Shown in pieces: positions 1 to 64,000 of a stretch of DNA of 64,000 bases. The DNA is from an uncultured Candidatus Saccharibacteria bacterium. Its GTDB lineage: Bacteria; Patescibacteriota; Minisyncoccia; Phycocordibacterales; Phycocordibacteraceae. The DNA is taken from the NCBI GenBank assembly GCA_964434255.1, contig CAYSUL010000001.1, positions 27,720-91,719 of the forward strand, in the 5' to 3' direction. Made by a program: the position numbers and the translations under genes. How positions within the stretch are numbered: the first letter of the stretch is position 1; each line of letters opens with the position of its first letter. The notes below the pieces were generated by a model, which ran no database searches, was not told the origin of the DNA, and worked only from the letters and a program-made list of their open reading frames with translations.

Positions 1-339
1 CTTCCCGGCTGGGATATCTCGCTCGTGTTCGCAGGAGAAGCGCGCGCGAAGCACTTGAATGAAGTGCTTCGCAACAAGGACTATGTCCCGAACGTACTCT
101 CGTACCAGTCGGGCCCGAAGTCGGGGGAGATAATCATTTGCCTAAATGAAGCGAAGCGGCAGGCGCCTTCGTTCGACATGAGCTACACGGTTTTCGTCGG
201 ATATCTTTTTATCCACGGCTGCTTCCATTTGGCCGGAAAGCGTCACGGCACTACAATGGAACATCAGGAACGAGCGCTTCTCGCTCGTCTCATCGATATT
301 CCCTCTTCTACTCATGCGACGCATCGCCACCGGCATTGA
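1..339 (+). CDS. ybeY: rRNA maturation endoribonuclease YbeY, 5'-truncated by window edge
   Basis: Frame-1 ORF open from nt 1. C-terminal metal-binding motif HGCFHLAGKRH (H-x3-H-L-x-G-x-x-H) is typical of YbeY. Overlaps ftsA start by 26 nt. Confidence 0.65.
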   Translation, partial: LPGWDISLVFAGEARAKHLNEVLRNKDYVPNVLSYQSGPKSGEIIICLNEAKRQAPSFDMSYTVFVGYLFIHGCFHLAGKRHGTTMEHQERALLARLIDIPSSTHATHRHRH

Positions 340-1480
340 TATCGGCACCCACCACACCAAAGTGGTGGTGGTCGAAGAGGTGCGCACTCCCGAAGGCCCT
401 ATCCTCCGCATCATCGGTACTGGGCTCTCGGAGACCCGTGGGCTGCGCCACGGGTACGTAGTGGACCCGGAGGACGCTTCCGCGAGCATACGGGCCGCAC
501 GCGAGCAGGCGGAGCAGGTAGCGGGGGTGCCAGTGAAGCGCGGGTTCCTCGCTATCGGCGGCATTAGCCTCGATGAGGTGCGAGCCCAGGGCGAGACCGT
601 CATCTCGCGGGCCGACCAGGAGATAACCGAGCTCGATATCGAGAAGACCCGCGAGACCGCGCGCCAGGCCGCTTCCCCTAACTTCCTCAACCGCACCGTC
701 CTGCATGAGATACCGCTCGAGTTCCGGGTGGACGGTTCCAAATCGCTCGGCGAGCCGGTGGGCATGAAGGGCACGCGCCTTGAAGCCGACTATCTTTTCA
801 TAACGTGCCTCTCGCAGCATGCGGACCTTCTCGAGAGCGTTACCGAGTCCGCGGACATCGAGGTCATCGACCGCATGGCATCTCCTCTTGCTGGTTCGTA
901 TGTCACCCTCACCAAGGACCAGAAGATGAAGGGCTGCGTACTTGCGAACATCGGTTCCGAGACCGTTTCCATAGTGGTGTATGACGAGGGACTTCCTGTT
1001 TCCGTAAAAGTGTTCCCCTTGGGCTCTTCCCACATCACTGACGACCTTGCGCTCGGATTCAAGGTATCGCTCGAGGACGCGGAGCGCCTCAAGCTCGGGC
1101 GTTTGTCCGGCAGCATGTACCCACGCCGCAAGGTGGAGGAGATAATCACCGCGCGGTTCCGCATGATATTCGATCTCATCGATAAGCACCTGAAGCAGCT
1201 CGGTCGTGGCCGCACGCTCCCGGCAGGAGTCATCATCTCTGGAGGGGGTGCGGGCCAAGGCCTCATCACCGATATCGCCAAGGGCACGCTCAACCTCCCC
1301 TCCCGTATCGCTGACATGCGCCTCACGACCGATGTGAAGGTCCGTGACGCCACCTGGGCGGTCGCGTACGGCCTCGCGCTCTGGGGACTCACCGGAGACA
1401 CCGAGACGACCACCAAGAAGCGGAGCGCCAAGGATATCTTCAATGGGCTGCAGGGATTCTTCCGTCAGTTCCTTCCCTAG
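314..1480 (+). CDS. ftsA: cell division protein FtsA
   Basis: 388 aa. N-terminus GIDIGTHHTKVVVVE is an actin-like ATPase phosphate-1 motif. Lies directly upstream of ftsZ. Confidence 0.9.
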   Translation: MRRIATGIDIGTHHTKVVVVEEVRTPEGPILRIIGTGLSETRGLRHGYVVDPEDASASIRAAREQAEQVAGVPVKRGFLAIGGISLDEVRAQGETVISRADQEITELDIEKTRETARQAASPNFLNRTVLHEIPLEFRVDGSKSLGEPVGMKGTRLEADYLFITCLSQHADLLESVTESADIEVIDRMASPLAGSYVTLTKDQKMKGCVLANIGSETVSIVVYDEGLPVSVKVFPLGSSHITDDLALGFKVSLEDAERLKLGRLSGSMYPRRKVEEIITARFRMIFDLIDKHLKQLGRGRTLPAGVIISGGGAGQGLITDIAKGTLNLPSRIADMRLTTDVKVRDATWAVAYGLALWGLTGDTETTTKKRSAKDIFNGLQGFFRQFLP

Positions 1481-1487
1481 GTACATC

Positions 1488-1515
1488 TTGCTTTTTCTGT
1501 ATTTCCGTGTATAAT
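1488..1515 (+). promoter_or_regulatory. sigma70-like promoter TTGCTT-N16-TATAAT for the XRE regulator gene
   Basis: -35 at 1488-1493, -10 at 1510-1515. GGTG RBS sits 5 nt before the ATG at 1576. Confidence 0.4.
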
Positions 1516-1575
1516 CATCGCTAGAGGTTCGTGTTCGATTCCTCTGTCTTTCAGATAAAATGAAAAGGTGTATAG

Positions 1576-2010
1576 ATGGCCGACGGTACCGGGATGCGTG
1601 TCATCCCCCAAGTTAACGAAGAAAACGGGCCCGATCCGATCGACGTCGCGGTGGGTCACCGCATCCGTGTCCGGCGTAAGTGGCTCGGCATCAGCCAGAG
1701 CACCCTCGCGGACCATCTGGGCGTCTCGTTCCAGCAAGTCCAGAAGTACGAGCGCGGCGCCAATCGCGTCTCCGCCTCCATGCTGGTGAAGATCGCCCAG
1801 AAGCTCGACACCTCGGTGGGCGAACTGGTCGGCGAGAATGGTGCGCCGAACGGCGACGAGAGCCTGAACAAGAAGCTGGCCATCCCCGGCGCCGTGCAGC
1901 TGCTCGAGGCCTTCGCCGGCCTCCTGCCCCAGCACCGAACCGCGGTCCTGACCCTGACCCGCTCGCTGAACGAAGCGTCCGGCGACGACCAGGTCCGGCG
2001 CGCCCGCTAG
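1576..2010 (+). CDS. XRE-family helix-turn-helix transcriptional regulator
   Basis: 144 aa. HTH segment LGISQSTLADHLGVSFQQVQKYERGANRVSASML is Cro/C1-type. Resembles ~140-aa alphaproteobacterial HTH regulators. Confidence 0.8.
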   Translation: MADGTGMRVIPQVNEENGPDPIDVAVGHRIRVRRKWLGISQSTLADHLGVSFQQVQKYERGANRVSASMLVKIAQKLDTSVGELVGENGAPNGDESLNKKLAIPGAVQLLEAFAGLLPQHRTAVLTLTRSLNEASGDDQVRRAR

Positions 2011-2177
2011 GCGCAAACCACGACAAGACTCATGAAGCGGCGCCCCGGCGCCGCTTCTTCTTTTATATAGCTGCTGCGTCAGGATATGACGTAGATGAAG
2101 GATTCTTTACGACAGAAACAGGATAAAACGCAAATTCCGCGACACAAGCACAGCACGCCTGAAAAAAAAGTCACTAT

Positions 2178-2204
2178 TTGCAAGCCGGTCGCAGCTGGTA
2201 TTAT
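2178..2204 (+). promoter_or_regulatory. possible ftsZ promoter TTGCAA-N15-TATTAT
   Basis: -35 at 2178-2183, -10 at 2199-2204. Spacing is short. Confidence 0.25.
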
Positions 2205-2238
2205 TGCCCCAGTTATTACCGGCCCCTAGATCCCCCTT

Positions 2239-3507
2239 ATGTCAAAGCGCGTAGACCCAGAGATAGAGACGTTCGCCCGCATCCGCGTCGTAGGAACCGG
2301 AGGTTCCGGCTGCAACGCCGTGAATCACATGATCAACTCCAAGGTGAAAGGCGTTGAGTTCATCGCCGTTAACACCGACGCCCAGGACCTTCACCGGTCG
2401 CTCGCCAAGAAGAAGATCCATATCGGCAAGAACCTCACCAAGGGTCTCGGTGCCGGCATGAACCCCGACCTCGGCCGGCGTGCTGCTGAGGAGACCCGCC
2501 AGGAAATCCAGGAGGCGCTCCAGGGTTCCGACATGGTGTTCATCACCTGCGGCATGGGAGGAGGCACCGGAACCGGTGCTGCCCCTACGGTCGCCAAGAT
2601 TGCGAAGGAGCTGGGCGCGCTCACGGTTGCAGTGGTCACCAAGCCGTTCACGTTCGAGGGACTTCAGCGCAAGGAGATCGCGGACCGCGGTCTTGCCGAG
2701 CTTAAGAAGGAAGTCGATGCGTTCATCGTCATCCCGAACGATAAGCTCCTCTCCATTGTGGAAGCGCAGACCACTGCCTCGAGCGCGTTCGCACTCGCCG
2801 ACGAAATACTTCGTCAGGCAGTCGAGGGCGTCTCCGACATCATCACGACGCCAGGAGAGATCAACACGGACTTCAACGACATCAAGGCCATCATGGAAGG
2901 GGCCGGTCCCGCACTCATGGGCATCGGTATCGCGGACGGGGATCGCCGTGCACAGGACGCTGCCGCACAGGCCGTCAATTCCCCACTCCTCGATGTCTCC
3001 ATCACGGGAGCCAAGGGCGTGCTCTTCGTCGTCGCAGGTTCTGACGACCTCGGTATCCTCGAAGTCCAGGAAGCGGCGAAGGTAGTCTCGGATTCGGTTG
3101 ATAAGAACGCGAAGGTCATCTTCGGTATCATGCGCGACGAGAAGCTCAAGAAGGGCCAGATCCGCATCATCGTCATCGCCACCGGATTCCCCGAGGGTGA
3201 GGGTGAGGGTACCCAAGGCGGTATCGAGCGCTCCCTCTTCGCAATGCCCGCAGAGGAACAGCAGGAGGCTCGTGGAAGCATCTTCAATGACATCATGAAG
3301 CGCCCGCAGCCTGCAGCTGAAGAAGTAGTGGTTCCAGTAATCACTATCGAGGACGAGTCCGTCCGCGAGGAGCGACGCGAGCCCGTCGTGACCGCGCAGC
3401 CGCAGAGGCGCGAAGAGGCGAAGCCCCTTACCCCACCCAAGGCCGAGGAGGAAGAGGACGAAGCGTGGGGAGCGATTCCTTCGTTTCTTAGGCGCCACAA
3501 AAAATAG
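2239..3507 (+). CDS. ftsZ: cell division GTPase FtsZ
   Basis: 422 aa. Tubulin signature GGGTGTG, disordered linker, and C-terminal peptide AIPSFLRR. Confidence 0.95.
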   Translation: MSKRVDPEIETFARIRVVGTGGSGCNAVNHMINSKVKGVEFIAVNTDAQDLHRSLAKKKIHIGKNLTKGLGAGMNPDLGRRAAEETRQEIQEALQGSDMVFITCGMGGGTGTGAAPTVAKIAKELGALTVAVVTKPFTFEGLQRKEIADRGLAELKKEVDAFIVIPNDKLLSIVEAQTTASSAFALADEILRQAVEGVSDIITTPGEINTDFNDIKAIMEGAGPALMGIGIADGDRRAQDAAAQAVNSPLLDVSITGAKGVLFVVAGSDDLGILEVQEAAKVVSDSVDKNAKVIFGIMRDEKLKKGQIRIIVIATGFPEGEGEGTQGGIERSLFAMPAEEQQEARGSIFNDIMKRPQPAAEEVVVPVITIEDESVREERREPVVTAQPQRREEAKPLTPPKAEEEEDEAWGAIPSFLRRHKK

Positions 3508-3586
3508 AGGTCCTTGGGATTCCGAATCCCAACCCTGGAAGACCTTTAACGGGTTGGATTCATGACCGTCGCTCCAGCGGAAAGAA

Positions 3587-3620
3587 GAACCCTCGGTAAT
3601 ACGAAGGTTCTTTAGCTGTT
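3587..3620 (+). terminator. stem-loop gaacc(c)tcg/cgaaggttc followed by TTTAGCTGTT
   Basis: Imperfect hairpin 80 nt after the ftsZ stop. Confidence 0.4.
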
Positions 3621-3713
3621 AGGGCACCTTAGTCATTGACTGAGGACAGTATATATGGTATACATGTAATACACACGGTGTGTGTTTCTGCTGCCCTTTC
3701 AAAGGAGAATGTA

Positions 3714-4046
3714 ATGCGTAATCAAGATGTTCGTCACGCACGATGGAATCCGGACGCGATTACCGGGATGTGGAAGTTCGCTCCTGGGGTCGATCCCCAG
3801 ATACTCGCGACACTGGCGCGCGAGTGGAAGGATTCCGCTCCGGACCGGTACAGCGATCTGCATGTTAGAAGCTGGGGTCGCAATCAGTTCGCGATCTGCT
3901 TCACCTACCGTAGCGCGTCCTCGTATCCGATGCGTCTGTACATCAAGAATATCCGAGATATAATCCAGTCCCACTTGAGCAGCTTTCATCTCGAGAAGGA
4001 GCTGATCGGTTGGGATATCACGCAAGGAGCGTGGTATATCGACTGA
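3714..4046 (+). CDS. hypothetical protein
   Basis: ATG at 3714 has an AGGAG RBS (3703-3707) at 6-nt spacing. The ORF track extends it to a TTG at 3636. AT-rich leader. No recognisable domain. Confidence 0.5.
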   Translation: MRNQDVRHARWNPDAITGMWKFAPGVDPQILATLAREWKDSAPDRYSDLHVRSWGRNQFAICFTYRSASSYPMRLYIKNIRDIIQSHLSSFHLEKELIGWDITQGAWYID

Positions 4047-4167
4047 CGCAAGAAATCCAGGGGCCTCGCACAATCCAGTGCGAGGCTCTTAGTTTTCCGA
4101 GATGTTGGTCTTCGTACGAATGTACGCAGGAGCAAGCGGAAAGTCTTTCGGGTATACTGACCGGACT

Positions 4168-5094
4168 ATGCACGATTTGATAATCATCGGAGGCGGGCCA
4201 GCTGGTATCGCCGCAGGGGTATACGCCGCAAGGAAGCGTTTGAAGTCCGTTCTGATCGCAGAGGAGATAGGTGGTCAGTCCACGGTCTCCGAGGGCGTCG
4301 AGAACTGGATAGGGACGGTGAAGATAGCGGGCCCCGATATGGCGAAGTCGTTCCGCGAGCACCTCGATGCGTATAAGGGAGATATCGTAGAAGTCATCGA
4401 AGGCGACCGAGTCGAGAAGCTCGAGAAGGCTGAGGGCGGGTTCATGGTCGCTACGCGCGATGGCAAGTCATTCACGGGACGCACGGTCCTCATCGCGTCG
4501 GGCGCTGGCCGCAAGAAGCTCCATGTCCCAGGAGCCGAGGCGTTCGAGAACAAGGGTGTCACGTACTGCGCCTCCTGCGATGGCCCTCTCTTCGCAGGAC
4601 AGGACGTAGCGGTGGTGGGCGGCGGCAACGCAGGCTTCGAGACTGCCGCGCAGCTCCTCGCGTACTGCAAATCGGTCACGCTCATCCATCGCCGCGATTC
4701 CTTCAAGGCGGACGCCATAACCGTCGAGAAGGTGCTCGCCCACCCGAACATGACCGCGCTCATGGATACCGAGCCGGTTGAAGTGAAGGGCGAGAAGTTC
4801 GTATCCGGGCTCGTGGTTAAGAATGTAAAGACGAGCGAAGTCGCCGAGCTTCCGGTCACCGGCGTGTTCGCTGAGATAGGGGTAATCCCTAATACCGACT
4901 ACGCCAAGGGCGTCGTCGAGCTCGATGAAGTAGGTCGTGTGGTTACGAACCAACGCAACCAGACGACGAGCGTTGAGGGCATTTGGGCCGCGGGCGACGC
5001 GACCGATGAGCTCTATCACCAAAACAACATAGCGGCGGGAGACGCGGTGAAGGCGCTCGAGGATATATACCAGTGGGTGATGCGGAATAAATAG
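4168..5094 (+). CDS. trxB: thioredoxin-disulfide reductase
   Basis: Rossmann motif IIIGGGPAGIAAG and redox-active CASCDG. Second NAD(P) site VVGGGNAG. Start chosen at MHDLIIIGGG. Confidence 0.85.
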   Translation: MHDLIIIGGGPAGIAAGVYAARKRLKSVLIAEEIGGQSTVSEGVENWIGTVKIAGPDMAKSFREHLDAYKGDIVEVIEGDRVEKLEKAEGGFMVATRDGKSFTGRTVLIASGAGRKKLHVPGAEAFENKGVTYCASCDGPLFAGQDVAVVGGGNAGFETAAQLLAYCKSVTLIHRRDSFKADAITVEKVLAHPNMTALMDTEPVEVKGEKFVSGLVVKNVKTSEVAELPVTGVFAEIGVIPNTDYAKGVVELDEVGRVVTNQRNQTTSVEGIWAAGDATDELYHQNNIAAGDAVKALEDIYQWVMRNK

Positions 5095-5110
5095 CCGTAT
5101 GAGGTAAAAG

Positions 5111-5140
5111 AAAAAGCCGCCCCATAAGGACGGTTTTTCT
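5111..5140. terminator. A-tract / imperfect GC hairpin / T-tract
   Basis: aaaaagCCGCCCcataaGGACGGttttt after the trxB stop. Confidence 0.45.
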
Positions 5141-5414
5141 TTGTGGGAGTGAAAGCTTATGCAGCCTCTGCCTCGCCAGTCTCCGTTGCTGCGTCCTCTG
5201 CAGGAGCAGCAACCTCTTCGTCAGTAGCCTCGGGAGCCGCCTCTTCGGTGACCTCACCTTCGGTCTTGATTTCGTCTTCGTTCATGTGTTGTGGAGAATG
5301 GCCCCATATACCCCAGAAGGGAAAAATATAAGGCCATCCAATGCTTAATTGGCTGGCAATTCGACCGATAGCTCAAGTGTACCAAATGTAGAGCTAAAAA
5401 AGCAATGAAGTGGC

Positions 5415-6602
5415 CTATGCCCCATTCATGTCCCAGATGAGGGCGGCGACGTTCCGGGGCTCGCCCGCAAACGGCAAGTGATGATTATCGAAGAACGGCA
5501 TGGAATTACACTCAAGTATCCCGCAGCGTTCCTGCTCGTTCCAGGGGCGGGAGATATCCTCGATGATGAAATCGAGCCCGACGATAGGGGCCTTCAGCAC
5601 TCTCGCTACCTCCTCGAAGAGCGCGATGTTGTATGGATGCACCTCGTCGGTCACGTCTGCGGTCGTTCCTCCTACGCTCCAGTTTATCTTCTGGTGGAGG
5701 ATTACCTTTCTTCCCTTCTCGGGCACAGACTCGAACACGAGGCCTTGCCATGCGAGCTCGGCTTCCGCTGCCTCATCGAGTTGTATTTTATGGAAATACG
5801 GACCTGAGCGCGCAGGATGCGTGTTCGCCTCCTCAACGAGGTCGATGATAGTTCGCGTGCCGTCACCGATAACGTACGGCTGATCGCGCCTAAGGGCGGC
5901 AGCGAACTTGCCGTCCACGACCGTGGCCCGATACACGGGGCCGACGAGCTCCTCCTCGATGACGACGCGAGGCGAGACTTCGTGCGCGATACCGAATGCG
6001 CTCGCGAGCTCTTCCTCGTTCGTTATGTGGAGCGTGGTGTGCCGGGACCCAGAACCCGAGTGAGGCTTCGCTATCGCAGGAGGCGTGAGGGAACGGAATA
6101 TTCTCCTCGCCTGCGCGAGCGTACGGGCATCGCCGCCCTTCGCTACCGGAAGCCCGAGCTTCCTGAAGCGCTTCTTCAGCTCCGCCTTATCATCCATCCA
6201 GTGCACGCGTTCGAGCTCGGACGCGGGGAGTGGTATGCCTTCGAAGACGATCTTCCTCCCGTCCGGAAGCCGGGCGAGGAATATGTTGCGGGGCAGGTTG
6301 AAGAGCCTGAACTCCTGCATCTCTATTCCCCGCTCCCCGGCTTCCCTCCAGAGCATGAGCGCAAGGAGCTGGGTACCGTCATCAGGAGCGGTGACACGCT
6401 TCGCGGCGCCCATAGAGATAAGGAGGTCGAGGAGATGCGGCGTTAGTGCGCGCTCGACGCGCTGTACACCACGCGTGATGAAATTAGATCCTTTCGGTAT
6501 GGGAATGAATCCTGTCGTCAGTTCATCAATCAGGATGCTGAAGTACGTGATGCGGTGATAGACGGCTCCCGACCCGCACTCGACGCATTCCGTTGGCTTC
6601 AT
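5415..6602 (-). CDS. ATP-grasp domain protein (RimK / cyanophycin-synthetase-like ligase)
   Basis: 395 aa. ATP-grasp C-terminal region (ILECNSMPF, LDFII). N-terminal CVECGSG is a possible zinc knuckle. Confidence 0.75.
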   Translation of the reverse strand: MKPTECVECGSGAVYHRITYFSILIDELTTGFIPIPKGSNFITRGVQRVERALTPHLLDLLISMGAAKRVTAPDDGTQLLALMLWREAGERGIEMQEFRLFNLPRNIFLARLPDGRKIVFEGIPLPASELERVHWMDDKAELKKRFRKLGLPVAKGGDARTLAQARRIFRSLTPPAIAKPHSGSGSRHTTLHITNEEELASAFGIAHEVSPRVVIEEELVGPVYRATVVDGKFAAALRRDQPYVIGDGTRTIIDLVEEANTHPARSGPYFHKIQLDEAAEAELAWQGLVFESVPEKGRKVILHQKINWSVGGTTADVTDEVHPYNIALFEEVARVLKAPIVGLDFIIEDISRPWNEQERCGILECNSMPFFDNHHLPFAGEPRNVAALIWDMNGA

Positions 6603-6617
6603 GATGCGCCCGGAATA

Positions 6618-6773
6618 TTACGCTGCGAAGAAAACGCCTAGGTAGTACGGCCAGAGCACGAGCGCGAGGACGCCGGGCCAGAATGCGAGGCCGAGATATC
6701 CGAGAGTGAACAACCAGCCCACTATCCATGCGCCTCCTGAAATGCTGTGATGCTCTATTTTGATTTTTTCCAT
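6618..6773 (-). CDS. 51-aa hydrophobic micro-protein (single TM helix)
   Basis: MEKIKIEHHSISGGAWIVGWLFTLGYLGLAFWPGVLALVLWPYYLGVFFAA. ATG lies 15 nt after the tRNA-Ser 3' end. Stop is 16 nt before the ATP-grasp start. Confidence 0.5.
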   Translation of the reverse strand: MEKIKIEHHSISGGAWIVGWLFTLGYLGLAFWPGVLALVLWPYYLGVFFAA

Positions 6774-6788
6774 ACTCTCAGTATAGCG

Positions 6789-6876
6789 TGGCGGAGGGGG
6801 GGAGATTCGAACTCCCGATACCTTGCGGTATGGTGGTTTTCGAAACCACTGCACTAGGCCACTATGCGACCCCTCC
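6789..6876 (-). tRNA. tRNA-Ser (anticodon CGA), CCA encoded
   Basis: 88 nt. Cloverleaf with long variable arm. Anticodon loop TTCGAAA. T-arm GGGAG-TTCGAAT-CTCCC. The 3' end reads ...CCCCTCC-G-CCA. Confidence 0.9.
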
Positions 6877-6951
6877 CGGAGGCTAACGTTCCGTATCCTA
6901 GCATTTTTGGCTCTAGAAATGTAGGATTTAAAAGTTCCGCCTTCAACAGAA

Positions 6952-7023
6952 GGCTCCATCGTCTAACGGTTAGGACGCGGCCCTTTCACGGCTGAAATCG
7001 GGGTTCGATTCCCCGTGGAGTCA
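6952..7023 (+). tRNA. tRNA-Glu (anticodon TTC)
   Basis: 72 nt. GGCTCCA acceptor, anticodon loop CTTTCAC, T-arm GGGGTTCGATTCCCC. No encoded CCA. Confidence 0.9.
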
Positions 7024-7238
7024 CATAGACAATTACTACGCCTCGACAGAACGATATCGTGCGAAGCAGAAAGGTCCCAAGGTGACTGCATAACACTTGA
7101 CAAAATATTTCACGTATAGTAGTCTACCTAGGTCAACGCAGCGCTGAGTAGTAGCAAGGATCGACTTTCGAATCCAGCCACCTGTCTTTGATGACTTACT
7201 CGCGTGCACTCTCTTACATCGCTATGCCAGAAGGAACC

Positions 7239-7442
7239 ATGGAAGAAGGAGTCATTGCCGGTCTTACCGACAAGGGCTTCGGCTTCATCAAGCGCGAAGG
7301 AGCGGAAAAGGATCTCTTTTTCCACTCCAATGAGCTCAAGAACGTAACGTTCGACGAGCTCCGCGAAGGTGACAAGCTATCGTTCGAACTCGCGGAAGGT
7401 CCGAAAGGACTTTACGCAGCGAACGTCAGCCGCGTCTCCTAA
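7239..7442 (+). CDS. cold-shock protein (CspA family)
   Basis: MEEGVIAGLTDKGFGFIKREG... carries RNP1-like KGFGFI. AAGGAA RBS at 7231-7236. Confidence 0.85.
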   Translation: MEEGVIAGLTDKGFGFIKREGAEKDLFFHSNELKNVTFDELREGDKLSFELAEGPKGLYAANVSRVS

Positions 7443-7447
7443 CCACC

Positions 7448-7471
7448 AGCGCCCCTTCGGGGGCGCTTTTG
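7448..7471 (+). terminator. intrinsic terminator agcgcccc-ttcg-ggggcgct-TTTT
   Basis: Perfect 8-bp GC stem, tetraloop, then a T-run, directly after the csp stop. Confidence 0.85.
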
Positions 7472-7490
7472 GTTCCGGCACCAAACGACT

Positions 7491-7970
7491 ATGGAAGCAA
7501 TCCGCGCTAAGACCGACATCCAAGCGCCTCTTTGGGAGGTGTATGAGATCATGTCCACGCTCGGCGGCCTCCGTAGCTGGCTCACGCGCGATGCACAGGG
7601 CGATCCTGCCAAGGGAGGCACGCTCACGCTCGGGTTCGGTCCCGAGCGGACGATGGTCATGCAGGTTGGTATCGTGCGCAAGAATGCGTACATCTCGTGG
7701 GTACTTACGGACTCTACCTTCCCCGCGTCCGGGTCGGGGCAGAAGACGAAGATAGTATTTCGCCTTTGCGAGGGCGAAGGACGCGGAACGAATGTCGACG
7801 TCGAGCATTCCGGCTGGACCGATACGAACGAGTTCTATCGAGTTAGCGGGTATCTCTGGGAGCAATCCCTCCTGAGCCTCAAGAAAGTGTGCGAGACCGG
7901 GCGCGGCGAACCTATTACGCCCGCAGTGCTCACCACGAAGAAGGCGACGGGATGGTTCCCGGTGATGTAG
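7491..7970 (+). CDS. SRPBCC-superfamily protein (polyketide-cyclase / AHSA1-like fold)
   Basis: 159 aa. Family assignment from overall pattern is tentative. Confidence 0.6.
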   Translation: MEAIRAKTDIQAPLWEVYEIMSTLGGLRSWLTRDAQGDPAKGGTLTLGFGPERTMVMQVGIVRKNAYISWVLTDSTFPASGSGQKTKIVFRLCEGEGRGTNVDVEHSGWTDTNEFYRVSGYLWEQSLLSLKKVCETGRGEPITPAVLTTKKATGWFPVM

Positions 7971-8019
7971 CAGTGCTGGTTGAATCCTGAACCCAAACAC
8001 GGTATTCTGCGGAAGTTCT

Positions 8020-8093
8020 GCGCGGTTAGCTCAGCTGGTTAGAGCGACCCCTTGACGTGGGGTAGGCCGGGGATTCGAATTCCTCACCGCGCA
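8020..8093 (+). tRNA. tRNA-Val (anticodon GAC)
   Basis: 74 nt. GCGCGGT acceptor, D-arm AGCTCAGCTGGTTAGAGC, anticodon loop TTGACGT. No CCA. Confidence 0.9.
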
Positions 8094-8180
8094 CACTTGG
8101 ATAAGTCGACGTAGCTAGTGCTAGTAGTGATACGCTCATATATGGAATTGGCGCCATTGAATTAATACAGGAGAAGTCTG

Positions 8181-8315
8181 ATGCCTTTCGGAAAGTGGAT
8201 CGACAGCTTCACCGGCAACTCGATGGCAGTCGTGTGGGCGCTCGGAGGAGTACTGGTAACTGCTGCCATCATCCTGCCCCTCACTCTCAAACGCGTGCGT
8301 GACCGCCGTCCGTAA
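8181..8315 (+). CDS. 44-aa membrane micro-protein
   Basis: AGGAG RBS 5 nt upstream. MPFGKWIDSFTGNSMAVVWALGGVLVTAAIILPLTLKRVRDRRP. Stop sits in the loop of the downstream hairpin. Confidence 0.5.
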   Translation: MPFGKWIDSFTGNSMAVVWALGGVLVTAAIILPLTLKRVRDRRP

Positions 8316-8324
8316 GGACGGCGG
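8303..8324 (+). terminator. hairpin ccgccgtcc-gtaa-ggacggcgg
   Basis: Perfect 9-bp stem. No T-run follows. Confidence 0.4.
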
Positions 8325-8362
8325 CTTCGCGTTCTCCCTCTAAATACGCTATAAACCTATAT

Positions 8363-9223
8363 ATGGAACGCACGATAGTCCTCTACCACGGCAGCTGCCC
8401 CGACGGGTTCGGCGGAGCGTACGCCGCCTGGAAGAAGTTCGGCGACACCGCGGAATATATTCCCCTGCACCGCGATGCCCCGCCTGCCGATAGCTTCGCG
8501 GGCGCACATCTCTATTTCATAGACTTCACATATACGAAGGACATCATGGATGCGTTCGTGGCGACTGCGGGGAGCGTCACCGTGCTCGACCACCATGACG
8601 GAGTCCAGGATGTCGTTGAATCGATGCCTGAATACCGGTATACCAGCGATCACTCTGGCGCGACCATCGCGTGGGAGTATTTCCACCCAGACACGCCTAC
8701 CCCGCTCCTCCTCCAGTACGTCGAGGACGACGACCTCTTCCGCTTTGCGCTCGCCGAGACACGAGCCGTCCTCTGCTACCTCACCATCCAGCCATATACC
8801 TTCGAGAGCTGGGACCGCATCGTCACGGAGCTCGAAGACATTTCTACCCGAACCCACGTTCTCGCACGCGCGAATATCTATGCCGAGTATTTCGAGCATC
8901 TCGCCAACCTCTCGGTAGAGAAGGCCGACCTTGTGGAGTTCGAGGGGCACCAAGTCTATTTCGCGACCGCGCATCCGCTCAAGCCACTGAAGTCGCTTGT
9001 GGGCAATCTGCTGGCCAAAAAGCACGGACCGTTCGCGCTCGTGGTCTCCGCCCACCCCAAGGGATACGGTGTCTCCATACGCGGTGACGGCTCCATAGAC
9101 GTCGCAGCCATAGCGGAGAAGTATGGCGGCAACGGCCACACCTCGTCTGCAGGTTTCGCTATCCCTGCTGGTAGTCCGGTTCCGTGGACCAAAGTACCTA
9201 AAGATGAAGCTCCTCGCGATTGA
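8363..9223 (+). CDS. DHH/DHHA1-family phosphoesterase (NrnA-like nanoRNase / pAp phosphatase)
   Basis: HGSCPDGFG, DHH (LDHHDG) and GGGH-type (GGNGHTSSAGF) motifs. Confidence 0.8.
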   Translation: MERTIVLYHGSCPDGFGGAYAAWKKFGDTAEYIPLHRDAPPADSFAGAHLYFIDFTYTKDIMDAFVATAGSVTVLDHHDGVQDVVESMPEYRYTSDHSGATIAWEYFHPDTPTPLLLQYVEDDDLFRFALAETRAVLCYLTIQPYTFESWDRIVTELEDISTRTHVLARANIYAEYFEHLANLSVEKADLVEFEGHQVYFATAHPLKPLKSLVGNLLAKKHGPFALVVSAHPKGYGVSIRGDGSIDVAAIAEKYGGNGHTSSAGFAIPAGSPVPWTKVPKDEAPRD

Positions 9224-10382
9224 GACTAGCTGCGACGAGACCGCAATTGCGATACTCGAGTGCGAGGGCGATGAGACTGGCGCGCGCTTCAAGGTGCTCG
9301 GCAATGCGCTCCTGTCGCAGATAGATATACATAAGGAATATGGCGGGGTGTTCCCCGCTCTCGCTAAGCGCGAGCATGCGAAGAATCTCGTTCCTATACT
9401 TTCCTCCGCGCTCGAGGAGGCCGAACTGCTACATGAGGACAAGCAGGCTATACCGAGCGAGCTGCGTGAGAAGCTGGCGGTCCTCCTTGAACGAGAGCCT
9501 GGACTCGGCGAGGCGCTTCTCGCCTTCCTCGATGAATGCGAGATACCGGACATCGATGCGATAGCAGTAACGCATGGCCCGGGCCTCGCCCCTGCGCTTT
9601 GGGTAGGCGTGAACTTCGCGAAGGCGCTCGCGCTCGCGTGGGACAAGCCGCTGGTTGGCGTGAACCATATGGAGGGCCATCTCCTTTCCGCGCTCGCACG
9701 AAGCGATGATGGTGCGCTTTCCATAGATAACGTTTCCCTTCCGGTCGTCGGCCTCCTTATATCGGGCGGGCACACGCAGATTGTTGCTATGAAAGAATGG
9801 TTTGCGTACGAGATAGTCGGCGACACACGCGATGACGCGGTGGGTGAGGCCTTCGATAAGGTGGCACGCATGCTCGACCTTCCATATCCCGGCGGTCCAC
9901 AGATATCGAAGCTCGCAGAAGAAGCGCGCACGAATAACGGAGCGAAGCACTCTGTTCCCTTCCCGCGCCCGATGATGAACGATGATACGTGCGACTTCTC
10001 GTTCTCCGGCCTCAAGACCGCAGTTATGTATCAGCTCAAGAAGATAGCAGGTATCACGGACGAACAGAAGCAAGCCATGGCACGTGAGTTCGAGGACGCG
10101 GTGGCGGACGTACTCTGGAGCAAGACGTCGCGCGCGCTCGTGGAGACCGCCGCACGGACGCTCGTCATAGGAGGAGGGGTGTCAGGGAACGTGCACATAA
10201 AGCGGGTGTTCGAGGAGCGGGTGCAGGAAGAACATCCTGAAGTGACGCTCCGCATCCCTCCGAGGGAGCTCACAACCGACAACGCCATCATGATAGGTAT
10301 GGCGGGATATTTCCGGTACCAGAGCGGGTCACGCGCGGACATAGGGACGCTCGAGGCCGATGGCAACCTGTCGCTCGCCTAG
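9204..10382 (+). CDS. tsaD: tRNA N6-adenosine threonylcarbamoyltransferase TsaD
   Basis: MKLLAIETSCDETAIAI... Kae1/TsaD family. Start chosen at the internal ATG. Confidence 0.9.
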   Translation: MKLLAIETSCDETAIAILECEGDETGARFKVLGNALLSQIDIHKEYGGVFPALAKREHAKNLVPILSSALEEAELLHEDKQAIPSELREKLAVLLEREPGLGEALLAFLDECEIPDIDAIAVTHGPGLAPALWVGVNFAKALALAWDKPLVGVNHMEGHLLSALARSDDGALSIDNVSLPVVGLLISGGHTQIVAMKEWFAYEIVGDTRDDAVGEAFDKVARMLDLPYPGGPQISKLAEEARTNNGAKHSVPFPRPMMNDDTCDFSFSGLKTAVMYQLKKIAGITDEQKQAMAREFEDAVADVLWSKTSRALVETAARTLVIGGGVSGNVHIKRVFEERVQEEHPEVTLRIPPRELTTDNAIMIGMAGYFRYQSGSRADIGTLEADGNLSLA

Positions 10383-10433
10383 AGGGTACTCGGGCGAGAA
10401 ATTACGCCACGTTTCTGTTATAGTCGGGTAATA

Positions 10434-12569
10434 ATGCACGAGAAATTCCTCAAGCCATACGATTCTAAGGCCACCGAGCCCGGCATCTATGCGATGTGGG
10501 AGGAGAGCGGGTACTTCAACCCGGACAACCTGCCTGCCGAGCTCCTCGCGCAGATGGATGGCAAGCCATATACCGTCGTCATGCCGCCCCCGAACGCGAA
10601 CGGTGACCTCCATGCAGGTCACGCGCTCGGCGTTACGCTCCAGGACATATTCACCCGCATGAAGCGTATGCAAGGGTATCGCGCGCTTTGGATACCGGGC
10701 GCTGACCACGCAGGCTTCGAGACTCAAGTGGTATACGAGAAGAAGCTCGAGAAGGAAGGGCGTTCGCGCTTCGGCATGGACCCGAAGGAGCTCTATGCGG
10801 AGATACTCGCCTTCACGCTCGCGAACAAAGCGACGATGCAGAACCAGGTGCGTGCGCTCGGCGCATCCTGCGACTGGTCGCGCGAGAAGTTCACCCTCGA
10901 CCCTGAACTCGTCACGAAGGTGCAGAAGACCTTCGTGAAAATGTTCGAGGATGGTCTCGTGTACCGCGGTGCTCGCACCGTGAACTGGTGCCCGAAGCAC
11001 CAGACCTCCCTTTCTGACATCGAGACCGATTCGGTCGAGGAGACCAGCCCGTTCTATACCTTTAAATACGGTCCTTTCGATATCGGTACGGTGCGCCCCG
11101 AGACCAAGTTCGGCGACAAGTATGTGGTCATGCATCCGGACGATGCGAGGTACAAGGAGTACAAGCACGGCGACACGTTCGAGCTCGAATGGATCAATGG
11201 CCCCATCACGGCGACCGTCATCAAGGACAACGCCATCGACATGGAGTTCGGCACGGGCGTGATGACCATCACCCCCTGGCACTCGCAGGTGGACTTCGAG
11301 ATAGCGAAGAGGCACGGCCTCGATATGGAGCAGATAATCGATTGGCGCGGCAAGCTCCTCCCTGTCGCGGGCGAGTTCGAGGGCATGAAGATAACGGAGG
11401 CGAGGGAAAAGATAGTCGAGAAGCTCAAAGAGAAGGGCCTGCTCGTCTCGGTAGATGATTCCTATAAGAACGTCGTCAAGAAATGCTACAAGTGCCAAGC
11501 GATGATAGAGCCACAGGTGAAGGACCAGTGGTTCGTGAAGATGGCGCCGCTCGCGAACATGGCCATCACCGCAGTGAATAGGGGCGATGTGCACTTCTTC
11601 CCTGAGCACGAAGAGAAGATCTTCCGTCACTGGATGGAGAACACGCTCGACTGGAACATCAGCCGCCAGATAGTCTGGGGTATCCCAATACCGGCGTGGT
11701 TCAAGGACGGGGAGTCGGTCGCGTCAGTCGAAAGCCCCGGAGAAGGATGGGAACAGGACAGCGACACCTTCGATACTTGGTTCTCCTCGGGCCAGTGGCC
11801 GCTCCTCACCACCGGATACCCAGATGGGGATGATTTCCCTACCTACTACCCCACCGCCGTCATGGAGACGGGCCGCGACATCATCTTCTTCTGGGTCGCC
11901 CGCATGATCATCTTCGGCCTCTATCTTACGGACCAAGTACCGTTCCCTACCGTCTACCTCCACGGGCTCGTGAACGATGCGAACGGGAAGAAGATGAGCA
12001 AGTCGAAGGGCAATGTCATCAATCCGCTGACGCTTACCGATAAGTACGGCACCGACGCGCTCCGCATGGCGCTCGTGGTGGGTAACACGCCAGGCACCGA
12101 CCTTGCGCTTAGGGAGGACAAAGTGAAGGGGTGCAAGCACTTCGCTAATAAGCTCTGGAACATCGCGCGCTTCATTCTCGAGAATACGCAGGATGCAGAT
12201 TTGAATGCGGCCCGCACCGAAGCCGACGAAGCACTGATCGCGGAGCTCGCAGCGCTTGCGGACGATGTGACGCTCGACCTAGAGAACTATCGCGTGCACC
12301 TCGCCGCCGAGAAGCTCTACCATTACGCATGGCATCGCCTCGCCGACGAGATACTCGAAGAGTCGAAACCGCTCGTGTTCGGGGAGGATATGCAGCTCGC
12401 AGCCTCGAGGAAGGCCACGCTCCGCTCCCTGCTTACCACTCTCCTTCCGCTCCTTCACCCGATGATGCCGTTCGTAACGGAGGAGATATGGCAGAATGTA
12501 CCGGAGAGTACCGGGTACCTCATGACCACTCCGTGGCCTTCTAAGAATTCTTCGCATGCCAACACTTGA
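10434..12569 (+). CDS. valS: valine--tRNA ligase (short form, 711 aa)
   Basis: HIGH (PPPNANGDLHAGHA) and KMSKS motifs. No C-terminal coiled-coil extension. Confidence 0.95.
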   Translation: MHEKFLKPYDSKATEPGIYAMWEESGYFNPDNLPAELLAQMDGKPYTVVMPPPNANGDLHAGHALGVTLQDIFTRMKRMQGYRALWIPGADHAGFETQVVYEKKLEKEGRSRFGMDPKELYAEILAFTLANKATMQNQVRALGASCDWSREKFTLDPELVTKVQKTFVKMFEDGLVYRGARTVNWCPKHQTSLSDIETDSVEETSPFYTFKYGPFDIGTVRPETKFGDKYVVMHPDDARYKEYKHGDTFELEWINGPITATVIKDNAIDMEFGTGVMTITPWHSQVDFEIAKRHGLDMEQIIDWRGKLLPVAGEFEGMKITEAREKIVEKLKEKGLLVSVDDSYKNVVKKCYKCQAMIEPQVKDQWFVKMAPLANMAITAVNRGDVHFFPEHEEKIFRHWMENTLDWNISRQIVWGIPIPAWFKDGESVASVESPGEGWEQDSDTFDTWFSSGQWPLLTTGYPDGDDFPTYYPTAVMETGRDIIFFWVARMIIFGLYLTDQVPFPTVYLHGLVNDANGKKMSKSKGNVINPLTLTDKYGTDALRMALVVGNTPGTDLALREDKVKGCKHFANKLWNIARFILENTQDADLNAARTEADEALIAELAALADDVTLDLENYRVHLAAEKLYHYAWHRLADEILEESKPLVFGEDMQLAASRKATLRSLLTTLLPLLHPMMPFVTEEIWQNVPESTGYLMTTPWPSKNSSHANT

Positions 12570-13314
12570 GATAGCGCTCTACGCGTTCCTCGGCGGAATA
12601 CTTCCCGCTGTCTTGTGGCTCCATTTCCTCCTTAAGGAGGATGCACGCTGCCCTGAGCCGCGTCCGCTCATCATCTTCGCTATGTTCGCCGGCATGCTTG
12701 CGGTCCCTATCGTGCTTCCGCTCGAGCATTACGCGCGTGCGGTGCTTCCGACCCTCTCTTCCATCGGGCCCCTGTTCGATCGCTTTGCCCTCAACACTTC
12801 CATCGAGCTTCCGGTCATCATCGCGTGGGCGACTATCGAAGAGACGGTGAAATTCGTGCTCGCGGCGCTTCTCATCCTCTGGCGCAAGCAAGTGGATGAG
12901 CCTATCGACCTCATCATCTATATGATATGCGTCGCGCTTGGGTTCGCGGCGCTCGAGAACGCGCTCTTCCTCGTGGCACCGCTCGCGAACGGCGACGTGA
13001 TGCAGACCGTGCTCGCGAACAACCTCCGCTTCGTCGGCGCCACCTTGCTGCACGTCATAGCGTCCTCAACGGTCGGGTTCGCGATGGCGCTCGCGTACAG
13101 GAAGCGCCGGCATGTGCGCCCGCTCGCAGTTGCGCTCGGACTTATCCTTGCTATCGCATTGCATGCCATTTTCAATTTCCTTATAATCAGGGAGACCGCT
13201 TCTCACACCCTTCTCGCCTTCTTGCTGGTGTGGCTCGGCGCTGTGGTCGGATTCGGACTTTTCGAAATACTCCGTTACTCACGCTACAAACGCTTACCAA
13301 AAAATACCTGCTAA
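12556..13314 (+). CDS. PrsW-family intramembrane metalloprotease
   Basis: Polytopic. EETVKF and GFAALEN motifs plus a conserved His region. Confidence 0.7.
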   Translation: MPTLEIALYAFLGGILPAVLWLHFLLKEDARCPEPRPLIIFAMFAGMLAVPIVLPLEHYARAVLPTLSSIGPLFDRFALNTSIELPVIIAWATIEETVKFVLAALLILWRKQVDEPIDLIIYMICVALGFAALENALFLVAPLANGDVMQTVLANNLRFVGATLLHVIASSTVGFAMALAYRKRRHVRPLAVALGLILAIALHAIFNFLIIRETASHTLLAFLLVWLGAVVGFGLFEILRYSRYKRLPKNTC

Positions 13315-13318
13315 TCGT

Positions 13319-13813
13319 ATGAAAAAACGCTCCATCTTCGATCGTCTCGCGGGCACGGTCCCGCTCGACGATTACGATTACGACGATGATGTCCCGGTGC
13401 GCGCACCAGCGCGTTCCATGCAGTCGTCCGCACGCCAGGCAGCGCCTGCGCCCGTGCCGCAGCCTATCGTCGAGGAAGAGAGCGAAGGCCAGCTTCCCGT
13501 CGACGTATATCACACACTGAACGAGATAGTCATCCGCACCTTCGTCGCGGGTGTGCGCCCCGACGACCTCAACGTTTCCATAAGCCGCGACATGGTCGTG
13601 GTCGAGGGGTCCCGCGATGAACGCGACCAGCTCGCCGAGTCCGACTACTTCACCCGTGAGCTCTTCTGGGGCTCGTTCTCCCGCACCATCCTCCTCCCGC
13701 AGGAGATAGATGTGGATATGGCGTCCGCAGGCGCGAAGGACGGGCTTCTCACCATCATCCTTCCGAAGCTGGATAAGACGCGCCAGACGAAACTGAAGGT
13801 TAAGACGACCTAA
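13319..13813 (+). CDS. Hsp20 / alpha-crystallin small heat-shock protein
   Basis: Alpha-crystallin domain pattern (VDVYHT, FSRTILLP, DGLLTIILPK). Confidence 0.85.
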   Translation: MKKRSIFDRLAGTVPLDDYDYDDDVPVRAPARSMQSSARQAAPAPVPQPIVEEESEGQLPVDVYHTLNEIVIRTFVAGVRPDDLNVSISRDMVVVEGSRDERDQLAESDYFTRELFWGSFSRTILLPQEIDVDMASAGAKDGLLTIILPKLDKTRQTKLKVKTT

Positions 13814-13822
13814 CAGCAGAAC

Positions 13823-13844
13823 AAAACCGCCTCGGGCGGTTTTT
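13823..13844. terminator. bidirectional terminator aaaaccgcc-tcg-ggcggtttt
   Basis: Perfect stem flanked by an A-run and a T-run, between convergent genes. Confidence 0.8.
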
Positions 13845-13847
13845 GCT

Positions 13848-14948
13848 TTATCGTATCTCTTCGTGAAGTGGTGGAGGTGATGAGACGCGTTCCACCGTGA
13901 ACGGTATACGCCCTATGGTCTGGCCCTGGAGTGTCTCCACCGATACACGCCACTTCCCGGGAGTCAGGTTCTCCTTCAGGGAATACCCTCGGTATCCTTC
14001 CGCACGACCGCCCGATATCGGGAATGTTATGTGCCCCTCATCCACCCATTTCTTCGCCTTAGCGTCATATCGCTCCCAATGGTGCACGACCGAAGTCGAG
14101 AAGCGTATGGGGGCGAATACGGCTCCGTAGGCGTATGCGGTACTGCCAGCCGTGAGATGCACGGTGATGGGGCGGATATCCCACCAGGGCGGCACTTCTT
14201 CTGCCTGCAGCACGTAGTTCATACCGCTTCTGGCGAGGCCGTGATAGATACCGCCTTCTTTGAGCGTGAGCGGAATGGGTGGCACGACGCCGGTGGCGTA
14301 CGCGCCCGATACCACGAGTACGATTCCTGCTGCAGACATGACCACCGGACGAATGCTCTCGGAAAGTCGCGTTGCTCCTGTTCGCCACAGGAGGTATAGA
14401 AATCCTGCGAACAACGCTACTGCAGCGAGCGTGCTGCCCACGAACGTCCACGGCCCGATGATGTGCAGATAGATAGGAAGCGCGAAGATGGCGTACGCAT
14501 AGAGCGCGAAGAAGAAGAGCACGGTCTGGAAGATAAGATGCTCCCTATACTTACGGAAATACTCGTTCCCTATGAACACGAGCGCGAGTAGGATGATGAA
14601 CGGCCAGGATACGGAAAGCACCGCGCTCTTCGTATAGAAGATGAGGCAGCCCGAGAGGATACCGCCGATGGCGTACTGCCCGCCGAGCGAGAACAGGACG
14701 GCGAGCCCCTGTTCCCAAGGGGATTGTCCTTCGTGCCGTCGCGCGAACAGGACATGGCTTCCGAACGTACACACCGCAGCGAGGGTCAGGTACGCGATGA
14801 AGAAGAAGTTCACGAACGTAACGTCGAGGAGCGTGAACGTGAGGAGGTCGGTGACGAACCCGGCAACGAAAACGATGCCGCCTAAGTGCCGCTCGTTCTT
14901 CTGCGCCCACGCGAGGAGCCTACGCATGCTCCTATGATACTCCGTCAT
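13848..14948 (-). CDS. polytopic membrane protein with C-terminal extracytoplasmic domain (DUF2914-like)
   Basis: 366 aa. About eight TM helices, then a soluble C-terminal domain. Confidence 0.65.
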   Translation of the reverse strand: MTEYHRSMRRLLAWAQKNERHLGGIVFVAGFVTDLLTFTLLDVTFVNFFFIAYLTLAAVCTFGSHVLFARRHEGQSPWEQGLAVLFSLGGQYAIGGILSGCLIFYTKSAVLSVSWPFIILLALVFIGNEYFRKYREHLIFQTVLFFFALYAYAIFALPIYLHIIGPWTFVGSTLAAVALFAGFLYLLWRTGATRLSESIRPVVMSAAGIVLVVSGAYATGVVPPIPLTLKEGGIYHGLARSGMNYVLQAEEVPPWWDIRPITVHLTAGSTAYAYGAVFAPIRFSTSVVHHWERYDAKAKKWVDEGHITFPISGGRAEGYRGYSLKENLTPGKWRVSVETLQGQTIGRIPFTVERVSSPPPLHEEIR

Positions 14949-14960
14949 GGGAGCAATGTG

Positions 14961-15033
14961 TGCTTGGAGGCGGGCTCGAACCGCCGACCCCGCCCTCTTC
15001 AGGGGCGTGCTCTACCAACTGAGCTATCCAAGC
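14961..15033 (-). tRNA. tRNA-Phe (anticodon GAA)
   Basis: 73 nt. GCTTGGATAGCTCAGTTGGTAGAGC..., anticodon loop CTGAAGA. No CCA. Confidence 0.9.
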
Positions 15034-15073
15034 AGTGAGGCCATCCTAACACATCGCTAAGCCCTTTTCACCC

Positions 15074-15373
15074 TTAGGAACCCTCGTATATCGCCTTATA
15101 CTCGTCCATGAGCTTCTTGGCTTCGTCAGGCGAGGGAATGCCGAAAAGGCTCGTTGGAGCGGTGCTGGTGCCGTTCTGAATGCCTGCGAGGAGGGGTCCG
15201 AGATAGGTGGAGAGGAAGAAGAGTGGGACGCCAAGGAGAAGGAGATAGAGGACTATCTTCACCGCGAGGCTTATCGCCGCATCACGACGGATAAGTTTGA
15301 GGAGCTGGTTATTCTCCTTGGCCACCGCGAGATTCTCTTCGAGCAGCTTCTTCAGTTCTCCATCTTCATTCAT
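15074..15373 (-). CDS. hypothetical small membrane protein
   Basis: 99 aa. Central TM helix and coiled N-terminus. Confidence 0.5.
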   Translation of the reverse strand: MNEDGELKKLLEENLAVAKENNQLLKLIRRDAAISLAVKIVLYLLLLGVPLFFLSTYLGPLLAGIQNGTSTAPTSLFGIPSPDEAKKLMDEYKAIYEGS

Positions 15374-15391
15374 GGAGATATTCTAACATTG

Positions 15392-15463
15392 TGCTCTCGC
15401 CAGGAGTCGAACCTGGATTTAAGGTTTAGGAAACCTCCGTTCTATCCATTGAACTACGAGAGC
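15392..15463 (-). tRNA. tRNA-Arg (anticodon CCT)
   Basis: 72 nt. Anticodon loop TTCCTAA, T-arm CCAGGTTCGACTCCTGG. No CCA. Confidence 0.9.
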
Positions 15464-15481
15464 GTATTTGGAGACTAGCAC

Positions 15482-15513
15482 AAAACCCCGCGGCAGTTGA
15501 GCCGCGGGGTTTT
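15482..15513. terminator. bidirectional terminator aaaaccccgcggc-agttga-gccgcggggtttt
   Basis: Perfect 9-bp GC stem with A-run and T-run flanks. Confidence 0.8.
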
Positions 15514-15523
15514 GTGAAAAGGA

Positions 15524-15781
15524 CTAGGCAGCGGGTGCAGGTTCTCCGAGCCCGAGCGTCTCCATGAGGCGCTTCTTGTCGAAGCCGATTATCATCTCAT
15601 CGCCCACATAGATTACCGGCACGCCCATCTGGCCGCTCTTATCTATCATCTCCTGGCGCTTCTCCATGTCAGCGGCGACGTTGTACTCCGTATACGGAAT
15701 ATTGTTCTCCTTGAAGAACTCCTTGCTCATCTGGCAGAAGTGGCAGGTTGGGGTCGTATAAATAGTGACTTGCTTATCCAT
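15524..15781 (-). CDS. glutaredoxin-like protein (NrdH/YruB-like)
   Basis: 85 aa. Thioredoxin fold with CHFC active site near the N-terminus. Confidence 0.75.
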   Translation of the reverse strand: MDKQVTIYTTPTCHFCQMSKEFFKENNIPYTEYNVAADMEKRQEMIDKSGQMGVPVIYVGDEMIIGFDKKRLMETLGLGEPAPAA

Positions 15782-15833
15782 GATTGTTTCTTACTTGTGG
15801 GGGCATTATATCATTTCATGCCTGGGGACAATG

Positions 15834-15904
15834 TGCGGGTACGGGGAATCGGACCCCGATCTCAACCTTGGGAAGGTCGCGTCCTACCACTGAACGATAC
15901 CCGC
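15834..15904 (-). tRNA. tRNA-Gly (anticodon CCC)
   Basis: 71 nt. GCGGGTA acceptor, anticodon loop TTCCCAA, T-arm CGGGGTCCGATTCCCCG. No CCA. Confidence 0.85.
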
Positions 15905-15908
15905 GTGT

Positions 15909-16271
15909 CTACCAAATACCGAACCAGCCGAGGAACTTCTTGTGCCAGGGCAGCTCTACCTTCTCCGTCTCCTCTTCCGGAGGTACGACGATGATAACCT
16001 CTTCACCGGGCTTGGCAACGCCATACGTCTGGCGGAGCGTCGCTTCCTGCCCCCTGTCGGTCGAGAGCTCGGCCATATTAGCCGAGAGCGCCGCCTCACG
16101 GCCCTTGAGCGCCGCGAGCTCGGCCTTGGTCTCGGCCACGGCTTTTCGGGCTATCTCCTCCTTGCGGGCGATACCGAACACGAGCCAGCTGAACCAGAGG
16201 ATGGCGAGCGCGAGCACTATGGCGATCGCGTACTGCCCTGCCTGCTTCTTCCTGCTGGTTCTCCGCGCCAT
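15909..16271 (-). CDS. septum formation initiator (FtsB/DivIC-like) protein
   Basis: N-terminal TM helix then coiled coil. Adjacent to lepA and murJ. Confidence 0.65.
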   Translation of the reverse strand: MARRTSRKKQAGQYAIAIVLALAILWFSWLVFGIARKEEIARKAVAETKAELAALKGREAALSANMAELSTDRGQEATLRQTYGVAKPGEEVIIVVPPEEETEKVELPWHKKFLGWFGIW

Positions 16272-16290
16272 TCCTGGATTATACCAATCT

Positions 16291-18084
16291 CTACCGGTCC
16301 GAATCCTGCACCATCTTCATAAACACCTCCTGCGGTATTTCCATCTTCGCGTGCGCCCCTCGGCGCTTCTTTCCCTTCTTCTGCTTCTCAAGCAGCTTCA
16401 TCTTGCGGGTAATGTCGCCGCCATAGAGATATCCCGTAACGTCCTTGCGGAGCGCGGAAATGCTGCGGGACGCTACGATGCGACCGAGCGCATGCGCCTG
16501 GATTTTCAGCACGAACATCTGGCGCGGCAGTATGTCGTGCAGCTTCTCCACCATACGTTCGCCTTCCTCGACGACGCGGCGGCGGCTCACGACGCGGGCG
16601 AATGCCGGGACCGGCTCCTCAGCGACGAATATCTCGAGCTTCACCACGTCTGCAGGGCGCTCATCAAGGAATTCGTATGAAAGCGAGGCATAGCCCGAAG
16701 AAGCGTTCTTCACCTTGTCGAAGAACCCGCGCATGAGCTCGCGGAGCGGCATCTCGACGGTAAGCTCGATACGGCCATCGAGATGCGTCTCGGTCTCGAG
16801 TACGTTCCCCTCGTGGTCATGGAAAAGCTGGATCATGTTCGAAAGCGAATCCGCAGGCGTGATGAGCGTTACTTTCACCCACGGCTCCTCGATGGACTCG
16901 GTGTCGCCGAACGCCGGGAACTTGGCCGGCGTGTATACCGTCTCCCGTTTCCCTCTCTTATCCGTCACCATGTACGCGATGGTCGGGATGGTGACGATGA
17001 GCTCGAGGTCGAACTCACGCTTCAGGCGCTCCACGATTATCTCCAGGTGGAGCATACCGAGGAAGCCGCAACGGAAGCCGCGACCGAGCACCCCGGACGA
17101 CTCCTCCTCGAACGTGAGCGAGGAATCAGAGAGACGAAGTCGCTCGAGCGATTGCCTGAGCTCCGTGAGGTCGTCCTGGCTTTCAGGATAGATGGAGGCC
17201 CAGACGACCGGGCGTGGGCGCTCGAAGCCTTCGAGGCCCACGGTGCTTCCTGCGTTTGCGATGACCGTATCTCCCACATTCACGACGCCCGCCTCCTTCA
17301 CGCCCGTCACGATGTATCCTATCTCGCCTGCCGACAGGCTCTCGGTCGCAAGTTCGTCCGGCATGAATATACCGGTCTCGAGCACCGTGAAGCGCTCGCC
17401 TGCTGCCGCGAACCGGAGGACATCACCCTTCTTGAAGGTCCCATCGAATACGCGGGCGAACACGGTGATACCGCGATGAGTTGAGTACGAGAAATCGAAG
17501 ATGAGGGCGCGGGGGCCGCCTGCGCTTGGCCTTGGAGCTGGCACGCGAGCAACTATCGCCTCAAGTAAGTCCTCGACACCTTCGCCAGTGCGCCCCGAGA
17601 CTGCAAGAATAGTGTCGGTCTCGATACCGAGCAGGTCCGCGAGCTCGAGCGACACATCATCGACGCGTGCCGCAGGCGAGTCTATCTTCGAGAGCACCGG
17701 AATGATGACGCAGCCAGTTGCTTTGGCCATGCCGAGCGTGGTCAAGGTCTGGGCCTGGATGCCCTGGGTCGAGTCCACGAGCAGGATGACTCCTTCGACC
17801 GCGGAGAGGGCACGCGAGACCTCGTACGCGAAGTCGATGTGGCCCGGGGTGTCGATGAGGTTGAGCACGTATTCCTCTCCGTCCTTCGCGTTGTATTTCA
17901 TGCGCGCCGGCTGCATCTTGATGGTGATACCGCGCTCGCGCTCGAGGTCCATCTTGTCCAGCACCTGGTCACGCATCTTCCGCGCCTCTATCGTTCCGGT
18001 ACGCTCAAGAAGCCGATCCGCAAGGGTCGACTTCCCATGATCAATGTGGGCAATGATACTGAAATTACGAATCCGTTCGGTCAT
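16291..18084 (-). CDS. lepA: elongation factor 4 (LepA)
   Basis: G-domain NFSIIAHIDHGKST, DTPGH, and the LepA C-terminal domain. Start taken at internal ATG MTERIRNF. Confidence 0.95.
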   Translation of the reverse strand: MTERIRNFSIIAHIDHGKSTLADRLLERTGTIEARKMRDQVLDKMDLERERGITIKMQPARMKYNAKDGEEYVLNLIDTPGHIDFAYEVSRALSAVEGVILLVDSTQGIQAQTLTTLGMAKATGCVIIPVLSKIDSPAARVDDVSLELADLLGIETDTILAVSGRTGEGVEDLLEAIVARVPAPRPSAGGPRALIFDFSYSTHRGITVFARVFDGTFKKGDVLRFAAAGERFTVLETGIFMPDELATESLSAGEIGYIVTGVKEAGVVNVGDTVIANAGSTVGLEGFERPRPVVWASIYPESQDDLTELRQSLERLRLSDSSLTFEEESSGVLGRGFRCGFLGMLHLEIIVERLKREFDLELIVTIPTIAYMVTDKRGKRETVYTPAKFPAFGDTESIEEPWVKVTLITPADSLSNMIQLFHDHEGNVLETETHLDGRIELTVEMPLRELMRGFFDKVKNASSGYASLSYEFLDERPADVVKLEIFVAEEPVPAFARVVSRRRVVEEGERMVEKLHDILPRQMFVLKIQAHALGRIVASRSISALRKDVTGYLYGGDITRKMKLLEKQKKGKKRRGAHAKMEIPQEVFMKMVQDSDR

Positions 18085-19747
18085 CGATGAGGGCGCCGTG
18101 AGGCTTAAGCGCACGGGTAGAGGTGATACGGCGCAATGATTCTATGAGGTCCTTGAACTCTTGGTTCGCGAGGAGCGCGAGAACGGCCGCAGACACCGAG
18201 AGACCTACCATACCAGCTATGAGGCCCTCCGCAAAGACGATAGGGAGCGTGGTAAGGGGCGCGAGGGTTCCGAAGTACGCCAGGACGCCGTAGGTAGCGG
18301 ACGCGCCGAGGATGGCCGCCGCAAGCCCCTCCCCGAGAGAACGAGCGAGCATGCTAGCCACGCCTGGAGCGACGCTTCGCAATGTATAGAGCGCTATCGC
18401 CGCCATGGCTATCTGCGCGAGCGTAGCGCCTAGAGCCACCGCGAGCACGCCCGTGCCCGGGACGCCCTCAACGCGCAGCAGCACTTCCATGAAGTAGTTC
18501 ACGGCGGGATACATGTTCACGAGCGTGAGCGTAACGATTGCCGCGAGCACCGACACTACCGCGCCGCCCGCCTGGATGATGAGCGGGTTCCAGGAGCGGC
18601 CCGCAGCATAGAACGCGCGGGAGCACAGGAGTATGAGGCCTTGCGCGATGAGCCCGAAGACGAGGATGGCGAGCACGGCGGCGGTGAGCCTCGTCGCATC
18701 CCAATCGAAGGCGCCTGACCCGAGCACGATACGTACGATATGGGCGCGCAGCACAAGCGCGAGTACCGAAACGATAGCCGACCAGAAGATGATATGGCGC
18801 GCGGCCACGAGCAGCGTCGCCCGGAACTCCTCGTACCGTTTCGCGTTCATATGCTCGGCGAGCACCGGGAACGCCGCGGTCGCATACGCCGCTCCAATGA
18901 GCGAGAGCGGAACCGCCTCGAGGTTACCCGCGAGCGTGAATACAGCAATACTTCCCTCGCCTGTCTGCGCGGCGATAGCAGTCAGGGCGAGCGTCGCAAG
19001 CGCTCCCACACCAAGCGCAAGCGAACGCGGCATGGAGTCGCGCGCCACTGACCACACTATCTTCGGAGAGAAGATGACGGGTCGCGGAAGGAGTCCTGCC
19101 TTCGCCACGAGCGGAACGTGTATCGCAAGATGGAGCACTGCGCCCGCCACAACCCCCCATCCGATACCGATGAGTCCCATCGTCGGATACAGGAAGAGCG
19201 TGCCGCCGATGATGCCGAGGTTGTAGAGCACGGGCGAAAGCGCGAAGAGCACGAAGCGGCGATTCACCTGCGTCACGCTCGTGATGATGCCGGAAAGTCC
19301 GAGCAGAATGGGCTGGATAAGAAGGATGCGTGTGAGCATCACGAACTCGCTAGCGTGCGGGGAGGACTCGAACGTTGGGAACAGTGCGAACAATAGCGTG
19401 GGAGCCACGACTGCGAGCCCCGCGCATATGATGCCACCACCGATGACGAGGAAAGATGCGGTGTGCGACAGCAGCTTCTTCGTCTCCTCTTTGTTCGCAC
19501 CCGCTATGCGCGGAATGAGTACGTACGCGGACACGAGCGACGCCACGATGGCGAAGACAAGGTCCGGAACACGGAACGCGGCGTAGTAGATATCGAGCAT
19601 CTCGCTTGCTCCGAACTGGTGCGCGAACAAGCGGTCGCGCAAGAGCGCTAAGATCTGCGAACCGAACGTGAGGCCGGCAAGCAGGTACGCGGCCTGGTGC
19701 AGGCCGCGTACTGGTGCTGTTATTTTCCGTAGGATGTTTCGAACCAT
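18065..19747 (-). CDS. murJ: lipid II flippase MurJ
   Basis: 560 aa, ~14 TM, MOP/MviN family pattern. Confidence 0.9.
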   Translation of the reverse strand: MVRNILRKITAPVRGLHQAAYLLAGLTFGSQILALLRDRLFAHQFGASEMLDIYYAAFRVPDLVFAIVASLVSAYVLIPRIAGANKEETKKLLSHTASFLVIGGGIICAGLAVVAPTLLFALFPTFESSPHASEFVMLTRILLIQPILLGLSGIITSVTQVNRRFVLFALSPVLYNLGIIGGTLFLYPTMGLIGIGWGVVAGAVLHLAIHVPLVAKAGLLPRPVIFSPKIVWSVARDSMPRSLALGVGALATLALTAIAAQTGEGSIAVFTLAGNLEAVPLSLIGAAYATAAFPVLAEHMNAKRYEEFRATLLVAARHIIFWSAIVSVLALVLRAHIVRIVLGSGAFDWDATRLTAAVLAILVFGLIAQGLILLCSRAFYAAGRSWNPLIIQAGGAVVSVLAAIVTLTLVNMYPAVNYFMEVLLRVEGVPGTGVLAVALGATLAQIAMAAIALYTLRSVAPGVASMLARSLGEGLAAAILGASATYGVLAYFGTLAPLTTLPIVFAEGLIAGMVGLSVSAAVLALLANQEFKDLIESLRRITSTRALKPHGALIDDRTDS

Positions 19748-19788
19748 GACGTACTTTTAGGAACCGGGAGAAGTAGCGCCAGGATGCA

Positions 19789-22200
19789 TTACGGGGTTAC
19801 GGGCGTTGCGGGTATGCCGAGCGCGCCGAGTCTTGAAGGTGGGAATGGATTCTTGCCGGCGCGGAGCTGGGCGAGGTCAGCAGCTACCGCCTGCGCGTTC
19901 GCTTCGGAGAGCGCGGCGACCGACTCAAGGTCCGCTACCGCCTGCGCGTACTGCCCCTTGATAGCGTGCATGACGCCAAGGAAGAAACGCGCGTTCGCAT
20001 ACTGCGGATTGAGCTCTACCGCACGCGCGAGCGCAACGATAGCTCCATCCGTATCGTTGTTCGCGGAACGGAGGATTCCTACCTGGAAGAGCACGACTGG
20101 GTCGTTCGGCGCGAAGTACGCTGCCGCTTCCGCCGCCTGGAGCGCTTCGCGTGCGCGACCCTGCTGCACCTCGAGTTGTGAGAGGAGGAAGATGGCCTGG
20201 GTGTAGTCACGCTTGAGGTTGATGGCGGAGACGAGGCGCTCCTCGGCCGCTGGCGCATTGCCCTGCGCTATCTCGAGCTGCGCAGCGACATATTGCAGTA
20301 CCGGCGAAGTCGGATTGAGGCTTATCGCACGCTCATACGCTGTCTTGGCGTTATCGTACGCGCCCTCGATGCGGAGCGGTACGACCGTCTGGTACACATT
20401 GCCGAGCATCGCCCAGTTCTGGTAGTTATTCGGACCGAGCTTCGTCGCAGTGAGCGCGGCCTGGATGCTTCCGGAGAGCGCGGCCTGGAATGCCTGCTGC
20501 GCGGTAGCGGGTGCGAGCGTGGTGTCGGATGCGACCCGGTTCATGCGCGCGATGCCGACCGCGCTTGCGAGCTGGTACGCCCTATCGCTTGCGGCGAACC
20601 CTATGGAGCGCTCGATGGCGCCGCTCGCCTTTTCGAGGTCGCCCGCAGAGAGCGCCTGCGCGCCGTCGGTATATGCGACTGCCGCGAGGTAGCGCTCGAC
20701 GACGACGTACGCCGCGAGGATGGATGCCAGAAGGAGGAGCGTCAGCGCGAACACGATGACGAAGCCGACCCTCGGATTCTTGGAGAACACGATTCCCCAT
20801 TCGTTCGCACGGCTCGCATGGCGAAGCGATGAGACGAAGAGACCGATGAAGAGGAACCCTATCGAGAGCACAACGGGCCCAGGTACCGTGAATACCGAGA
20901 GCGTGAGCACGTAGAGGCTGGCGACGAACGAGGATACAGCGACGAAACGCATGAACGCGTCCTGCGGCAAGCGGAAGAGGAGCGTACGGACGCCCACGAA
21001 GAGGAAGATGCCAAGAAACGCGAGCCACGCGAGCACACCGACGATGCCAGTCGTCACGAGCGAGGTCGGGATGCTGCCTATACCCGAGATGAAGTCGATG
21101 TTCCAGAAGACGGTGTCATTGATAGCGCGATCCCGGAACTTGAGCCACTGCTCGCCGAACGTGCCGGGGCCCGAACCGAAGAGCGGCGAGGAGGCATAAG
21201 TATGGCTTCCCACCTCAAAGGTCGACTGCCACGACGGACGGACGTCGATGAGATTCGTACCGAATGAGGAGACGAGCGCATTCCCGATGGTAGAACCGCC
21301 AACGATGAAGAAGATGGAAATAGCGAGCGTTATCAAGGGAGCGAGCAGCGAACGGGAGTCCGTGCCGCGTGCTTCTCCTTCGGTCTCGGAGAGAAGGAGC
21401 GCGACACCATCGAGGTCGCTCTCGTCAGAAGACGAGGTGCGGTGGCGCATGATGGCCTCTATGAAGAGCGCGAGCGCGACAAGCGCGATGAGGCTCCATA
21501 TGAGCGGAGAGTTCACCAAGGCGACGATGAGGAGACCGACGGCTCCCGCAACGTAGAGGAGGGTGCGCGTGCGGGGAGCAAGCGTGAGGAGACGTAGGGC
21601 AAGCAGCGTCGTTACCACACCCAGACCGACCACCATGCCGAGGTCAGGGAAGGAACCGATGAGATTCGTCGTCGGCGCCATGAGGCTCGGCGCAAGACGG
21701 CCGACCAGGATGAATACCACTTCAGCGACGAGCACGATGCCGAGCGTGACACCGAGCACACGGAAGAAGGTTCGATATTCCTTGCCGCGACGGAACGCGA
21801 GCGCCGTTAGGCTCGCGATCGCGGCGAGCAGGAGCACGAAGCCGAACGTATCGGTCTCGAGCTCACGACCGAAGAATGCAGCCTCGGCCGAAACTCCGGA
21901 GAAGAGGGTGGAAATCGCGTACGCGAACGGAACGAGCCAGAGCGCACCGAGGAGCACCGGGGGCGGGATAACGATGTTCCCGCGGGTAAGGCGCGCGAGG
22001 ATGAACAGAGCGAGCGCGACAAGGGCTCCTATAGCGAGAATGGAGACCTTCGTATACAGGAACGGGATAATGACTACCGGCTTGAACGGGAATATCATCG
22101 CGATCGCGGCGAGCGCGACCGTGAGCACGATGGCGAGAGTCGCTGCCTTATCGAACGAGAATCTGCGTGCCGCTGCAGATGGTGCTTGGTTTTCTTGCAT
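19789..22200 (-). CDS. O-antigen ligase-like polytopic membrane protein with C-terminal TPR repeats
   Basis: 803 aa. N-terminal multi-TM Wzy/O-antigen-ligase-like region. C-terminal TPR-like repeats. Confidence 0.75.
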   Translation of the reverse strand: MQENQAPSAAARRFSFDKAATLAIVLTVALAAIAMIFPFKPVVIIPFLYTKVSILAIGALVALALFILARLTRGNIVIPPPVLLGALWLVPFAYAISTLFSGVSAEAAFFGRELETDTFGFVLLLAAIASLTALAFRRGKEYRTFFRVLGVTLGIVLVAEVVFILVGRLAPSLMAPTTNLIGSFPDLGMVVGLGVVTTLLALRLLTLAPRTRTLLYVAGAVGLLIVALVNSPLIWSLIALVALALFIEAIMRHRTSSSDESDLDGVALLLSETEGEARGTDSRSLLAPLITLAISIFFIVGGSTIGNALVSSFGTNLIDVRPSWQSTFEVGSHTYASSPLFGSGPGTFGEQWLKFRDRAINDTVFWNIDFISGIGSIPTSLVTTGIVGVLAWLAFLGIFLFVGVRTLLFRLPQDAFMRFVAVSSFVASLYVLTLSVFTVPGPVVLSIGFLFIGLFVSSLRHASRANEWGIVFSKNPRVGFVIVFALTLLLLASILAAYVVVERYLAAVAYTDGAQALSAGDLEKASGAIERSIGFAASDRAYQLASAVGIARMNRVASDTTLAPATAQQAFQAALSGSIQAALTATKLGPNNYQNWAMLGNVYQTVVPLRIEGAYDNAKTAYERAISLNPTSPVLQYVAAQLEIAQGNAPAAEERLVSAINLKRDYTQAIFLLSQLEVQQGRAREALQAAEAAAYFAPNDPVVLFQVGILRSANNDTDGAIVALARAVELNPQYANARFFLGVMHAIKGQYAQAVADLESVAALSEANAQAVAADLAQLRAGKNPFPPSRLGALGIPATPVTP

Positions 22201-22298
22201 GGTTTCCTATTACACAGCCCTACTAATGGACTGATTATAGCTCGGAAGCCCGGCCTGCATCAGGCGGGACTGGGGACGAGTACTTCATGAAGCCGCTA

Positions 22299-22327
22299 TT
22301 TGTGAAAACAGCGTATTATCGTATAAT
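22299..22327 (+). promoter_or_regulatory. rnpB promoter TTGTGA-N17-TATAAT
   Basis: -35 at 22299-22304, -10 at 22322-22327. P1 helix starts ~3 nt downstream. Confidence 0.6.
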
Positions 22328-22329
22328 CC

Positions 22330-22666
22330 TAGCGGACCCAGGTCTGATGATCGCTGCGTATCGCAAGATGCGTAGAGGAAAGTCCGAACACAGGCCGCAT
22401 TCGTGCGGCAGCACGGTAGCGGGTAACGCCCGTCCGCCGTAAGGCGCGAGGTGCGAACAGAGACGTCCGCGGCGAAAGCCAAGGAGGCCCTTCGGGGTCA
22501 GGCCCGCCGAGATGCGGGATTGAAACGGCTAAATCCTTACCACTGTGCAAGGCCGTGCCCTTCGGGGAGCGCCGCTCGAGGCTATCGGTAACGATAGTCC
22601 CAGATAGATGGTCATCGCTCGTGGTCTCCACGAGTACAGAATTCGGCTTATGGCCTGGATCCGCTA
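22330..22666 (+). ncRNA. rnpB: RNase P RNA, bacterial type A
   Basis: P4 strands AGGAAAGTCCGAAC and ACAGAATTCGGCTTA. P1 pairing tagcggacccaggtc / ggcctggatccgcta. Multiple GNRA/UUCG-capped helices. Confidence 0.85.
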
Positions 22667-22675
22667 TACATGAAA

Positions 22676-22700
22676 AGGCTCGCCGCGAGGCGAGTCTTTT
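22676..22700. terminator. terminator gctcgcc-gcga-ggcgag-TCTTTT
   Basis: Directly after rnpB. Shared with the convergent DUF192 gene. Confidence 0.7.
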
Positions 22701-23176
22701 CAATTCCCCTGGTACGAAGAGATATCGAGCTTCGTGCCAGTATCCCACCCATGATCCTTCGCATATCCGGCCCTGGTCTCGAGCGCGAACGAGGCGGGCA
22801 CCGCGGGAGCGAGTACGCTCGGGTAGCTAGCAGGAGAGACCGAGTGCTCGATGTGCACAATGGTCCCGTCGTCCGACAGCCAGACGATATCGATAGCGAA
22901 AAGCATGTCCTTCATCCAGAACCCGTGCTTCGCTGCCTCCTCGAATATGAAAAGCATGCCGTAGTCGTCCGCGATGTCCTTCCTTCCCGAGAGTCCCTGC
23001 ATCCGTTTCTCCTGGGTATCCGCGAGCTCTATCTCGCGCGGAAGCGTTTCCGCCTTGCTGACTACCACATCCGCGGCAGATGATTCCGCTGGCGCATGAA
23101 CACGGGTATAGATAAGGAGCGCGGCGAGTATGACGATTATGAGTGCGAGCCCAGCGATGAGGAGGCGGGTACGCAT
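22700..23176 (-). CDS. DUF192 domain protein
   Basis: 158 aa. N-terminal signal/TM plus DUF192-like core (GLSGRK, DIVWL). Confidence 0.7.
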   Translation of the reverse strand: MRTRLLIAGLALIIVILAALLIYTRVHAPAESSAADVVVSKAETLPREIELADTQEKRMQGLSGRKDIADDYGMLFIFEEAAKHGFWMKDMLFAIDIVWLSDDGTIVHIEHSVSPASYPSVLAPAVPASFALETRAGYAKDHGWDTGTKLDISSYQGN

Positions 23177-23179
23177 ATG

Positions 23180-24163
23180 CTATCCGAGGGGCTCTTCTGG
23201 ATTTGCGCCGATGGTCGGAGGATCGAACACATACCTATCGGCTGCAACGAAGAGTCCGGCCATCATTACGATGAGGAAGCTCGCAGCCAGCACGTGCGGG
23301 ACGTGGTGTCGTTTCAGTTCAAGCCGGGTTACGAATGCGAGGAGTACAAGCAACAACAGCGCGCTCACTACATACAGCGTTCGCAGCAGCATCTTAGGAG
23401 ACGCGGCAACATGAGCAAGCGGAGACGCATACGAAGGTGCATCAGCTTGCGCGATAACGGATGGAGCCTCTGCATTCTCATTCCGTATCGAAGCGGCGGG
23501 AGCGGCGTCGGAAGCTGAGAATTCCGGCTCCCCCGCTGTCTCTCCGAGTACTTCGGTGGTCCCGATGGCGATGTCCTCAGCACCAGCAGGTTCGCTCACT
23601 GCGACCACTACCGGTGCGGCTACCGCAGTCTTGGCTGGGGTACCGAACATCTGCACGACGAACGTCGTCTTCTGTCCTTTGTACGTCCCTACGGCCGTCG
23701 CTATACCTATCTCCGTAAATTTGCCATTGAGTATATTCGCGCGGTGCGTGGGGGAGTCCATCCACGCGTCCTCCACGTCGTCCGAGTCAGTGAAGTCGAC
23801 CGCAAGATTCTCTCCCGCGTACGAGAACGAATACCCAGCCTCCCGGAACCAATGCCACGAGGTTTTTCCGTCGGGTGAATTGTGCGCGAAGTATCCCTTC
23901 TCGGCCATATCGTCCGCTTTGGCTTGTGCAGCCTCGTCGAGAACCGGGTTCCTCGTGAGCATGCCGAGGTCCTCGTCTTTGCGGTCCTCGTTGGCGAGGT
24001 CGACGAGGACCGCAGAGATGACCGCGGCCATGTTTTCCGAGGTGAACATCGTACGTGCGTAGAACGCGGTGGCACCAAGGAGCGCGACAGCGAAGAGCGT
24101 GACCAGGGTCATCCCGATGACGCTGAATACCTGATGGGTGAGGTGTGAGCTCTTCCTTTTCAC
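23180..24163 (-). CDS. CAP/SCP/PR-1 domain protein, membrane anchored
   Basis: CAP-domain motifs HYTQVVW-like and GHNAAY-like segments. N- and C-terminal TM helices. GTG start per ORF track; the internal ATG at 24112 is an alternative. Confidence 0.65.
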   Translation of the reverse strand: MKRKSSHLTHQVFSVIGMTLVTLFAVALLGATAFYARTMFTSENMAAVISAVLVDLANEDRKDEDLGMLTRNPVLDEAAQAKADDMAEKGYFAHNSPDGKTSWHWFREAGYSFSYAGENLAVDFTDSDDVEDAWMDSPTHRANILNGKFTEIGIATAVGTYKGQKTTFVVQMFGTPAKTAVAAPVVVAVSEPAGAEDIAIGTTEVLGETAGEPEFSASDAAPAASIRNENAEAPSVIAQADAPSYASPLAHVAASPKMLLRTLYVVSALLLLVLLAFVTRLELKRHHVPHVLAASFLIVMMAGLFVAADRYVFDPPTIGANPEEPLG

Positions 24164-24241
24164 GGAATTATTTTACCATTCGTTTAGGATACGACAAGAC
24201 CCCGCAAGCGGGGCCTTGTGCATTCCCTCTCTATCGTCCGC

Positions 24242-27200
24242 TTACGGAAGCGGCGGGAATGGCGCGATGTCCGGGCAGTAGATGTCGTTTATCTTCCACT
24301 GCGTCGTCTTGTACACGTAGCCCGTGGAATCATCCGCGTCATGGATGCCTTCTGCGGGATACGGGAACCATGGCTTGAGCACGTCCTCCCAATGCTCCTT
24401 CTGGAAGGCATGGACTGCCGCATCCGTCATGGCTCCGAAGAAGCCGGTGAGCGGTAGACCTGCGGCCATGTGCTCGTTGAGGAACCCTTGGAGCTCAAGA
24501 ACCTCGGTCGCGTCGTTCGCGATGCCCATCCTCATGAAGGTGGACAGAAGCGCGCTGCAGGCAGCATCGGTCGTAGCACCGAGCACCGCTCCTGCCGCCT
24601 TCTTCTTGCTTGAACCTCCACCACCACCTCCACTTGAAGCGATCGTAACCGTGTCATCGTCTGGCGCAATCGGTGTTGGTTCAAAGTCGTACGTAGTGAT
24701 GAGATCGGTCAGTGCAACTACAACTTTATCGAGATACCCGCCGACGCCGGTATCGCTGCCGCTCGTGTCGCCGACGTTCAGCGCGATTACGCGTACGGTT
24801 GAAGAACCAGTACTGAGCGCGTCCATGCCTGCAGGCGATGCTGGGCATGGGTACGGTGACGCAACTCCTGGTGCCCCTGTACGAGTAGTCACGGGATAGC
24901 TCTGCGTCGGATCGAAGGTTACCGTCGTGAATGCGCCGGTCGAACCGGTCACCGGCACAACGCTATAACGGCAGTCGTAGAACTTGGTCGGGCTCGACTC
25001 GCCGAAGTTCGCATAGACGCTCATGTAGAAGTGCTCTTCGACGGTGGCGTCGGGAGCAGCAATCTTGAAATCGTACGAGATGCTATCGATGTCAGCTATC
25101 TGTTCCTGAAGGAAGAGCTCGCCGATGAACTTATCGCACCCAGTTTGATCGACACCTCCCTTACAGTTGCCGTTACTTCCGTCGTAATCGTTAACGATCG
25201 GTTCTACGTAGAGACTACCGCTACCAATCGACGCATTACCGAGAAGGAATGCGAACGGCGACTGTGTCGTGGTATCGCGATTGAACATCCATCCGAGCTG
25301 ATTCTCGCCCGCTGACGTGTTGCCAGTGATGACTATTGTCTGCTCGTCGGGTTCGGTCGGCTCCCCGTCATCGAGAACATCATCGCAATCCTCGTTCACT
25401 ACGATCACATAGCGATCGCTCGTTAGGTCGGTGAATTCCGGCGCTGCGACGGTTATCGTCGTGGTCGCTACTGCATCCGCGTAGGATGTCCCCCACTTGT
25501 AGCCGACGAGGCGGTACTTGTCCGCGACGCACCGCTCTCCGTTCGCGACGACAACCGAGCCATCCGTTACTTCCGAAGTGGTGTAGTCGGCAGGAGCGTC
25601 CATAAGCGCGGTGTTGGCCGCATGCTGGAACGTTGCTCCTCCATGATTATTCCCGAGCACATACGCGCCGCTCGTGGTCGCGCCACCGTTGAGGTTCGCG
25701 GTCGTCCAGGTGGCGGTCATAGGGAAGTCAGGCACATTCGCATTGTCTACGATCTGCCCCGTCGATTCCTCATCCTGGAGGTGCTTGTAGATGTGGACCT
25801 GGAGAGTGGTTGGGTCTGGTTCCTCGTTCGCGTCATCACAATCTTCGTTCACCACGATGACGTAACGGTCGGAGGTGATGTCAGTGAAGGATGGTGCGGT
25901 CGTACTCACCTCATCGTTCTCCGCTTCAAGGAGAGTTGTGCCGGTCTTGTAGCCGACGAGGCGATACTTCCCTGGCGTGCACTGCGCATCGGCCGGAAGA
26001 ACCACACTACCATCGGTCGTTTCCTCGGTCGCGTAGTCAGCAGGTGAGGTCATGGCGCTCGTTGTTGCGCCATAGGTAGGTGCAGCGAGGCTGTAGCTCC
26101 CTGAGCCTGCGCCGAGGTTAGCTGCGTCCCACGAGGAGGTCATTGGGAACGCTGGCGCGCCTGAGCCATCGACTATCTGTTCCGTACCGTTCGCGGTCTC
26201 GAGATACTTCAAGATATATACCTTCAGCATCTCTTGTTCAGGGGGAGTGTCATCGCACTCCGTTCCGTCGATAGTGAGCTTGTAGAGGAGACCGCCAGGA
26301 TTGGTCTGATAGGTTCCGTTCGCGAGCGGGAAGTTATCTACGGTGAACACGAGTGTGTTAGCGCCGACATTGAAGTCGCCCGCGGGGATGGTTATGACGT
26401 CCTGACCGGCAGCGGTGTAGTTCTTCTCCTGCGGATCCGCGCCTATTTCAACGCCGTTCAGCTCTACCGTGTAGCCGTTATCAGCTGCGATGAGGAGCGT
26501 CGAGCTTGCGACTGCCCCATCGAGCCAGAAGGTCTTCGTGAAGGTTTCCGTCTTCCCAATGACCGTATCGGTCGCTGGATCCTCACCCCATATCCAGGAG
26601 GCGCTCTGGATGAGCGCGGTCCACGAGTTATGGATGAAGGTGACGAGCGCGGAGGCGGTACCGCCTTCAAGCGTCGTCGTATCGCTTACAAGGACGCACT
26701 GATCGACTTCCTCCTCCGGCTCCTCGCAGACACCGTTCATTCCCTTGATAGCATCGAGGTCGAAGCCGTCCGCATCATTCTGATGGAGATTAGCGTTCGT
26801 CGTATCGGTGAGCTTCACGTACCGGAACCATGGGAGACCCGTCTCGCTCACGTCGAGGCTGGTACTCCCGCCGGCGCCGTTGCCAGCCTGTTCGGTAAGA
26901 GGGAACCAGGTGCTGCCATCTTGCGACACAGTCACTGTAGCCGTCTCTGACGGGTATATGCCATTCGTTACTTCCTGTACGAGGAGGTCATCCCCTGCAC
27001 TGTCCGGGATGTACGAGTCAAACTCAATGACGATGGAGCCACCGAACCCGAGGCTGAAGAAGGATCCGTCGCTTGCGCCAAGCGCTGCGCTTGGATTCGA
27101 GCGTGCAGGGAGGACTGCACTGCCATTCTTCCGGAGACCTTGATCGGAATCCTCTACCGCATACGCCCAGGCATCACCAGGAACGCACTGCGGAGGCGGA

Positions 27201-28000
27201 GGCGTTCCGCAATCTGTATCATCGATGGTGAGCTTGTACTTGAGACCTGCAGGGTTCTTTGCGGGAGTTCCGCCTACCTGCGCCCAGTTCTTCACGGTGA
27301 AGGCGAGGGTGTGGCTTCCCGCTCCGAGCTCCGCAGCGGAAATGAGTATCGTGTCCTCCTGACCTGCATGGAAGTTGTCTTCGTCGTTCGAGCTCCCGAT
27401 AGGATTCCCATCGAGCGTGACCGCGTACGAATTGTCCGCCGCAATAACGAGCGTACCGCCCGACGAGTCGTCCGTGATGGAGAAGGTCTTCGTGAATACC
27501 TCGGTGACGTCATTGACGGGGTCAGCGATAGGGTTCTCGCCCCATATCCATTTCGCCAGCACATCGACTACCGCGGTCCACCCCGCATTCAAGGGTGACA
27601 CCTCAACGGAGGCATCTCCTCCTTCGAGCGTCGTCGTGTCGCTTAGGATGACGCACTGCGGTCCTTCGTCTATAACAACGGCCGGTTCCACTACCAGTTC
27701 AGCAGCGCGTTCGAGTACCGGTTCTTCCGTCTCTTCTACTATCTCCTCCTCTACGGGAGGAACTACGCTTTCTTCAGGCGGCACGGGTGCTGCATCTACC
27801 GATGGAGTCGGCACCTGTTCTTCTGTCTCCGACACGACCTCTTCTACGACCTCGGTCTCCACCGTAGGAACGATATCGTTCGTCTGCGCGATGGCGATAA
27901 GAGGGAAGTTGGTCGCGACGAGTGCGAACATCAAAAGGCCAGCATTGAAAGCCGCAAAGGTTTTGCGGAGTGCCGGCATGCGAGCATCATTCTTTTTCAT
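24242..28000 (-). CDS. 1252-aa secreted/surface protein with duplicated ~150-aa modules and C-terminal peptidoglycan-binding domain
   Basis: Start taken at MKKNDARMPALRK with signal/TM. Two divergent internal module pairs. C-terminal PG_binding_1-like segment ATEVLELQGFLNEH...AVHAFQKEHW. Confidence 0.75.
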   Translation of the reverse strand: MKKNDARMPALRKTFAAFNAGLLMFALVATNFPLIAIAQTNDIVPTVETEVVEEVVSETEEQVPTPSVDAAPVPPEESVVPPVEEEIVEETEEPVLERAAELVVEPAVVIDEGPQCVILSDTTTLEGGDASVEVSPLNAGWTAVVDVLAKWIWGENPIADPVNDVTEVFTKTFSITDDSSGGTLVIAADNSYAVTLDGNPIGSSNDEDNFHAGQEDTILISAAELGAGSHTLAFTVKNWAQVGGTPAKNPAGLKYKLTIDDTDCGTPPPPQCVPGDAWAYAVEDSDQGLRKNGSAVLPARSNPSAALGASDGSFFSLGFGGSIVIEFDSYIPDSAGDDLLVQEVTNGIYPSETATVTVSQDGSTWFPLTEQAGNGAGGSTSLDVSETGLPWFRYVKLTDTTNANLHQNDADGFDLDAIKGMNGVCEEPEEEVDQCVLVSDTTTLEGGTASALVTFIHNSWTALIQSASWIWGEDPATDTVIGKTETFTKTFWLDGAVASSTLLIAADNGYTVELNGVEIGADPQEKNYTAAGQDVITIPAGDFNVGANTLVFTVDNFPLANGTYQTNPGGLLYKLTIDGTECDDTPPEQEMLKVYILKYLETANGTEQIVDGSGAPAFPMTSSWDAANLGAGSGSYSLAAPTYGATTSAMTSPADYATEETTDGSVVLPADAQCTPGKYRLVGYKTGTTLLEAENDEVSTTAPSFTDITSDRYVIVVNEDCDDANEEPDPTTLQVHIYKHLQDEESTGQIVDNANVPDFPMTATWTTANLNGGATTSGAYVLGNNHGGATFQHAANTALMDAPADYTTSEVTDGSVVVANGERCVADKYRLVGYKWGTSYADAVATTTITVAAPEFTDLTSDRYVIVVNEDCDDVLDDGEPTEPDEQTIVITGNTSAGENQLGWMFNRDTTTQSPFAFLLGNASIGSGSLYVEPIVNDYDGSNGNCKGGVDQTGCDKFIGELFLQEQIADIDSISYDFKIAAPDATVEEHFYMSVYANFGESSPTKFYDCRYSVVPVTGSTGAFTTVTFDPTQSYPVTTRTGAPGVASPYPCPASPAGMDALSTGSSTVRVIALNVGDTSGSDTGVGGYLDKVVVALTDLITTYDFEPTPIAPDDDTVTIASSGGGGGGSSKKKAAGAVLGATTDAACSALLSTFMRMGIANDATEVLELQGFLNEHMAAGLPLTGFFGAMTDAAVHAFQKEHWEDVLKPWFPYPAEGIHDADDSTGYVYKTTQWKINDIYCPDIAPFPPLP

Positions 28001-28260
28001 GGGTAATGGATTAAGTGCGCACGTGTATGAAGCGCTTGATAAAAATCCTGTTGCGCGAGCCCCTCGCGCCGAACTTCCCCGCATCCATAGAAAATAGATG
28101 CCGTACCATGTGTACCTAGCATGAATAGTGGCACTCGATATATGAGGCGTCAATGAAGTCAAGAACTGTTGACAACCTGTGGATATGCTCCAGGCTGCTG
28201 ATTCTGCATACTGAATCGACTAAAAGCCCGTAGCAATGCTACAGGCCTTTAGATTCGTTG

Positions 28261-28345
28261 CGGAGGCGGAGAGATTCGAACTCTCGGAACCTTTCGGTTC
28301 ACACGCTTTCCAAGCGTGCGCACTAGACCGCTATGCGACGCCTCC
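28261..28345 (-). tRNA. tRNA-Ser (anticodon GGA)
   Basis: 85 nt. Long variable arm, anticodon loop TTGGAAA, T-arm GAGAGTTCGAATCTCTC. No CCA. Confidence 0.9.
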
Positions 28346-28375
28346 GGGTAGTGCTGTTATAGCACAAAACGTTAA

Positions 28376-28399
28376 GGGCGGCGCTGAATTGCGCCGCCC
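28376..28399 (-). terminator. hairpin gggcggcgc-tgaatt-gcgccgccc
   Basis: Perfect 9-bp stem immediately 3' of the minus-strand ORF 28408..28668. T-rich on the minus-strand side. Confidence 0.5.
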
Positions 28400-28407
28400 T
28401 GTCCTCG

Positions 28408-28668
28408 TTATTTGATTCGAACGGTGTCGATGCGTTCCCCTCGATGCTTACGATGCCGCGGCGGAGCGCCATGATGGCAGCTATTGCCGTACTGGGTACC
28501 GCCGGACCGGGCCAGGGCTTCAGGCGTCACGCCCGCGCCATGCTCGTAGAAATTGTCCTGCTGTTTCCGATGGAAACGCTGGAAACGAGCCGTATGCTCT
28601 TCCTGCGAAACCCCCTCGAACTCATCCACGTTCATCTCGACCCCATTCACCCTGATCGTGTTAGACAC
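28408..28668 (-). CDS. hypothetical protein (GTG start)
   Basis: 86 aa. High GC3 typical of host genes. GAGGGGA RBS-like upstream. Confidence 0.4.
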   Translation of the reverse strand: MSNTIRVNGVEMNVDEFEGVSQEEHTARFQRFHRKQQDNFYEHGAGVTPEALARSGGTQYGNSCHHGAPPRHRKHRGERIDTVRIK

Positions 28669-28726
28669 TAATGATCTCCCCTCTAAAGCCAGCCAGCACT
28701 ATCGCACGCTAAATCATTAAAGTCAA

Positions 28727-29623
28727 TTACTCCGCTCGTGTCGTTCCGAGGAGCTTCTTGATGCGATCCTCGATAGGTGGGTGGGTCGCGAAGAGCTTGT
28801 TCGTGAAGCTTGAAGCTCGGGCTCCGAACGGGTTCCCTATGAACAGGTGCGCAGTCGCGTGGTTCGCGCTCTTCATCGGAGCCGCATAGCTACCAATCTT
28901 CCCGAGCGCGGAAGCGAGACCCTCCGGATAGCGGGTGAGGAGCGCGCCCGAGGAGTCCGCGAGGTATTCACGACGGCGGGAAATAGCGAGCTGTATGAGC
29001 TGGGCCGCGATAGGAGCAAGAATGATGCCCACGATAGCGAGTACGGCGAGGAGCGCGCCACCCTTACCGCTGTCACGGTCGCCTCCTCCGAACATGCTCA
29101 TGCGAAGGAAGATGTCGGCGATGATGGCAAGGAATCCGGCGAGTACGACCGCCACCGTCATCACGAGCATGTCCTTGTTCTTCACGTGCGAGAGTTCGTG
29201 CGCGATGACGCCCTCGAGCTCAGTGCGGTCGAGCACGGCGAGGAGACCCGTGGTCGCGACGACAACCGCGTGCTTCTCGTCGCGTCCGGTCGCGAACGCG
29301 TTCGGTGCTGCATCATCTATCACATACAGCTTCGGCATGGGGAGCCCTGCCGTTATGGCGAGATTCTCCGTGACCGTATAGAGGTCGAAGTATTCCGCGC
29401 GCGTCGCGGGCTTCGCGCTCGTCATCGAGAGCACGAGCTTGTCCGAGAACCAGTAGCTCCCCACGTTCATGAGAACGGAGAAGATGACGGCGCCGTAGAG
29501 GATGGCCGGCGAGCCGTAGTACCAGGAGATGGCCCAACCCACCGCTATGACGAGCAGGAAGAAGCCGAGCATGAGTGCCCAGGTCTTGAAGACGTTGCGT
29601 GAGCGTTCTTGGTAGAGATTCAT
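28727..29623 (-). CDS. htpX: zinc metalloprotease HtpX (M48)
   Basis: HELSH zinc motif. N-terminal TM helices. Confidence 0.9.
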   Translation of the reverse strand: MNLYQERSRNVFKTWALMLGFFLLVIAVGWAISWYYGSPAILYGAVIFSVLMNVGSYWFSDKLVLSMTSAKPATRAEYFDLYTVTENLAITAGLPMPKLYVIDDAAPNAFATGRDEKHAVVVATTGLLAVLDRTELEGVIAHELSHVKNKDMLVMTVAVVLAGFLAIIADIFLRMSMFGGGDRDSGKGGALLAVLAIVGIILAPIAAQLIQLAISRRREYLADSSGALLTRYPEGLASALGKIGSYAAPMKSANHATAHLFIGNPFGARASSFTNKLFATHPPIEDRIKKLLGTTRAE

Positions 29624-29660
29624 GGAATGCAGTGACGCGGTGCGAACGCGCGTCTTACGA

Positions 29661-30221
29661 TTAGAAGGAAACCTTCACTGGCTCGCGAGCGGCTGACTCG
29701 CTGTCCGCGAGCTCGAAGAGCTCCATCTGCTTGAAGCCGAAGCTACCTGCGATGACGTTGCCGGGGAATTGCTCGATGGCAGTGTTGAGCGTCTGGACGT
29801 TCGTGTTGTAGAAGCGACGGGAGGCCATGACCTTGTTCTCGGTGTCGGAGAGCTCGCGCTGGAGCTCAAGGAAGTTGGTGTTCGCCTTGAGGTCAGGATA
29901 CGCCTCGGACACTGCGAAGAGGGACTTGAGCGCTCCGGTGAGCATGTTCTCCGCCTGTGCGTGCTCGCCTACCGTCTGCGCGCCCATGGCTGCAGTGCGC
30001 GCTTCCGTAACTTTCGCGAGCGTCTGGCTCTCGTGCGCTGCGTATCCCTTCACCGTCTCGATGAGGTTCGGGATGAGGTCATAGCGGCGCTTCATCTGGA
30101 CCTCGATATCCGACCACGCTTCCTTAGCGCGATTGCGGAGCGATACGAACCCGTTGAACGCGACGATTGCCCAGAGCACGATGAGGGCGAGGATGCCCAG
30201 AACGATATAAAGTATGGTCAT
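29661..30221 (-). CDS. lemA: LemA family protein
   Basis: N-terminal TM then LemA domain. Paired with htpX. Start at internal ATG MTILYIV. Confidence 0.85.
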   Translation of the reverse strand: MTILYIVLGILALIVLWAIVAFNGFVSLRNRAKEAWSDIEVQMKRRYDLIPNLIETVKGYAAHESQTLAKVTEARTAAMGAQTVGEHAQAENMLTGALKSLFAVSEAYPDLKANTNFLELQRELSDTENKVMASRRFYNTNVQTLNTAIEQFPGNVIAGSFGFKQMELFELADSESAAREPVKVSF

Positions 30222-30320
30222 ATACCTATAGTATAGCGGATTGCAGAAAGCGCTCAATAGTTGCCTAAAGATGAGCTCGGCGCTATTGTCCGGGCAGGTA
30301 GCAGGAAGAGGAAACGCGAG

Positions 30321-30488
30321 ATGAACGAAGAGAAAGCAGCGGCCATGGTCCTCGGCGCAGGCGCGGCCCTTATATGCCTCGCAGCCAGTGCGCTATACGA
30401 AGGAGGGAAGGCACTCGCACGCGCCTTCCACCTTGCGACGAAGGCTTCGTCCGAGGAACTTAAGCGGGCAAGCACTAAATCTTCATAG
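30321..30488 (+). CDS. hypothetical 55-aa protein
   Basis: Internal ATG with GAGGAAA upstream. Followed by a perfect hairpin terminator. Confidence 0.3.
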   Translation: MNEEKAAAMVLGAGAALICLAASALYEGGKALARAFHLATKASSEELKRASTKSS

Positions 30489-30492
30489 CGCC

Positions 30493-30516
30493 GTCGCGGA
30501 CCCCGGGGTCCGCGAC
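30493..30516 (+). terminator. palindrome gtcgcggacccc/ggggtccgcgac then TTTT
   Basis: 24-nt perfect palindrome. Confidence 0.6.
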
Positions 30517-30621
30517 GAATCGTTTTATCCACTTCTAGATCATCATGCCCCGGCTCGCTCTGTGGAGCATCCCTACTAGGCAGCGCGTTCCCTTCGTTCC
30601 CGCTGAATAGGGAACTGAACG

Positions 30622-30654
30622 AAAGTGCCGCGGTCCCATGACGGATCGCGGCAC
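30622..30654 (-). terminator. groEL terminator gtgccgcg...cgcggcac
   Basis: 8-bp GC stem with T-rich flank on the minus strand, 20 nt past the groEL stop. Confidence 0.55.
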
Positions 30655-30673
30655 TCGTCTTTCGTTATTCTGA

Positions 30674-32326
<1,653 letters not shown>

Positions 32327-32347
32327 TTAGTAGGGAAGTCGACTCTG

Positions 32348-32650
32348 TTAAATGATCGCGAGGATGCTGGATTCGGAGAGGATGTAGTACTCCGTGCCGT
32401 CTATCTTCACTTCGTCGAAGCCGTATTTGGAGAAGAGGACGGTATCACCGATCTTAACGGTCATGGGGAGGAGGTCGCCGTCTTCATATTTGCCTCCGCC
32501 GACTGCAACGACTACCCCACGCTCCGGCTTTTCTCGGCTGGCCGAGTCCGGGATGATGATGCCTGATGCGGAGACTTCTTCACGAGAGGCGGGTTTGACG
32601 ACCACGCGGTCGTGAAGCGGTTGGATGGAAAGTTTTTCTGCTTTTACCAT
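32348..32650 (-). CDS. groS: co-chaperonin GroES
   Basis: 100 aa immediately upstream of groEL. Confidence 0.95.
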   Translation of the reverse strand: MVKAEKLSIQPLHDRVVVKPASREEVSASGIIIPDSASREKPERGVVVAVGGGKYEDGDLLPMTVKIGDTVLFSKYGFDEVKIDGTEYYILSESSILAII

Positions 32651-32701
32651 AAAGAAAAGGTATCGCTTAGGCGGTTAGTAACGAGTGAACATGAATTCCC
32701 T

Positions 32702-32727
32702 TTTTAACGCGCAAAACGGCGTTAAAA
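32702..32727. promoter_or_regulatory. perfect 9-8-9 inverted repeat TTTTAACGC-N8-GCGTTAAAA in the groES 5' leader (non-CIRCE operator candidate)
   Basis: Lies between the predicted groES promoter and the start codon, where CIRCE normally sits. No TTAGCACTC-N9-GAGTGCTAA is present. Confidence 0.5.
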
Positions 32728-32738
32728 GTTATCCACAG

Positions 32739-32766
32739 TGTATATGAATTCATTGTGCACCGTCAA
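32739..32766 (-). promoter_or_regulatory. groES promoter TTGACG-N16-TATACA (minus strand)
   Basis: -35 at 32761-32766, -10 at 32739-32744 on the minus strand. Confidence 0.5.
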
Positions 32767-32913
32767 ACATAAAGAAAAGCTGGATTTTTACCCGCACGAA
32801 CTAACTCAACGGCTATTTGACAACAACTTATGATAGATGTGCAATATCAGTCCCGGGAGAGGTGGATTCTTTTTTGCATTTTCTAGATACGGATGCTAAC
32901 GTAGGGCCTACAG

Positions 32914-33144
32914 ATGGAGACTCTAACGGCAGCACTGCCCTACGTACAGATAGCCCTCTCCGTGCTCCTCATTCTCGGCATCGTGCTGCAGAATCGTGGC
33001 GCTTCCCTTGGGGGGGCTTTCGGAGGCGATAATTTCTCATCGACCTTCTACAAGCGTCGTGGCGCGGAGAAATTCCTTTTCAACGCGACTATCGTCATCG
33101 CTATCCTTTTCGTAGCTGCAGCCGTCGCTGGTTTCCTCATTTAA
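32914..33144 (+). CDS. secG: preprotein translocase subunit SecG
   Basis: 76 aa. Two TM helices flank the Gly-rich loop GASLGGAFGG. Confidence 0.75.
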   Translation: METLTAALPYVQIALSVLLILGIVLQNRGASLGGAFGGDNFSSTFYKRRGAEKFLFNATIVIAILFVAAAVAGFLI

Positions 33145-33154
33145 GGACACCCTT

Positions 33155-34876
33155 ATGGAGCGGTTCTCTCGCTTCCCTACTACCTTCCCATCGTTCCAGA
33201 AGCCGGCGGCAATGTCCCGGTTCTTTTCGCATATCCGTAAGCTCCCACCGGGCGACAAGCTGGTAGCGAGCATCCTCGCGCTTGCGGTGGTCATAAGCTG
33301 CCTCGCAGGCATACGTGAGCTCCAGAAAACATTCCTCGTCGAGCAGCCAGCTCACGGCGGAACCCTCATCGAAGGGATGGTGGGTGCTCCACGCTTCGTG
33401 AATCCCCTTCTCGCGCTCACCGACGCCGACCGCGATCTCACCATGCTCACCTACGCGGGGCTCATGGGCATATCCGCTACCGGCGAGCTCACTCCAGTTC
33501 TAGCCGAGAGCTACACCATATCGGAGGACGGCAAGACGTATACGTTCATCATCCGCCAGCACGCGAAATTCTCGGACAATACGCCCGTGACCGCCGAAGA
33601 CGTCGTATTCACCGTCGAGAAAGCCCAGGACCCTACGCTCAAGTCCCCTGAGTACGCGAACTGGGCGAACATACGCGCCGAGGTAGTGGACTCGCGCACG
33701 GTGCGCTTCACGCTCCCGCAGGCGTACGCGCCGTTCATCGAGGACACCACGCTCGGCATACTCCCTTCCAGGCTCTGGAGGAATGTGCCCAACGACCAGT
33801 TCCCCTTCTCCCCTCTTATGGAGCGCCCGGTAGCGGCGGGCCCGTTCCGCGTCACGAACGTGCTGCGTGATGGGAACGGCGTCATCAAGGAATACGACCT
33901 CGTCGCCTTCAAGGGATACGCGACGGGACGTCCATATCTCGACGGTATCCACTTCAAGTTCTTTAGCTCCCCTTCCGATCTTTCGTCTGCGGTTCGCCGC
34001 GGCGCAATTGAAAGCGCGTACGGGGTCGCGAAGGACGGTGCGCTGCGCGCGCCCTACGCACGCGTGTTCGGGGTGTTCTATAACCCGGACAAACAGCCCA
34101 TCTTCGAGAACAAGGAGGTGCGCGAGGCGCTCTCGGTCGCCATCAATCGCGACAACATCGTGAATACGCTGCTTGGCGGGTACGCGACGCCGCTCACGGG
34201 ACCACTTCCTCCTGAAGGCGCTGATACGTTCGAACCCTCAGTGCTTCCTGACCCCGCTACCCGCATAGAGGCTGCGCGCCTCATTCTGGACGAAGGTGGC
34301 TGGGACTACGAGGAGGGTGTGGGATGGACGAAGGGAGAGACCGCGATGCCTACCATCACGCTCCGTACCTCGAGCGTCGCCGAGCTGAAGCTCATCGCTT
34401 CTTCGGTGCAGGCGGATTGGGAGCTGCTCGGAATACCGGTCGCGCTTGAGCTCTATGAGCCGGGCAGCCTCACCCAGGAAGTCATACGGCCACGCGAATA
34501 TGACGCCCTTCTCTTCGGTGAAGTGGTGGGACGCGACCGCGACCTCTTCGCGTTCTGGCACTCAAGCCAGCGCCGGGACCCGGGGCTCAATGTCGCACTC
34601 TATGCGAACGAGACCGTGGATGCGCTTCTCACGAAGGCACGCATGCAGAGCGATACGGAAGCTGCGCATGCCGATATCGTGCGTGCGGCTGGGCTTATCG
34701 CAGCTGACTATCCAGCCGCCTTTACGCATGCGCCCGACTTCCTGTATGCTGTACCTAAGGACCTTAAGGGCATCGTGCTTCCGCAAATAACGTCGCCCTC
34801 TGACCGTTTCGCAACGGTCGCGAGCTGGCATCGGTATACTGAATTCGTGTGGCCAATCTTAGTGAGTAGCAAGTAG
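33155..34876 (+). CDS. ABC transporter substrate-binding protein, family 5 (peptide/nickel type)
   Basis: 573 aa. N-terminal TM/signal. SBP_bac_5-like pattern. Confidence 0.8.
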   Translation: MERFSRFPTTFPSFQKPAAMSRFFSHIRKLPPGDKLVASILALAVVISCLAGIRELQKTFLVEQPAHGGTLIEGMVGAPRFVNPLLALTDADRDLTMLTYAGLMGISATGELTPVLAESYTISEDGKTYTFIIRQHAKFSDNTPVTAEDVVFTVEKAQDPTLKSPEYANWANIRAEVVDSRTVRFTLPQAYAPFIEDTTLGILPSRLWRNVPNDQFPFSPLMERPVAAGPFRVTNVLRDGNGVIKEYDLVAFKGYATGRPYLDGIHFKFFSSPSDLSSAVRRGAIESAYGVAKDGALRAPYARVFGVFYNPDKQPIFENKEVREALSVAINRDNIVNTLLGGYATPLTGPLPPEGADTFEPSVLPDPATRIEAARLILDEGGWDYEEGVGWTKGETAMPTITLRTSSVAELKLIASSVQADWELLGIPVALELYEPGSLTQEVIRPREYDALLFGEVVGRDRDLFAFWHSSQRRDPGLNVALYANETVDALLTKARMQSDTEAAHADIVRAAGLIAADYPAAFTHAPDFLYAVPKDLKGIVLPQITSPSDRFATVASWHRYTEFVWPILVSSK

Positions 34877-34961
34877 TAGGTTAAGCGACCTCTCGCTTCC
34901 CGTGCCTACTGCTCTCTACTTGGTAGGAAATTAATTATCCTGTTCTAAATCATTCATCGTT

Positions 34962-36923
34962 ATGTCTCCATCACCTGCTCCCGCTCCTGCGCCAGCTCCG
35001 GCTCCCCGGAACCCGCAAGGAAGCAACCAACCGGCGCGTCCTCCTCGTAGCGAGGGCCCGCGCGAACCACGCCGAGAGGGCGACGCACCACGCGGTCGCG
35101 GTTCTCGCGGCGGTCGTGGCGGCGCCGGTGGCGGCGAGCGCCCTGGTCGCGTATCGCGCCAGATCCGCCGCACGCTCCGTCGTCCGTCGGGTCCCTCCCA
35201 GGCGACCACTCAAGCAAAAGCCGTTCCTGACTACTTCCCTGCCAAGCCCGCAGAAGGCGTTGTGCGTATCGTCCCCTTGGGCGGCGTCGAGGAAGTCGGC
35301 CGCAACATGTTCACCGTCGAAACCAACGGCGACATATTCATATTCGATGTAGGATTCCAGTTCACGTCCGAGGACACTTCTCCAGGCGTCGACTACATTC
35401 TCCCGAACACGAGCTATCTCGAGAAGAACCAGGACCGCGTGCGCGGCGTGTTCATCACGCACGGTCACCTCGACCACATCGGCGGTATCCCGTTCCTCAT
35501 GAACCGTTTCGGCAATCCGCCTATCTACACGCAGAACCTCACTGCGGTGATGATAGCCAAGCGCCAGGAGGAGTACCCTGATATGCCGAAGCCGAATCTC
35601 GTCGTCGTCGAAGTGGGCCAGACCATGACCATCGGTTCTACCAAGGTGCAGTTCTTCCCCGTCACGCACTCCATCCCGGACTCGATGGGTATCGCTATCG
35701 AGACGCCGCACGGAAACGTCGTCGTCACCGGTGACCTCAAGCTCGACCACGAGAACGGCATCCCTACCGAGAAGGAAGTGAAGACGTGGGGCCATCTCGC
35801 CTCGCAGAAGAACCTCTTCTTCATCGCGGACTCGACCAACGCGGAGCGCGATGGGTTCTCGGTGCCTGAGCGCAAAGTGCACGAGACGCTCGAGAACATC
35901 ATCAAGACGGTCCAGGGCCGCCTCATCATCGGTACCTTCGCCTCGCAGTTCGAGCGCATGATCCGCATCATCGAGATATCGGAATCGCTCGGCAAGAAGA
36001 TAGTCACCGAGGGCCGCTCCATCAAGACGAACCTCGAGATAGCGCAGAAGACGGGCCTTCTTAACATCAAGAAGGAAACGCTCATCAGCGCGCAGGAAAT
36101 CGGTGACTACCCTCCCGACAAGGTGGTTATTCTTGCAACTGGTGCCCAGGGCGAGGAGTTCGCTGCCCTCATGCGCATAGCGACGAAGCAGCATAAGAAC
36201 ATCACCCTCACGAACAAGGACACCATCGTGCTCTCGTCCTCGGTCATTCCGGGCAACGAGATATCGGTGCAGCGCCTGAAGGACAACCTGTACCGCAATG
36301 GCGTTACGCTCATCCACTACCGCTCATCCGATGTGCACTCGACCGGGCACGGCAACACCGGCGAGCTCATCTGGATTAACCAGCAGGTGAACGCGAAGTT
36401 CTTCATGCCCGCCTACGGCTACTACTCGATGACCGCCAGCCACGCCAAGGCCATCGAGCAGGCCGGACGCCCGCGCGAGAGCATTGTCGTCGCTGACAAC
36501 GGTACCGTCATCGATATCGAGGACGGAGAGCGCCTCAACGTCCACAAGCAGAAAGTGCCATCCGCACCGCTCGTGGTCGACGGCTTCTCCATCGGGGATA
36601 TGCAGGAAGTGGTCATCCGTGACCGCCAGATGCTCGCGAAGGACGGTATGTTCGTGATCATCGCGACGGTGAACCTCAAGACCGGAAAGCTTCGTAAGTC
36701 CCCGGATATCATTTCCCGTGGCTTCGTGTACCTGCGCGAGAGCCAGGACATGCTCAACCAGGCACGACTTCTCATCAAGAAGACGGTTGAGGACTCGACG
36801 CAGGGCATGAACCCAGTCGACCTCGACTACGTGAAGAATGCACTCTCCGACACCATGGCGGGCTATCTCTTCGCGAGGACGAATAAGGCACCGATGGTCA
36901 TTCCGGTGTTGATCGGGGTCTAG
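34962..36923 (+). CDS. rnj: ribonuclease J with ~100-aa Pro/Ala- and Arg/Gly-rich N-terminal extension
   Basis: Metallo-beta-lactamase HGHLDHIGG, beta-CASP and C-terminal domain. Confidence 0.9.
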   Translation: MSPSPAPAPAPAPAPRNPQGSNQPARPPRSEGPREPRREGDAPRGRGSRGGRGGAGGGERPGRVSRQIRRTLRRPSGPSQATTQAKAVPDYFPAKPAEGVVRIVPLGGVEEVGRNMFTVETNGDIFIFDVGFQFTSEDTSPGVDYILPNTSYLEKNQDRVRGVFITHGHLDHIGGIPFLMNRFGNPPIYTQNLTAVMIAKRQEEYPDMPKPNLVVVEVGQTMTIGSTKVQFFPVTHSIPDSMGIAIETPHGNVVVTGDLKLDHENGIPTEKEVKTWGHLASQKNLFFIADSTNAERDGFSVPERKVHETLENIIKTVQGRLIIGTFASQFERMIRIIEISESLGKKIVTEGRSIKTNLEIAQKTGLLNIKKETLISAQEIGDYPPDKVVILATGAQGEEFAALMRIATKQHKNITLTNKDTIVLSSSVIPGNEISVQRLKDNLYRNGVTLIHYRSSDVHSTGHGNTGELIWINQQVNAKFFMPAYGYYSMTASHAKAIEQAGRPRESIVVADNGTVIDIEDGERLNVHKQKVPSAPLVVDGFSIGDMQEVVIRDRQMLAKDGMFVIIATVNLKTGKLRKSPDIISRGFVYLRESQDMLNQARLLIKKTVEDSTQGMNPVDLDYVKNALSDTMAGYLFARTNKAPMVIPVLIGV

Positions 36924-36946
36924 ATCAGTCCATCGTTTCGATCGAA

Positions 36947-36978
36947 GCAAACCGCCGCGCTTTCGCGCGGCGGTTTGC
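36947..36978 (+). terminator. terminator gcaaaccgccgcgc-tttc-gcgcggcggtttgc-TTTC
   Basis: Perfect 14-bp stem after the rnj stop. Confidence 0.8.
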
Positions 36979-37000
36979 TTTCATCTATTGTTCAGTGCGA

Positions 37001-38221
37001 ATGATACAATTTCTGCACATGCAACCGCGGCAAGTACTGTGGCTCGGCAATTTCTTCTCGGCCGCGCACTTCTTCCTCATCATCTACATAGTCGGGCCGT
37101 ATCTCGAAACGCTCATTGGCGTCGCGGGAGCTGGGCTCGTCATAACGATGGGAGCGGTCATTACACTCCTCATCTTCCCGATCATGCCGCGACTGGTCGC
37201 GAAGCGCGGTGCGAAACGCATCGCTATCGCCCTCGCCTTCTTCCAGGCGGTCGTGCTCACCATACTCGCAGGAAGTCCTTCGGCAGGGATCGCGATAGCG
37301 TGCGTCGCGCTCGCCTGCGCGACCTCTCCCCTTCTCGCGTATCAGCTCGACCTCCTGCTCGAAGCGACCGTAAAGGAAGAGGGTTCGACCGGACGCGTGC
37401 GCACTGCATTCATGACGGTCGGTAGCCTCGCGCTCGTGCTTGCGCCGCTTATGGTGGGCCTTCTCCTTGATGGGACGAACCGGTACGACCTCGTATTCTT
37501 CGCAGCGGCCGTTTCCCTCACCCCGTTCATCATGCTCTTCCTGGTGGAGCGCATACCGGAGGGCCTGCCGCCTCACGGGAGCAAGATAGCAGCGGTATTC
37601 ACCTGTATGTGGGGGGATAGGGATTTCCGGGCCGTCGCCTTCTCGTACGGCCTCTTGCAGGTATTCTTCCATCTCGCCCCGCTCTATATCCCCATCTACC
37701 TCCACACCGTGCTTGGCATGCCGTGGGACCAGCTCGGCTGGATGTTCGCCATCATGGTGCTCCCGTTCGTGTTCCTCGAGTACCCTGCGGGATATCTCGC
37801 TGACCGGTACTTCGGCGATCGGCTCCTTCTGGTCGCGGGATTCATCATCATGGGCCTGGCATTCGCAGCGTTCACCTTCGTTGACGCCGCGACGCCGCTC
37901 GTCGTCATCCTCGCTATCTTGGTGCTCACCCGCATTGGTGCGGCGCTCGCCGAAGCGATGGTGGAGGGGCACTTCTTCAGGCGTGTGTCGGAGCGCGACC
38001 CCAATACGGTGAGCGTGTTCCGCATGATGCGTCCGGGGGGCGCGCTCGTCGCGCCCTTGCTTGGGAGCATCTTCCTCATCCTCGGTGGCTACAGCATGCT
38101 CTTCTTCGTGCTCGGTCTTGCCATTGCGTTCGCCGGCACGGTGATGGGGCTGCGCGTCCAGGACACCCGCTACCCGGGAAGGGAGAATCTCGTTCCTGTC
38201 CTTGCTACCAAACCTTCCTGA
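37001..38221 (+). CDS. MFS transporter
   Basis: ~12 TM helices. ORF track begins at GTG 36995; first ATG is 37001. Confidence 0.8.
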   Translation: MIQFLHMQPRQVLWLGNFFSAAHFFLIIYIVGPYLETLIGVAGAGLVITMGAVITLLIFPIMPRLVAKRGAKRIAIALAFFQAVVLTILAGSPSAGIAIACVALACATSPLLAYQLDLLLEATVKEEGSTGRVRTAFMTVGSLALVLAPLMVGLLLDGTNRYDLVFFAAAVSLTPFIMLFLVERIPEGLPPHGSKIAAVFTCMWGDRDFRAVAFSYGLLQVFFHLAPLYIPIYLHTVLGMPWDQLGWMFAIMVLPFVFLEYPAGYLADRYFGDRLLLVAGFIIMGLAFAAFTFVDAATPLVVILAILVLTRIGAALAEAMVEGHFFRRVSERDPNTVSVFRMMRPGGALVAPLLGSIFLILGGYSMLFFVLGLAIAFAGTVMGLRVQDTRYPGRENLVPVLATKPS

Positions 38222-38979
38222 ACGAGCTTTACGAGGGCGGATTCCATTTGCGGTCGGCGTTCTGTTCCAAGAAGTCCCGTAAGGGCTTTCTTTGTTTGGG
38301 TTCCTGACAGAAGGGCTCGGAGTACGGCGCCACGCGCTTGGCGTTCTGAACCCTCGAACTTGGATTGCCTCGTATATCCTTTCGCTCTCGAGTTGATGCG
38401 GACACCGCTACGCTTCAGGTGCGAGCCATAGTCCATGAGCGCGGCATACCATTCGCGCGCCTTCCCTTTTGGATACGCCCTTGTTAGTACCTCGAGTACT
38501 TCTTTATCTGAAACTGTCTCCTGCTCCGGAAAGAAATGGTGCGTGACGGCCGTGCGGATATTTGTTTCTATGAAAATACTGTCTGCGTTCGCGGAGAATG
38601 CCGCGACCGCACGAGCGGTGTATGGACCGACTCCCGGGAGTGTTTCGAGCGTTACGGCGTCAGTCGGCATCTTGCCCTTGTGCTCACGTACGACCACTTT
38701 CGCCGCTTCATGCAGCATCTTGGCGCGACGATTGTATCCAAGTCCTTGCCACTGGCGTAGGACGGAGGAAAGAGGCGCTTTCGCGAGTGCAGCGATCGTC
38801 GGGAATTCCTTGAGGAAGTTCTTATAGTATGGAATGACGCGCTCTACCTGCGTCTGCTGAAGCATTACTTCGGAGACGAGGATACGGTATGCATCCGTAG
38901 TCTTTCGCCATGGCAGGTCATGCCTGCCATGCGTGCGGTAGTGCTTCCAGACGAGAGCCCTAAAGGTTGATGGTGTCAT
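38170..38979 (-). CDS. HhH-GPD DNA glycosylase, MutY/EndoIII-like catalytic domain without Fe-S cysteines
   Basis: LPGVGPYTARAV helix-hairpin-helix plus a catalytic Asp region. No cysteine quartet. The 3' end overlaps the MFS gene by 52 nt. Confidence 0.7.
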   Translation of the reverse strand: MTPSTFRALVWKHYRTHGRHDLPWRKTTDAYRILVSEVMLQQTQVERVIPYYKNFLKEFPTIAALAKAPLSSVLRQWQGLGYNRRAKMLHEAAKVVVREHKGKMPTDAVTLETLPGVGPYTARAVAAFSANADSIFIETNIRTAVTHHFFPEQETVSDKEVLEVLTRAYPKGKAREWYAALMDYGSHLKRSGVRINSRAKGYTRQSKFEGSERQARGAVLRALLSGTQTKKALTGLLGTERRPQMESALVKLVQEGLVARTGTRFSLPG

Positions 38980-39214
38980 CCTCCGAAGTGTCCGTAACTG
39001 GCTTCGAAGCGACCGGAGTTATGAGTGGCTCTGAAGGCACGATGAAGATTCCGAGGATGTAGGCGATGATTCCGGGGAAAACACCGGTAAGGACGGTGAT
39101 TATCGTGTAGACAAGTCGGATAGCGTTGGCATCGACGTTCAGGTACTCGCCCGCCCCGCCGCAGAGCCCTCCGATTATCCTATCCGTTCGGCTTCTGTAG
39201 AGTTTCTTGGTCAT
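38960..39214 (-). CDS. PspC-domain protein
   Basis: RIIGGLCGGAGEYLNVDANAIRLVY then a TM helix. Confidence 0.75.
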   Translation of the reverse strand: MTKKLYRSRTDRIIGGLCGGAGEYLNVDANAIRLVYTIITVLTGVFPGIIAYILGIFIVPSEPLITPVASKPVTDTSEDDTINL

Positions 39215-39255
39215 GGGGGCATTATACGGAATTACTGAGGGAAGCGGAATCGCGG

Positions 39256-39274
39256 CCTGGGACGATGCTGGAAC
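39256..39274 (+). repeat. L-type repeat copy A (CCTGGGACGATGCTGGAAC)
   Basis: Member of a 5-copy family. Followed by a 33-nt leader almost identical to the one after copy C. Confidence 0.7.
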
Positions 39275-39322
39275 CCTTATGCAATCTATGTTAGGTTCTG
39301 TCTAGACTGAATGGAGGCGGAT

Positions 39323-39697
39323 ATGAATATCCCAATCGGTACTCGCCTGGGCGTGGCGCCCAGCCTTCTTGCCCAAATCCTTGCCGGCTTTACTGGTAAG
39401 CCCCCGCCGATTCGCACCGGCAGCGTGGTGTACCGGGAAATCGGCGAGCGGAGCAAGCTACCCCTGTACACCCTGGCGTTCGACGATGGTAGCACTGACT
39501 GCTATTTCGAATCTCAGATGATCATTCCCGAGACTTGCGTGTGCGGGACCCAAATGGATGAGGTCTGCTTCATCGACGGAACCGACAACTGTCTCGCCTG
39601 CCACGAGCTACATGTGATGGAACAGACTGGCGCAGGGGTTGTCTTTTCTCCAGCTCATAAACGTCGGGCATTCAATCTCGTCCGCCCCGAAAAGTGA
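39323..39697 (+). CDS. hypothetical zinc-ribbon protein (cargo of module A)
   Basis: GGAGG RBS 5 nt before the ATG. Cysteine pairs C-x-C...C-x2-C suggest a zinc ribbon. Confidence 0.55.
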   Translation: MNIPIGTRLGVAPSLLAQILAGFTGKPPPIRTGSVVYREIGERSKLPLYTLAFDDGSTDCYFESQMIIPETCVCGTQMDEVCFIDGTDNCLACHELHVMEQTGAGVVFSPAHKRRAFNLVRPEK

Positions 39698-39711
39698 GAC
39701 CACCCACAGAG

Positions 39712-39737
39712 CCACCCGACCCTGTCGGGTGGTTTTT
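39712..39737 (+). terminator. terminator ccacccgac-cct-gtcgggtgg-TTTTTGTTTT
   Basis: Perfect 9-bp stem plus a long T-run. Confidence 0.85.
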
Positions 39738-39746
39738 GTTTTACCA

Positions 39747-39771
39747 CTGGCAGACTAGGCCTCGAATCTAC
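39747..39771 (+). repeat. R-type repeat copy 1 (CTGGCAGACTAGGCCTCGAATCTAC)
   Basis: tRNA-3'-end-like. Overlaps the stop codon of the convergent HAD gene. Confidence 0.7.
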
Positions 39772-40460
39772 ATCTCATAAATCACATCCTTCCTCTCCAC
39801 CACGACTGGCCAGCCATGCTTCTTCGCATGCCGATAGAGAAGACGGTTCGGATTGAACGCGACCGGGTTCTCGACCATCGTAAGCATGGAGATATCACTC
39901 TCGGTGTCCCCTACCCCATAGGAATTCTTGAAGGTGAGGTTCTCCTTCTCGACCGCGCGCTTGAGTACCGCACTCTTGTTCATGATGAGATGCTCGTCCG
40001 CTATCTCGCCGGTGAAGCGGTTACTGGCCCCTGTCTCGTAGAACGTGCCATAGGACTTGTGGAACCCGAGCTCGTACGCGAATCCGTCCACGATGAACTT
40101 CGGCGAGTGCGAGATGGCAAGGAGGAAGTATCCCTTCGCCTTCAAATCATCGACGAGATCGCGGGTATAGCGATACGTCCTGTCCTTCTTGGCTTCAATT
40201 ATCTCGCCTGCTACGTCAGCAACATCGCCATACGGCGCCCCCTTCGCATGCTTACCGAACGCCTGCACTACTTTCTTTATAAAAGGCTCGTACTCCCCTT
40301 TTCTGTTCAACCATTCGAGCTGCGAGGTCTCATAGCTCTTCCGGGCGTCTGCCGGGAATATCTCTCGCTTGATCAGCTCCTCGACGAGCTCTATGAGGAG
40401 CGAGGAGCGGAAGAGTGTGCCGTCTATATCGAATACCGCGACGGGCTGCTGCTTTTCCAT
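39768..40460 (-). CDS. HAD-superfamily hydrolase (phosphoserine-phosphatase-like, HAD-IB)
   Basis: DIDGTL motif I. Cap domain. Motifs III/IV GDTESD. Confidence 0.85.
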   Translation of the reverse strand: MEKQQPVAVFDIDGTLFRSSLLIELVEELIKREIFPADARKSYETSQLEWLNRKGEYEPFIKKVVQAFGKHAKGAPYGDVADVAGEIIEAKKDRTYRYTRDLVDDLKAKGYFLLAISHSPKFIVDGFAYELGFHKSYGTFYETGASNRFTGEIADEHLIMNKSAVLKRAVEKENLTFKNSYGVGDTESDISMLTMVENPVAFNPNRLLYRHAKKHGWPVVVERKDVIYEM

Positions 40461-40493
40461 GCCTCCATGGTACCTCTACTGCGGAAAAGGAAA

Positions 40494-40513
40494 AGCGCCT
40501 CCGAAGAGACGCT
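40494..40513 (-). terminator. minus-strand hairpin agcgtctc-ttcg-gaggcgct then TTTTCCTTTTCC
   Basis: Forms with a G-U pair only in the minus-strand transcript. Ends 34 nt upstream of the HAD start. Confidence 0.5.
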
Positions 40514-40765
40514 GTTTCGCACGAAAGGACCGGCCCCAGCCCTTTAGCTTCCACCGAAGTAGCAAATAATGCGCCGGAGCGCTGATATGCCCTTGACCGC
40601 ACTCCTTTAGGCTGCAGGGCGCACCTTTTATCCCGGGGTATGGGAGGTGCAACAATGTAGACACACGGGAGTGTGAACGGCCAACCCCTTGAGCTTTCAC
40701 TGTGTCGGGTTGGTTCAAGGACTGGGACCTGGACCGATGCTACTCCTGACGCGCGCCCGCGTCAA

Positions 40766-41449
40766 TCACTTCGCCTTAGGCCAGACAAGAGCAGCCGGAG
40801 ACCATATCTTCGTCAACGGATGATCCTCGCAAGCGTGCGGGATAGCGTTGCAGACGTAGCGGCCATACAGCACGAGGCCGTTATTCACGTACCGCCAATC
40901 TTTCTTCGGCACTAAAGCCTCGAGCTCCTTCGATATCTTCGTGAGCTCGGTGGAATCGGATAGGTCGAAGCGAATAGCGAAGCGCCGTACGTGCGTATCG
41001 GTCGGTATGCCATCCCAGATGTTATACAGCTCGCCGAGCACCACATGCGCGGTCTTGTACGCGACCCCTGGAAGTTTCGTCAGCTCTGGCTCGGTCTTGG
41101 GCACCTCTCCACCGAATTCATCGAGAAGGAGCCGTGCGGAACTTAAGATGTATTTCGTCTTGCTCTGATGGAACGTGATGCTCGAGGTCTCGCGGGAGAA
41201 TACGCCAGGGTCTGCGTCCGCAAAATCCTGAACGGTTTGGTATTTCTTGAAAAGCGTATCGGTGACTGCGTTCACTTTCTTATCCGTGCACTGCGCAGAA
41301 AGAATGACGGCGACCACCAGCTGGAACGGGGTGGAATAGTTGAGCTCTGTCTTGGGGATGGGATAGGTCTTCTTGAGATACGCGAGTATCTTCCCCATCC
41401 GCTCCTTTCGCTCCTCGAACTTGGGGTCGAGCATCGGAAGTTGGCTCAT
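40766..41449 (-). CDS. nth: endonuclease III
   Basis: HhH-GPD with a C-terminal C-x6-C-x2-C-x5-C Fe-S motif. Confidence 0.9.
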   Translation of the reverse strand: MSQLPMLDPKFEERKERMGKILAYLKKTYPIPKTELNYSTPFQLVVAVILSAQCTDKKVNAVTDTLFKKYQTVQDFADADPGVFSRETSSITFHQSKTKYILSSARLLLDEFGGEVPKTEPELTKLPGVAYKTAHVVLGELYNIWDGIPTDTHVRRFAIRFDLSDSTELTKISKELEALVPKKDWRYVNNGLVLYGRYVCNAIPHACEDHPLTKIWSPAALVWPKAK

Positions 41450-41455
41450 AGGCTT

Positions 41456-41923
41456 CTAAGCGAGCTCACGGAGGTCGGCAAGCACTTCTTCTGCATGTTT
41501 TTCCGGCTTCACTCCCTCATACACCTTCAGTATGGTTCCGTCAGACCCTACAAGGAACGAAGTGCGGAATATTCCATCGTATTCACGGCCCATGAACTTC
41601 TTCCTTCCCCATACGTCGTATGCGTTCACTACTTTCCTGTCCTCGTCCGCAAGCAGCGGGAACATAAGACCATGCTTCTCCACGAACTTCTTGTGGCTCT
41701 TTACGCTATCGGCCGATATACCGAGCACCACTGCCTTGAGCTTCTTGAAATCAGGTTCCGCGTCGCGTATGGCGCACGCCTGCTTGGTACAGCCTGGCGT
41801 ATCGTCCTTCGGATAGAAATAGATGAGAACGGGCTTGCCGCGATAGCTTGAGAGCGTGTGCGGGGTGCCATCCTGGTCGAGAAGCGTAAAGTCCGGAGCC
41901 TGCGCTCCTACTTTCGGCATCAT
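41456..41923 (-). CDS. bcp: thiol peroxidase / peroxiredoxin Bcp
   Basis: FTPGCT peroxidatic cysteine motif. Start taken at MMPKVG. Confidence 0.85.
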   Translation of the reverse strand: MMPKVGAQAPDFTLLDQDGTPHTLSSYRGKPVLIYFYPKDDTPGCTKQACAIRDAEPDFKKLKAVVLGISADSVKSHKKFVEKHGLMFPLLADEDRKVVNAYDVWGRKKFMGREYDGIFRTSFLVGSDGTILKVYEGVKPEKHAEEVLADLRELA

Positions 41924-43068
41924 AGCTCCACCTCGTCGCTGCGGGAGAACGCGAAGCCGTACGCGATAGCGACTATCGCGCCGATAGCGGCAGCGGAGAG
42001 CACGAGTACGAACACCTTGCCCACGACCGGAATGATACCGACGAGATACAACACGAACATGCCGAGTACGGCGCCACGCCACGAGACGCCCTGTCGCTTG
42101 AAGAGGCCGCGCATGAGCGCTGCACCGGCGAGTATGCCTGCGTACAGATACCCAACGAGAAGAAGCGAGAGGTATGCGAGCAGGAGCAGGAGCGCGACCA
42201 CCGTTCCCACGAACGAGATGAGGAGCAGGATGATGAGCGCGGGAGTTGCGACCGTGACCGCGAACCCAAGAAGGGCGAACAGTACGAAATGCCTTGGGGA
42301 ACGTGCGAGCACGCGCTCGGTCACCCGGCTCGTGAAGCGCGGGAAGAGACCGGCAAGGAGGCCGGCGGCGATAACTGCAGCGATTACGCTCGCGACGAAG
42401 AAGACGCCCGCGCCTGCGATAGCGAACCGCTTCGCTTCTTCGACCGTCGGGAGGTATGCGGAAGCACCGGTGTACACCACTCCCCCATCGACCGCGGTCG
42501 ACGCAGGGACTCCTGCCTGCTGCGGTGCATTGTATTTAAGTACACCATGGATGCGCGTGCCCTCTCCGAGCGTAAGGCGTTCCGAGGCGACCACCTCAAC
42601 GTCGCCCAGGTATTCACCCGCCAGATACACGTCACCCCCATAGATGACCACGGGACCGGTAGCGCCATTCTCGAGGCGAACGCTCGCGCCTGCGATGCGT
42701 GTCGAGGAGGCGGTACCAGTGACTACGACAGAGCCTCCTGCAAGCATGAGGTCGCCACCGATAGTGTCCTCGATGATGATGCGTCCACCAGCTGCGCGCA
42801 CATCGCCCGCGACCGGCCGCTTGAGGTCAATCGTTCCCCCTGCAAGCGTCGCGTCGCCCGCGACCGCTGCTGAAAGGGTGAGTGTTCCTCCTGCCGCAAG
42901 AACGTCCCCACCAATCGGTGCGGATACGTTCACGTCGGTACCTGTCAGGTACGCGTTATCCGCTATGGGCTCCGAGATGACTAGTGTACGGTCGGTACGC
43001 ACCGTGGACGCCAGCGTTATGCCCGGAATGACGAGGAGGAGTGCAAGCGCTAGCAGTCGACGCTTCAT
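41920..43068 (-). CDS. bactofilin-like (polymer-forming cytoskeletal) repeat protein with C-terminal multi-TM region
   Basis: Signal peptide. Repeated GGDV/AGG beta-helical motifs. About six C-terminal TM helices. Confidence 0.65.
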   Translation of the reverse strand: MKRRLLALALLLVIPGITLASTVRTDRTLVISEPIADNAYLTGTDVNVSAPIGGDVLAAGGTLTLSAAVAGDATLAGGTIDLKRPVAGDVRAAGGRIIIEDTIGGDLMLAGGSVVVTGTASSTRIAGASVRLENGATGPVVIYGGDVYLAGEYLGDVEVVASERLTLGEGTRIHGVLKYNAPQQAGVPASTAVDGGVVYTGASAYLPTVEEAKRFAIAGAGVFFVASVIAAVIAAGLLAGLFPRFTSRVTERVLARSPRHFVLFALLGFAVTVATPALIILLLISFVGTVVALLLLLAYLSLLLVGYLYAGILAGAALMRGLFKRQGVSWRGAVLGMFVLYLVGIIPVVGKVFVLVLSAAAIGAIVAIAYGFAFSRSDEVEL

Positions 43069-43072
43069 AGGT

Positions 43073-43546
43073 TCAGGATACCACAGGGCGTATGGGGGTG
43101 AGTTTTGCACGTCCGGGGGCGTGCCTTGCCCACAACCTAAGAGCAATAAGGCATATAAGGGCCGCTATGACCGCCGACGCGATGCAGTAGATGCACAACG
43201 CCTTGATGAGGGCGAACTGGATGAAGAGGAATGCTAAGGATGCAATGAGGCCGAGCACGCCGAGTACCGCGACCGCCTGGTAGAGCGGGTGGTGGGTGCG
43301 GACGAAGAGGATCGCGACAAGGACAAAAAGGAAGCAATAGAAGATGACGCCGTAGAGCGCGAGCGGCAGCCCGAAGAGCTTCGAGTAAGGACTCTGCGCA
43401 ACGATATTGCAGCCATCGAGCACCGCACCCACGTCGCAGAAGAGCGCAGCTCCCTGGAATGCAGAAAGAGTGAGGTACCACGCATCTGCTATGCCGAGGA
43501 ATGCGAGGACGAGCAATGTCACGAGTAGCCCGTTACGGGTGTTCAT
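43073..43546 (-). CDS. vitamin K epoxide reductase (VKOR) family protein
   Basis: Polytopic. CxxC CIYC in a TM helix plus loop cysteines. Confidence 0.8.
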   Translation of the reverse strand: MNTRNGLLVTLLVLAFLGIADAWYLTLSAFQGAALFCDVGAVLDGCNIVAQSPYSKLFGLPLALYGVIFYCFLFVLVAILFVRTHHPLYQAVAVLGVLGLIASLAFLFIQFALIKALCIYCIASAVIAALICLIALRLWARHAPGRAKLTPIRPVVS

Positions 43547-43598
43547 CAAGCTATCGTAGCCTGCGGACGTATGAGCGGCAAATGGGTATACTTGTGCC

Positions 43599-43994
43599 AT
43601 GGAACCGATGCCGCAGACGGATGAGGAGTGGCGCGAGAAGCTCTCGCCCGAAGAATACCGAGTGCTCCGGGAGCGCGAGACGGAGGCTCCTTTCTCGGGC
43701 GCGTACGTAGAGAATCATGAGGAGGGCGTATACCGCTGCAAAGCGTGCGGGAACCTCCTATTCACCTCTGACCAGAAGTTCGACTCGGGCACCGGCTGGC
43801 CATCGTTCACCGATCCTGCGGTGGCGGAGAACGTGGGCACGCGTCCCGACGACACATACGGCATGCACCGCACCGAGGTGTACTGCAAGAAATGCGACGG
43901 CCATCTGGGTCACGTATTCAATGACGGCCCAGCTGAAGCAGGCGGCAAGCGGTATTGCATCAATTCCGTCTGCCTAGCCTTCGAGAAGGAATAA
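43599..43994 (+). CDS. msrB: peptide-methionine (R)-S-oxide reductase MsrB
   Basis: SelR domain. Two CxxC zinc pairs. Catalytic RYCINS. Confidence 0.9.
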   Translation: MEPMPQTDEEWREKLSPEEYRVLRERETEAPFSGAYVENHEEGVYRCKACGNLLFTSDQKFDSGTGWPSFTDPAVAENVGTRPDDTYGMHRTEVYCKKCDGHLGHVFNDGPAEAGGKRYCINSVCLAFEKE

Positions 43995-44000
43995 CGAGTG

Positions 44001-44033
44001 AGGCACCATCCGTATCTGGTACGAATGGTGCCT
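44001..44033. terminator. hairpin aggcaccat...atggtgcct between convergent msrB and gcrA
   Basis: Perfect 9-bp stem. No T-run. Confidence 0.4.
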
Positions 44034-44039
44034 GAATCA

Positions 44040-44546
44040 CTAGATATATCGCTGGAGTGAACGGGCGAGCTCGTTCGTGCGAGTTCGCCTCTTGGTCTGC
44101 GCCGGTTGATACGCCACGCGAGCGTGCTCCAGGCAGTACGGCCCATCGTCCTGCCGCCTTCCGCAGAAAGTGAAGCCGTCGGTGAATGGGTCGCCGATAG
44201 GCCATTTGCACATGTGAGCGTCGAGCGTGAGGATGGTCGCCGTGCCCGGAGCTTCCTCGACATACTGCACCGGCGCCGGGATGGGCGCGGTGGCGACAAT
44301 CGGAGCAGGCTCAGCGACACGCCGACGTGCGACAGACGCTGCAGCCGGACGGGGCGAACGCGGTGCCTTGAACACGGGCCGGGCCGGTTTCGATGGCGTC
44401 GCACGACCCGAAAGCCCGAGCCGGTGGACTTTGCCGATGACAGCGTTGCGCGTCACGCCGCCCAACTGTTTAGCTATCTGGTCTCCAGAGAGACCGTCCT
44501 GCCAGAGCTTCTTGAGACTCTCTACGCGTTCGTCGGTCCAACCCAT
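44040..44546 (-). CDS. gcrA: GcrA-family cell-cycle transcriptional regulator
   Basis: N-terminus MGWTDERVESLKKLWQDGLSGDQIAKQLGGVTRNAVIGKVHRLGLSGR matches the GcrA DNA-binding domain almost residue for residue. C-terminal CKWPIGDP...FTFCG motif. Confidence 0.8.
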   Translation of the reverse strand: MGWTDERVESLKKLWQDGLSGDQIAKQLGGVTRNAVIGKVHRLGLSGRATPSKPARPVFKAPRSPRPAAASVARRRVAEPAPIVATAPIPAPVQYVEEAPGTATILTLDAHMCKWPIGDPFTDGFTFCGRRQDDGPYCLEHARVAYQPAQTKRRTRTNELARSLQRYI

Positions 44547-44673
44547 GATCTTCCCTTTCCCGCCGCTGGCGGTTCCGTGAGGAATGAATGTCTAGAAACT
44601 GCTTTCTCTTCCCTTCCGGAGCGGATTATATGACGCCTCGACAAATCGCTATCAACAGGAGCTAATGATGAGC

Positions 44674-45633
44674 TTAGGTGCAGCCCATCGTTGTCGCTCC
44701 GTCCTTCCTCATCCCTACGTTAGTTTCCGCATATCGTACATAGGTCTCGCCTTCCGCTTTCGTGAATATTGCGGTGACCGCGAGCCCGCAACGCACGCTC
44801 GGTTCCCAATACTGATCGAATACGAAATTGCCGAGGGAGTAATACACGCGGGTGCTGCCGATATCCTCCACCTCCCCCACAACATGCGAGTGCGTGCCGA
44901 TGATGAGGTCCGCTCCTGCGTTCGCGAATGCTCGTGCGAGCTCGCGTACTCGTACGGGTGGAGCGGTCTCATACTCATTTCCCCAATGCGCAAGCACGAT
45001 TACAGCGTCCGCACTCTGCACCGCGTCGCTTTCAAGCGCCTGGCGGGCACGCGCAGAATCCCCGCCCACGAAGTCGCTATACGAAACGAACGCGAGGCGC
45101 ACACCGTTCACCTCTTGTACTACCGGCTCGATAGAGTCTCCGGTCGGGTCGCCGATATACTCGATGCCTGCACCAGACAGGTATTTGGTGGTCGAGCGCA
45201 CGCCATCGGCTCCGAAGTCCTTGATATGGTTGTTGCCTATCGAGACGAGGTCGAAGCCGTAATCGAGCAGGAGCTTCCGTACGCTCGAGGCGAACGTGAA
45301 GCGCATGTTGGTAAGCTCTCCGATCTGGGTACCCTGCGACTGCGATAGGTTATCCGTTATCGGGCCTTCCAGGTTCCCGACGTTCATATCGGCTTCCGAC
45401 AGAAGCCGCTCGACGCCGCCGAGCACATGAGCATTCCCATTCCGCGCGAGCACGGTACGGATATACCGGTCGAACATCATATCGCCCACGAACAGGACCG
45501 TCGCGGTCTTTATCTCCTCTTTCTTCTGGAAGATCCTGGCTTGGCTAGTCTCTACCGTCTGTGAGCTGAGCATGAAAAGCGTGAGGCTGAACGCCCCAGC
45601 GAATATGAGGAGTATGGTTCCGACCCTCTTCAT
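44674..45633 (-). CDS. capA: CapA-family metallophosphatase (poly-gamma-glutamate synthesis-type)
   Basis: N-terminal TM. Calcineurin-like phosphoesterase motifs (GDMMFDR, GNNH). Confidence 0.75.
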   Translation of the reverse strand: MKRVGTILLIFAGAFSLTLFMLSSQTVETSQARIFQKKEEIKTATVLFVGDMMFDRYIRTVLARNGNAHVLGGVERLLSEADMNVGNLEGPITDNLSQSQGTQIGELTNMRFTFASSVRKLLLDYGFDLVSIGNNHIKDFGADGVRSTTKYLSGAGIEYIGDPTGDSIEPVVQEVNGVRLAFVSYSDFVGGDSARARQALESDAVQSADAVIVLAHWGNEYETAPPVRVRELARAFANAGADLIIGTHSHVVGEVEDIGSTRVYYSLGNFVFDQYWEPSVRCGLAVTAIFTKAEGETYVRYAETNVGMRKDGATTMGCT

Positions 45634-45655
45634 ACACTGATGATACAGTAGGCGG

Positions 45656-46195
45656 ATGAAGGAGGTAGCGATGTTCGGTGGAGGATGCTTCTGGTGTACG
45701 GAAGCGGTATTCAAGATGATGAAAGGAGTGACTGCGGTCGCGCCGGGCTACGCAGGCGGGCACACGAAGAACCCGACCTATGAACAGGTATCGACTGGAG
45801 AGACCGGCCATGCCGAGGTCATCCGTATAGAATACGACCCCGCGGTGGTAGCGTATCGCACGCTCCTCACCATATTCTTCGCTTCGCATGATGCGACGCA
45901 GTTGAATCAGCAGGGCAATGATATAGGCACCCAGTACCGCTCTGCGGTGTTCCCTACGACGCCTAAGCAAAACATTGAGACCGAAGCGTTCATTCGCGAG
46001 CTCGAAGCCTCGAGCACGGACGGCGACCCGATAGTAACCACCATAGAAGAGAACGCGGTCTTCTATCCTGCCGAGGAGTACCACAGGGACTATTTCGAGA
46101 ACCATCCCGAGCAGGCGTACTGCCAGATAGTGATAGCGCCGAAGCTCCAGAAGGTGCAGAAGGTGTACGCAGAGCTTCTCTCGCAACCTTCCTAG
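45656..46195 (+). CDS. msrA: peptide-methionine (S)-S-oxide reductase MsrA
   Basis: GGGCFWC active site. Confidence 0.9.
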   Translation: MKEVAMFGGGCFWCTEAVFKMMKGVTAVAPGYAGGHTKNPTYEQVSTGETGHAEVIRIEYDPAVVAYRTLLTIFFASHDATQLNQQGNDIGTQYRSAVFPTTPKQNIETEAFIRELEASSTDGDPIVTTIEENAVFYPAEEYHRDYFENHPEQAYCQIVIAPKLQKVQKVYAELLSQPS

Positions 46196-46310
46196 GCGGG
46201 CGAGTGTTCTAGGAGATAGGAAGATCTTTGACAGCCGGAACATCGTCGCGCGCAGAAATGCGAGCGAGGTCCAACATACGCGCCTTTACTCGAACTCTAA
46301 CGCAACGAAT

Positions 46311-46556
46311 ATGACTATATTCCGCGCTCTCGGTCTCTTGGTGCTTATCTTGGTCCTGCAATCGATGGTTCCTGCTATATGGAGCGAACTCGAGGCTACT
46401 ATCATCGCGTTCTTGCACGGTGCACGCATATCAGCTGGCGTCGCGACGAGTATTGCTGCTTCTGCTGGAAGCACCAACCTATCCGTCCCGCTCTCCGCTA
46501 TGCCCTTCACCACCCCGCCCTTCCCCCTTCCGCAAGCCGCGTATACCAACCTCTAA
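46311..46556 (+). CDS. possible small secreted protein (81 aa)
   Basis: N-terminal signal-like helix and Pro-rich C-terminus. Atypical third-position usage and no RBS. Two tandem hairpins follow. Confidence 0.3.
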   Translation: MTIFRALGLLVLILVLQSMVPAIWSELEATIIAFLHGARISAGVATSIAASAGSTNLSVPLSAMPFTTPPFPLPQAAYTNL

Positions 46557-46574
46557 CTCTCTCCCGTCGCCTAA

Positions 46575-46640
46575 GCCAATTCCTCGGGATTGGCTTTCGT
46601 ATTTCCATAAGAAGAAAGCCGCTCCAGGGAGCGGCTTTCT
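46575..46640 (+). terminator. two tandem hairpins (gccaattcc-tcg-gggattggc; agaaagccgctcc-aggga-gcggctttct)
   Basis: The second is a perfect 13-bp stem followed by TCTTG. Confidence 0.55.
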
Positions 46641-46785
46641 TCTTGCATCAGACGAATTGTTTACGGCTTAGTTGTAAAAATGCTACATCACAAGTGATGG
46701 AGGTAAGCCGTAAACAGCTCGTCTCATACGCACGATTACATAAAAGATATCATATATCCTTTTGCAAGTCAACAGCCCCCCGGTA

Positions 46786-46805
46786 GGCTCGGACGGTGTT
46801 GGAAC
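46786..46805 (+). repeat. L-type repeat copy E, degenerate solo copy (GGCTCGGACGGTGTTGGAAC)
   Basis: 15/19 identity to the L core. Precedes the candidate sRNA region. Confidence 0.45.
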
Positions 46806-47005
46806 CTTGATTTGTCTTAGAATCTCTATACTCTAACCTCGGGTGTTCGGGCAACACAATTGGCTAGCCCAAACGTGGCCATTAGTTCCTGCGCAGGCAG
46901 GAGCTGGTCTCAGAAGTAGCGATTAGCTACCACAAGGTGACGAACTCAATACCTGAGAAACGCTGACAGAGATCATTCCTCGACTTTTGGTGCTCGAACA
47001 CTTCC

Positions 47006-47032
47006 AGACCACTTCATGTGGTCTTTCTTTTT
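47006..47032 (+). terminator. terminator agaccac-ttcat-gtggtct-TTCTTTTTG
   Basis: Perfect 7-bp stem plus a T-run, 13 nt before repeat L-B. Confidence 0.8.
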
Positions 47033-47044
47033 GCGTACTAAAGT

Positions 47045-47073
47045 CTGCTGGGGGTCTGGGACGATGTTGGAAC
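47045..47073 (+). repeat. L-type repeat copy B (CTGCTGGGGGTCTGGGACGATGTTGGAAC)
   Basis: Core sits inside a GGGGTC...GACCCC hairpin (47051-47090). Confidence 0.7.
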
Positions 47074-47102
47074 TTCACTAATACGACCCCATGACCCGAT
47101 AG

Positions 47103-47130
47103 TTGATAAATATAGACATTTGTGTTATAA
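47103..47130 (+). promoter_or_regulatory. AT-rich promoter TTGATA-N16-TTATAA for the module B gene
   Basis: -35 at 47103-47108, -10 at 47125-47130. AGGAG RBS at 47152-47156, 7 nt before the ATG. Confidence 0.45.
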
Positions 47131-47163
47131 AGACAAAAGTGATGCATCGCTAGGAGACGTCTA

Positions 47164-47571
47164 ATGGAAGAGGTTCCCTCTCGCTCTTTTCTGGTCTTCA
47201 GGACCTTTCCTGACACCTGGGAATTGCCGGGTGAATACAGCAATGTACTTGAGAAGCATCTTTGTTCTATCCCAACGGAACTAATACTTCCGTGGCCGGT
47301 CAACATTTGCCCCAGAAATATTGGGGATGAGATCTGCTTCTCGAGCATGTTGACCCCGTATGCCGACTTCGTGGTGGAGAAGTTTGAGTACATCTACAGT
47401 CGCAAGAAAGGGGTTACTCAGTGGGTTCGTTTAAGACCTACTGAGGACGGCATGGACTTTAACCTCAACACGCTGCTTCACGCAGCCGATGAGGGGTTCC
47501 TGTTCGAATCTGAAGTCCCAATTTCACGAGTGTTGTACGACGCCGGCCTTCGACACACGGCCGTCGGATGA
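47164..47571 (+). CDS. hypothetical protein (cargo of module B), ~50% GC
   Basis: 135 aa. Strong RBS. Lower GC than host genes. No recognisable domain. Confidence 0.55.
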   Translation: MEEVPSRSFLVFRTFPDTWELPGEYSNVLEKHLCSIPTELILPWPVNICPRNIGDEICFSSMLTPYADFVVEKFEYIYSRKKGVTQWVRLRPTEDGMDFNLNTLLHAADEGFLFESEVPISRVLYDAGLRHTAVG

Positions 47572-47616
47572 CATTGCAGCAGCCCTCACACTTCGATGAT
47601 GTGGGGGCTTTAATAT

Positions 47617-47642
47617 TGCTGGCAGACTAGGGATCGAACCTA
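47617..47642 (+). repeat. R-type repeat copy 2 (TGCTGGCAGACTAGGGATCGAACCTA)
   Basis: tRNA-3'-end-like. Its CTA is the stop codon of the convergent metallopeptidase gene. Confidence 0.7.
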
Positions 47643-48043
47643 TTTGTCCCCTCCTCCTCCCGACCCTGCACATGCGGCTCATCCATGCCGAAATAGTGGC
47701 CGAGCTCATGCCAGATAGTTTCGCGTATCACGATGCGTATCGCATCCCGGAATTCCCTATCCATCTCTTCTGCCTCTTCGATGATAGGTAGCCGATAGAG
47801 CGTGATGGTGTCCGGCATGGTGCCACCAATGCCATACTCGCTGCCGCGCTCCGAGAGCGGAACGCCATGATACAGACCGAGCAGGGTCTCTTCGTGTTCG
47901 AGCCCCTCTTCCTTCCTAACTTCTTCGCTCAGCTCGTCCTCGATCAGAAGCGCGACGTTCTTCACCGACCGCTCGAATCGCTCCGGCACCTTCTTCCACT
48001 CCTCTGCGGCTATCGCCTCGAATTCACGTATATCCATGTCCAT
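47627..48043 (-). CDS. zincin-like metallopeptidase-family protein (DUF1025-like)
   Basis: 138 aa with HExxH motif WHELGHY. Confidence 0.75.
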   Translation of the reverse strand: MDMDIREFEAIAAEEWKKVPERFERSVKNVALLIEDELSEEVRKEEGLEHEETLLGLYHGVPLSERGSEYGIGGTMPDTITLYRLPIIEEAEEMDREFRDAIRIVIRETIWHELGHYFGMDEPHVQGREEEGTNRFDP

Positions 48044-48061
48044 AGTTTATACTCCATACAC

Positions 48062-48724
48062 ATGAATATCCGCCACGCCAAGATAAGTGAGCAGCTCGGG
48101 GTCGTAGGCCTGCTCGTCACTATCGGTGCACTCGTCCTCATCGCGTTCTTCGTCGATATGGAAGCGCTCAAGGCGTATGTGCTCGCATCAGGCCCGTTCG
48201 CACCGCTCGTATTCATACTCCTGAAAGCATCGACGGTCATCATCGCCCCGCTATCGGGCGCCCCGCTCTACCCTATCGTCGGACTCTTCTTCGGGTTCTG
48301 GCCCGGCTTCCTCTACGTGCTCATCGGTGACTTCCTCGGGTACACGGGCGCGTTCTTCCTCGCCCGCAAGTTCGGGTACCCCTTCGTGCGCAAGATGATA
48401 GCCGGGAACGAGCACGGTCTCCTGTCCCGCGTCGTATCGCACGTGGGCACGGTGAAGGGCTTCATCCATATGTGCCTCACTTGCTTCGCGCTTCCCGAAC
48501 TCATCTCGTACGGCACTGGCCTCTCCCGTCTCCCCTACCCGATATTCATCTCCGTATTGCTTCCGCTCTCGGCAGTGATGTCCGCGACGCTCGTCCTCTT
48601 CGGATCGCTCCTCGACTTCTCCGAGGGCTCGCTCCTCATCACCATCGGTATGCCGCTCGTTGGCGGCGTCATCATCGCTATCGGCGGATACCTCTTCCTT
48701 CGCGGAGTGAACGAGAAGGTCTAG
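48062..48724 (+). CDS. TVP38/TMEM64 (DedA-like) family membrane protein
   Basis: Start at internal ATG MNIRHAK. About six TM helices. Conserved GDFLGY-like segment. Confidence 0.75.
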   Translation: MNIRHAKISEQLGVVGLLVTIGALVLIAFFVDMEALKAYVLASGPFAPLVFILLKASTVIIAPLSGAPLYPIVGLFFGFWPGFLYVLIGDFLGYTGAFFLARKFGYPFVRKMIAGNEHGLLSRVVSHVGTVKGFIHMCLTCFALPELISYGTGLSRLPYPIFISVLLPLSAVMSATLVLFGSLLDFSEGSLLITIGMPLVGGVIIAIGGYLFLRGVNEKV

Positions 48725-48912
48725 GAAGCCGCTTCTTCGCTTAGAGGAGCAGGTTGCGTCATCATCTCATCGAGTTCGGCCTTGATGGCGTTCTCGAATG
48801 CCTTCATCTGGTACCTGGTCCCGAGCCAGAACCCAAGCGCGAACACTAGGACGAAGAGCACGATAGCGACTGCCTGCGAGTACCAGTTCACAGTGTTCCA
48901 TTCGATTTTCAT
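48721..48912 (-). CDS. hypothetical 63-aa membrane protein
   Basis: Single TM helix. No clear RBS. Confidence 0.35.
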   Translation of the reverse strand: MKIEWNTVNWYSQAVAIVLFVLVFALGFWLGTRYQMKAFENAIKAELDEMMTQPAPLSEEAAS

Positions 48913-48935
48913 ATCTTGGAGTATAGCGTAATAGC

Positions 48936-48962
48936 AAAACGACCTCCTAAGAGGTCGTTTTT
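48936..48962. terminator. bidirectional terminator aaaacgacctc-ctaa-gaggtcgtttt
   Basis: Perfect stem with A-run and T-run flanks. Confidence 0.8.
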
Positions 48963-48982
48963 GCGTAGGACAGCTTCGTGGG

Positions 48983-49708
48983 TTACTTCAACTCTGCGTC
49001 TATCAGCGCCGCGACCGATGCGAACGGCTGCGCGCCCGCGAGAAGCGTCTTGCCGATTATCATCGCCGGGGTGCCAGTGACGCCCAGCGCAGAACCTTCC
49101 GTACGGTCAGCTGCGATAGCTTCCGAGTACTTAGCGCGGTTGGATGCAACGAGCGCCGCAACGCGGTCCCCATCGATGCCAGCTACGCCGCGGGTAAGCG
49201 TATCGACGCTCTTCTCATCGCCGAAGCCTCCATGCTCCTCATCCTGCGCGACGAACATCGCCTTGTACCATTCGTAATAGAGCTCGGGATGCGCCTCCCA
49301 TACAGCACGGGAGTAGAGCGCGCCTGATTCTGAATCAGGCCCGAGGAACTGGAAGTCCTTGACGAGGATCTTCACCTTTCCGGTCGCGACATACGTGTCG
49401 TATATCTGCACCATCGCTGTCTGCTCGAACTGCTTGCAGAACGGGCACTGGTAATCGAACCAGTACGCCATGACGACCGGTGCGTTCTTATCGCCCAGGA
49501 ACGGCCCGTTATCCTTCACGTCCTTGATGTTAACCGCCTTCGCTACCTGCTCTCCAGGCTGGGAAGGTAGCGCATCTCCGCGACCGAATGCGAACGCACC
49601 TGCGATGATAAGCGCGCCCACGATGACCGCGATAGGGGTCATGTACTTCTCCAAGAACGAACCAGTATCTGCTTTTTCCATATAAGTATTACGCCCTTTT
49701 ATTTCCAA
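48983..49708 (-). CDS. DsbA-like thiol:disulfide oxidoreductase, membrane anchored
   Basis: CPFC active site in a thioredoxin fold. N-terminal TM helix. TTG start per ORF track; ATG 49681 is an alternative. Confidence 0.8.
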   Translation of the reverse strand: MEIKGRNTYMEKADTGSFLEKYMTPIAVIVGALIIAGAFAFGRGDALPSQPGEQVAKAVNIKDVKDNGPFLGDKNAPVVMAYWFDYQCPFCKQFEQTAMVQIYDTYVATGKVKILVKDFQFLGPDSESGALYSRAVWEAHPELYYEWYKAMFVAQDEEHGGFGDEKSVDTLTRGVAGIDGDRVAALVASNRAKYSEAIAADRTEGSALGVTGTPAMIIGKTLLAGAQPFASVAALIDAELK

Positions 49709-49724
49709 TAGCCTTCAGTATAGC

Positions 49725-49756
49725 AAAAACCCCAGGCTGCATAGCCTGGGGTTTTT
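49725..49756. terminator. bidirectional terminator aaaaaccccaggct-gcat-agcctggggttttt
   Basis: Perfect 14-bp stem. Confidence 0.85.
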
Positions 49757-49775
49757 GAGCACTTAGAGGGACCGA

Positions 49776-51185
49776 TTACGAGATGAACGTAAGCGCCTTC
49801 CCGCCCATGCCAGCACGACCGGTACGGCCGATACGGTGGGTGTAATCCTCGTAGGTGCCCGGCAAGTCGAAGTTGATGACGTGCGTCACTCCCGAGATGT
49901 CGAGACCACGAGCCGCGACGTCGGTTGCCACGAGCACGCGCACATGCGACTGCTTGAAGAGCCCAAGGGCCTTCTGGCGCGCGGAGTGCGTCTTGTTGCC
50001 GTGGATGGAGTCGGCTTTTATGCCGGCCTGGCGAAGATCCTTCGCGAGGCGCTCCACGCCGTGCTTGGTGCGTCCGAAGACAAGCACGCGCTCCATGTCA
50101 GGAGCCTGGAGAAGCTCGATGAGCTTCGTAAGCTTCTGGGCAGGAGGAACGCGCACGACGTCCTGGTCGATAGTGTGCGAGGTCTCGCGGGTCTTCACCG
50201 AAATGCGGACCGGGTCCTTGAGGAATTCGCCGATGAGGCGCTCGATATCCTTCGACAGCGTTGCCGAGAAGAAGAGCGTGTGACGGACGTTCCGCATGAA
50301 TCCCATAATGAAACGCATGTCGTTGATGAATCCCATGTCGAGCATGCGATCGGCCTCATCGAGGACGACGGTACCGAAGTCGGAGAGGTCGAGCTCCCTG
50401 CGCTCCATGATGTCCTTGAGGCGTCCCGGCGTGCCGATGACGAAGGATGGGTTGCGACGGAGTACGCGTATCTGCGGAGAGATGTTGGCACCTCCCACAA
50501 TCGTCACCGAGTTTAGCTGGAGGCCCTTGGCGAAGCCGAAGAACTCCTGCTCGATCTGGATAGCGAGCTCGCGCGTCGGTACCATGATGAGCACGCGCTC
50601 ATTCTGGCCGAGTGCACGGAACTTGAGCACCTTATCGATGAGCGGAATGAGGAATGCCGCTGTCTTACCAGTACCCGTGTTCGCAAGACCGACCACATCG
50701 AGTCCCTTGAGGACGTGCGGTATGGACTCGTCCTGGATAGGGGTCGGGGTGACATATCCCTTGGCCGCGATGTTCGCCTTGAGGCGCTCATCGATAGCGA
50801 AGCCTGCGAATGCGTGCTCGGGTACGTACGCCTCTACCTCTTCAGGAGCTGAAGCCTTATTAATAAGCTTATTCAGGTCGACGTTCATCTCCTGGAATCC
50901 CCGCTTACCGCCGGAGCGGTTCGAGGAACCGCCGCCACGAGGGCCACGGTCGAACGAAGGGCGAGATGAGGACGAGGGGCCACGAGAGCCGCCACCGCCA
51001 CGAGGCGGTCCGAAACTACGCTGAGGGCGACGCGGGGCGCCGTTCGCAAGAGCGAACTGCATGCCCGCTTCGTACGCGTTGCTTGCGCCACCACGGCTTG
51101 AACCGCTGCGGCTAGGACGAGGGCCTGAGCCACCCGACCGATTGCCTCCACGCTTATCGCGCGAAGAGAAATTACTATTTTGCAT
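49776..51185 (-). CDS. DEAD-box ATP-dependent RNA helicase with ~100-aa RG/RGG-rich N-terminal tail
   Basis: Q motif, GTGKT, DEAD, SAT and HRIGRTGR motifs. Confidence 0.9.
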   Translation of the reverse strand: MQNSNFSSRDKRGGNRSGGSGPRPSRSGSSRGGASNAYEAGMQFALANGAPRRPQRSFGPPRGGGGSRGPSSSSRPSFDRGPRGGGSSNRSGGKRGFQEMNVDLNKLINKASAPEEVEAYVPEHAFAGFAIDERLKANIAAKGYVTPTPIQDESIPHVLKGLDVVGLANTGTGKTAAFLIPLIDKVLKFRALGQNERVLIMVPTRELAIQIEQEFFGFAKGLQLNSVTIVGGANISPQIRVLRRNPSFVIGTPGRLKDIMERRELDLSDFGTVVLDEADRMLDMGFINDMRFIMGFMRNVRHTLFFSATLSKDIERLIGEFLKDPVRISVKTRETSHTIDQDVVRVPPAQKLTKLIELLQAPDMERVLVFGRTKHGVERLAKDLRQAGIKADSIHGNKTHSARQKALGLFKQSHVRVLVATDVAARGLDISGVTHVINFDLPGTYEDYTHRIGRTGRAGMGGKALTFIS

Positions 51186-51424
51186 GTATGTATCTGTTTG
51201 AACGAGAGCGCTGGCGCTCTTCGTGTTGAGTAATCAACCGTCCTCGAGAGTTTCAAGCCGATGCGCTTTCCGCTTTGGCTGGTCCTGATGAGTTTGCTCT
51301 CAAGACGTCAAACAATATGGAGTAACCGTTGTGGAGGAACTATAGCACTTCCCTCCTTATTTTGCAAGGCGTGGAGACAAATGACGCCCCGCCCGAAAGC
51401 AGGGCGAGGCGTCGAATCAGGTAC

Positions 51425-51970
51425 CTAAGCGACCTCAAACACGGGCCAGTTGTGCCCGCTTATCCCGTATCCCGCCCACGAGCACTCGAGCGTACGCCGG
51501 ATCCCGTTATATGCGATACGGAAATTGCGACGTTCGCTCTCATGGTCGTATACGATCGGGACGAAGAGGCTGAATCCGGATTCGCTATGGAGCTTGAACC
51601 GGTCTATGGGAAGATTAGGATGCGCTGCCGAGATGCCGAGGCATGTGTGAACGCACGCAGGCACCAATCCCTCCTTCTGGCCCCATGCGAGAGGATCATC
51701 GAGATACGTGTGGCTGCCGAGTCCATAGTTGAGCAAGACAAGCGGTCGTCCTGCCTTCCTATCCTGGCAGCACGCCCCGGCTCCCTCCCACGTGCGGGAA
51801 CGGCACGAGGCTTCGGTGCTAGGCGCTCCAAGCGAGACGAGCTCGTCGAAAGCATCCCATTCGGGCATTTCCGGGCACAGCATCACGAGGATGCGGCCGG
51901 AAGCTGGTGCAGTTACCTGGCTTTTCGCTCTGCGGAGCAGTTGCTCAGGCGTTAGCGGAACGTCCGTCAT
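51425..51970 (-). CDS. hypothetical protein
   Basis: 181 aa. AGGAG RBS upstream. Cys-rich. No family recognised. Confidence 0.55.
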   Translation of the reverse strand: MTDVPLTPEQLLRRAKSQVTAPASGRILVMLCPEMPEWDAFDELVSLGAPSTEASCRSRTWEGAGACCQDRKAGRPLVLLNYGLGSHTYLDDPLAWGQKEGLVPACVHTCLGISAAHPNLPIDRFKLHSESGFSLFVPIVYDHESERRNFRIAYNGIRRTLECSWAGYGISGHNWPVFEVA

Positions 51971-52161
51971 TACATGCTCCTACATGAGGGTGAACGTGTC
52001 GAAGAGCGCAGCTCTATGCCATAGAACTCCTCCTTCTGGCCGGATGTTACCACCCTCACCTAAAAACAACGAGACACCGCTATGGCGGTGTCTGTTCGTA
52101 TCTACTTATGCAAGTCTATGTCAGCTGTAGTTTCGCCCGCGTGCGGGCCCGCACCAATTCC

Positions 52162-52314
52162 CTAGGCGATAGGGTTCCGTCCCTGGATGAGGCGGACGAG
52201 AACCATGATGACCGCGACGACGAGAAGCAGGTGGATGAATCCGCCAAGCGTGTAGCTCGTCACGAGACCGAGAAGCCAGAGCACGAGAAGTATCACTGCG
52301 ATGGTATAGAACAT
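52162..52314 (-). CDS. lmo0937-family small membrane protein (50 aa)
   Basis: MFYTIAVILLVLWLLGLVTSYTLGGFIHLLLVVAVIMVLVRLIQGRNPIA. A palindrome gtgcgggcccgcac lies just 3' of the gene. Not in the ORF track (below 60 aa). Confidence 0.6.
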   Translation of the reverse strand: MFYTIAVILLVLWLLGLVTSYTLGGFIHLLLVVAVIMVLVRLIQGRNPIA

Positions 52315-52409
52315 GGAATTTCGTTAGTGACTGGTAATCCTCATACCGTATGAAAAACAACCTAGAGAAATGATGAAGGGCGCTTCCCGGAGGAAACGCC
52401 CCTATCGAC

Positions 52410-52778
52410 CTACTGGCCGACTGCGACTGTATCGGCGAAAAGAAGACCATGGATGACCGGATGACTCATCGGATCCGCCCGGGTCTCGGCGACCAGCTTG
52501 GGACCGTAGGCTTTCCTAACTCGAGCGCGTTGCTCGACCGTGAGAGTAACGGGCCAGGTCGGGATCGATACGCCACGCCCATCGGGCGCGAGCAGATTCT
52601 GGACGAAGAGCCGGCTCATCATATTGGCACTGCTGGCGCGGATAGGGGGCGACGGCTTCCCGTCCGCGCACGTGAAGTACATAGACTTGACCCTCACCTG
52701 CTGTTCTTTGAGCGGCGGCTGCATGCGCCACTGATGCATGATGGCCTCGATGCAGTTCTCGAACGACTGCGTTCCCAT
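52410..52778 (-). CDS. hypothetical protein
   Basis: 122 aa. AAGGGA RBS about 8 nt upstream. Confidence 0.45.
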   Translation of the reverse strand: MGTQSFENCIEAIMHQWRMQPPLKEQQVRVKSMYFTCADGKPSPPIRASSANMMSRLFVQNLLAPDGRGVSIPTWPVTLTVEQRARVRKAYGPKLVAETRADPMSHPVIHGLLFADTVAVGQ

Positions 52779-52860
52779 GACTGTATTCCCTTCTGTGCCC
52801 GTACGTGGCTGTGAAATCTGGACGTACCCTACCAGAAACCGCTACCCGCCACAATGAGAA

Positions 52861-52880
52861 AGGCCGGGAGGTCCCGGCCT
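52861..52880. terminator. typA terminator aggccggg-aggt-cccggcct
   Basis: Perfect 8-bp stem 6 nt after the typA stop. T-rich flank on the minus strand. Confidence 0.65.
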
Positions 52881-52885
52881 TTGCT

Positions 52886-54670
52886 CTAGCGGCGATTCTT
52901 CGAACGATCGCTCTCGGTGAGCCCCTGCTTACGCAGACGCACCGAAAGTGGCGTTATCTCGAGATACTCGTCATCCGTCATGACCTCAAGACCGCGCTCG
53001 ATGCTGAGAGTGAACGCGGGGACCAGGTTGATGGCTTCATCCATACCGGACGAACGGACGTTGCTCTGGTTCTTTCCCTTGGTAGGGTTCACGACCATCT
53101 CTTCTCCCTTCGAAGTGTTGCCCACCACCATACCTTCATAGACTTCGGTAGCCGGGGTGATATAGAGGACGCCGCGCTCCTGCATGCCCCAAAGCGCATA
53201 GCCGAGCGCCTTGCCGGTTGCCATGGAAATCATGGAGCCCACCTGGCGCTTCTTTATCTCGCCTGCGTACGGCTTGAAGCCGAGCACGCGCGTTGAAAGT
53301 ATTCCCTCGCCCTTGGTGTCGACGACGAACTGGTTGCGATACCCAAGAAGGCCGCGGGTAGGACCTTCGAGTGTGAGGCGCACCGTGTCGCCGTGCTGCA
53401 CAAGGTTCATGAGCACGAATGCGCGAGTACCGAGGCGCTCGATGATGGAGCCCTGGAACTCGGTCGGAGTATCGATAGTGACTTCCTCGTATGGCTCGAG
53501 CTTCTGGCCCTCTTCCTCGCGGATGATTACCTGCGGCTGGGAGACCTGCATCTCGTATCCTGCGCGGCGCATGTTCTCGAGGAGGATGGCGATGTGGAGC
53601 TCGCCGCGGCCCGAGACCTTGAAGGCGTCAGGGGACACGAAGTCCACCTTGAGTCCCACGTTCACTTCGAGCTCGCGCTCGAGGTATTCGCGAAGCTGGC
53701 GGCTCGTCACGTACTTCCCTTCGCGGCCCGCGAACGGTGAATTATTCACGAGGAAGTTCACGGTGATGGTCGGCTCATCAATAGCGATTGCTGGCATCGG
53801 CTCCATAGCAGGGTCGGTAGTGATGGTCTCTCCGATGAATACGTCAGGAAGACCTGCGACGATCACGATGTCGCCTGCGGACGCTTCCGTAGCTTCAACG
53901 CGCTCAAGACCCTTGAAGGTGAATATCTTCGTCGTCTTTCCGTTACGCGCAGTGCCGTCAGGCTTCTTCACGATGACGTTCTGTCCCGGAGTGATGGTTC
54001 CTTCGTACACGCGGCAGATGGCGAGGCGGCCGAGGAAGTTATCGTACGCGAGATTGAATGACTGGAGCTTGAGGGGCTTGGCCTCGTCTCCTGCTGCTGA
54101 AGCTGCAGGCACGTTCTCAAGAACGGTATCGAGAAGCGGCTCGAGGTTCACGCGCTCGTCGTCGAGCTTCTTCATAGCAACGCCCTCGCGACCGATGGCA
54201 TATACCACTTTGAAGTCGGACTGCTCATCGCTTGCTCCGAGCTCGAGGAAGAGTTCGAGCACCTGCTCTTCAGCACGATCGGGATCTGCTGCTGGCTTGT
54301 CTATCTTATTCAGAACGACGATAGGCTTGAGCCCGAGCTCGAGTGACTTCTTGAGTACGAAACGGGTCTGCGGCATGGGGCCTTCCTGCGCGTCGACGAT
54401 GAGGAGCACGGAGTCGATGGAACGGAGCACACGCTCAACTTCCGAACCGAAGTCGGAGTGGCCTGGGGTGTCGACGATGTTTATCTTCGTTCCCTTGTAC
54501 TCCACCGAGGCGTTCTTGGAGTAGATGGTGATGCCGCGCTCGTGCTCGAGTGCGTTACTGTCCATGGACACGCCAGCAGCTGCCGCGCCGGTTTCCTTGA
54601 GGATGGCGTCGGTCAGCGTGGTCTTTCCGTGGTCCACGTGGGCGATGATGGCGATATTCCGGGTTTCCAT
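52886..54670 (-). CDS. typA: translational GTPase TypA/BipA
   Basis: AIIAHVDHGKTTL, DTPGH, NKID G-motifs. 594 aa. Confidence 0.95.
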   Translation of the reverse strand: METRNIAIIAHVDHGKTTLTDAILKETGAAAAGVSMDSNALEHERGITIYSKNASVEYKGTKINIVDTPGHSDFGSEVERVLRSIDSVLLIVDAQEGPMPQTRFVLKKSLELGLKPIVVLNKIDKPAADPDRAEEQVLELFLELGASDEQSDFKVVYAIGREGVAMKKLDDERVNLEPLLDTVLENVPAASAAGDEAKPLKLQSFNLAYDNFLGRLAICRVYEGTITPGQNVIVKKPDGTARNGKTTKIFTFKGLERVEATEASAGDIVIVAGLPDVFIGETITTDPAMEPMPAIAIDEPTITVNFLVNNSPFAGREGKYVTSRQLREYLERELEVNVGLKVDFVSPDAFKVSGRGELHIAILLENMRRAGYEMQVSQPQVIIREEEGQKLEPYEEVTIDTPTEFQGSIIERLGTRAFVLMNLVQHGDTVRLTLEGPTRGLLGYRNQFVVDTKGEGILSTRVLGFKPYAGEIKKRQVGSMISMATGKALGYALWGMQERGVLYITPATEVYEGMVVGNTSKGEEMVVNPTKGKNQSNVRSSGMDEAINLVPAFTLSIERGLEVMTDDEYLEITPLSVRLRKQGLTESDRSKNRR

Positions 54671-54774
54671 ATGACGAATCTGGCTTGCGAATAAAATAAA
54701 AAGGCCCCACGGGCAATTGAAAATAGAATACCTTTATATAGATGAAGCGTCAATCATCCTCAGGCGACGAATCC

Positions 54775-54806
54775 CTGCTGCTGAGAGTCCGGGACGATGT
54801 TGGAAC
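54775..54806 (+). repeat. L-type repeat copy C (CTGCTGCTGAGAGTCCGGGACGATGTTGGAAC)
   Basis: Followed by a leader CTCTTATGCAATGCATGGTAGGTTCTGTCTAGAC, near-identical to the one after copy A. Confidence 0.7.
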
Positions 54807-54857
54807 TCTTATGCAATGCATGGTAGGTTCTGTCTAGACACATTCAGGAGAACGTTA

Positions 54858-55151
54858 ATGCCCTCAGGAAACCGAAAGCAGTGGTTGCTCGGGAGTGCTA
54901 CTCCCACATTCCCTGCACGCTTCTGCTCCACCTCTGAAGGAAGGCGGATGTTCCCGGACATTCTCCAAGATGCCTTCGGGCTCAAGAGCATCACAGGCTT
55001 TCATCGCTACGGACGAACGCTCGGTGCGATTATCCCCATCGAGGCCGTTCGGCTTCTCGCCGGCTATCCGGATGCGGTGGACGACGATACGAAGGTCCGC
55101 ATTCGGAACGCAGCCCTGAACCTCCTCGAGGGACAAGGTGATCTACGTTGA
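54858..55151 (+). CDS. hypothetical protein, possible Phd/YefM-like antitoxin fold (cargo of module C)
   Basis: AGGAGA RBS 6 nt upstream. KSITGFHRYGRTLGAIIPIEAVRLL resembles the antitoxin beta-strand region. No toxin partner seen. Confidence 0.45.
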   Translation: MPSGNRKQWLLGSATPTFPARFCSTSEGRRMFPDILQDAFGLKSITGFHRYGRTLGAIIPIEAVRLLAGYPDAVDDDTKVRIRNAALNLLEGQGDLR

Positions 55152-55191
55152 TGGAAGAACCTCACACTCCGCGCCCTGAAAGCGCGGAGTT

Positions 55192-55221
55192 CTTGCTGAG
55201 GGTCTGGGACGATGTTGGAAC
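55192..55221 (+). repeat. L-type repeat copy D (CTTGCTGAGGGTCTGGGACGATGTTGGAAC)
   Basis: Starts 41 nt after the module C gene. Boundary of the AT-rich islet. Confidence 0.7.
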
Positions 55222-55223
55222 TC

Positions 55224-55706
55224 TTACACTCCGATTTGAGGAACCGCGCCCGCCATATACAGAAACATATAAATCAGGAGGACAATGAAAAAACCGATGG
55301 CAAGAAGTTTTCTATTCATTTCTTTACTTTGTACAAACCAGATATGCTTCCAAAATTTATCGTTAGCCCTTTTTGAGAGAAGAACTATCAATCCAAGCAC
55401 AATGGACAGAAACGCAACTACCGGAAGTATGGCTACCAATGCAAGACCCAAAAAACTCAGTGGAGGATAGTTACTTACAATCAGACCTGCACTCAAGAAC
55501 ATTACTCCAAGCAGAAGAGACCGTGCAGGATTTAGATAGCGATAATACCAATAATCTTTCCCGAAACTATCGTCACCTGATTCTCCCTCTTTAGCCGTTA
55601 AATCTGATGTCCACTCCTTATAGAATTTTCTTGAGAAAAACATTGCAAAGCCATAATAGATAGCAGCCACGCCAGTTGCAATTAAGAAGAGTGGAAACCA
55701 GGTCAT
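55224..55706 (-). CDS. hypothetical polytopic membrane protein in ~40% GC islet
   Basis: 160 aa, about four TM helices. The last 8 codons read into the sequence just after repeat L-D. Confidence 0.5.
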   Translation of the reverse strand: MTWFPLFLIATGVAAIYYGFAMFFSRKFYKEWTSDLTAKEGESGDDSFGKDYWYYRYLNPARSLLLGVMFLSAGLIVSNYPPLSFLGLALVAILPVVAFLSIVLGLIVLLSKRANDKFWKHIWFVQSKEMNRKLLAIGFFIVLLIYMFLYMAGAVPQIGV

Positions 55707-55739
55707 ATAAGAAGTATATCGCCTGCAGGATGAGTCCGT

Positions 55740-55765
55740 CCTGGGAGACTAGGTATCGAACCTAC
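55740..55765 (+). repeat. R-type repeat copy 3 (CCTGGGAGACTAGGTATCGAACCTAC)
   Basis: tRNA-3'-end-like hairpin taggt-atcga-accta. Its CTA is the stop codon of mltG. Confidence 0.7.
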
Positions 55766-56763
55766 CGCAAATACGTATCAACGTTCCTCAACTGCCCCGC
55801 ATAGCTCTCGGAGCAGTGTATTACCCCATCCATATCATGGAGGTAGTAGAGGCAGTCAGTATTCTCCGGCTCAAGTACGGCTTTGATGGAAGCGAGGCTC
55901 GGATTAGCAATAGGGTGCGGCGGGAGCCCCGCGTATTTATACGTATTGAATGGAGAGTCGATGTATTTATCATCCTTGGTAGGTGCCGGCCACCAATTCC
56001 CCTTCTTCCCGCGGATGTACTGGAAGGTAGCGTCCACCTGGAGACGCATGCCGGTATCGAGACGATTCCACATAATTCCTGCAACGAGCGCCTTGTCGTT
56101 CTTCGCTGACTCGCGCTCGACGAGCGACGCCATGGTGATGAGCTCGTTCCAGGAGAGGTCCATGTCGGCAGCTTGCTCGGCATACGGTGCGAATACTTCC
56201 TCGAACCGGCCACGCAACCGCTGCGCCACCTGTTCCGGCGATTGGTCCGACGCGATGAGATAGGTGTCGCCGAAGTAAACGCCCTCGATGAGGGTGGCGT
56301 CAGGCGCCGTATCGACCGTCACCCATTTCTCCACCTGCTCATCGGTCCATCCGAGCTTCTTCTGCAAGAGTTCCGCTATCTGCTCCTTACGGAGACCGGG
56401 AGGAATGGTTACCCACGCAAGGTATGGAGGACGCGCGAACGCTTCTGCGAGAGTCCACGCGTCCTGGCTCCGGCTTATCTTGTACCCTCCTTCCACGATG
56501 TCCTCGTGGCCCGTTATCGCATATGCCATACGGAACGCGAGCTCGCTCTTTATGAAATTCAATTCCTTGAGGCCGCTCGCCACTTCCGCGATAGGAGTGT
56601 CCGGATTAACGATGAATTCCTCGGGCTCCGCGTACTGCGCAACCGGCCCGAACATGTTGGAGTAGATAAGGAGGAATACAACGATGAAGGCAACTGCACC
56701 TATGCCCCAGAGGATGAGCGCGCGACGCATATCCCGCTTGGGTCGATAGAACGGAAACTGCAT
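55762..56763 (-). CDS. mltG: endolytic murein transglycosylase MltG (YceG-like)
   Basis: N-terminal TM. YceG domain. Confidence 0.9.
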   Translation of the reverse strand: MQFPFYRPKRDMRRALILWGIGAVAFIVVFLLIYSNMFGPVAQYAEPEEFIVNPDTPIAEVASGLKELNFIKSELAFRMAYAITGHEDIVEGGYKISRSQDAWTLAEAFARPPYLAWVTIPPGLRKEQIAELLQKKLGWTDEQVEKWVTVDTAPDATLIEGVYFGDTYLIASDQSPEQVAQRLRGRFEEVFAPYAEQAADMDLSWNELITMASLVERESAKNDKALVAGIMWNRLDTGMRLQVDATFQYIRGKKGNWWPAPTKDDKYIDSPFNTYKYAGLPPHPIANPSLASIKAVLEPENTDCLYYLHDMDGVIHCSESYAGQLRNVDTYLR

Positions 56764-56780
56764 ATTCTACCCATTGTACC

Positions 56781-58451
56781 TTATCCCTTTTCTCCGTAGA
56801 GAACGCGGGCCAATTTCAGGTCATCGTACGTATATTTCCCTTTGAGTTTCGTGTATATCGGCGCCAGCTTCTCGCTCCCCACCGCTTTCATCGCGACGAA
56901 TATCTTCGGGAGCCCGTCGATTATGGCTTCAGGCAGCAAATCCTGTACCTCATCCGTGGTTATGCGTCCCGCTTCCTTCAGCTTCTGCAGGTGGTCTGCA
57001 ATGGTGCCGAGCGTGAGCCCGCGGAGCGCGTTGATGTCATTGATGGTCTTCCCTTCCTTGAGGAGGTCGTACGTCTCGTCATACGTGCTGCGCTTCACTT
57101 TCGCGATGGACGCGTCACGCACTTCAAGAGAGCCGCCTGACGCTTTTATGAAATTCTGTTCCATCGTCGTACGCTCCTCGCTTTCTTCAAGGAGACCGAA
57201 CGCAACGGCAGCTTGTTCGGATAGTTCGCGGAAGAGCTTGTCCTTAGCAGCCACTCCCGGGTGCACATTGAGCGCGTTCTCGTTCCATCCGAGAAGGGAG
57301 AGCCCAGCGAGCGTACGCACGCGCGAGAGCGCGACATATCCCTGTCCGTATTCGAATGAGCGTGAAAGATCCATCGCCGCAGCGTCCATGCTCATTCCCT
57401 GGCTCTTATGCACCGTGATGGCCCACGCAAGACGGAGCGGCACCTGCATTATCTTGGCGCGCGCCTTGCCGCCTTCCTCTACCGCCCACTCCGCGGGCGC
57501 TATCGTTATCACCCTCCCGTCGCGGGTCTCTATCATCGGGTAGCTGGTGCCGCGCTCGAAGCCCGTGATTATACCGAGCGTCCCGTTCGCATATCCCGCT
57601 ATAGGATTGTTCTTCGTCGCCATAACGACCGCGCCTTCCTTGAGCACTAAAGTCTCGGGCGAGAGGCAGCCACGCTTAAGGCCTTCGATGAGCATGGGAG
57701 CTCCTTGCCCCGTCATGGTGAAGCGCTTCCCATTCCCTGGAAGCGCCGCGAGCTTCCCTTCGTTTATCCGGTCCACGTCCGCGTTGTGCGTATACAGCTG
57801 GGGAATGTCCTCGTCGAGCCCTTCGCCATCGGTCTCGCGCGCCGTGATGAGCGAGACGTGCGTATGGTCCCAGGAGCTCGTGCGTATGGCGCCGAGGAGA
57901 TCGAGGAATGCACCATCTTCCTGACGATGCTGCTCGTGCAGGTAGCAGATGATGGGGTTGAGCGCGGGCCACGCGGGACTCTCGAACGCGAACGCTGAGG
58001 GTCGTCCCACCTTCCCGATTGGAGGGAGCTGGAAGAAGTCACCCACGAGAACCACTTGCATGCCGCCGAACGGTTCTTCGCGCCTTCGGACTTCTTTAGC
58101 GACCGCGTCCACCATCGTGAGCACGTCGCCCGAGAGCATGGAGACCTCATCGATGATGAGCACGTCGGTGCGCTGTATGCGCTTCACCACGTGCTCTTTC
58201 TGCGAGACGCGCTCGAGAAGGTCCGCGGTGAGGCGCTCCGCGATACCGATGCCGCTCCAGGAGTGGATGGTCACGCCATGAATGTGGGTCGCAGCGATGC
58301 CGGTCGATGCCGTTATGGATGGCTCGATGGCGTGCGAGCGCAGCCACTTCACATACTCATTGATGGTATGCGTCTTGCCGCTTCCGGGCTCCCCCGTAAG
58401 GAATACGTTCGCTCCGGTCTTGAGTACTTGCAGCGCTTCGCCTTGAGTCAT
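56781..58451 (-). CDS. PIF1/RecD-like ATP-dependent DNA helicase with C-terminal HhH domain
   Basis: Walker A GEPGSGKTH. DEVSM Walker B. C-terminal helix-hairpin-helix region. Confidence 0.8.
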   Translation of the reverse strand: MTQGEALQVLKTGANVFLTGEPGSGKTHTINEYVKWLRSHAIEPSITASTGIAATHIHGVTIHSWSGIGIAERLTADLLERVSQKEHVVKRIQRTDVLIIDEVSMLSGDVLTMVDAVAKEVRRREEPFGGMQVVLVGDFFQLPPIGKVGRPSAFAFESPAWPALNPIICYLHEQHRQEDGAFLDLLGAIRTSSWDHTHVSLITARETDGEGLDEDIPQLYTHNADVDRINEGKLAALPGNGKRFTMTGQGAPMLIEGLKRGCLSPETLVLKEGAVVMATKNNPIAGYANGTLGIITGFERGTSYPMIETRDGRVITIAPAEWAVEEGGKARAKIMQVPLRLAWAITVHKSQGMSMDAAAMDLSRSFEYGQGYVALSRVRTLAGLSLLGWNENALNVHPGVAAKDKLFRELSEQAAVAFGLLEESEERTTMEQNFIKASGGSLEVRDASIAKVKRSTYDETYDLLKEGKTINDINALRGLTLGTIADHLQKLKEAGRITTDEVQDLLPEAIIDGLPKIFVAMKAVGSEKLAPIYTKLKGKYTYDDLKLARVLYGEKG

Positions 58452-58696
58452 CCACCGATACTACCAGACCCCGCGCTCGAGGGCCTGGAGTGAAGATAAA
58501 ATAAATATGAAACGCCTCGCCCGTGATGAGCGCTACCTTCCCGAAGAGCTTTCCGCTCCCCTCGTAGCATTCCCTCTTATCCTCGGGCGCAGGCCGCATG
58601 GACGTTGTCCTTGCTTCTGCGGTGGAATCTTCGACTTGCGTTCGAAATTACGATTCCGCATCCACCCATACTCCCCTATGCATGGTGAAGTGCGAG

Positions 58697-61369
58697 TTAA
58701 CGACCCATGCGCGCGAACAGCTTGCGTATCTCTTCTACGACTACGATAGGAAGCGCTGCCATGAGGATGAGTTTCCACTCATCGAGCGAGAGCGGCACGG
58801 TGTGGAGCACTCCCTGGAGGAACGGGGTGTATACCGCGAATATCTGGAGTATGACGACTACCGTCGTTGCACCGATGAGGTATGGGTTGCTAAACGGATT
58901 CATAGCAAATATCGAACGCGTCTCCGAGCGGCAGTTCCAGGCGTTGTACCACTGGAGCACTGCGAGCACTGAAAGCGAGATGGTGAGCGCCTTCGGGAGG
59001 CCTTCGGAGAGATGCATGCCGAAGAGCACGAGCGTGACGACCGCCATCGTCGTCGCCATGAGCGCCATACGCAGGAACATCGACTTATCGATGAGGTATT
59101 TGCCGGGCATGGTGAACTTGCGGGCCATAAGGTTCTTCTCCTTGGGCTCCATAGCAAGCGCTACATCGAGGAAGCCATCGGTCACGAAGTTGAGCCAGAT
59201 GATCTGCGCGGGGAGCACAGGGAGCGGATAGCTGACGACGAGCGCTCCGGTGATGGCGAGCGTCTCGCCGGCCGAGGTGGAGAAGAGATAGAGCGCGACG
59301 CGGCGAATGCTCTGGTATATGCCGCGGCCCTCCTCGACCGCAGCCACAATGCTGCCGAAGTCGTCATCGAGAAGAACGATGTCAGCTGCTTCCTTCGCGA
59401 CCTCCGTTCCTATCTTCCCCATAGCGACACCGAGATCGGCAGCGACCAAAGAAGGCGCATCGTTAATCCCGTCGCCCGTCATCGCGATGGTGAGACCCTT
59501 CGCTCTATACGCCCTGATGATGCGGAGCTTGTGCTCGGGCGTGACGCGCGCGAACACGGTCACCGAGGTAAGCGTATCGATGAGCGTCGCCTCGTCCATA
59601 TCATCCATCTCCGTTCCTGTGAGCACGCCATCCCCTTCGTTCCATATGCCGGCTTCCTTGGCTACCGCGCGCGCGGTCGCGACGTGATCCCCCGTTATCA
59701 TCACCACCTTGATACCCGCATCGTGGGCTGCGAGAAGCGCACTACGCACCTCAGGCTTCAGGCCATCGCGTATCCCGAAGAAGCCGAGGAACGTGAGCTT
59801 GTCCACATGCTCGGGAGAGAGCGCTTCGTGCACGCCATTTCTCTCCGCGTATGCAAGCACGCGGAATCCGTCTTCCGAGAGACGGAGCATCAGTGCTTCG
59901 AGCTCTCCGCGCTTCTCCGCAGTCATTACGTGTTCGCTCCCGTTCGCCCGCACCATGCTTGAACGAGAAAGGATGTGCTCGGGCGCGCCCGTCACCGAAA
60001 GAGCGCCGCCACGAGCGCCTGCGTGGACCGCTGCGTGGAAGCGGAGCTCCGAGGTGAACGGAAGCTCGAACAAGGGCGGTGACTCCCGCTCAAGATCCTC
60101 CTTCTGGAACCCGAGCTTACGAGCGAGCACGATGAGCGCCGCTTCCGTCGGGTCGCCCGCGACTCTCCAGAGCTTGCGCTCTTCGTCGTACACGACGCGC
60201 GCGGTCGAGGTGTATGCGGCTATCTTCCCTGCAGAGAGGAGCTCGGGATGGTTCGCAGCGACTATCGAAGCGTTGTCGAGAAGCACGTCACCGGTTGGGG
60301 CATATCCCGCGCCCGTGACGTCGAAGAGCTTCCCTTCCGCATATACCTTCTGGACTATCATCTCGTTCTTCGTGATCGTCCCCGTCTTATCCACCGCAAT
60401 GACCGCCGCCTGTCCGAGTGCTTCGACGGCCTGGAGATTCTTCACGAGCGCATTGCGCTTGCTCATGCGCCAGACTCCGGACGCGAGCACTAAAGTCATG
60501 ACGATAGGAAGGCCCTCGGGAATGATGGAGACCGCAAGCGTGACGACCGTCGCGAACATCTCGTCCAGCGGGTGCCCCTGCAGGTACCCGAGCACGAACA
60601 GGAATGCACTGATGAGGAGAACGACGACGATTATCGCCCTGGAGAGGCGACGGATACTCGCCTGGAGCGGTATCTCGGTCGAAGCACCCGACAGTTCCTT
60701 CGCGATAGAGCCGAGGATGGTGCTCGTCCCGGTCGCGACCACGAGCGCCTGTCCGGTGCCTGCAGCGATGTTCGTTCCCTTGAACGCCATGTTGAGCTGG
60801 TCGCCAAGCGTGAGCTCGGTGTCGGCAAGCGCATGGACGTCCTTCTCGACCGGAACGGACTCACCGGTGAGCGCGGACTCGTCTATGCGTAGGCCACGCG
60901 CGGAGAGGATGCGGGCATCCGCTGCGACCTTGCCGCCCTCCGAGAATATGAGGATGTCGCCCGGCACCACTTCGCGGTCAGGGATCAAGAGTTCGCGACC
61001 GTCGCGCAACACCGTCGCTTCGGTGGTGGCGTACGACTTAAGGGCACGCAGCGTATTCTGCGCCTTCCCTTCCTGGATAGTCCCGACGATGGCGTTGAAG
61101 AAAAGTATCGCGAGGATGATGTACGCATCGACCGGGTCTTCGGTGAAATACACGATTGCCGCGGCACCCAGGAGTATATAGATGAGCGGACTTGCGAACT
61201 GGCGGAGGAAGATGATGAGGATGCTGTCCGGCCTGGCTTCTGGGAGCGCGTTCGCGCCATGGGTCGCAAGACGCTCCTTCGCAACAGCTGTCGCAAGACC
61301 ATGCTCGCTCGCTTCGAGCTGTTCTTCGACCTGTTCCTTGGGGAGCGCGTACCAGCGCATTGACTGCAT
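58697..61369 (-). CDS. cation-transporting P-type ATPase (P2-type, Ca/Mg-ATPase-like)
   Basis: DKTGTIT phosphorylation site, TGDHVATA, GDGINDAPSL, 10 TM helices. Confidence 0.9.
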   Translation of the reverse strand: MQSMRWYALPKEQVEEQLEASEHGLATAVAKERLATHGANALPEARPDSILIIFLRQFASPLIYILLGAAAIVYFTEDPVDAYIILAILFFNAIVGTIQEGKAQNTLRALKSYATTEATVLRDGRELLIPDREVVPGDILIFSEGGKVAADARILSARGLRIDESALTGESVPVEKDVHALADTELTLGDQLNMAFKGTNIAAGTGQALVVATGTSTILGSIAKELSGASTEIPLQASIRRLSRAIIVVVLLISAFLFVLGYLQGHPLDEMFATVVTLAVSIIPEGLPIVMTLVLASGVWRMSKRNALVKNLQAVEALGQAAVIAVDKTGTITKNEMIVQKVYAEGKLFDVTGAGYAPTGDVLLDNASIVAANHPELLSAGKIAAYTSTARVVYDEERKLWRVAGDPTEAALIVLARKLGFQKEDLERESPPLFELPFTSELRFHAAVHAGARGGALSVTGAPEHILSRSSMVRANGSEHVMTAEKRGELEALMLRLSEDGFRVLAYAERNGVHEALSPEHVDKLTFLGFFGIRDGLKPEVRSALLAAHDAGIKVVMITGDHVATARAVAKEAGIWNEGDGVLTGTEMDDMDEATLIDTLTSVTVFARVTPEHKLRIIRAYRAKGLTIAMTGDGINDAPSLVAADLGVAMGKIGTEVAKEAADIVLLDDDFGSIVAAVEEGRGIYQSIRRVALYLFSTSAGETLAITGALVVSYPLPVLPAQIIWLNFVTDGFLDVALAMEPKEKNLMARKFTMPGKYLIDKSMFLRMALMATTMAVVTLVLFGMHLSEGLPKALTISLSVLAVLQWYNAWNCRSETRSIFAMNPFSNPYLIGATTVVVILQIFAVYTPFLQGVLHTVPLSLDEWKLILMAALPIVVVEEIRKLFARMGR

Positions 61370-61480
61370 TCCCTCATTGTCGCCTATGCACTGAGGAAAA
61401 TCTACCGAAGCTCATTGAAAAACGGCGTGCGTGTGGTACATTTGACTTATATTCAAAAGTGATACACAATACGCAGGCAT

Positions 61481-63079
61481 ATGCAGTCTCTCGTCAACCT
61501 TCTACGCCGTACGGCGCTTCGGACGCGCACGTTCGGAGACGCTTCATGGCGTCGCTATCGCGGCCTCAAGAAGTGGCAGCAAATAGCTGTCGCTATTCTT
61601 CTTGCCGTCCTTCTCATAGCAGGCATCACGCTCTTGCGTCAGGACGGTGCGCACGACGCCGGCAACCAGCTCCGCACCGTGACGCTTGCGACCGTCGGTG
61701 AGCTTTCAGGACAGGGTGCCTCTGTCAGCATCCTCGGTACCGTGCGCTCGATAACCGAAGCGGACATCCTCGCGCAGTCAGGCGGGACCGTACGGAGCGT
61801 GAACGCCAAGCTCGGCGGGAGTGTTCCTGCAGGCTTCGTCATCGCGAGCCTTGAGAACGCGAGCGAACGTGCTGCGGTCCTTCAGGCCGAGGGTTCGTAC
61901 GAAAGCGCGCTCGCCGCACGCTCCATAACCCAGGTCCAGGCAGCTAATACCGGAGAATCGCTCGAGGAGGCGGAAACCTCGGCCCGCAACACGTATCGCA
62001 CTGCGTACACGACTCTCGACAGCATGGTGGCGAACGAGGCGCAGAGCTTCTTCGGCGGCTCCTCCGTAAGCCCGACCGTACTCGTTTCCTCTGGCTCAGA
62101 CAATGCGCTCAAGAACGAGTTCATAGCGCTTAGGCGCGAGATGCAGTCGTGGCGGTACGCCCTGGATGCGTCCGGCACGAAGAATCCGGAAGTCCTCCTT
62201 GCCGACGCGGAGCGCATAGCCAACCGCGCCTCAATTTTCCTAGTAGACCTTGCTCGCGTGGCCGCACAGACCAACTCGGGCGCGACCGCTACCCAAAAAG
62301 CGAATCTTGCAGCCGCCCGCGCGGATGTGGACGGCCTCCTCGCGACCCTATCGGCTGAACGCGATGCGTTGCGTGCAGCGCAGGCAGCAGCAGCCGTCGC
62401 GAGCCACCAGACAGATTCGAGAAGCGGCGAGGTCGCGAGCGCGGACGCATCGGTCAAGACCGCACTCGGGGTGCTGCGCGGCGCGCAGGCGCAGCTCGAG
62501 AAGACCGTAGTGCGCGCTCCTATCGGCGGCCAGGTGAACTTCCTTCCTATACGAGTCGGCGACTACGTCACCGCATTCACGCACGTCGCGACCGTTGCCC
62601 AGAACGGCGCGCTCGAGATAGTCGCGTACGTGGGTGAGGACGACCGCGCGCTCCTTGCGGCAGGCACTAAAGTCACCGTCGAGGACGATATCCCCGGTAT
62701 CGTAACGTCCATAGCGCCCGCGCTTGATCCAACTACCAAGCTCATAGAGGTGCATGTAGCGGTCGATGCAGCGAGCGCAGGAGGAATAGTGAACGGCCAG
62801 TCGGTTCGCATCGCGCTTCCGAACCAGGCACCGAAGAAGGAAGAGGTAGGCACCGTTAGCGGCCCCTCGCTCCTTCCCCTTTCTGCAGTGAAGCTTTCAG
62901 GCGACAAGCGCATCATCTTCACCATCGATGAGGAGGGCGCGCTCGTGGCGAACGAAGTCGAAGTCCTCGAAGTCCGTGGCGACCGTATAGAGGTGCGGAC
63001 CAATCTCCCGCTCGAGCTGCGTATCGTCACCGACGCGCGCGGGCTCGCCGCAGGCCAGAAGGTAACCATCGCTCCGTAA
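61481..63079 (+). CDS. efflux RND-transporter periplasmic adaptor (membrane fusion protein)
   Basis: N-terminal TM. Long coiled-coil. Beta-barrel and MP domains. Confidence 0.75.
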   Translation: MQSLVNLLRRTALRTRTFGDASWRRYRGLKKWQQIAVAILLAVLLIAGITLLRQDGAHDAGNQLRTVTLATVGELSGQGASVSILGTVRSITEADILAQSGGTVRSVNAKLGGSVPAGFVIASLENASERAAVLQAEGSYESALAARSITQVQAANTGESLEEAETSARNTYRTAYTTLDSMVANEAQSFFGGSSVSPTVLVSSGSDNALKNEFIALRREMQSWRYALDASGTKNPEVLLADAERIANRASIFLVDLARVAAQTNSGATATQKANLAAARADVDGLLATLSAERDALRAAQAAAAVASHQTDSRSGEVASADASVKTALGVLRGAQAQLEKTVVRAPIGGQVNFLPIRVGDYVTAFTHVATVAQNGALEIVAYVGEDDRALLAAGTKVTVEDDIPGIVTSIAPALDPTTKLIEVHVAVDAASAGGIVNGQSVRIALPNQAPKKEEVGTVSGPSLLPLSAVKLSGDKRIIFTIDEEGALVANEVEVLEVRGDRIEVRTNLPLELRIVTDARGLAAGQKVTIAP

Positions 63080-63085
63080 CGATGC

Positions 63086-64000
63086 ATGACGAAGTTCTGG
63101 CTCTTCTTCATCCATAAGCACCACTTCACCATCCTGATGGGAGCGGTGCTCGTGCTTGCGGGCGCATACGCCGCAGCCGCCATACCGAAGGAGTCCTCTC
63201 CGGAGATACAGATACCTATCGGTATCGTTACCACCGTTCTTCCGGGTGCCTCGAGCGAGGATGTCGAGCGCCTTATCACGAATAAGATAGAGGACCGGGT
63301 GCTCGGTGTGGAGAACGTCACGAAGGTGACCTCCACGTCAGGCGAGGGCGTCTCTTCGATTACGGTCGAGTTCGCGGCCTCGGCTGATATCGATAAGTCC
63401 ATCCAGCTCCTCAAGGACGAGGTGGACAAGGTGAGCCCGGAGCTTCCGAGCGAGGCCGAGGATCCCTCGGTGACCGATGTGAATTTCGCGGACCAGCCTA
63501 TCATCATCGCCTCGATCTCGGGCGAACTCACCCCTGCAGAGCTCACCGCAGTCGGTACGATAGTGAAGGACGAGCTTGAGCGCGTGCCGAGCGTCTCCTC
63601 TGTCGCGCTTTCTGGAGTCCGCGAGCGCCAGGTGGACGTCATCGTCGAGCAGTCCAAGCTCCGTCAGTACGGACTTTCCCTTTCCGACGTTACGAACGCG
63701 ATACGCGCATCGGGCGTGGCGTCCCCACTCGGCTCCATCACCGTCGACAATATCGCGTACGCAGTGCGGCTCGAGGCGGGGCTTTCGAACACGGAACAGG
63801 TCGGAAGCGTAGCGCTCGCAGGACCCGCGGGCAGTGTGCTCCACGTACGGGACGTCGCGAAAGTGGTCGACGGGCTCGAGGATGCGGTCACTCATTCGCG
63901 CGTCTCGGTCGAAGGGGCGCCATCCGCGCCCGCGCTTTCTATATCAGTATTCAAGAGTAGGGGCGGCAACGTGGTCGAGATGGGCGACAAGGTTAAGGAA
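63086..64000 (+). CDS. efflux RND transporter permease (AcrB-like), 3'-truncated by window edge
   Basis: MTKFWLFFIHK... N-terminal TM then a periplasmic porter-domain pattern. Open to the end of the window. Confidence 0.8.
   Translation, partial: MTKFWLFFIHKHHFTILMGAVLVLAGAYAAAAIPKESSPEIQIPIGIVTTVLPGASSEDVERLITNKIEDRVLGVENVTKVTSTSGEGVSSITVEFAASADIDKSIQLLKDEVDKVSPELPSEAEDPSVTDVNFADQPIIIASISGELTPAELTAVGTIVKDELERVPSVSSVALSGVRERQVDVIVEQSKLRQYGLSLSDVTNAIRASGVASPLGSITVDNIAYAVRLEAGLSNTEQVGSVALAGPAGSVLHVRDVAKVVDGLEDAVTHSRVSVEGAPSAPALSISVFKSRGGNVVEMGDKVKE

Follow-up and report, generated by a model that had tools for sequence, protein, structure and literature searches.

Tycheposons, found in Prochlorococcus, are integrative elements that target tRNA genes and stand in tandem arrays; each element is kilobases long and carries within it an integrase and often replication genes (10.1101/2020.12.28.424599). 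The arrays described in this study, which we refer to as L/D arrays after their two repeats, resemble tycheposons in their integration at tRNA 3' ends, in the partial tRNA copies that flank their units, in the way that successive integrations push older units outward, and in forming strain-variable islands in streamlined genomes. They differ in that an L/D unit is a single gene or RNA without an integrase, and in that the L repeat has an extra, conserved arm, CGATGTTGGAAC, which does not come from a tRNA.

Integrons provide a second comparison. As in integrons, L/D units form same-orientation arrays, usually with one small, diverse accessory gene per short unit, the repeated site is found at every boundary with D in the attI role as a distinct terminal site, content can turn over completely between near-identical strains, and ORF-less cassettes occur occasionally. 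The sites, however, are of another kind: attC is an imperfect palindrome of 55-140 nt with R'', L'', L' and R' boxes, whereas L is a tRNA-Gln-derived repeat of 27-33 nt. No intI-like gene adjoins the terminal site in L/D arrays, the cassettes often have their own promoters and carry genes in either orientation, and the arrays are located beside tRNA-Gln or where the 3' end of a gene offers a tRNA-Gln-like pseudo-site. The features by which an integron is defined are attC architecture and an adjacent intI, and neither was found, the latter among the gene families listed. L itself was considered as an attC and rejected: it is a conserved 27-33-mer in which GTTGGAA has no RYYYAAC partner, and there is no inverse core.

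Modules that lack an integrase, are flanked by att sites and are mobilised in trans are also known, for instance the CIMEs of streptococcal ICEs and the pdif modules of Acinetobacter plasmids. Cargo bounded by recombination sites, a recombinase encoded elsewhere (putatively so for the L/D arrays) and tandem accretion are common to these modules and to L/D arrays; the modules differ in using ICE att sites or XerC/D dif-like 28-mers, with no tRNA-Gln mimicry. To our knowledge neither CIMEs nor pdif modules occur as long single-gene arrays in Patescibacteria. Our literature search, the coverage of which was incomplete, found no description of arrays of the L/D type in this group, and an earlier description is possible. 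The bacteria that carry L are ultra-small and belong to groundwater; the genomes of Patescibacteria are tiny, and little is understood of how accessory genes enter and leave them.

Here we report on a stretch of about 0.5 kb within 64,000 nt of contiguous DNA (hereafter the window). A first-pass annotation had described this stretch as an ORF-free structured region and had proposed that it was either a small RNA, 6S-like or novel, or a regulatory or att region associated with a repeat family. The features it listed all lie within 1-2 nt of where it had placed them, and its reading is, overall, partly supported. The sRNA and att proposals are both partly right and are not alternatives, since one of the cassettes carries the RNA as its cargo; the att half is the more important. 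We consider it probable that the stretch is of two-part origin, an old intergenic zone being joined to a cassette array that carries an RNA gene of ~190 nt. Of most value is this context: a cassette array that is hypervariable, linked to tRNA-Gln and home to an RNA-only cassette.

The L and D repeats

L is made up of a mimic of the tRNA-Gln 3' end, ~15 nt long, and of CGATGTTGGAAC after it; the tRNA-Gln-like 3' end fused to this arm is, in reverse complement, TCCCAGACnnCCAGC. The sequence GGGACGATGTTGGAAC has five copies in the window, each on the + strand, as compared to a chance expectation of 0.44. L typically lies just after the T-tract of a terminator and often before a TTGACA-17-TATAAT promoter. 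The hairpins upstream of it are ordinary terminators with U-tracts, and the bases to the left of TGCTG are variable.

The second repeat, D (CTGGCAGACTAGGsnTCGAAyCTA), corresponds to the T-arm plus the acceptor 3' strand (CTAGG TTCGATC CCTAG TCTGCCA G) of a tRNA-Gln of the U1:A72 type. Each of its three copies in the window is downstream of one or two copies of L, none is a portion of a complete tRNA, and they abut the 3' ends of minus-strand genes encoding a HAD hydrolase, a Zincin_1 protein and YceG. L and D are related and repeat in direct, not inverted, orientation, and within arrays they are consistently distinct from each other in sequence. We rejected L as the end of an IS200/IS605-type or other transposon-derived miniature element, given the direct orientation of the repeats and the variable bases at the left flank. 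A sigma-54 reading of TGGAAC-N5-TGC was likewise rejected because its spacing is one base short of TGGCAC-N5-TTGC.

A metagenome scan with the L core gave 120 loci, 49 of which have the extended consensus (T/A)GCTGGnnGTCTGGGACGATGTTGGAAC; these 49 are the Patescibacteria-like metagenome loci that passed an L filter, namely an L with a tRNA-like left part. In 17 of the 49, ARAGORN placed a tRNA-Gln on the strand that does not carry the L copies, and in the loci inspected for position this gene lies just beyond the last cassette. Partial copies of tRNA-Gln were found 40-80 nt from the true tRNA in three loci (L093, L111 and L128). When viral contigs were searched with the L core, the matches belonged mostly to one unrelated coding family. 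Two relatives, L266 and L267, have neither L nor D, and in these array-free loci the Zincin gene ends CGC TTC GAT CCC TAG.

Cassette content and turnover between strains

Loci with multiple copies have 2-9 copies of L in the same orientation at a median spacing of 588 bp, their cassette units measure 0.3-1.3 kb, and the arrays are terminated either by a tRNA-Gln gene or by D, the 3' fragment of one. In 69 of the 72 inter-L intervals that we examined, most of the length is taken up by one ORF, which may point either way relative to L; among the 72, the interval at 46806-47045 of the window is alone in being an ORF-less cassette of more than 100 bp. The Pfam families of the cargo are diverse and include HAD, HD, NUDIX, GNAT, Ham1, inositol monophosphatase (IMPase), peptidase S51, Bro-N, Ltp and chagasin, among others. 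There is no recombinase among the top 25 Pfam families listed for the 69 cassette ORFs and no integrase among the top 25 listed for the ORFs that flank the arrays, and no recombinase was found beside the arrays, beside tRNA-Gln or among the window ORFs checked. The tRNA-Gln genes have FtsX, DnaX, M10 and UDG as neighbours, the corresponding neighbours of D in the window being the Zincin_1, HAD and YceG genes named above.

Evidence for movement came from a look-up of the exact 135-aa protein encoded by the cassette next to the ORF-less interval, which returned contigs of the same strain and three informative ones. The first of these, L089, is 100% identical to the window over 47046-47642 only, that is from L through D, with identity beginning exactly at the intact L at 47046 and with unrelated sequence on both flanks. 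The second, L087, diverges from the window directly after 47642, and the third, L088, keeps the right flank and diverges before ~47024-47046, where another gene and terminator lie upstream of L. This pattern of match and divergence indicates that L and D bound a moving unit. Contigs of the Hainich H51 strain follow the window at 96-98% identity in the flanks as far as the left edge of D (47618); from there on they carry another array altogether, in which a PurA-like gene and five or more further cassettes are found. In L264, whose Zincin protein is 79% identical, D has the same position, overlapping the 3' end of the gene, and is followed by four L copies with six small genes, and then by MsrA. 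A search of genome contigs for MsrA returned relatives of at most 60% identity, none of them syntenic. These comparisons show that units with L and D as their boundaries are mobile and vary among near-identical strains, in arrays associated with tRNA-Gln.

As to the mechanism, we envisage a site-specific recombinase, encoded elsewhere, that would insert and excise cassettes via the shared GCTGG.../tRNA-like core. Cassettes would enter next to D, as integron cassettes do at attI. The 3' end of the Zincin gene would serve as a site because its natural RFDP-stop codons (…TTC GAT CCC TAG) mimic the tRNA-Gln T-arm TTCGATCCCTAG. A crossover at the shared GCTGG edge is favoured on sequence grounds, since L-type and D-type sequences stay distinct within arrays. 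Alternatively, the units may be transposon-like, with L and D as their ends, instead of being exchanged in an integron-like manner.

Whether the L/D arrays constitute an undescribed integron-like gene-capture platform of Patescibacteria (Paceibacteria), with 46806-47045 as the first RNA-only cassette and a new class of structured RNA, is a proposal we put forward tentatively, as one that could go either way and that we lean slightly towards doubting. Should this be confirmed, it would amount to a compact gene-shuffling system with integron-like logic, different sites and a missing recombinase, and the 28-nt L site would be a concrete handle on the flexible genes in CPR metagenomes.

The array in the window

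At the window locus the array is inserted at the 3' end of a Zincin-like gene, and its order is a degenerate L (hereafter L', 46786), the RNA cassette, an intact L (47046), the 135-aa gene and D (47619). From L' rightwards the DNA would accordingly be read as a hypervariable mobile-cassette array at the Zincin 3' end. Of the junctions of the array that can be recognised here, L' (46786..46805, + strand) lies furthest to the left. It had been noticed in the first pass as a solo degenerate L copy at 46786, and it is indeed there, at 46790-46805, with 2 mismatches in 16. Its cassette-side half, CGGTGTTGGAAC, is kept and its tRNA-like half is not; that other half (…GGTAGGCTCGGA) resembles the sequence downstream of Zincin in the array-free relatives (…CTCAGGCTAGGGA) and not tRNA-Gln. 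Such an appearance is what might be expected of the first, and oldest, junction at a pseudo-site.

The ORF-less cassette interval extends over 46806-47045, with 268 bp from its L core to the next. There the intact L (TGCTGGGGGTCTGGGACGATGTTGGAAC..., 47046..47078, + strand) forms the left end of the cassette of the 135-aa gene (47164..47571, + strand), which has a promoter-like site of its own, TTGATA-17-TATAAA at 47103-47131, and its own terminator-like hairpin; the protein belongs to no Pfam family. The array ends with D (47619..47642, + strand), a tRNA-Gln 3' fragment that reads TAGG TTCGATC CCTAG TCTGCCA G in reverse complement and overlaps the final codons (RFDP*) of the minus-strand Zincin_1 gene at 47627-48043. 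The suggestion of an att region tied to the repeat family is borne out in that L is a tRNA-Gln-derived boundary in a hypervariable cassette array. We also considered a type III toxin-antitoxin pair made up of the RNA and the 135-aa protein, which was rejected as the RNA lacks tandem repeats and each of the two units is also found without the other.

Two ORFs called mechanically overlap the region, at 46379-46786 (135 aa) and on the - strand at 46923-47393 (156 aa). In both the GC content is flat by codon position, and in public contigs of the same strain gene callers place no gene between MsrA and the 135-aa cassette gene.

A candidate small RNA as cassette cargo

The candidate RNA is a predicted structured molecule of ~190 nt (46840..47032, + strand), identified from its fold, its homologue and its terminator. 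The + strand over 46833-47035 folds at -69.7 kcal/mol (z = -3.45), with none of 200 shuffled sequences as good, and the - strand of the same interval gives z = -1.96. In the predicted structure a 13-bp closing helix (46841-46853 / 46987-47003) joins the 5' end to the segment before the terminator and encloses internal hairpins at ~46861-46881 and 46883-46906, a branched domain at 46907-46975 and a largely single-stranded stretch at 46976-46986. This last stretch, the CU-rich and largely unpaired GAUCAUUCCUCGACUUUUGG, falls inside an invariant run of 52 nt (46950-47001). The strong terminator that had been annotated at 47006-47032 was recovered by a terminator scan as a hairpin at 47006-47024 followed by the U-tract TTCTTTTT, a feature expected of an independent sRNA gene, and the palindromes CCTGCGCAGG and GTAGCGATTAGCTAC noted earlier are both present.

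Upstream there are two -10-like boxes (46818..46832, + strand), namely TAGAAT at 46818-23 and TATACT at 46827-32, the latter already pointed out in the first pass as lying at 46827. TATACT aligns with TACACT in the homologue and is 7-9 nt before the closing helix, the gap being 8 nt in the window; there is no -35 hexamer at 16-18 nt, and a promoter scan called nothing on the + strand at either box. The RNA would thus start ~7 nt after TATACT and be closed by the 13-bp helix just before its intrinsic terminator. In its -10-like box, its ~190-nt structured body, its GC-rich hairpin with U-tract and its conserved single-stranded CU-rich stretch, the candidate resembles independent bacterial sRNA genes; it differs from them in having neither a family match nor a canonical -35, and in being the cargo of a mobile cassette.

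In all of the DNA that we fetched there is a single homologue, at L186:972-1182, with 84% identity over 202 nt. Searches of 66 loci (380 kb) with nhmmer, blastn and a covariance model, R1, returned the window and L186 only, and the RNA core had 0 matches in the viral contigs searched. Beyond the flanking L copies the DNA of the two loci is unrelated, and the genes downstream of the RNA in L186 are on the opposite strand. The L186 copy is preceded by a degenerate L of which only GTTGGAACCTT is kept, and is followed by a terminator and then a good L. It folds with the same 5'/3' closing helix (z = -2.55). One hairpin, GCUACC-NNNN-GGUGAC, varies in its loop, which is ACAA in the window, GCAA in strain L084 and GUAA in L186; the last two are GNRA loops.

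The two copies differ at 38 of 204 aligned columns, and the 52-nt run is the longest without a difference (p = 1.4e-4). Of the 112 paired columns 9 contain a difference, as compared to 24 of the 79 unpaired ones (p = 8e-5), a statistic biased towards the predicted structure, which was derived from the same alignment. Of the 56 pairs in the consensus structure, three are broken in L186, four have a change on one side that is still compatible with pairing, and one has a compensatory change. In this comparison of two independent sequences, covariation analysis being a check suggested with the first-pass annotation, the compensatory change (A-U to G-C) lies in the terminator; the RNA body has none, and the one-sided changes and the broken pairs fall there. 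The identity of 84% could partly reflect recent transfer rather than selection.

There are stops in all six frames of both RNA copies, and the indels between them are single bases, not multiples of three. Peptides from all six frames of the RNA region had no match at E<=10 among 5.8 billion proteins, which makes a decayed gene unlikely. Of the two kinds of small RNA originally suggested, the novel one is the more apt, as a candidate put forward from sequence alone on the strength of the homologue, the stable folds, the substitution pattern and the lack of an ORF; a member of a known family finds no support.

As its most likely mode of action we propose that of a stable trans-acting regulator carried as cassette cargo; this is the least supported step of our proposal. 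It might act through the conserved single-stranded segment, either by base pairing, for which UCCUC is anti-Shine-Dalgarno-like, or by binding a protein. When this segment was compared with 49 translation-initiation regions of the window, the targets were no better than those of shuffled seeds. An RNA cassette would mean that the arrays are able to spread structured non-coding RNAs as well as genes, and it offers a defined candidate of ~190 nt for metatranscriptomic and biochemical follow-up.

Other readings of the interval and of L

A different account is that the interval between L' and L is a dead remnant, for instance of a protein cassette that has decayed or of a 3' UTR left behind along with its terminator, and that its structure and its likeness to L186 are due to recent common ancestry. 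The missing canonical promoter would fit this account, as would the small number of known copies (two) and the three broken pairs between them; moreover, L' is degenerate in both copies, so that the unit may no longer move alone, and other cassettes are 100% identical between contexts, so that transfer is evidently recent. A decayed protein cassette, on the other hand, would hardly leave a sequence with no relative among 5.8 billion proteins and no frame open in both copies. Nor would a remnant be expected to show an invariant run of this length (p = 1.4e-4), a depletion of differences in the predicted stems, and retention in both copies of the closing helix, of the position of the -10-like box and of a terminator with a compensatory change. 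We regard a dead remnant as unlikely, while giving it real weight.

L might instead be a promoter or operator motif of a regulon, with the RNA as a 5' leader or riboswitch that acts on the 135-aa gene via the terminator at 47006-47032. L contains TTGGAA, its long variants add TAGGTT at 18 nt, a Shine-Dalgarno sequence and ATG, and a terminator placed right after a closing helix resembles the expression platform of a riboswitch. A promoter or operator, however, is difficult to reconcile with cargo ORFs that lie in either orientation to L, with the many cassettes that have their own TTGACA-17-TATAAT promoter after L, and with L/D-bounded units that move between contexts and differ between near-identical strains. 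The leader part meets similar obstacles: the genes after the RNA in L186 are on the opposite strand, the 135-aa cassette also occurs without the RNA upstream, and there is no match to a riboswitch family. The context data largely refute this reading, in both its parts, and we hold it to be improbable.

It is still harder to credit that the RNA belongs to the mobility of the cassettes, as a guide or bridge-like RNA or as a recombination cofactor that recognises L and D. The RNA does lie directly between two L sites and contains short stretches that match L in the complementary sense (CCAGACC with GGTCTGG, and AGTTCC with GGAACT), but these matches span only 6-7 nt, and L186 has not kept CCAGACC. 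Just 2 of ~150 cassettes contain the RNA, so that most arrays are without it, and no IS110-type or other recombinase is nearby.

Least probable of all, to the point of being scarcely tenable, is a housekeeping RNA (6S, SRP, tmRNA, RNase P or a known ribozyme): the size and the 5'/3' closing helix look 6S-like at first sight, as the first-pass annotation had proposed, but 46806-47035 has no Rfam match at the gathering threshold, applied to the whole window, or even at E<=10, applied to 46300-47300, the fold is multi-branched and not a rod with a central bubble, a strain-variable cassette is an unsuitable place for a housekeeping gene, and the Rfam scan located the RNase P RNA, together with six tRNAs, elsewhere in the window and nothing in the RNA body.

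The intergenic zone to the left of the array

To return to the two-part origin that we favour, the part of the stretch that lies to the left of L', 46573-46785, would be an old convergent intergenic zone between MsrA (and possibly an 81-aa ORF) and the minus-strand Zincin-like gene. Both of the terminators earlier placed at 46575-46640 were recovered. The first is a terminator-like hairpin, AAGCCAATTCC-TCGG-GGATTGGCTT (46573..46606, + strand), supported by the terminator scan and by its fold; it has a 10-bp stem at 46573-46596 followed by a T-rich tail, and lies directly downstream of the possible 81-aa ORF (46311-46556). The second is a palindromic terminator, AAGAAGAAAGCCGCTCC..GGAGCGGCTTTCTTCTT (~46608..46645), with the GC-rich stem GCCGCTCC/GGAGCGGC, an A-run on one flank and a T-run on the other. 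It is 94% self-complementary over 36 nt with one central mismatch and, as its flanks are A-rich and T-rich, is probably bidirectional.

Next to it there is an imperfect hairpin of 75 nt (46650..46724), for which folding of the region gives z = -9.1 on the + strand and -9.3 on the - strand. The perfect stem described at 46659-46715 forms its core and is 13 bp long (46658-46670 / 46704-46716), and the nested CATCAC-AA-GTGATG hairpin in the loop is present as well. Weak Rfam matches at 46569-46723 are driven by the terminators; BjrC1505, for instance, scores 22.9 bits as compared to a gathering score of 50. The 75-nt hairpin is probably an ancestral intergenic or 3'-UTR structure or, alternatively, a minus-strand sRNA that would use the promoter-like site at 46772-46744 on that strand (TTGACT-17-TATCTT, with TG). 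Directly 3' of Zincin in the array-free relatives there is a terminator, GCCGGGCTCC-AGG-GAGTCCGGC, that resembles the one at 46608-46645 of the window (L266).

An apparent secondary attachment site at the 3' end of Zincin_1

Genes of the Zincin_1 family naturally end in codons for RFDP-stop (…TTC GAT CCC TAG), and these match the T-loop and T-stem of tRNA-Gln (window 47627-47642; 4395-4415 in the compared locus L266). This coincidence has apparently created a secondary attachment site at the 3' end of the gene, one that is in use in at least three related lineages, namely the window and loci L264 and L268; in a further locus, L265, D is degenerate.

Two additional L...D cassette loci were found in the window. 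The first (39247-39770) comprises L, a 128-aa gene and D, and adjoins a HAD hydrolase gene; the second (54779-55764) comprises L, a 97-aa gene, another L, a 160-aa membrane gene on the minus strand and D, and adjoins a YceG gene. At both loci D falls at the stop codon of the adjoining gene and provides its TAG. The 160-aa membrane gene has a GC3 of 0.38, a composition that clearly marks it as foreign.

Near-empty units were seen in two of the compared contigs: in L093 (7820-7942) two D copies, spaced 99 nt apart, adjoin tRNA-Gln, and in L136 (1236-1300) the spacing of two L copies is 49 nt. Excision of cassettes could have left these units as footprints.

The long form of L and its possible copy beside L'

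A long form of L (window 39259-39307 and 54791-54839; also in loci L204, L166, L206, L156, L169 and L264) continues into CTTATGCAATnnATGnTAGGTTCTGTCyAGAC, after which come a Shine-Dalgarno sequence and ATG. The long form is probably a promoter and 5' UTR that the cassettes have in common, the -35 being TTGGAA of L, with TAGGTT at 18 nt. Directly after L', positions 46806-46835 look like a copy of this extension carrying a 5-nt deletion.

The L 16-mer also occurs inside a conserved coding sequence (…CTGGATCAGGCTGTTGTCTGGGACGATGTTGGAACCTTCGACGG…) of many IMG/VR contigs (viral contig loci L214-L263), an occurrence that looks to have no relation to the cassette repeat.

The left flank of the array

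The strain represented by L084 is 97.6% identical to the window overall, with the differences clustered in two spots: the 43 nt immediately left of L' (46743-46785), and an indel zone 3' of MsrA (46242-46270) that includes AACATCGTC, a 9-mer from the L reverse complement, which could be either an inverted-L relic or a chance match. Immediately upstream of the two terminators there is a possible hydrophobic ORF of 81 aa (46311-46556, plus strand), absent from public gene calls; of the three substitutions that L084 has within it, two affect third codon positions.

Other genes and RNAs in the window

A full-length GcrA-family protein is encoded on the minus strand at 44040-44546 (Pfam E = 2.4e-55); its host genome looks like a member of the Paceibacteria, and the best-known role of GcrA is that of a cell-cycle regulator of alphaproteobacteria. 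An RNase P RNA of class A (22334-22666, plus strand) scored only 120 bits where the gathering score is 100; such low scores are usual for divergent CPR sequences. A tRNA-Val at 8020-8094 was called by ARAGORN and is not among the Rfam matches.

Follow-up and report, generated by a model that had tools for sequence, protein, structure and literature searches.

A 571-bp single-gene cassette of a Saccharibacteria bacterium, gained and lost at a 26-base copy of the tRNA-Gln end

The genomes of CPR bacteria (Patescibacteria) measure roughly 0.5–1 Mb. To our knowledge, few mobile elements have been recognised in these organisms, and the gain and loss of their accessory genes are poorly understood. 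Among the systems described in other bacteria, the pdif modules of Acinetobacter plasmids and IMEX are small modules without a recombinase, which are moved by the housekeeping Xer proteins encoded elsewhere. Tycheposons of Prochlorococcus are integrative elements that accrete at tRNA 3' ends (bioRxiv 10.1101/2020.12.28.424599). The CIMEs of streptococci are flanked by att sites and have neither recombination nor transfer genes (PMC5704250; ICEberg 2.0, PMC6323972).

Module B, from an uncultured Saccharibacteria bacterium, is a 571-bp single-gene cassette that is variably present at a 26-base site, itself a copy of the tRNA-Gln end. Like pdif modules and IMEX, the cassettes of the family to which it belongs are small, have predicted promoters of their own and short conserved bounding sites, and carry no recombinase. 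They recall tycheposons in that some of the arrays end in a tRNA gene and partial tRNA copies flank the elements, and share with CIMEs the att-like sites on either side of units that lack recombination and transfer genes. The tRNA-Gln-derived family of cassette arrays spans the CPR and appears to be undescribed; no description of such arrays in CPR was found in the searchable literature, which omits most subscription journals.

Module B and its mobility

In the window (the whole stretch of DNA that was analysed, 64 kb), the cassette starts with its own, attP-like site, L-B (TGCTGGGGGTCTGGGACGATGTTGGAAC..., 47046–47078, plus strand), where the original prediction had placed an L repeat. The 16-nt L core, GGGACGATGTTGGAAC, lies at 47058–47073 in L-B and is found five times in the window, always on the plus strand (39259, 46790, 47058, 54791 and 55206), against a chance expectation of 0.44. 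On the other side of the cassette is R-B, an attB-like platform of 26 nt on the plus strand (TGCTGG CAGACTAGGGATCGAACCTA, 47617–47642), which contains the R repeat CTGGCAGACTAGGGATCGAACCTA at 47619–47642. This repeat (CTGGSAGACTAGGNNTCGAAYCTA) has three plus-strand copies in the window (39747, 47619 and 55741), with none expected by chance. The cassette is bounded by a 6-bp direct repeat on the plus strand, TGCTGG, the proposed crossover region, the left copy of which occupies 47046–47051 and the right copy 47617–47622, at the start of R-B.

Between the two sites, all on the plus strand, are a promoter-like site (47103–47131; TTGATA, 17 nt, (TGT)TATAAA), the predicted AGGAG RBS (47152–47156) at a spacing of 7 nt from the ATG at 47164, the cargo ORF of 135 aa (47164–47571), which belongs to a small family of unknown function, and a terminator-like hairpin, AGCCCTCACA / TGTGGGGGCT, followed by TTAATAT and the end of the cassette (47581–47616). 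The promoter proposed in the original prediction, TTGATA (47103–47108)-N16-TTATAA, is present as sequence and can equally be read as TTGATA-N17-TATAAA with TGT in front, but it fails the strict consensus rule of the promoter scan, the −10 hexamer being off consensus at position 6 (or 2), and as a promoter the site is a plausible reading only. The 9-nt loop of the cassette-end hairpin exceeds the terminator limit of the scan tool. From these elements we infer promoter and terminator activity in cassette B. The stem GGGGTC (47051–47056) / GACCCC (47084–47089), in whose loop L had been said to sit, is likewise real sequence but incidental and not a feature of the family: the longest stem bracketing L at 82 L sites from many genomes followed the shuffled distribution (6 bp or more in 2 cases, 2.1 expected), and a hairpin around L was rejected as a functional feature. 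The convergent gene on the minus strand (47627–48043) is a core gene for a Zincin_1 metallopeptidase (PF06262, E 8e-22). Its last codons, AGG TTC GAT CCC TAG, lie inside R, which supplies four codons (RFDP) in addition to the predicted stop codon.

The composition of the cargo ORF differs from that of the core genes, as was expected from the estimate of about 50% against 60% GC. Its GC content was 51.1%, compared with 59.8 ± 2.7% in pieces of 405 nt taken from 33 core ORFs (z −3.2). Codon usage deviated as well (score z −2.4), only 2% of the core pieces lying lower. A word-indexed search with the 135-aa protein gave no match beyond itself. By exhaustive HMMER search, 35 homologous cluster representatives were detected (27–47% identity), which are 116–166 aa long except for one weak, partial match in a 315-aa protein. 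The motifs W.LP..Y, PT..YLPWP, AEEGFLFE and AGL are conserved in this family, and an AlphaFold model built from the homologue alignment reached a pLDDT of 95.4. The homology check suggested with the prediction yielded these relatives but no match in Pfam or PHROGs; Foldseek with the model gave none in PDB or BFVD, and the profile none among PDB sequences. The model indicates that the product is a real folded protein of unknown function. For two of the homologues the gene is not part of an L/R array, and in one of these cases a putative convergent tRNA gene is its neighbour.

Variant contigs were retrieved by exact look-up of the window proteins; they are short and come from the same groundwater site (Hainich aquifer). 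Two of them, L015 and L017, join window position 47051 straight to 47617 with a 6-nt overlap. The junction reads ...AAAGTC TGCTGG CAGACTAGGGATCGAACCTA... (in a longer reading, ...GCGTACTAAAGTC TGCTGG CAGACTAGGGATCGAACCTA TTTGTCCCC), and exactly 571 bp are absent. This makes cassette B an indel of precisely 571 bp, with TGCTGG at its boundaries. The two contigs are from independent assemblies, encode a Zincin protein identical to that of the window, and retain the noncoding cassette which lies upstream of module B. In two further contigs, L008 and L010, which represent other strains, cassette B was found at a second location, after the stop codon of a ychF-like gene. Here the homology to the window ends exactly at 47046 and 47642; L010 has non-window DNA on both sides of the cassette, and L008, which begins within the cassette, differs on the right. 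The cassette is identical in the two (529/529 nt), while their flanks are 95.7% identical. To the right lies the sequence for the C-terminal end of a YchF-type GTPase, recognised by eye (...DGDVMVFHHS*), where the terminal CTA of R again forms the TAG stop. In another contig (L009), a cassette other than that of the window lies upstream of L-B.

A related, syntenic MAG (GCA_040384045.1) showed what becomes of the same platform in a relative. Its core genes are 87–92% identical to those of the window at the nucleotide level and occur in the same order (DEAD helicase, DsbA, VTT, Zincin ... MsrA, PGA_cap). R is present after the Zincin gene, cassette B is absent, and the cargo consists of a response-regulator receiver gene and a gene for a 208-aa protein. 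Moreover, all Zincin homologues of at least 90% identity end in TN(R/K)FD(P/I/T), the tail encoded by R. As this tail is found in all close homologues and the cargo differs in the relative, the platform is old and the cargo replaceable. The foreign origin that had been proposed for module B is borne out by the empty site, the second location and the replaced cargo, together with the deviating composition, and the presence/absence polymorphism that had been named as a check was observed (the two contigs without the cassette, the relative with other cargo). At arrays A and C, a search for polymorphism gave no arrangement other than that of the window.

One alternative is that the empty site and the other contexts are joins made in assembly, at short repeats of low-coverage metagenome contigs. 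The variant contigs have a coverage of 1.4x to 5x, and L and R are repeated in the genome, both of which speak for such an assembly artefact. It is nevertheless highly improbable: two independent assemblies have the empty junction, and another two, with SNP differences between their flanks, have the ychF context; at 6 to 26 nt, the shared repeat falls short of the usual final k-mer length; and an NCBI MAG, with a 640-kb contig, independently has other cargo at the same platform.

The L and R sites and their arrays

R is the reverse complement of the T-arm, 3' acceptor strand and discriminator base of tRNA-Gln. With ARAGORN, real tRNA-Gln genes in convergent orientation were found in L022, L026, L038, L056 and L123; in these genes R corresponds to the T-arm, the 3' acceptor strand and G73, sometimes extended by CCA. 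Array-terminating R sites lay within tRNA genes in 8 of 53 cases, all of them tRNA-Gln; the other 45 were orphan 26-nt copies, which end where the T-stem begins. All three R sites of the window are such orphan fragments, without a tRNA gene. The stop codon of a convergent ORF was located in or next to R at 19 of 41 R sites and was TAG in 17; in 13 of the 41, R's own terminal CTA forms the TAG. In the window as a whole, TAG is used by 18 of 43 genes, and the stop codons at the R sites are at 39768–39770, 47627–47629 and 55762–55764.

The left half of L copies the last ~16 nt of tRNA-Gln. A logo of 82 sites from CPR genomes (ttGcTGGc.GTcTGGGACGATGTTGGAACcTtTtT) showed a conserved block of ~35 nt on one side only, with nothing kept to the left of TGCTGG. 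L can be aligned with R over its full length; the two have TGCTGGCAG(T/A)CT(A)GGGA in common, followed by TCGAACC in R and by CGATGTTGGAACC in L. L is the same tRNA-Gln end in diverged form, with 6 nt inserted into the T-loop part. That L and R are variants of one tRNA-Gln-derived site, and that they belong to a CPR-wide family, are the two points which the original prediction did not contain. The same kind of T-loop insertion as between L and R was seen when the degenerate L' of the window (GGCTCGGACGGTGTTGGAACCTT, 46773–46810) was compared with L282 (~4980–5010), which has a shorter, R-like form (TGCCTCGAACCTT). A split tRNA or MITE-like inverted ends were rejected for L and R, which are direct repeats and align as variants of one site. 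A sigma-54 or ECF promoter was rejected for TGGAAC / GGAAC, as the spacing is unfit and L also precedes antisense ORFs. Rfam gave no match at L, at R or in the noncoding cassette.

The three arrays of the window follow one plan, (L, cargo, usually a terminator)n and then one R, which is at the stop of a convergent core gene. Array A (39247–39770, plus strand) has one cassette, composed of L-A, a conserved leader, a Cys-rich ORF of 124/128 aa and a terminator; L-A and R-A are both diverged, and R-A directly borders the stop of a HAD hydrolase gene that runs convergently. Array B (46787–47642, plus strand) consists of a degenerate L' unit followed by module B. The upstream unit (46787–47045, plus strand) has the L' core at 46790–46805, ~230 nt without an ORF, and a terminator at 47006–47024. 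Between 46806 and 47035, its plus strand contains no ORF of 36 aa or more and folds better than shuffled sequences (z −2.6); it may be a noncoding-RNA cassette or a decayed gene. Array C (54779–55764, plus strand) comprises L-C1, the leader, a 97-aa ORF and a terminator, then L-C2, a 160-aa membrane ORF on the minus strand, and R-C. The antisense membrane ORF has 40% GC (z −7.2), and R-C adjoins the stop codon of MltG (YceG). In L079 and L095, R is likewise at the MltG stop, with other cassettes.

The window arrays are almost evenly spaced, with L sites 7.7–7.8 kb and R sites 7.9–8.1 kb apart; this is probably a coincidence, since the core genes lying between them include TypA and a DEAD-box helicase. 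A conserved noncoding element was also found at 46612–46772, between an 81-aa ORF and L'. Its identity to the related genome L282 is 96.9%, compared with just 87–92% for the flanking genes. Its minus strand carries a promoter-like site (TTGACT-17-TATCTT, with TG) followed by a long hairpin and a terminator (fold z −8.8), and Rfam gave weak sub-threshold matches only; the element is a candidate small RNA. A 168-aa protein encoded at 44040–44546 (minus strand) had a precomputed match to GcrA (PF07750). GcrA is a cell-cycle regulator of Alphaproteobacteria, and the match is unexpected in a CPR genome.

A scan for the L 16-mer in one genome per species gave 119 loci. Lone 16-mer matches occur in many phyla at what is estimated to be the chance level. 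When an array was defined as at least two L within 1.5 kb, 24 of 39 CPR-labelled loci had one, compared with none of 76 loci from other phyla; the arrays are restricted to the Patescibacteria (CPR) lineage. An exact 24-mer of L was found at 80 metagenome loci (aquifers, lakes, sediments and mats), and single large metagenome contigs bear several arrays. All arrays examined have the order (L-cargo)n and then one R on the same strand, with up to 7 or 8 copies of L. In L123, where the array is anchored at tRNA-Gln, a reverse transcriptase gene (7093–7998; PF00078, E 5e-26) lies just past the far end of the array, and may belong to a DGR or retron unrelated to it.

A phage origin of the arrays was rejected, as a scan of IMG/VR detected no extended L site. 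All but one family of the IMG/VR matches look like chance. The remaining family is a coding sequence for a C5-methyltransferase, in which 33 viral contigs (L150–L199; e.g. L171, 6516–7275) have GTCTGGGACGATGTTGGAACCTT, with 23 nt identical to the L core. This sequence lies inside the ORF of the C5 DNA methyltransferase (...LDQAVVWDDVGTFDGRPW..., from motif I to the PCQ motif). Such a 23-nt match has a chance probability of roughly 1 in 100 to 1 in 1000, and may be either accidental or a true relationship.

About 270 cassettes were surveyed, with median lengths of 565 and 485 bp in two sets. In the genome set, 78 of 84 cargo proteins were singletons, and cassettes common to several species representatives were essentially absent. 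Pfam domains in the cargo included histidine phosphatase, SAM methyltransferases, GNAT, NUDIX, HAD, DAG kinase, GH113, DnaJ, PspC, NYN and CYTH, with small single-domain enzymes among them. Relative to L, 52 of 84 cargo ORFs were antisense and 32 sense. No recombinase was detected among the ~270 cassettes with Xer and resolvase queries or with Pfam on selected ORFs. Large cassettes were considered as possible carriers of one, and this was rejected because Pfam gave GH113, DKNYY, Cache, DnaJ and similar domains.

In a subset of the cassettes, A and C1 included, L is followed by a leader of ~30 nt and then by unrelated ORFs. The leader (TATGCAATCTATGTTAGGTTCTGTCTAGA) is located at 39278–39306 and 54810–54838 in the window, was also found in L038, L044, L051, L079 and L095, and is conserved between cassettes of Saccharibacteria and Paceibacteria. 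Its sequence suggests that TTGGAA of L forms a −35 element, to which the leader would add an extended −10 element. The leader may be a portable promoter with a 5' UTR, or an accessory recombination sequence.

These promoter-like features bear on one alternative, in which L and R would be shared regulatory or homology blocks, cassettes being swapped in a RecA-dependent manner after DNA uptake and lost by slippage between short repeats, comparable to the minimal mobile elements of Neisseria. The right half of L (TTGGAA), which in the cassettes with the leader reads as −35/extended −10 before unrelated ORFs, would suit such blocks, as would the DNA uptake presumed for CPR bacteria. We consider this quite unlikely. 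L-B and R-B have just 6 bp in common at the deletion junction, and the ychF flanks are unrelated, with no common homology beyond L and R. Moreover, the antisense orientation of 52 of the 84 cargo ORFs means that L is not simply their promoter, and R is a tRNA fragment without promoter features.

Proposed recombination mechanism

The best explanation, to which we give a probability of about 0.7, is conservative site-specific recombination between the L-type site of a cassette and a chromosomal R-type site. Since no cassette encodes a recombinase, the enzyme must act in trans. A tyrosine recombinase would be the most likely class, because tRNA 3' ends are classical targets of such enzymes.

According to this model, module B would be the more recent of the two units in its array. 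The 571-bp cassette, as a circle or excised in some other form, would bring a single L-type site and one gene with its own promoter and terminator, and would recombine with the chromosomal R, the 26-nt tRNA-Gln 3' end fused to the Zincin_1 stop. Strand exchange would take place inside TGCTGG, the only segment common to both junctions of cassette B, which places the crossover, in tRNA orientation, at the extreme 3' end (CCAGCA). The expected product is flank-TGCTGG-[L arm, cargo]-TGCTGG-[R arm]-gene. R would be regenerated and could take the next cassette, with older cassettes being pushed away from it. In this reaction R would stay on the side of the tRNA or gene and L with the cassette, which would account for the many L and single R of every array. 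Excision would be the reverse reaction between the two directly repeated sites, and the circular junction is expected to have 47616 joined to 47052 (...TTAATAT-TGCTGG-GGGTCTGGGACG). The circular intermediate, the direction of the reaction and the enzyme class are what we infer here.

Several results count against this explanation. Apart from one xer locus, there is no recombinase linked to an array. A phmmer search with XerD detected no tyrosine recombinase in the window, one Xer-like gene in the 119 genome loci and two in the 80 metagenome loci. The Xer-like gene adjoins the first L in L091 (3476–5142) and L227 (4800–6471), and is near the array in L237. At this xer-array-xthA locus the array starts within ~30 nt of the xer stop, and the xer product, a tyrosine recombinase, is the only recombinase seen near any array. 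Since L091 and L227 represent one syntenic locus, to which L237 may also belong, the three are treated as a single observation. A linkage of Xer to the arrays was rejected on these grounds, there being three matches and one syntenic locus. Also against the explanation, neither a circular cassette nor a read across such a junction was seen, L has no dyad symmetry and is one-sided, unlike a simple core site of a tyrosine recombinase, and the position of orphan R exactly at the stops of unrelated genes is not accounted for.

One-sidedness is what would be expected if the cassettes were inserted as single strands or by a transposase, either an HUH enzyme (IS200/IS605-like or IS91-like) or an RNA-guided, IS110-like one. 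Insertion would then occur 3' of the target TGCTGG, and L would be a left end recognised on one strand. Conserved sequence on only one side of the junction would fit, as would the identity of the cassette's closing hexamer with the target hexamer and the hairpin at the end of many cassettes. Such insertion is unlikely, however: L has no conserved subterminal hairpin, the hairpins at cassette ends are absent where the ORF is antisense, and no transposase was detected in the ~270 cassettes or their flanks (Xer and resolvase queries, Pfam on selected ORFs). In addition, integrases typically target tRNA 3' ends, as is the case here.

A broader proposal, which we hold at even odds, is a so far undescribed, integron-like gene capture system throughout the CPR lineage, using promoter-bearing single-gene cassettes with an L site of ~35 nt and an unlinked enzyme, maybe the housekeeping Xer. 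The targets of the cassettes would be the tRNA-Gln 3' end or its 26-nt orphan copies at the stops of core genes. If true, the system would be one of the chief ways in which these tiny genomes sample accessory genes. The orphan copies also represent the spread of a tRNA-derived attachment site from tRNA genes to the stops of protein-coding genes. L and R offer a simple sequence handle with which to catalogue the flexible gene pool of the superphylum, and could provide a ready-made integration point for genetic tools in the few Saccharibacteria that can be cultivated. A conserved 35-nt site marking hundreds of unrelated and, as proposed, independently expressed single-gene cassettes would also imply a recombinase whose substrate is defined and can be tested.

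Comparison with known systems

The likeness to tycheposons extends to newcomers that would push older elements inward and to the accumulation of integrase-less remnants. Tycheposons are, however, of kilobase scale and possess their own tyrosine recombinase and replication genes (10.1101/2020.12.28.424599), whereas the CPR units measure 0.2–1 kb and none of ~270 has a recombinase. Furthermore, the distal repeat in CPR is the fixed, diverged L instead of a plain tRNA fragment, and most CPR platforms are orphan 26-nt tRNA fragments and not tRNA genes. Site-specific accretion with the enzyme supplied from elsewhere would be shared with CIMEs. CIMEs have a recognisable ICE or IME with the corresponding att sites, from which they derive and on which they depend. 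No helper element for the CPR cassettes was seen in any locus, and IMG/VR is without the extended L site. The CPR site, moreover, is conserved across the whole superphylum.

The platform directly after an xer gene (L091, L227) recalls pdif modules and IMEX. By inspection, L and R do not have the 28-bp dif layout (11-bp arm, 6-bp spacer, inverted 11-bp arm), and just ATGTT resembles a XerD arm, in a comparison that included no CPR dif site. L and R are also direct repeats, whereas pdif sites alternate in orientation. The same direct orientation distinguishes them from the terminal inverted repeats of MITEs and IS elements, and the flanking hexamer is a constant TGCTGG that is part of the site, not a variable duplication. 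The IS200/IS605 (HUH) family differs in that L has no conserved hairpin, and no autonomous copy was found with Xer and resolvase queries and Pfam on selected ORFs.

Integrons are similar in having arrays of mostly single-gene cassettes with diverse, largely unique cargo (GNAT, methyltransferase, NUDIX and many unknowns), one recombination site per cassette, insertion beside a fixed platform site that is regenerated, and a content that differs between close relatives, as it does in the CPR arrays. Several features set the CPR arrays apart. No intI adjoins the arrays: XerD phmmer detected no tyrosine recombinase in the window and, in the 119 genome and 80 metagenome loci, only the Xer-like genes of the one xer locus. 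L is an asymmetric site of ~35 nt derived from a tRNA end, whereas attC is a folded palindrome; attC is located at the 3' end of the cassette and L at the promoter-proximal end of sense cassettes. CPR cassettes have promoter-like sites and terminators of their own and occur in both orientations, in contrast to integron cassettes, which are promoterless, co-oriented and served by the platform promoter Pc. Moreover, a CPR genome has several arrays, all small, which are located at tRNA-Gln or where core genes end in their stop codons. By analogy, the CPR arrays resemble an integron in the way they would work, but differ from it in intI, in the palindromic attC and in the promoterless, co-oriented cassettes.

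Follow-up and report, generated by a model that had tools for sequence, protein, structure and literature searches.

In the 64-kb stretch of DNA that we analysed (the window), the minus strand carries both mltG and typA, mltG being the upstream one, so the block described here sits between the mltG stop codon and the typA promoter. The earlier note had located it correctly between typA and mltG, and we amend that description only in the strand and order of the two genes. Its positions for the repeat sites L-C, L-D and R-3, for the open reading frames (ORFs) of 97 and 160 amino acids and for an islet of about 40% GC agreed with ours, and L-D does begin 41 nt past the stop of the 97-aa ORF, as it had claimed. 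The features of the locus are as follows.

54725 to 54753, minus strand: typA promoter TTGACG-17-TATTCT, part of the native flank; it stands directly after the mltG stop in relatives with an empty site
54755 to 55761, unstranded: the whole inserted block, 1007 bp, missing in relatives L122 and L123
54755 to 54778, plus strand: 24-nt spacer from the typA promoter to L-C, within the insertion and common to strain L121
54779 to 54813, plus strand: L-C, the distal cassette-boundary site, with core GGGACGATGTTGGAAC and left part TGCTGAGAGTCC
54814 to 54857, plus strand: conserved leader (..TTATGCAATGCATGGTAGGTTCTGTCTAGA..) and ribosome-binding site
54858 to 55151, plus strand: cargo C, a 97-aa protein of Phd/YefM fold
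55166 to 55190, unstranded: GC-rich hairpin ACTCCGCGC-CCTGAAA-GCGCGGAGT, end of cassette C
55193 to 55226, plus strand: L-D, the internal cassette boundary, whose last TTA is the complement of the cargo D stop codon
55224 to 55706, minus strand: cargo D, a 160-aa protein with four predicted membrane helices
55285 to 55470, plus strand: 61-aa antisense ORF with AGGAGG, judged non-coding
55739 to 55764, plus strand: R-3, the anchor site, reverse complement of the 3′ end of tRNA-Gln

The L site comprises 35 bases, TTGCTGGCnGTCTGGGACGATGTTGGAACCTTT, and L-C and L-D are 94% identical over 33 nt. A 21-mer from the L core occurs three times in the window with up to three mismatches, against 0 copies expected, and a 16-mer core occurs five times against 0.44 expected. 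Profile HMMs for L and R, trained on sites from other genomes only and then run on the 64-kb window, placed L at 55193–55226 (E = 2.6e-10), 54779–54813 (E = 1.8e-9), 47045–47080 and 39252–39281, with a weak extra match at 46791–46811. R was placed at 55739–55764 (E = 3.5e-8), 47615–47642 and 39747–39769. Every one of these matches was on the plus strand, and the 64 kb contained no others. R-3 covers the T-loop, T-stem and acceptor strand of tRNA-Gln (GTTCGATACCTAGTCTCCCAG) and takes in the TAG stop codon of mltG, which appears as CTA at 55762–55764. We rejected R in the window as a genuine tRNA gene, as ARAGORN and Rfam find none at R, and a search of positions 54600–55900 for known RNA families returned only sub-threshold noise. 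The 24-nt spacer was likewise rejected as a displaced 3′ end of mltG, its similarity being no higher than that of shuffles. The MltG of the window has no exact match on record.

Scanning metagenome contigs for MltG yielded three informative relatives, L121, L122 and L123. Two of them have empty sites: L122 (MltG 77% identical) and L123 (59%) are without any L or R, and the typA promoter sequence ATTGACGC follows the mltG stop codon at once or after 5 nt. Positions 54755–55761 (1007 bp) are therefore inserted DNA, and R arrived with it. Comparison of empty and filled sites revealed no target-site duplication. In L121, whose flanks are 97% identical to the window, the same place holds R, a single L and, between these two, one unrelated cassette of about 490 bp that has a promoter (TTGACT), a GGAGG and an ORF of its own, so that a different cassette stands between the same L and R in a close strain. 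The arrangement of C and D seen in the window was also found in L120 and in L171–L173. Since L121 and L173 both come from groundwater sample ERZ1292623, the two states of the array, [R-X-L] and [R-D-L-C-L], occur side by side within a single population; the Hainich H51 samples with both states are ERZ1292623 and ERZ1292627. The flank and cargo C of L173 are those of the window, but its L allele is a different, mosaic one. Compared with the window, L120 has 16 substitutions in mltG over the compared mltG-to-cassette stretch; its 660-nt cassette region has no substitutions and one 15-nt in-frame duplication. The suggestion in the earlier note that two consecutive L copies represent two cassettes stacked at one site is thus borne out by the empty sites, by the replaced cassette in L121 and by the L-L-...-R arrays that we found in many Patescibacteria.

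These arrays came to light when one genome per species was scanned for exact copies of the 16-mer, a search that returned at least 119 loci. At least 38 CPR-type loci among those listed match the extended L motif around the 16-mer, and the other 16-mer matches among those listed are unrelated coding sequences. The titles of the first 80 loci listed name Saccharibacteria, Parcubacteria/Paceibacterota, WWE3, Berkel-, Morani-, Wolfe- and Nomurabacteria. The extended L consensus, TTGCTGGCnGTCTGGGACGATGTTGGAACCTTTnT, is 70–96% conserved at positions outside the 16-nt search key, with conservation spanning −13 to +21, and L (with or without the leader) is nearly the only DNA that the window and these genomes have in common at the nucleotide level. 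Within an array, L sites are spaced about 180–1,200 bp apart in constant polarity. Locus L038 has at least seven copies and L030 has four; L009, L021 and L034 have five or six each, near-matches included. Degenerate L copies also remain in arrays. We extracted 72 cassettes with a median length of 494 bp, of which 67 contain one ORF and five none, and relative to L the ORFs are divided between the minus (35) and plus (32) strands. In the flanks as printed, T-run terminator-like hairpins often lie just 5′ of L, and TTGACA-17-TATAAT promoters often follow it directly. Pfam domains were found in 16 of 59 cargo proteins and are nearly all different, comprising serine hydrolase, HAD, diacylglycerol kinase, DnaJ, NUDIX, PspC, methyltransferase, CYTH, ClpP, histidine phosphatase and LysE. 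In full-text searches of the literature we found neither the motif nor any cassette arrays described for these phyla.

The sequence that closes the arrays on the R side is GCTGGsAGACTAGGGATCGAACCTAG. Seven loci have it as the 3′ end of a tRNA-Gln gene that is complete and lies on the opposite strand. At all three window sites and in at least eight other loci, which include L027, L031, L038, L062, L078 and L121, only a 21–26-nt fragment of the tRNA-Gln 3′ end is present, and on the tRNA strand this fragment always starts at |GTTCGAT. An in-frame TAG, the stop codon of the gene upstream, precedes it in the window (mltG, HAD) and in L031, L038, L078 and L121. The array of L038, with at least seven cassettes, is also anchored right behind mltG, although its MltG is only 31% identical to that of the window. 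Written on the tRNA strand, R is AGGTTC-GAT-CCCTAGTCTsCCAGCaA and L is AGGTTC-CAACATCGT-CCCAGACTGCCAGCAA. L and the tRNA-Gln 3′ end thus have both ends in common (AGGTTC and CC.AG.CTGCCAGCAA) but differ in the middle, where L has CAACATCGT and the tRNA has GAT; the middle of L is itself conserved. With common ends and a different middle, L therefore derives from the tRNA-Gln 3′ end and is conserved in its own right, rather than being a decayed copy. Locus L021 has, in addition, longer duplications of the tRNA-Gln 3′ half.

The extent of a cassette follows from comparisons between loci. Cassette C aligns with a cassette of L174 at 74% identity over 430 nt, the alignment running from the starting L core of the cassette to the end of the next L core, and the neighbouring cassettes differ. 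A rare variant, TTGCTGA, stays with the putative terminator of C in both the window and L174, whereas the remainder of the next L differs, and at R the sequences of the window and L121 diverge directly behind CCAG. Together, these three observations locate the boundary of exchange inside GCTGG|nnn|GTCT. A third cargo-C homologue (L175) adjoins an L...R pair, and L038 and L062 have the R-proximal cassette end in common, though they are anchored at different genes. Read from L to R, a cassette has the conserved right part of L, GTCTGGGACGATGTTGGAACCTTT, at its start and TTGCTG(G/A) at its end; the start can also be written as GTCTGGGACG, and the commoner end is TTGCTGG. Between them lies one gene, on either strand, often with its own promoter and terminator.

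The leader of cassette C is also found behind L in eight other cassettes, from four other loci, and in module A. In all ten cassettes (C and A included), the leader follows L and the gene starts 50–75 nt after L on the same strand. To judge from its sequence, the leader may be a promoter, with TTGGAA in L as a possible −35 element and TAGGTT as a possible −10 element. At the other end of the cassette, the hairpin at 55166–55190, which we read from the sequence and which a simple terminator scan did not list, is kept after the cargo-C homologue in L174. It probably terminates transcription of C and, read on the other strand, of D.

Cargo C belongs to a family of 75 homologue clusters with the conserved pattern STTEGR..FPD.LQ...G.K..IGFDRYGR.LGALVP.EAV.MLAG, from which S-T-x-E-G/A-R...F-D-R-Y-G-R...A-L-V-P-x-E-A is common to the Phd/YefM family. 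The AF2 model (pLDDT 88) retrieved Phd/YefM-type antitoxins as nearly all of its top PDB matches in Foldseek; its N-terminal domain superposes on 2odk with an rmsd of 1.7 Å, a TM-score of 0.80 and a probability of 0.97–0.98, with E-values of only 0.06–0.5. Cargo C resembles these antitoxins in its beta-alpha-beta-beta-alpha N-terminal domain followed by a C-terminal helix, and differs from them in being a single-gene cassette with no PF02604 match at threshold and no neighbouring toxin. In a Pfam search the window protein had no match at E ≤ 1; PF02604 was the most frequent match among the homologues, found weakly in 6 of 52 (best E = 0.0026). No toxin gene of the Doc, YoeB, RelE or ParE type adjoins cargo C. 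The cassette has room for one ORF only, and its neighbour is the membrane protein of cassette D on the other strand. Homologues of cargo C also occur in L arrays of other genomes. The description of this protein as Phd/YefM-like without a toxin partner therefore holds at the level of the fold, on the AF2 and Foldseek results, and the cassette contains no toxin.

Cassette D differs sharply in composition from its surroundings. A sliding-window plot shows the AT-rich islet that had been reported: GC in 200-nt windows is 0.385–0.44 over 55200–55799 versus 0.56–0.62 in the flanks, and 0.409 across 55227–55740. GC at third codon positions is 0.38 in cargo D, 0.63 in cargo C and 0.70–0.74 in typA and mltG. 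The composition of cargo D is foreign. The islet contains two overlapping ORFs on opposite strands, and the competing 61-aa plus-strand ORF, antisense to the membrane-protein gene, is present as described, with AGGAGG 3 nt upstream of its ATG. The earlier note had left the coding strand unresolved, and several results now decide it in favour of the 160-aa ORF on the minus strand. The 174-codon open frame of cargo D was equalled in 2 of 5000 shuffles, and an antisense ATG-ORF of at least 61 aa arose in 9% of codon-shuffled versions of cargo D. The AGGAGG is the complement of Val-Leu-Leu codons of cargo D, for which reason we judged the 61-aa ORF to be non-coding. The minus-strand ORF was also chosen by independent gene calls in the ENA and Logan assemblies. 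The coding strand of the islet is thus minus, and the plus-strand ORF is an ordinary antisense shadow. We also considered the substitution pattern as a guide to the strand and set it aside, as the L120 cassettes are without substitutions and hence uninformative.

Cargo D had been described as a four-TM protein. Its hydropathy profile has three strongly hydrophobic stretches and one weaker one, and a single-sequence AF2 model of low confidence (pLDDT 64) is helical, with helices that fit four membrane spans, in keeping with that description. Among 5.8 billion proteins, the only homologue was the strain copy. A 160-aa gene that follows L in L174 was considered as a relative and rejected, since the two show no homology. 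Cargo D, encoded on the strand of mltG and 55 nt downstream of it, has no promoter of its own; for these reasons read-through from mltG is likely, and cargo D is probably expressed in this way.

Taken together, we think it reasonably likely that positions 54755–55761 are a two-cassette array of a Patescibacteria-specific type, built by integron-like site-specific capture at a tRNA-Gln-derived site. The data show the insertion itself, the replacement of a cassette between strains, the conserved arrays with their anchoring at tRNA-Gln, and the limits of the cassettes; what we infer is the recombinase, the place of the crossover and the order in which the cassettes arrived. A site-specific recombinase, its gene at another place in the genome or on a helper element, would join the L of a free cassette to the anchor by crossing over within or close to GCTGG|nnn|GTCT (CCAGC on the tRNA strand). 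Each incoming cassette would take the place beside R and push older ones outward; on this reading D would be the newer cassette and C the older, because D has foreign GC and adjoins R. As in integrons, the boundaries within an array would be hybrid sites. The L-linked leader would drive expression of cargo C, and read-through from mltG that of cargo D. As the empty sites are without R, the first insertion at mltG brought R along, a step for which recombination of L with R does not account.

The recombinase would be an unlinked one. A motif scan and phmmer searches for Xer-type integrases, covering all ORFs of the 64-kb window and of the 8-kb loci, revealed no recurring family, and no protein family of any kind recurred near arrays in the loci examined. 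Only one array, that of L074, has a XerC/D-like gene beside it, with the TAG stop of this gene adjoining the distal L; a short contig from an MltG relative (L126) carries a weak Xer-like fragment (E = 2.5e-4). L has no inverted-repeat partner and no dyad symmetry, unlike the usual core sites of tyrosine and serine recombinases. We observed no circular cassettes or excision junctions. Neither INPHARED nor PLSDB contained a match to L, and IMG/VR contained no L of the Patescibacteria form; the matches that it did contain were rejected as an L-bearing helper, being unrelated coding sequence on contigs whose relatives in the genome scan are proteobacterial.

These results bear on an alternative in which L is simply portable homology: these bacteria take up DNA, after which RecA-type recombination between L sites of about 35 nt, or with the L-like part of R, would swap, delete or add cassettes without a dedicated site-specific recombinase. 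The missing linked recombinase and the lack of the dyad symmetry expected of a recombinase core site both fit this idea, as does the persistence of degenerate L copies in arrays, and the mosaic L allele of L173, beside the same cargo C and flank, resembles gene conversion. However, 35 nt is marginal for RecA exchange, and L is near-invariant across lineages that, in their housekeeping genes, have no detectable similarity to the window at the nucleotide level. Portable homology also leaves unexplained the constant polarity of L, the anchoring at tRNA-Gln and the sharp |GTTCGAT edge that R shows in independent contexts. We consider this alternative unlikely, although it deserves to be taken seriously.

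We compared the preferred reading, site-specific capture of cassettes, with known systems. Integrons, including the integrase-less CALIN, resemble the arrays in having mostly single-gene cassettes of about 0.5 kb, one recurring site and constant polarity, and also in having a distinct anchor site, diverse cargo largely of unknown function and a content that varies between close strains. The likeness extends to the single-ORF cassettes that we extracted (72, median 494 bp) and to the L sites, which lie on one strand in each mapped array. The differences are equally clear. Integrons use a structured, sequence-variable attC, whose imperfect inverted repeats (R''-L''...L'-R') fold into a hairpin, whereas L is a linear, near-invariant 35-nt site; their anchor is attI, whereas here it is the tRNA-Gln 3′ end, with no gene for an IntI-type tyrosine recombinase recurring beside the arrays. 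Integron cassettes are mostly promoterless, point the same way and depend on a platform promoter; many cassettes here have their own promoter and terminator, and the genes lie equally on both strands (35 to 32, with TTGACA-17-TATAAT after L). In a search for an attC-like hairpin, the best complement to the L core within the 148 nt upstream scored 8.0 of 14 versus 8.1 of 14 in shuffled sequence, and the consensus L had no stable fold.

Genomic islands at tRNA gene 3′ ends, which are catalogued in Islander (PMC4383910), offer a second comparison. Such islands and CIMEs resemble the arrays in their tandem arrangement, their integrase-less members and their tRNA-related boundary repeats. Their integration at the 3′ end of a tRNA gene has a parallel in the seven loci with a complete tRNA-Gln; the window and at least eight other loci have just the 21–26-nt fragment. 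CIMEs are cis-mobilisable elements that form by tandem accretion at the 3′ ends of tRNA genes. Islands and CIMEs consist of multi-kb units, whereas the units here are single genes; the internal L is a distinct conserved site rather than a copy of a tRNA fragment, and the anchor in the window is a 24-nt fragment beside a protein gene rather than a tRNA. The far boundary is not a direct repeat of the tRNA 3′ segment, as L has only its two ends in common with it. We found no integrase gene inside any array element in the window or in the fetched loci.

The tycheposons of Prochlorococcus (bioRxiv 10.1101/2020.12.28.424599) are similar to the arrays in several respects, namely a streamlined genome without classical gene transfer, an association with tRNA genes and cargo elements in variable islands. 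The differences lie in the host phylum, in the site sequence and in gene content. A tycheposon spans several kb and has recombinase and replication genes of its own. In the single-gene cassettes described here we saw neither a tyrosine or large serine recombinase nor genes for replication or packaging.

In the style of CIMEs and tycheposon cargo, the array might be the residue of serial integrations at tRNA-Gln by integrase-less satellites, whose mobility would depend on a helper phage or island with an integrase specific for tRNA-Gln; L would then be the conserved attP arm of the helper. The position of arrays at tRNA-Gln 3′ ends and the two ends that L has in common with the tRNA-Gln 3′ end agree with this proposal, and the longer tRNA-Gln 3′-half duplications of L021 are of the kind that classical islands make. 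Yet IMG/VR, INPHARED and PLSDB hold no L-bearing helper, the internal repeats are of the L type and not the tRNA 3′-end copies that classical accretion leaves, and the elements, as single genes of about 0.5 kb, are far below known satellites in size. These points make an origin from satellites quite improbable. It is very doubtful that L is instead a transcriptional element, that is, the shared promoter or operator of a native regulon of small genes in a region that is not mobile: although L contains TTGGAA and ten cassettes, C and A among them, have the leader after L and the gene 50–75 nt on in the same strand, about half of the cargo genes lie on the strand opposite to L, many cassettes have their own TTGACA-TATAAT promoter after L, empty sites and strain-level replacement show that DNA was gained and lost, and the composition of cargo D is foreign.

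Two further candidates were rejected. Xer/dif systems (IMEX, pdif), which use a 28-bp dif-like site with partly palindromic XerC and XerD arms at the terminus or on plasmids, do not fit, as L is without palindromic arms, three arrays occur within 16 kb, there is no GC-skew switch and PLSDB has no match. MITEs and insertion sequences do not fit either, L and R being direct rather than inverted, with no target-site duplication. In its workings the system resembles an integron or tandem accretion at a tRNA gene, yet it lacks features that define each of them.

The inserted two-cassette array accounts for the GC islet, for the orphan Phd/YefM-like gene and for the apparent conflict between ORFs on the two strands. 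The arrays look like an integron-like gene-capture system that has so far been undescribed. Patescibacteria have tiny genomes. To our knowledge, how they acquire accessory functions is poorly understood. There is a substantial chance that a distinct gene-capture platform is widespread across the group. Slightly short of an even call, in our estimation, is the more specific proposal that Patescibacteria have a general platform of their own, analogous to the integron, with a 35-nt site derived from tRNA-Gln, an anchor at tRNA-Gln or a 24-nt copy of it, and an unlinked recombinase. If this is true, single accessory genes are shuttled between very distant lineages of Patescibacteria with reduced genomes. 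A conserved cassette site would give a handle on their flexible gene pool, as the L motif can serve to harvest cassettes from metagenomes, and would point to a new recombinase. Genetic tools could also find in L a natural landing pad in these bacteria, whose manipulation has only just begun.

Two strain relatives of the window differ from it at the site between mltG and typA that carries cargo C, the 97-amino-acid Phd/YefM-fold protein, and cargo D, the 160-amino-acid predicted membrane protein. In one of them (L120), a 15-nt in-frame tandem duplication (L120 10405-10419; window ~55308) lengthens cargo D to 165 amino acids, and the remainder of the 660-nt cassette region contains no substitutions relative to the window, against 16 in the neighbouring mltG. 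In the other (L173), the flank and cargo C match those of the window exactly (L173 1-150 versus window 54755-54860), but the allele of L, the boundary site, differs and is mosaic (GCTGGGAGTCT...GGAACCTTTCTGCAATCAATGG). This pattern suggests recombination or gene conversion inside L and the leader that follows it.

Further features were located in the window and in L074, another locus with an array:

Window 39247-39772: module A, one cassette between the TAG stop of a HAD-family gene and the promoter of a PspC gene.
Within window 46778-47045: degenerate L of module B, CGGACGGTGTTGGAAC (nhmmer, E 0.021).
L074 4161-5142: XerC/D-like tyrosine recombinase gene (Pfam Phage_integrase, E 1e-39).

The L of module A (GCTGGCAGT) is missing its left part, and the L-linked leader is common to this module and cassette C (90% over 49 nt). 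The module A cargo is a 128-amino-acid protein that had no match in a Pfam search. Module B (at window 46778-47045), like the site of cargo C and D, is an array of two cassettes; one of them, following the degenerate L, is 240 bp long and has no ORF. It contains a promoter-like TTGTCT..TATACT as well as a terminator, folds better than shuffled sequences (z = -3.07) and matched no Rfam family; it may be an sRNA cassette. A comparable cassette without an ORF is found at L074 3500-3790. At the anchor of module B, a zincin-like gene (window 47627-48043, minus strand) runs into R-B (47617-47645). Its C terminus was probably rewritten by the insertion, as the tRNA-Gln-like fragment in R-B supplies its final codons, R-F-D-P-stop.

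The XerC/D-like gene in L074 is the sole recombinase seen beside any array among the loci searched; the TAG at its end lies immediately next to the distal L of an array of two cassettes. Bases identical to L also occur in coding sequence: 23 of them (GTCTGGGACGATGTTGGAACCTT), which extends the match 7 nt beyond the search key, were found in more than 30 viral contigs (L131-L170; for example, L135 6640-6690) and, among the matches listed, in several genome loci (L024, L057, L098 and L117), of which those with titles are proteobacterial. In both groups the bases fall within a conserved coding sequence (..VWDDVGTFDG..), possibly that of a C5 DNA methyltransferase. This identity may reflect either coincidence or shared origin.

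At L021 6286-6593, a segment of the tRNA-Gln 3' half (at least 45 nt, from the anticodon arm to the 3' end) occurs in three copies within 300 bp, one of which adjoins a run of N. Either an island-type duplication of the classical kind or an assembly problem at the anchor of the array could account for this. In Parcubacteria bacterium C7867-008, an array of at least seven cassettes (L038 3383-7671) has its anchor immediately behind the mltG TAG stop, the arrangement also seen in the window. Its MltG shares only 31% identity with that of the window, and relatives closer to the window than this bacterium have empty sites. The 3' end of mltG may be a preferred secondary site.
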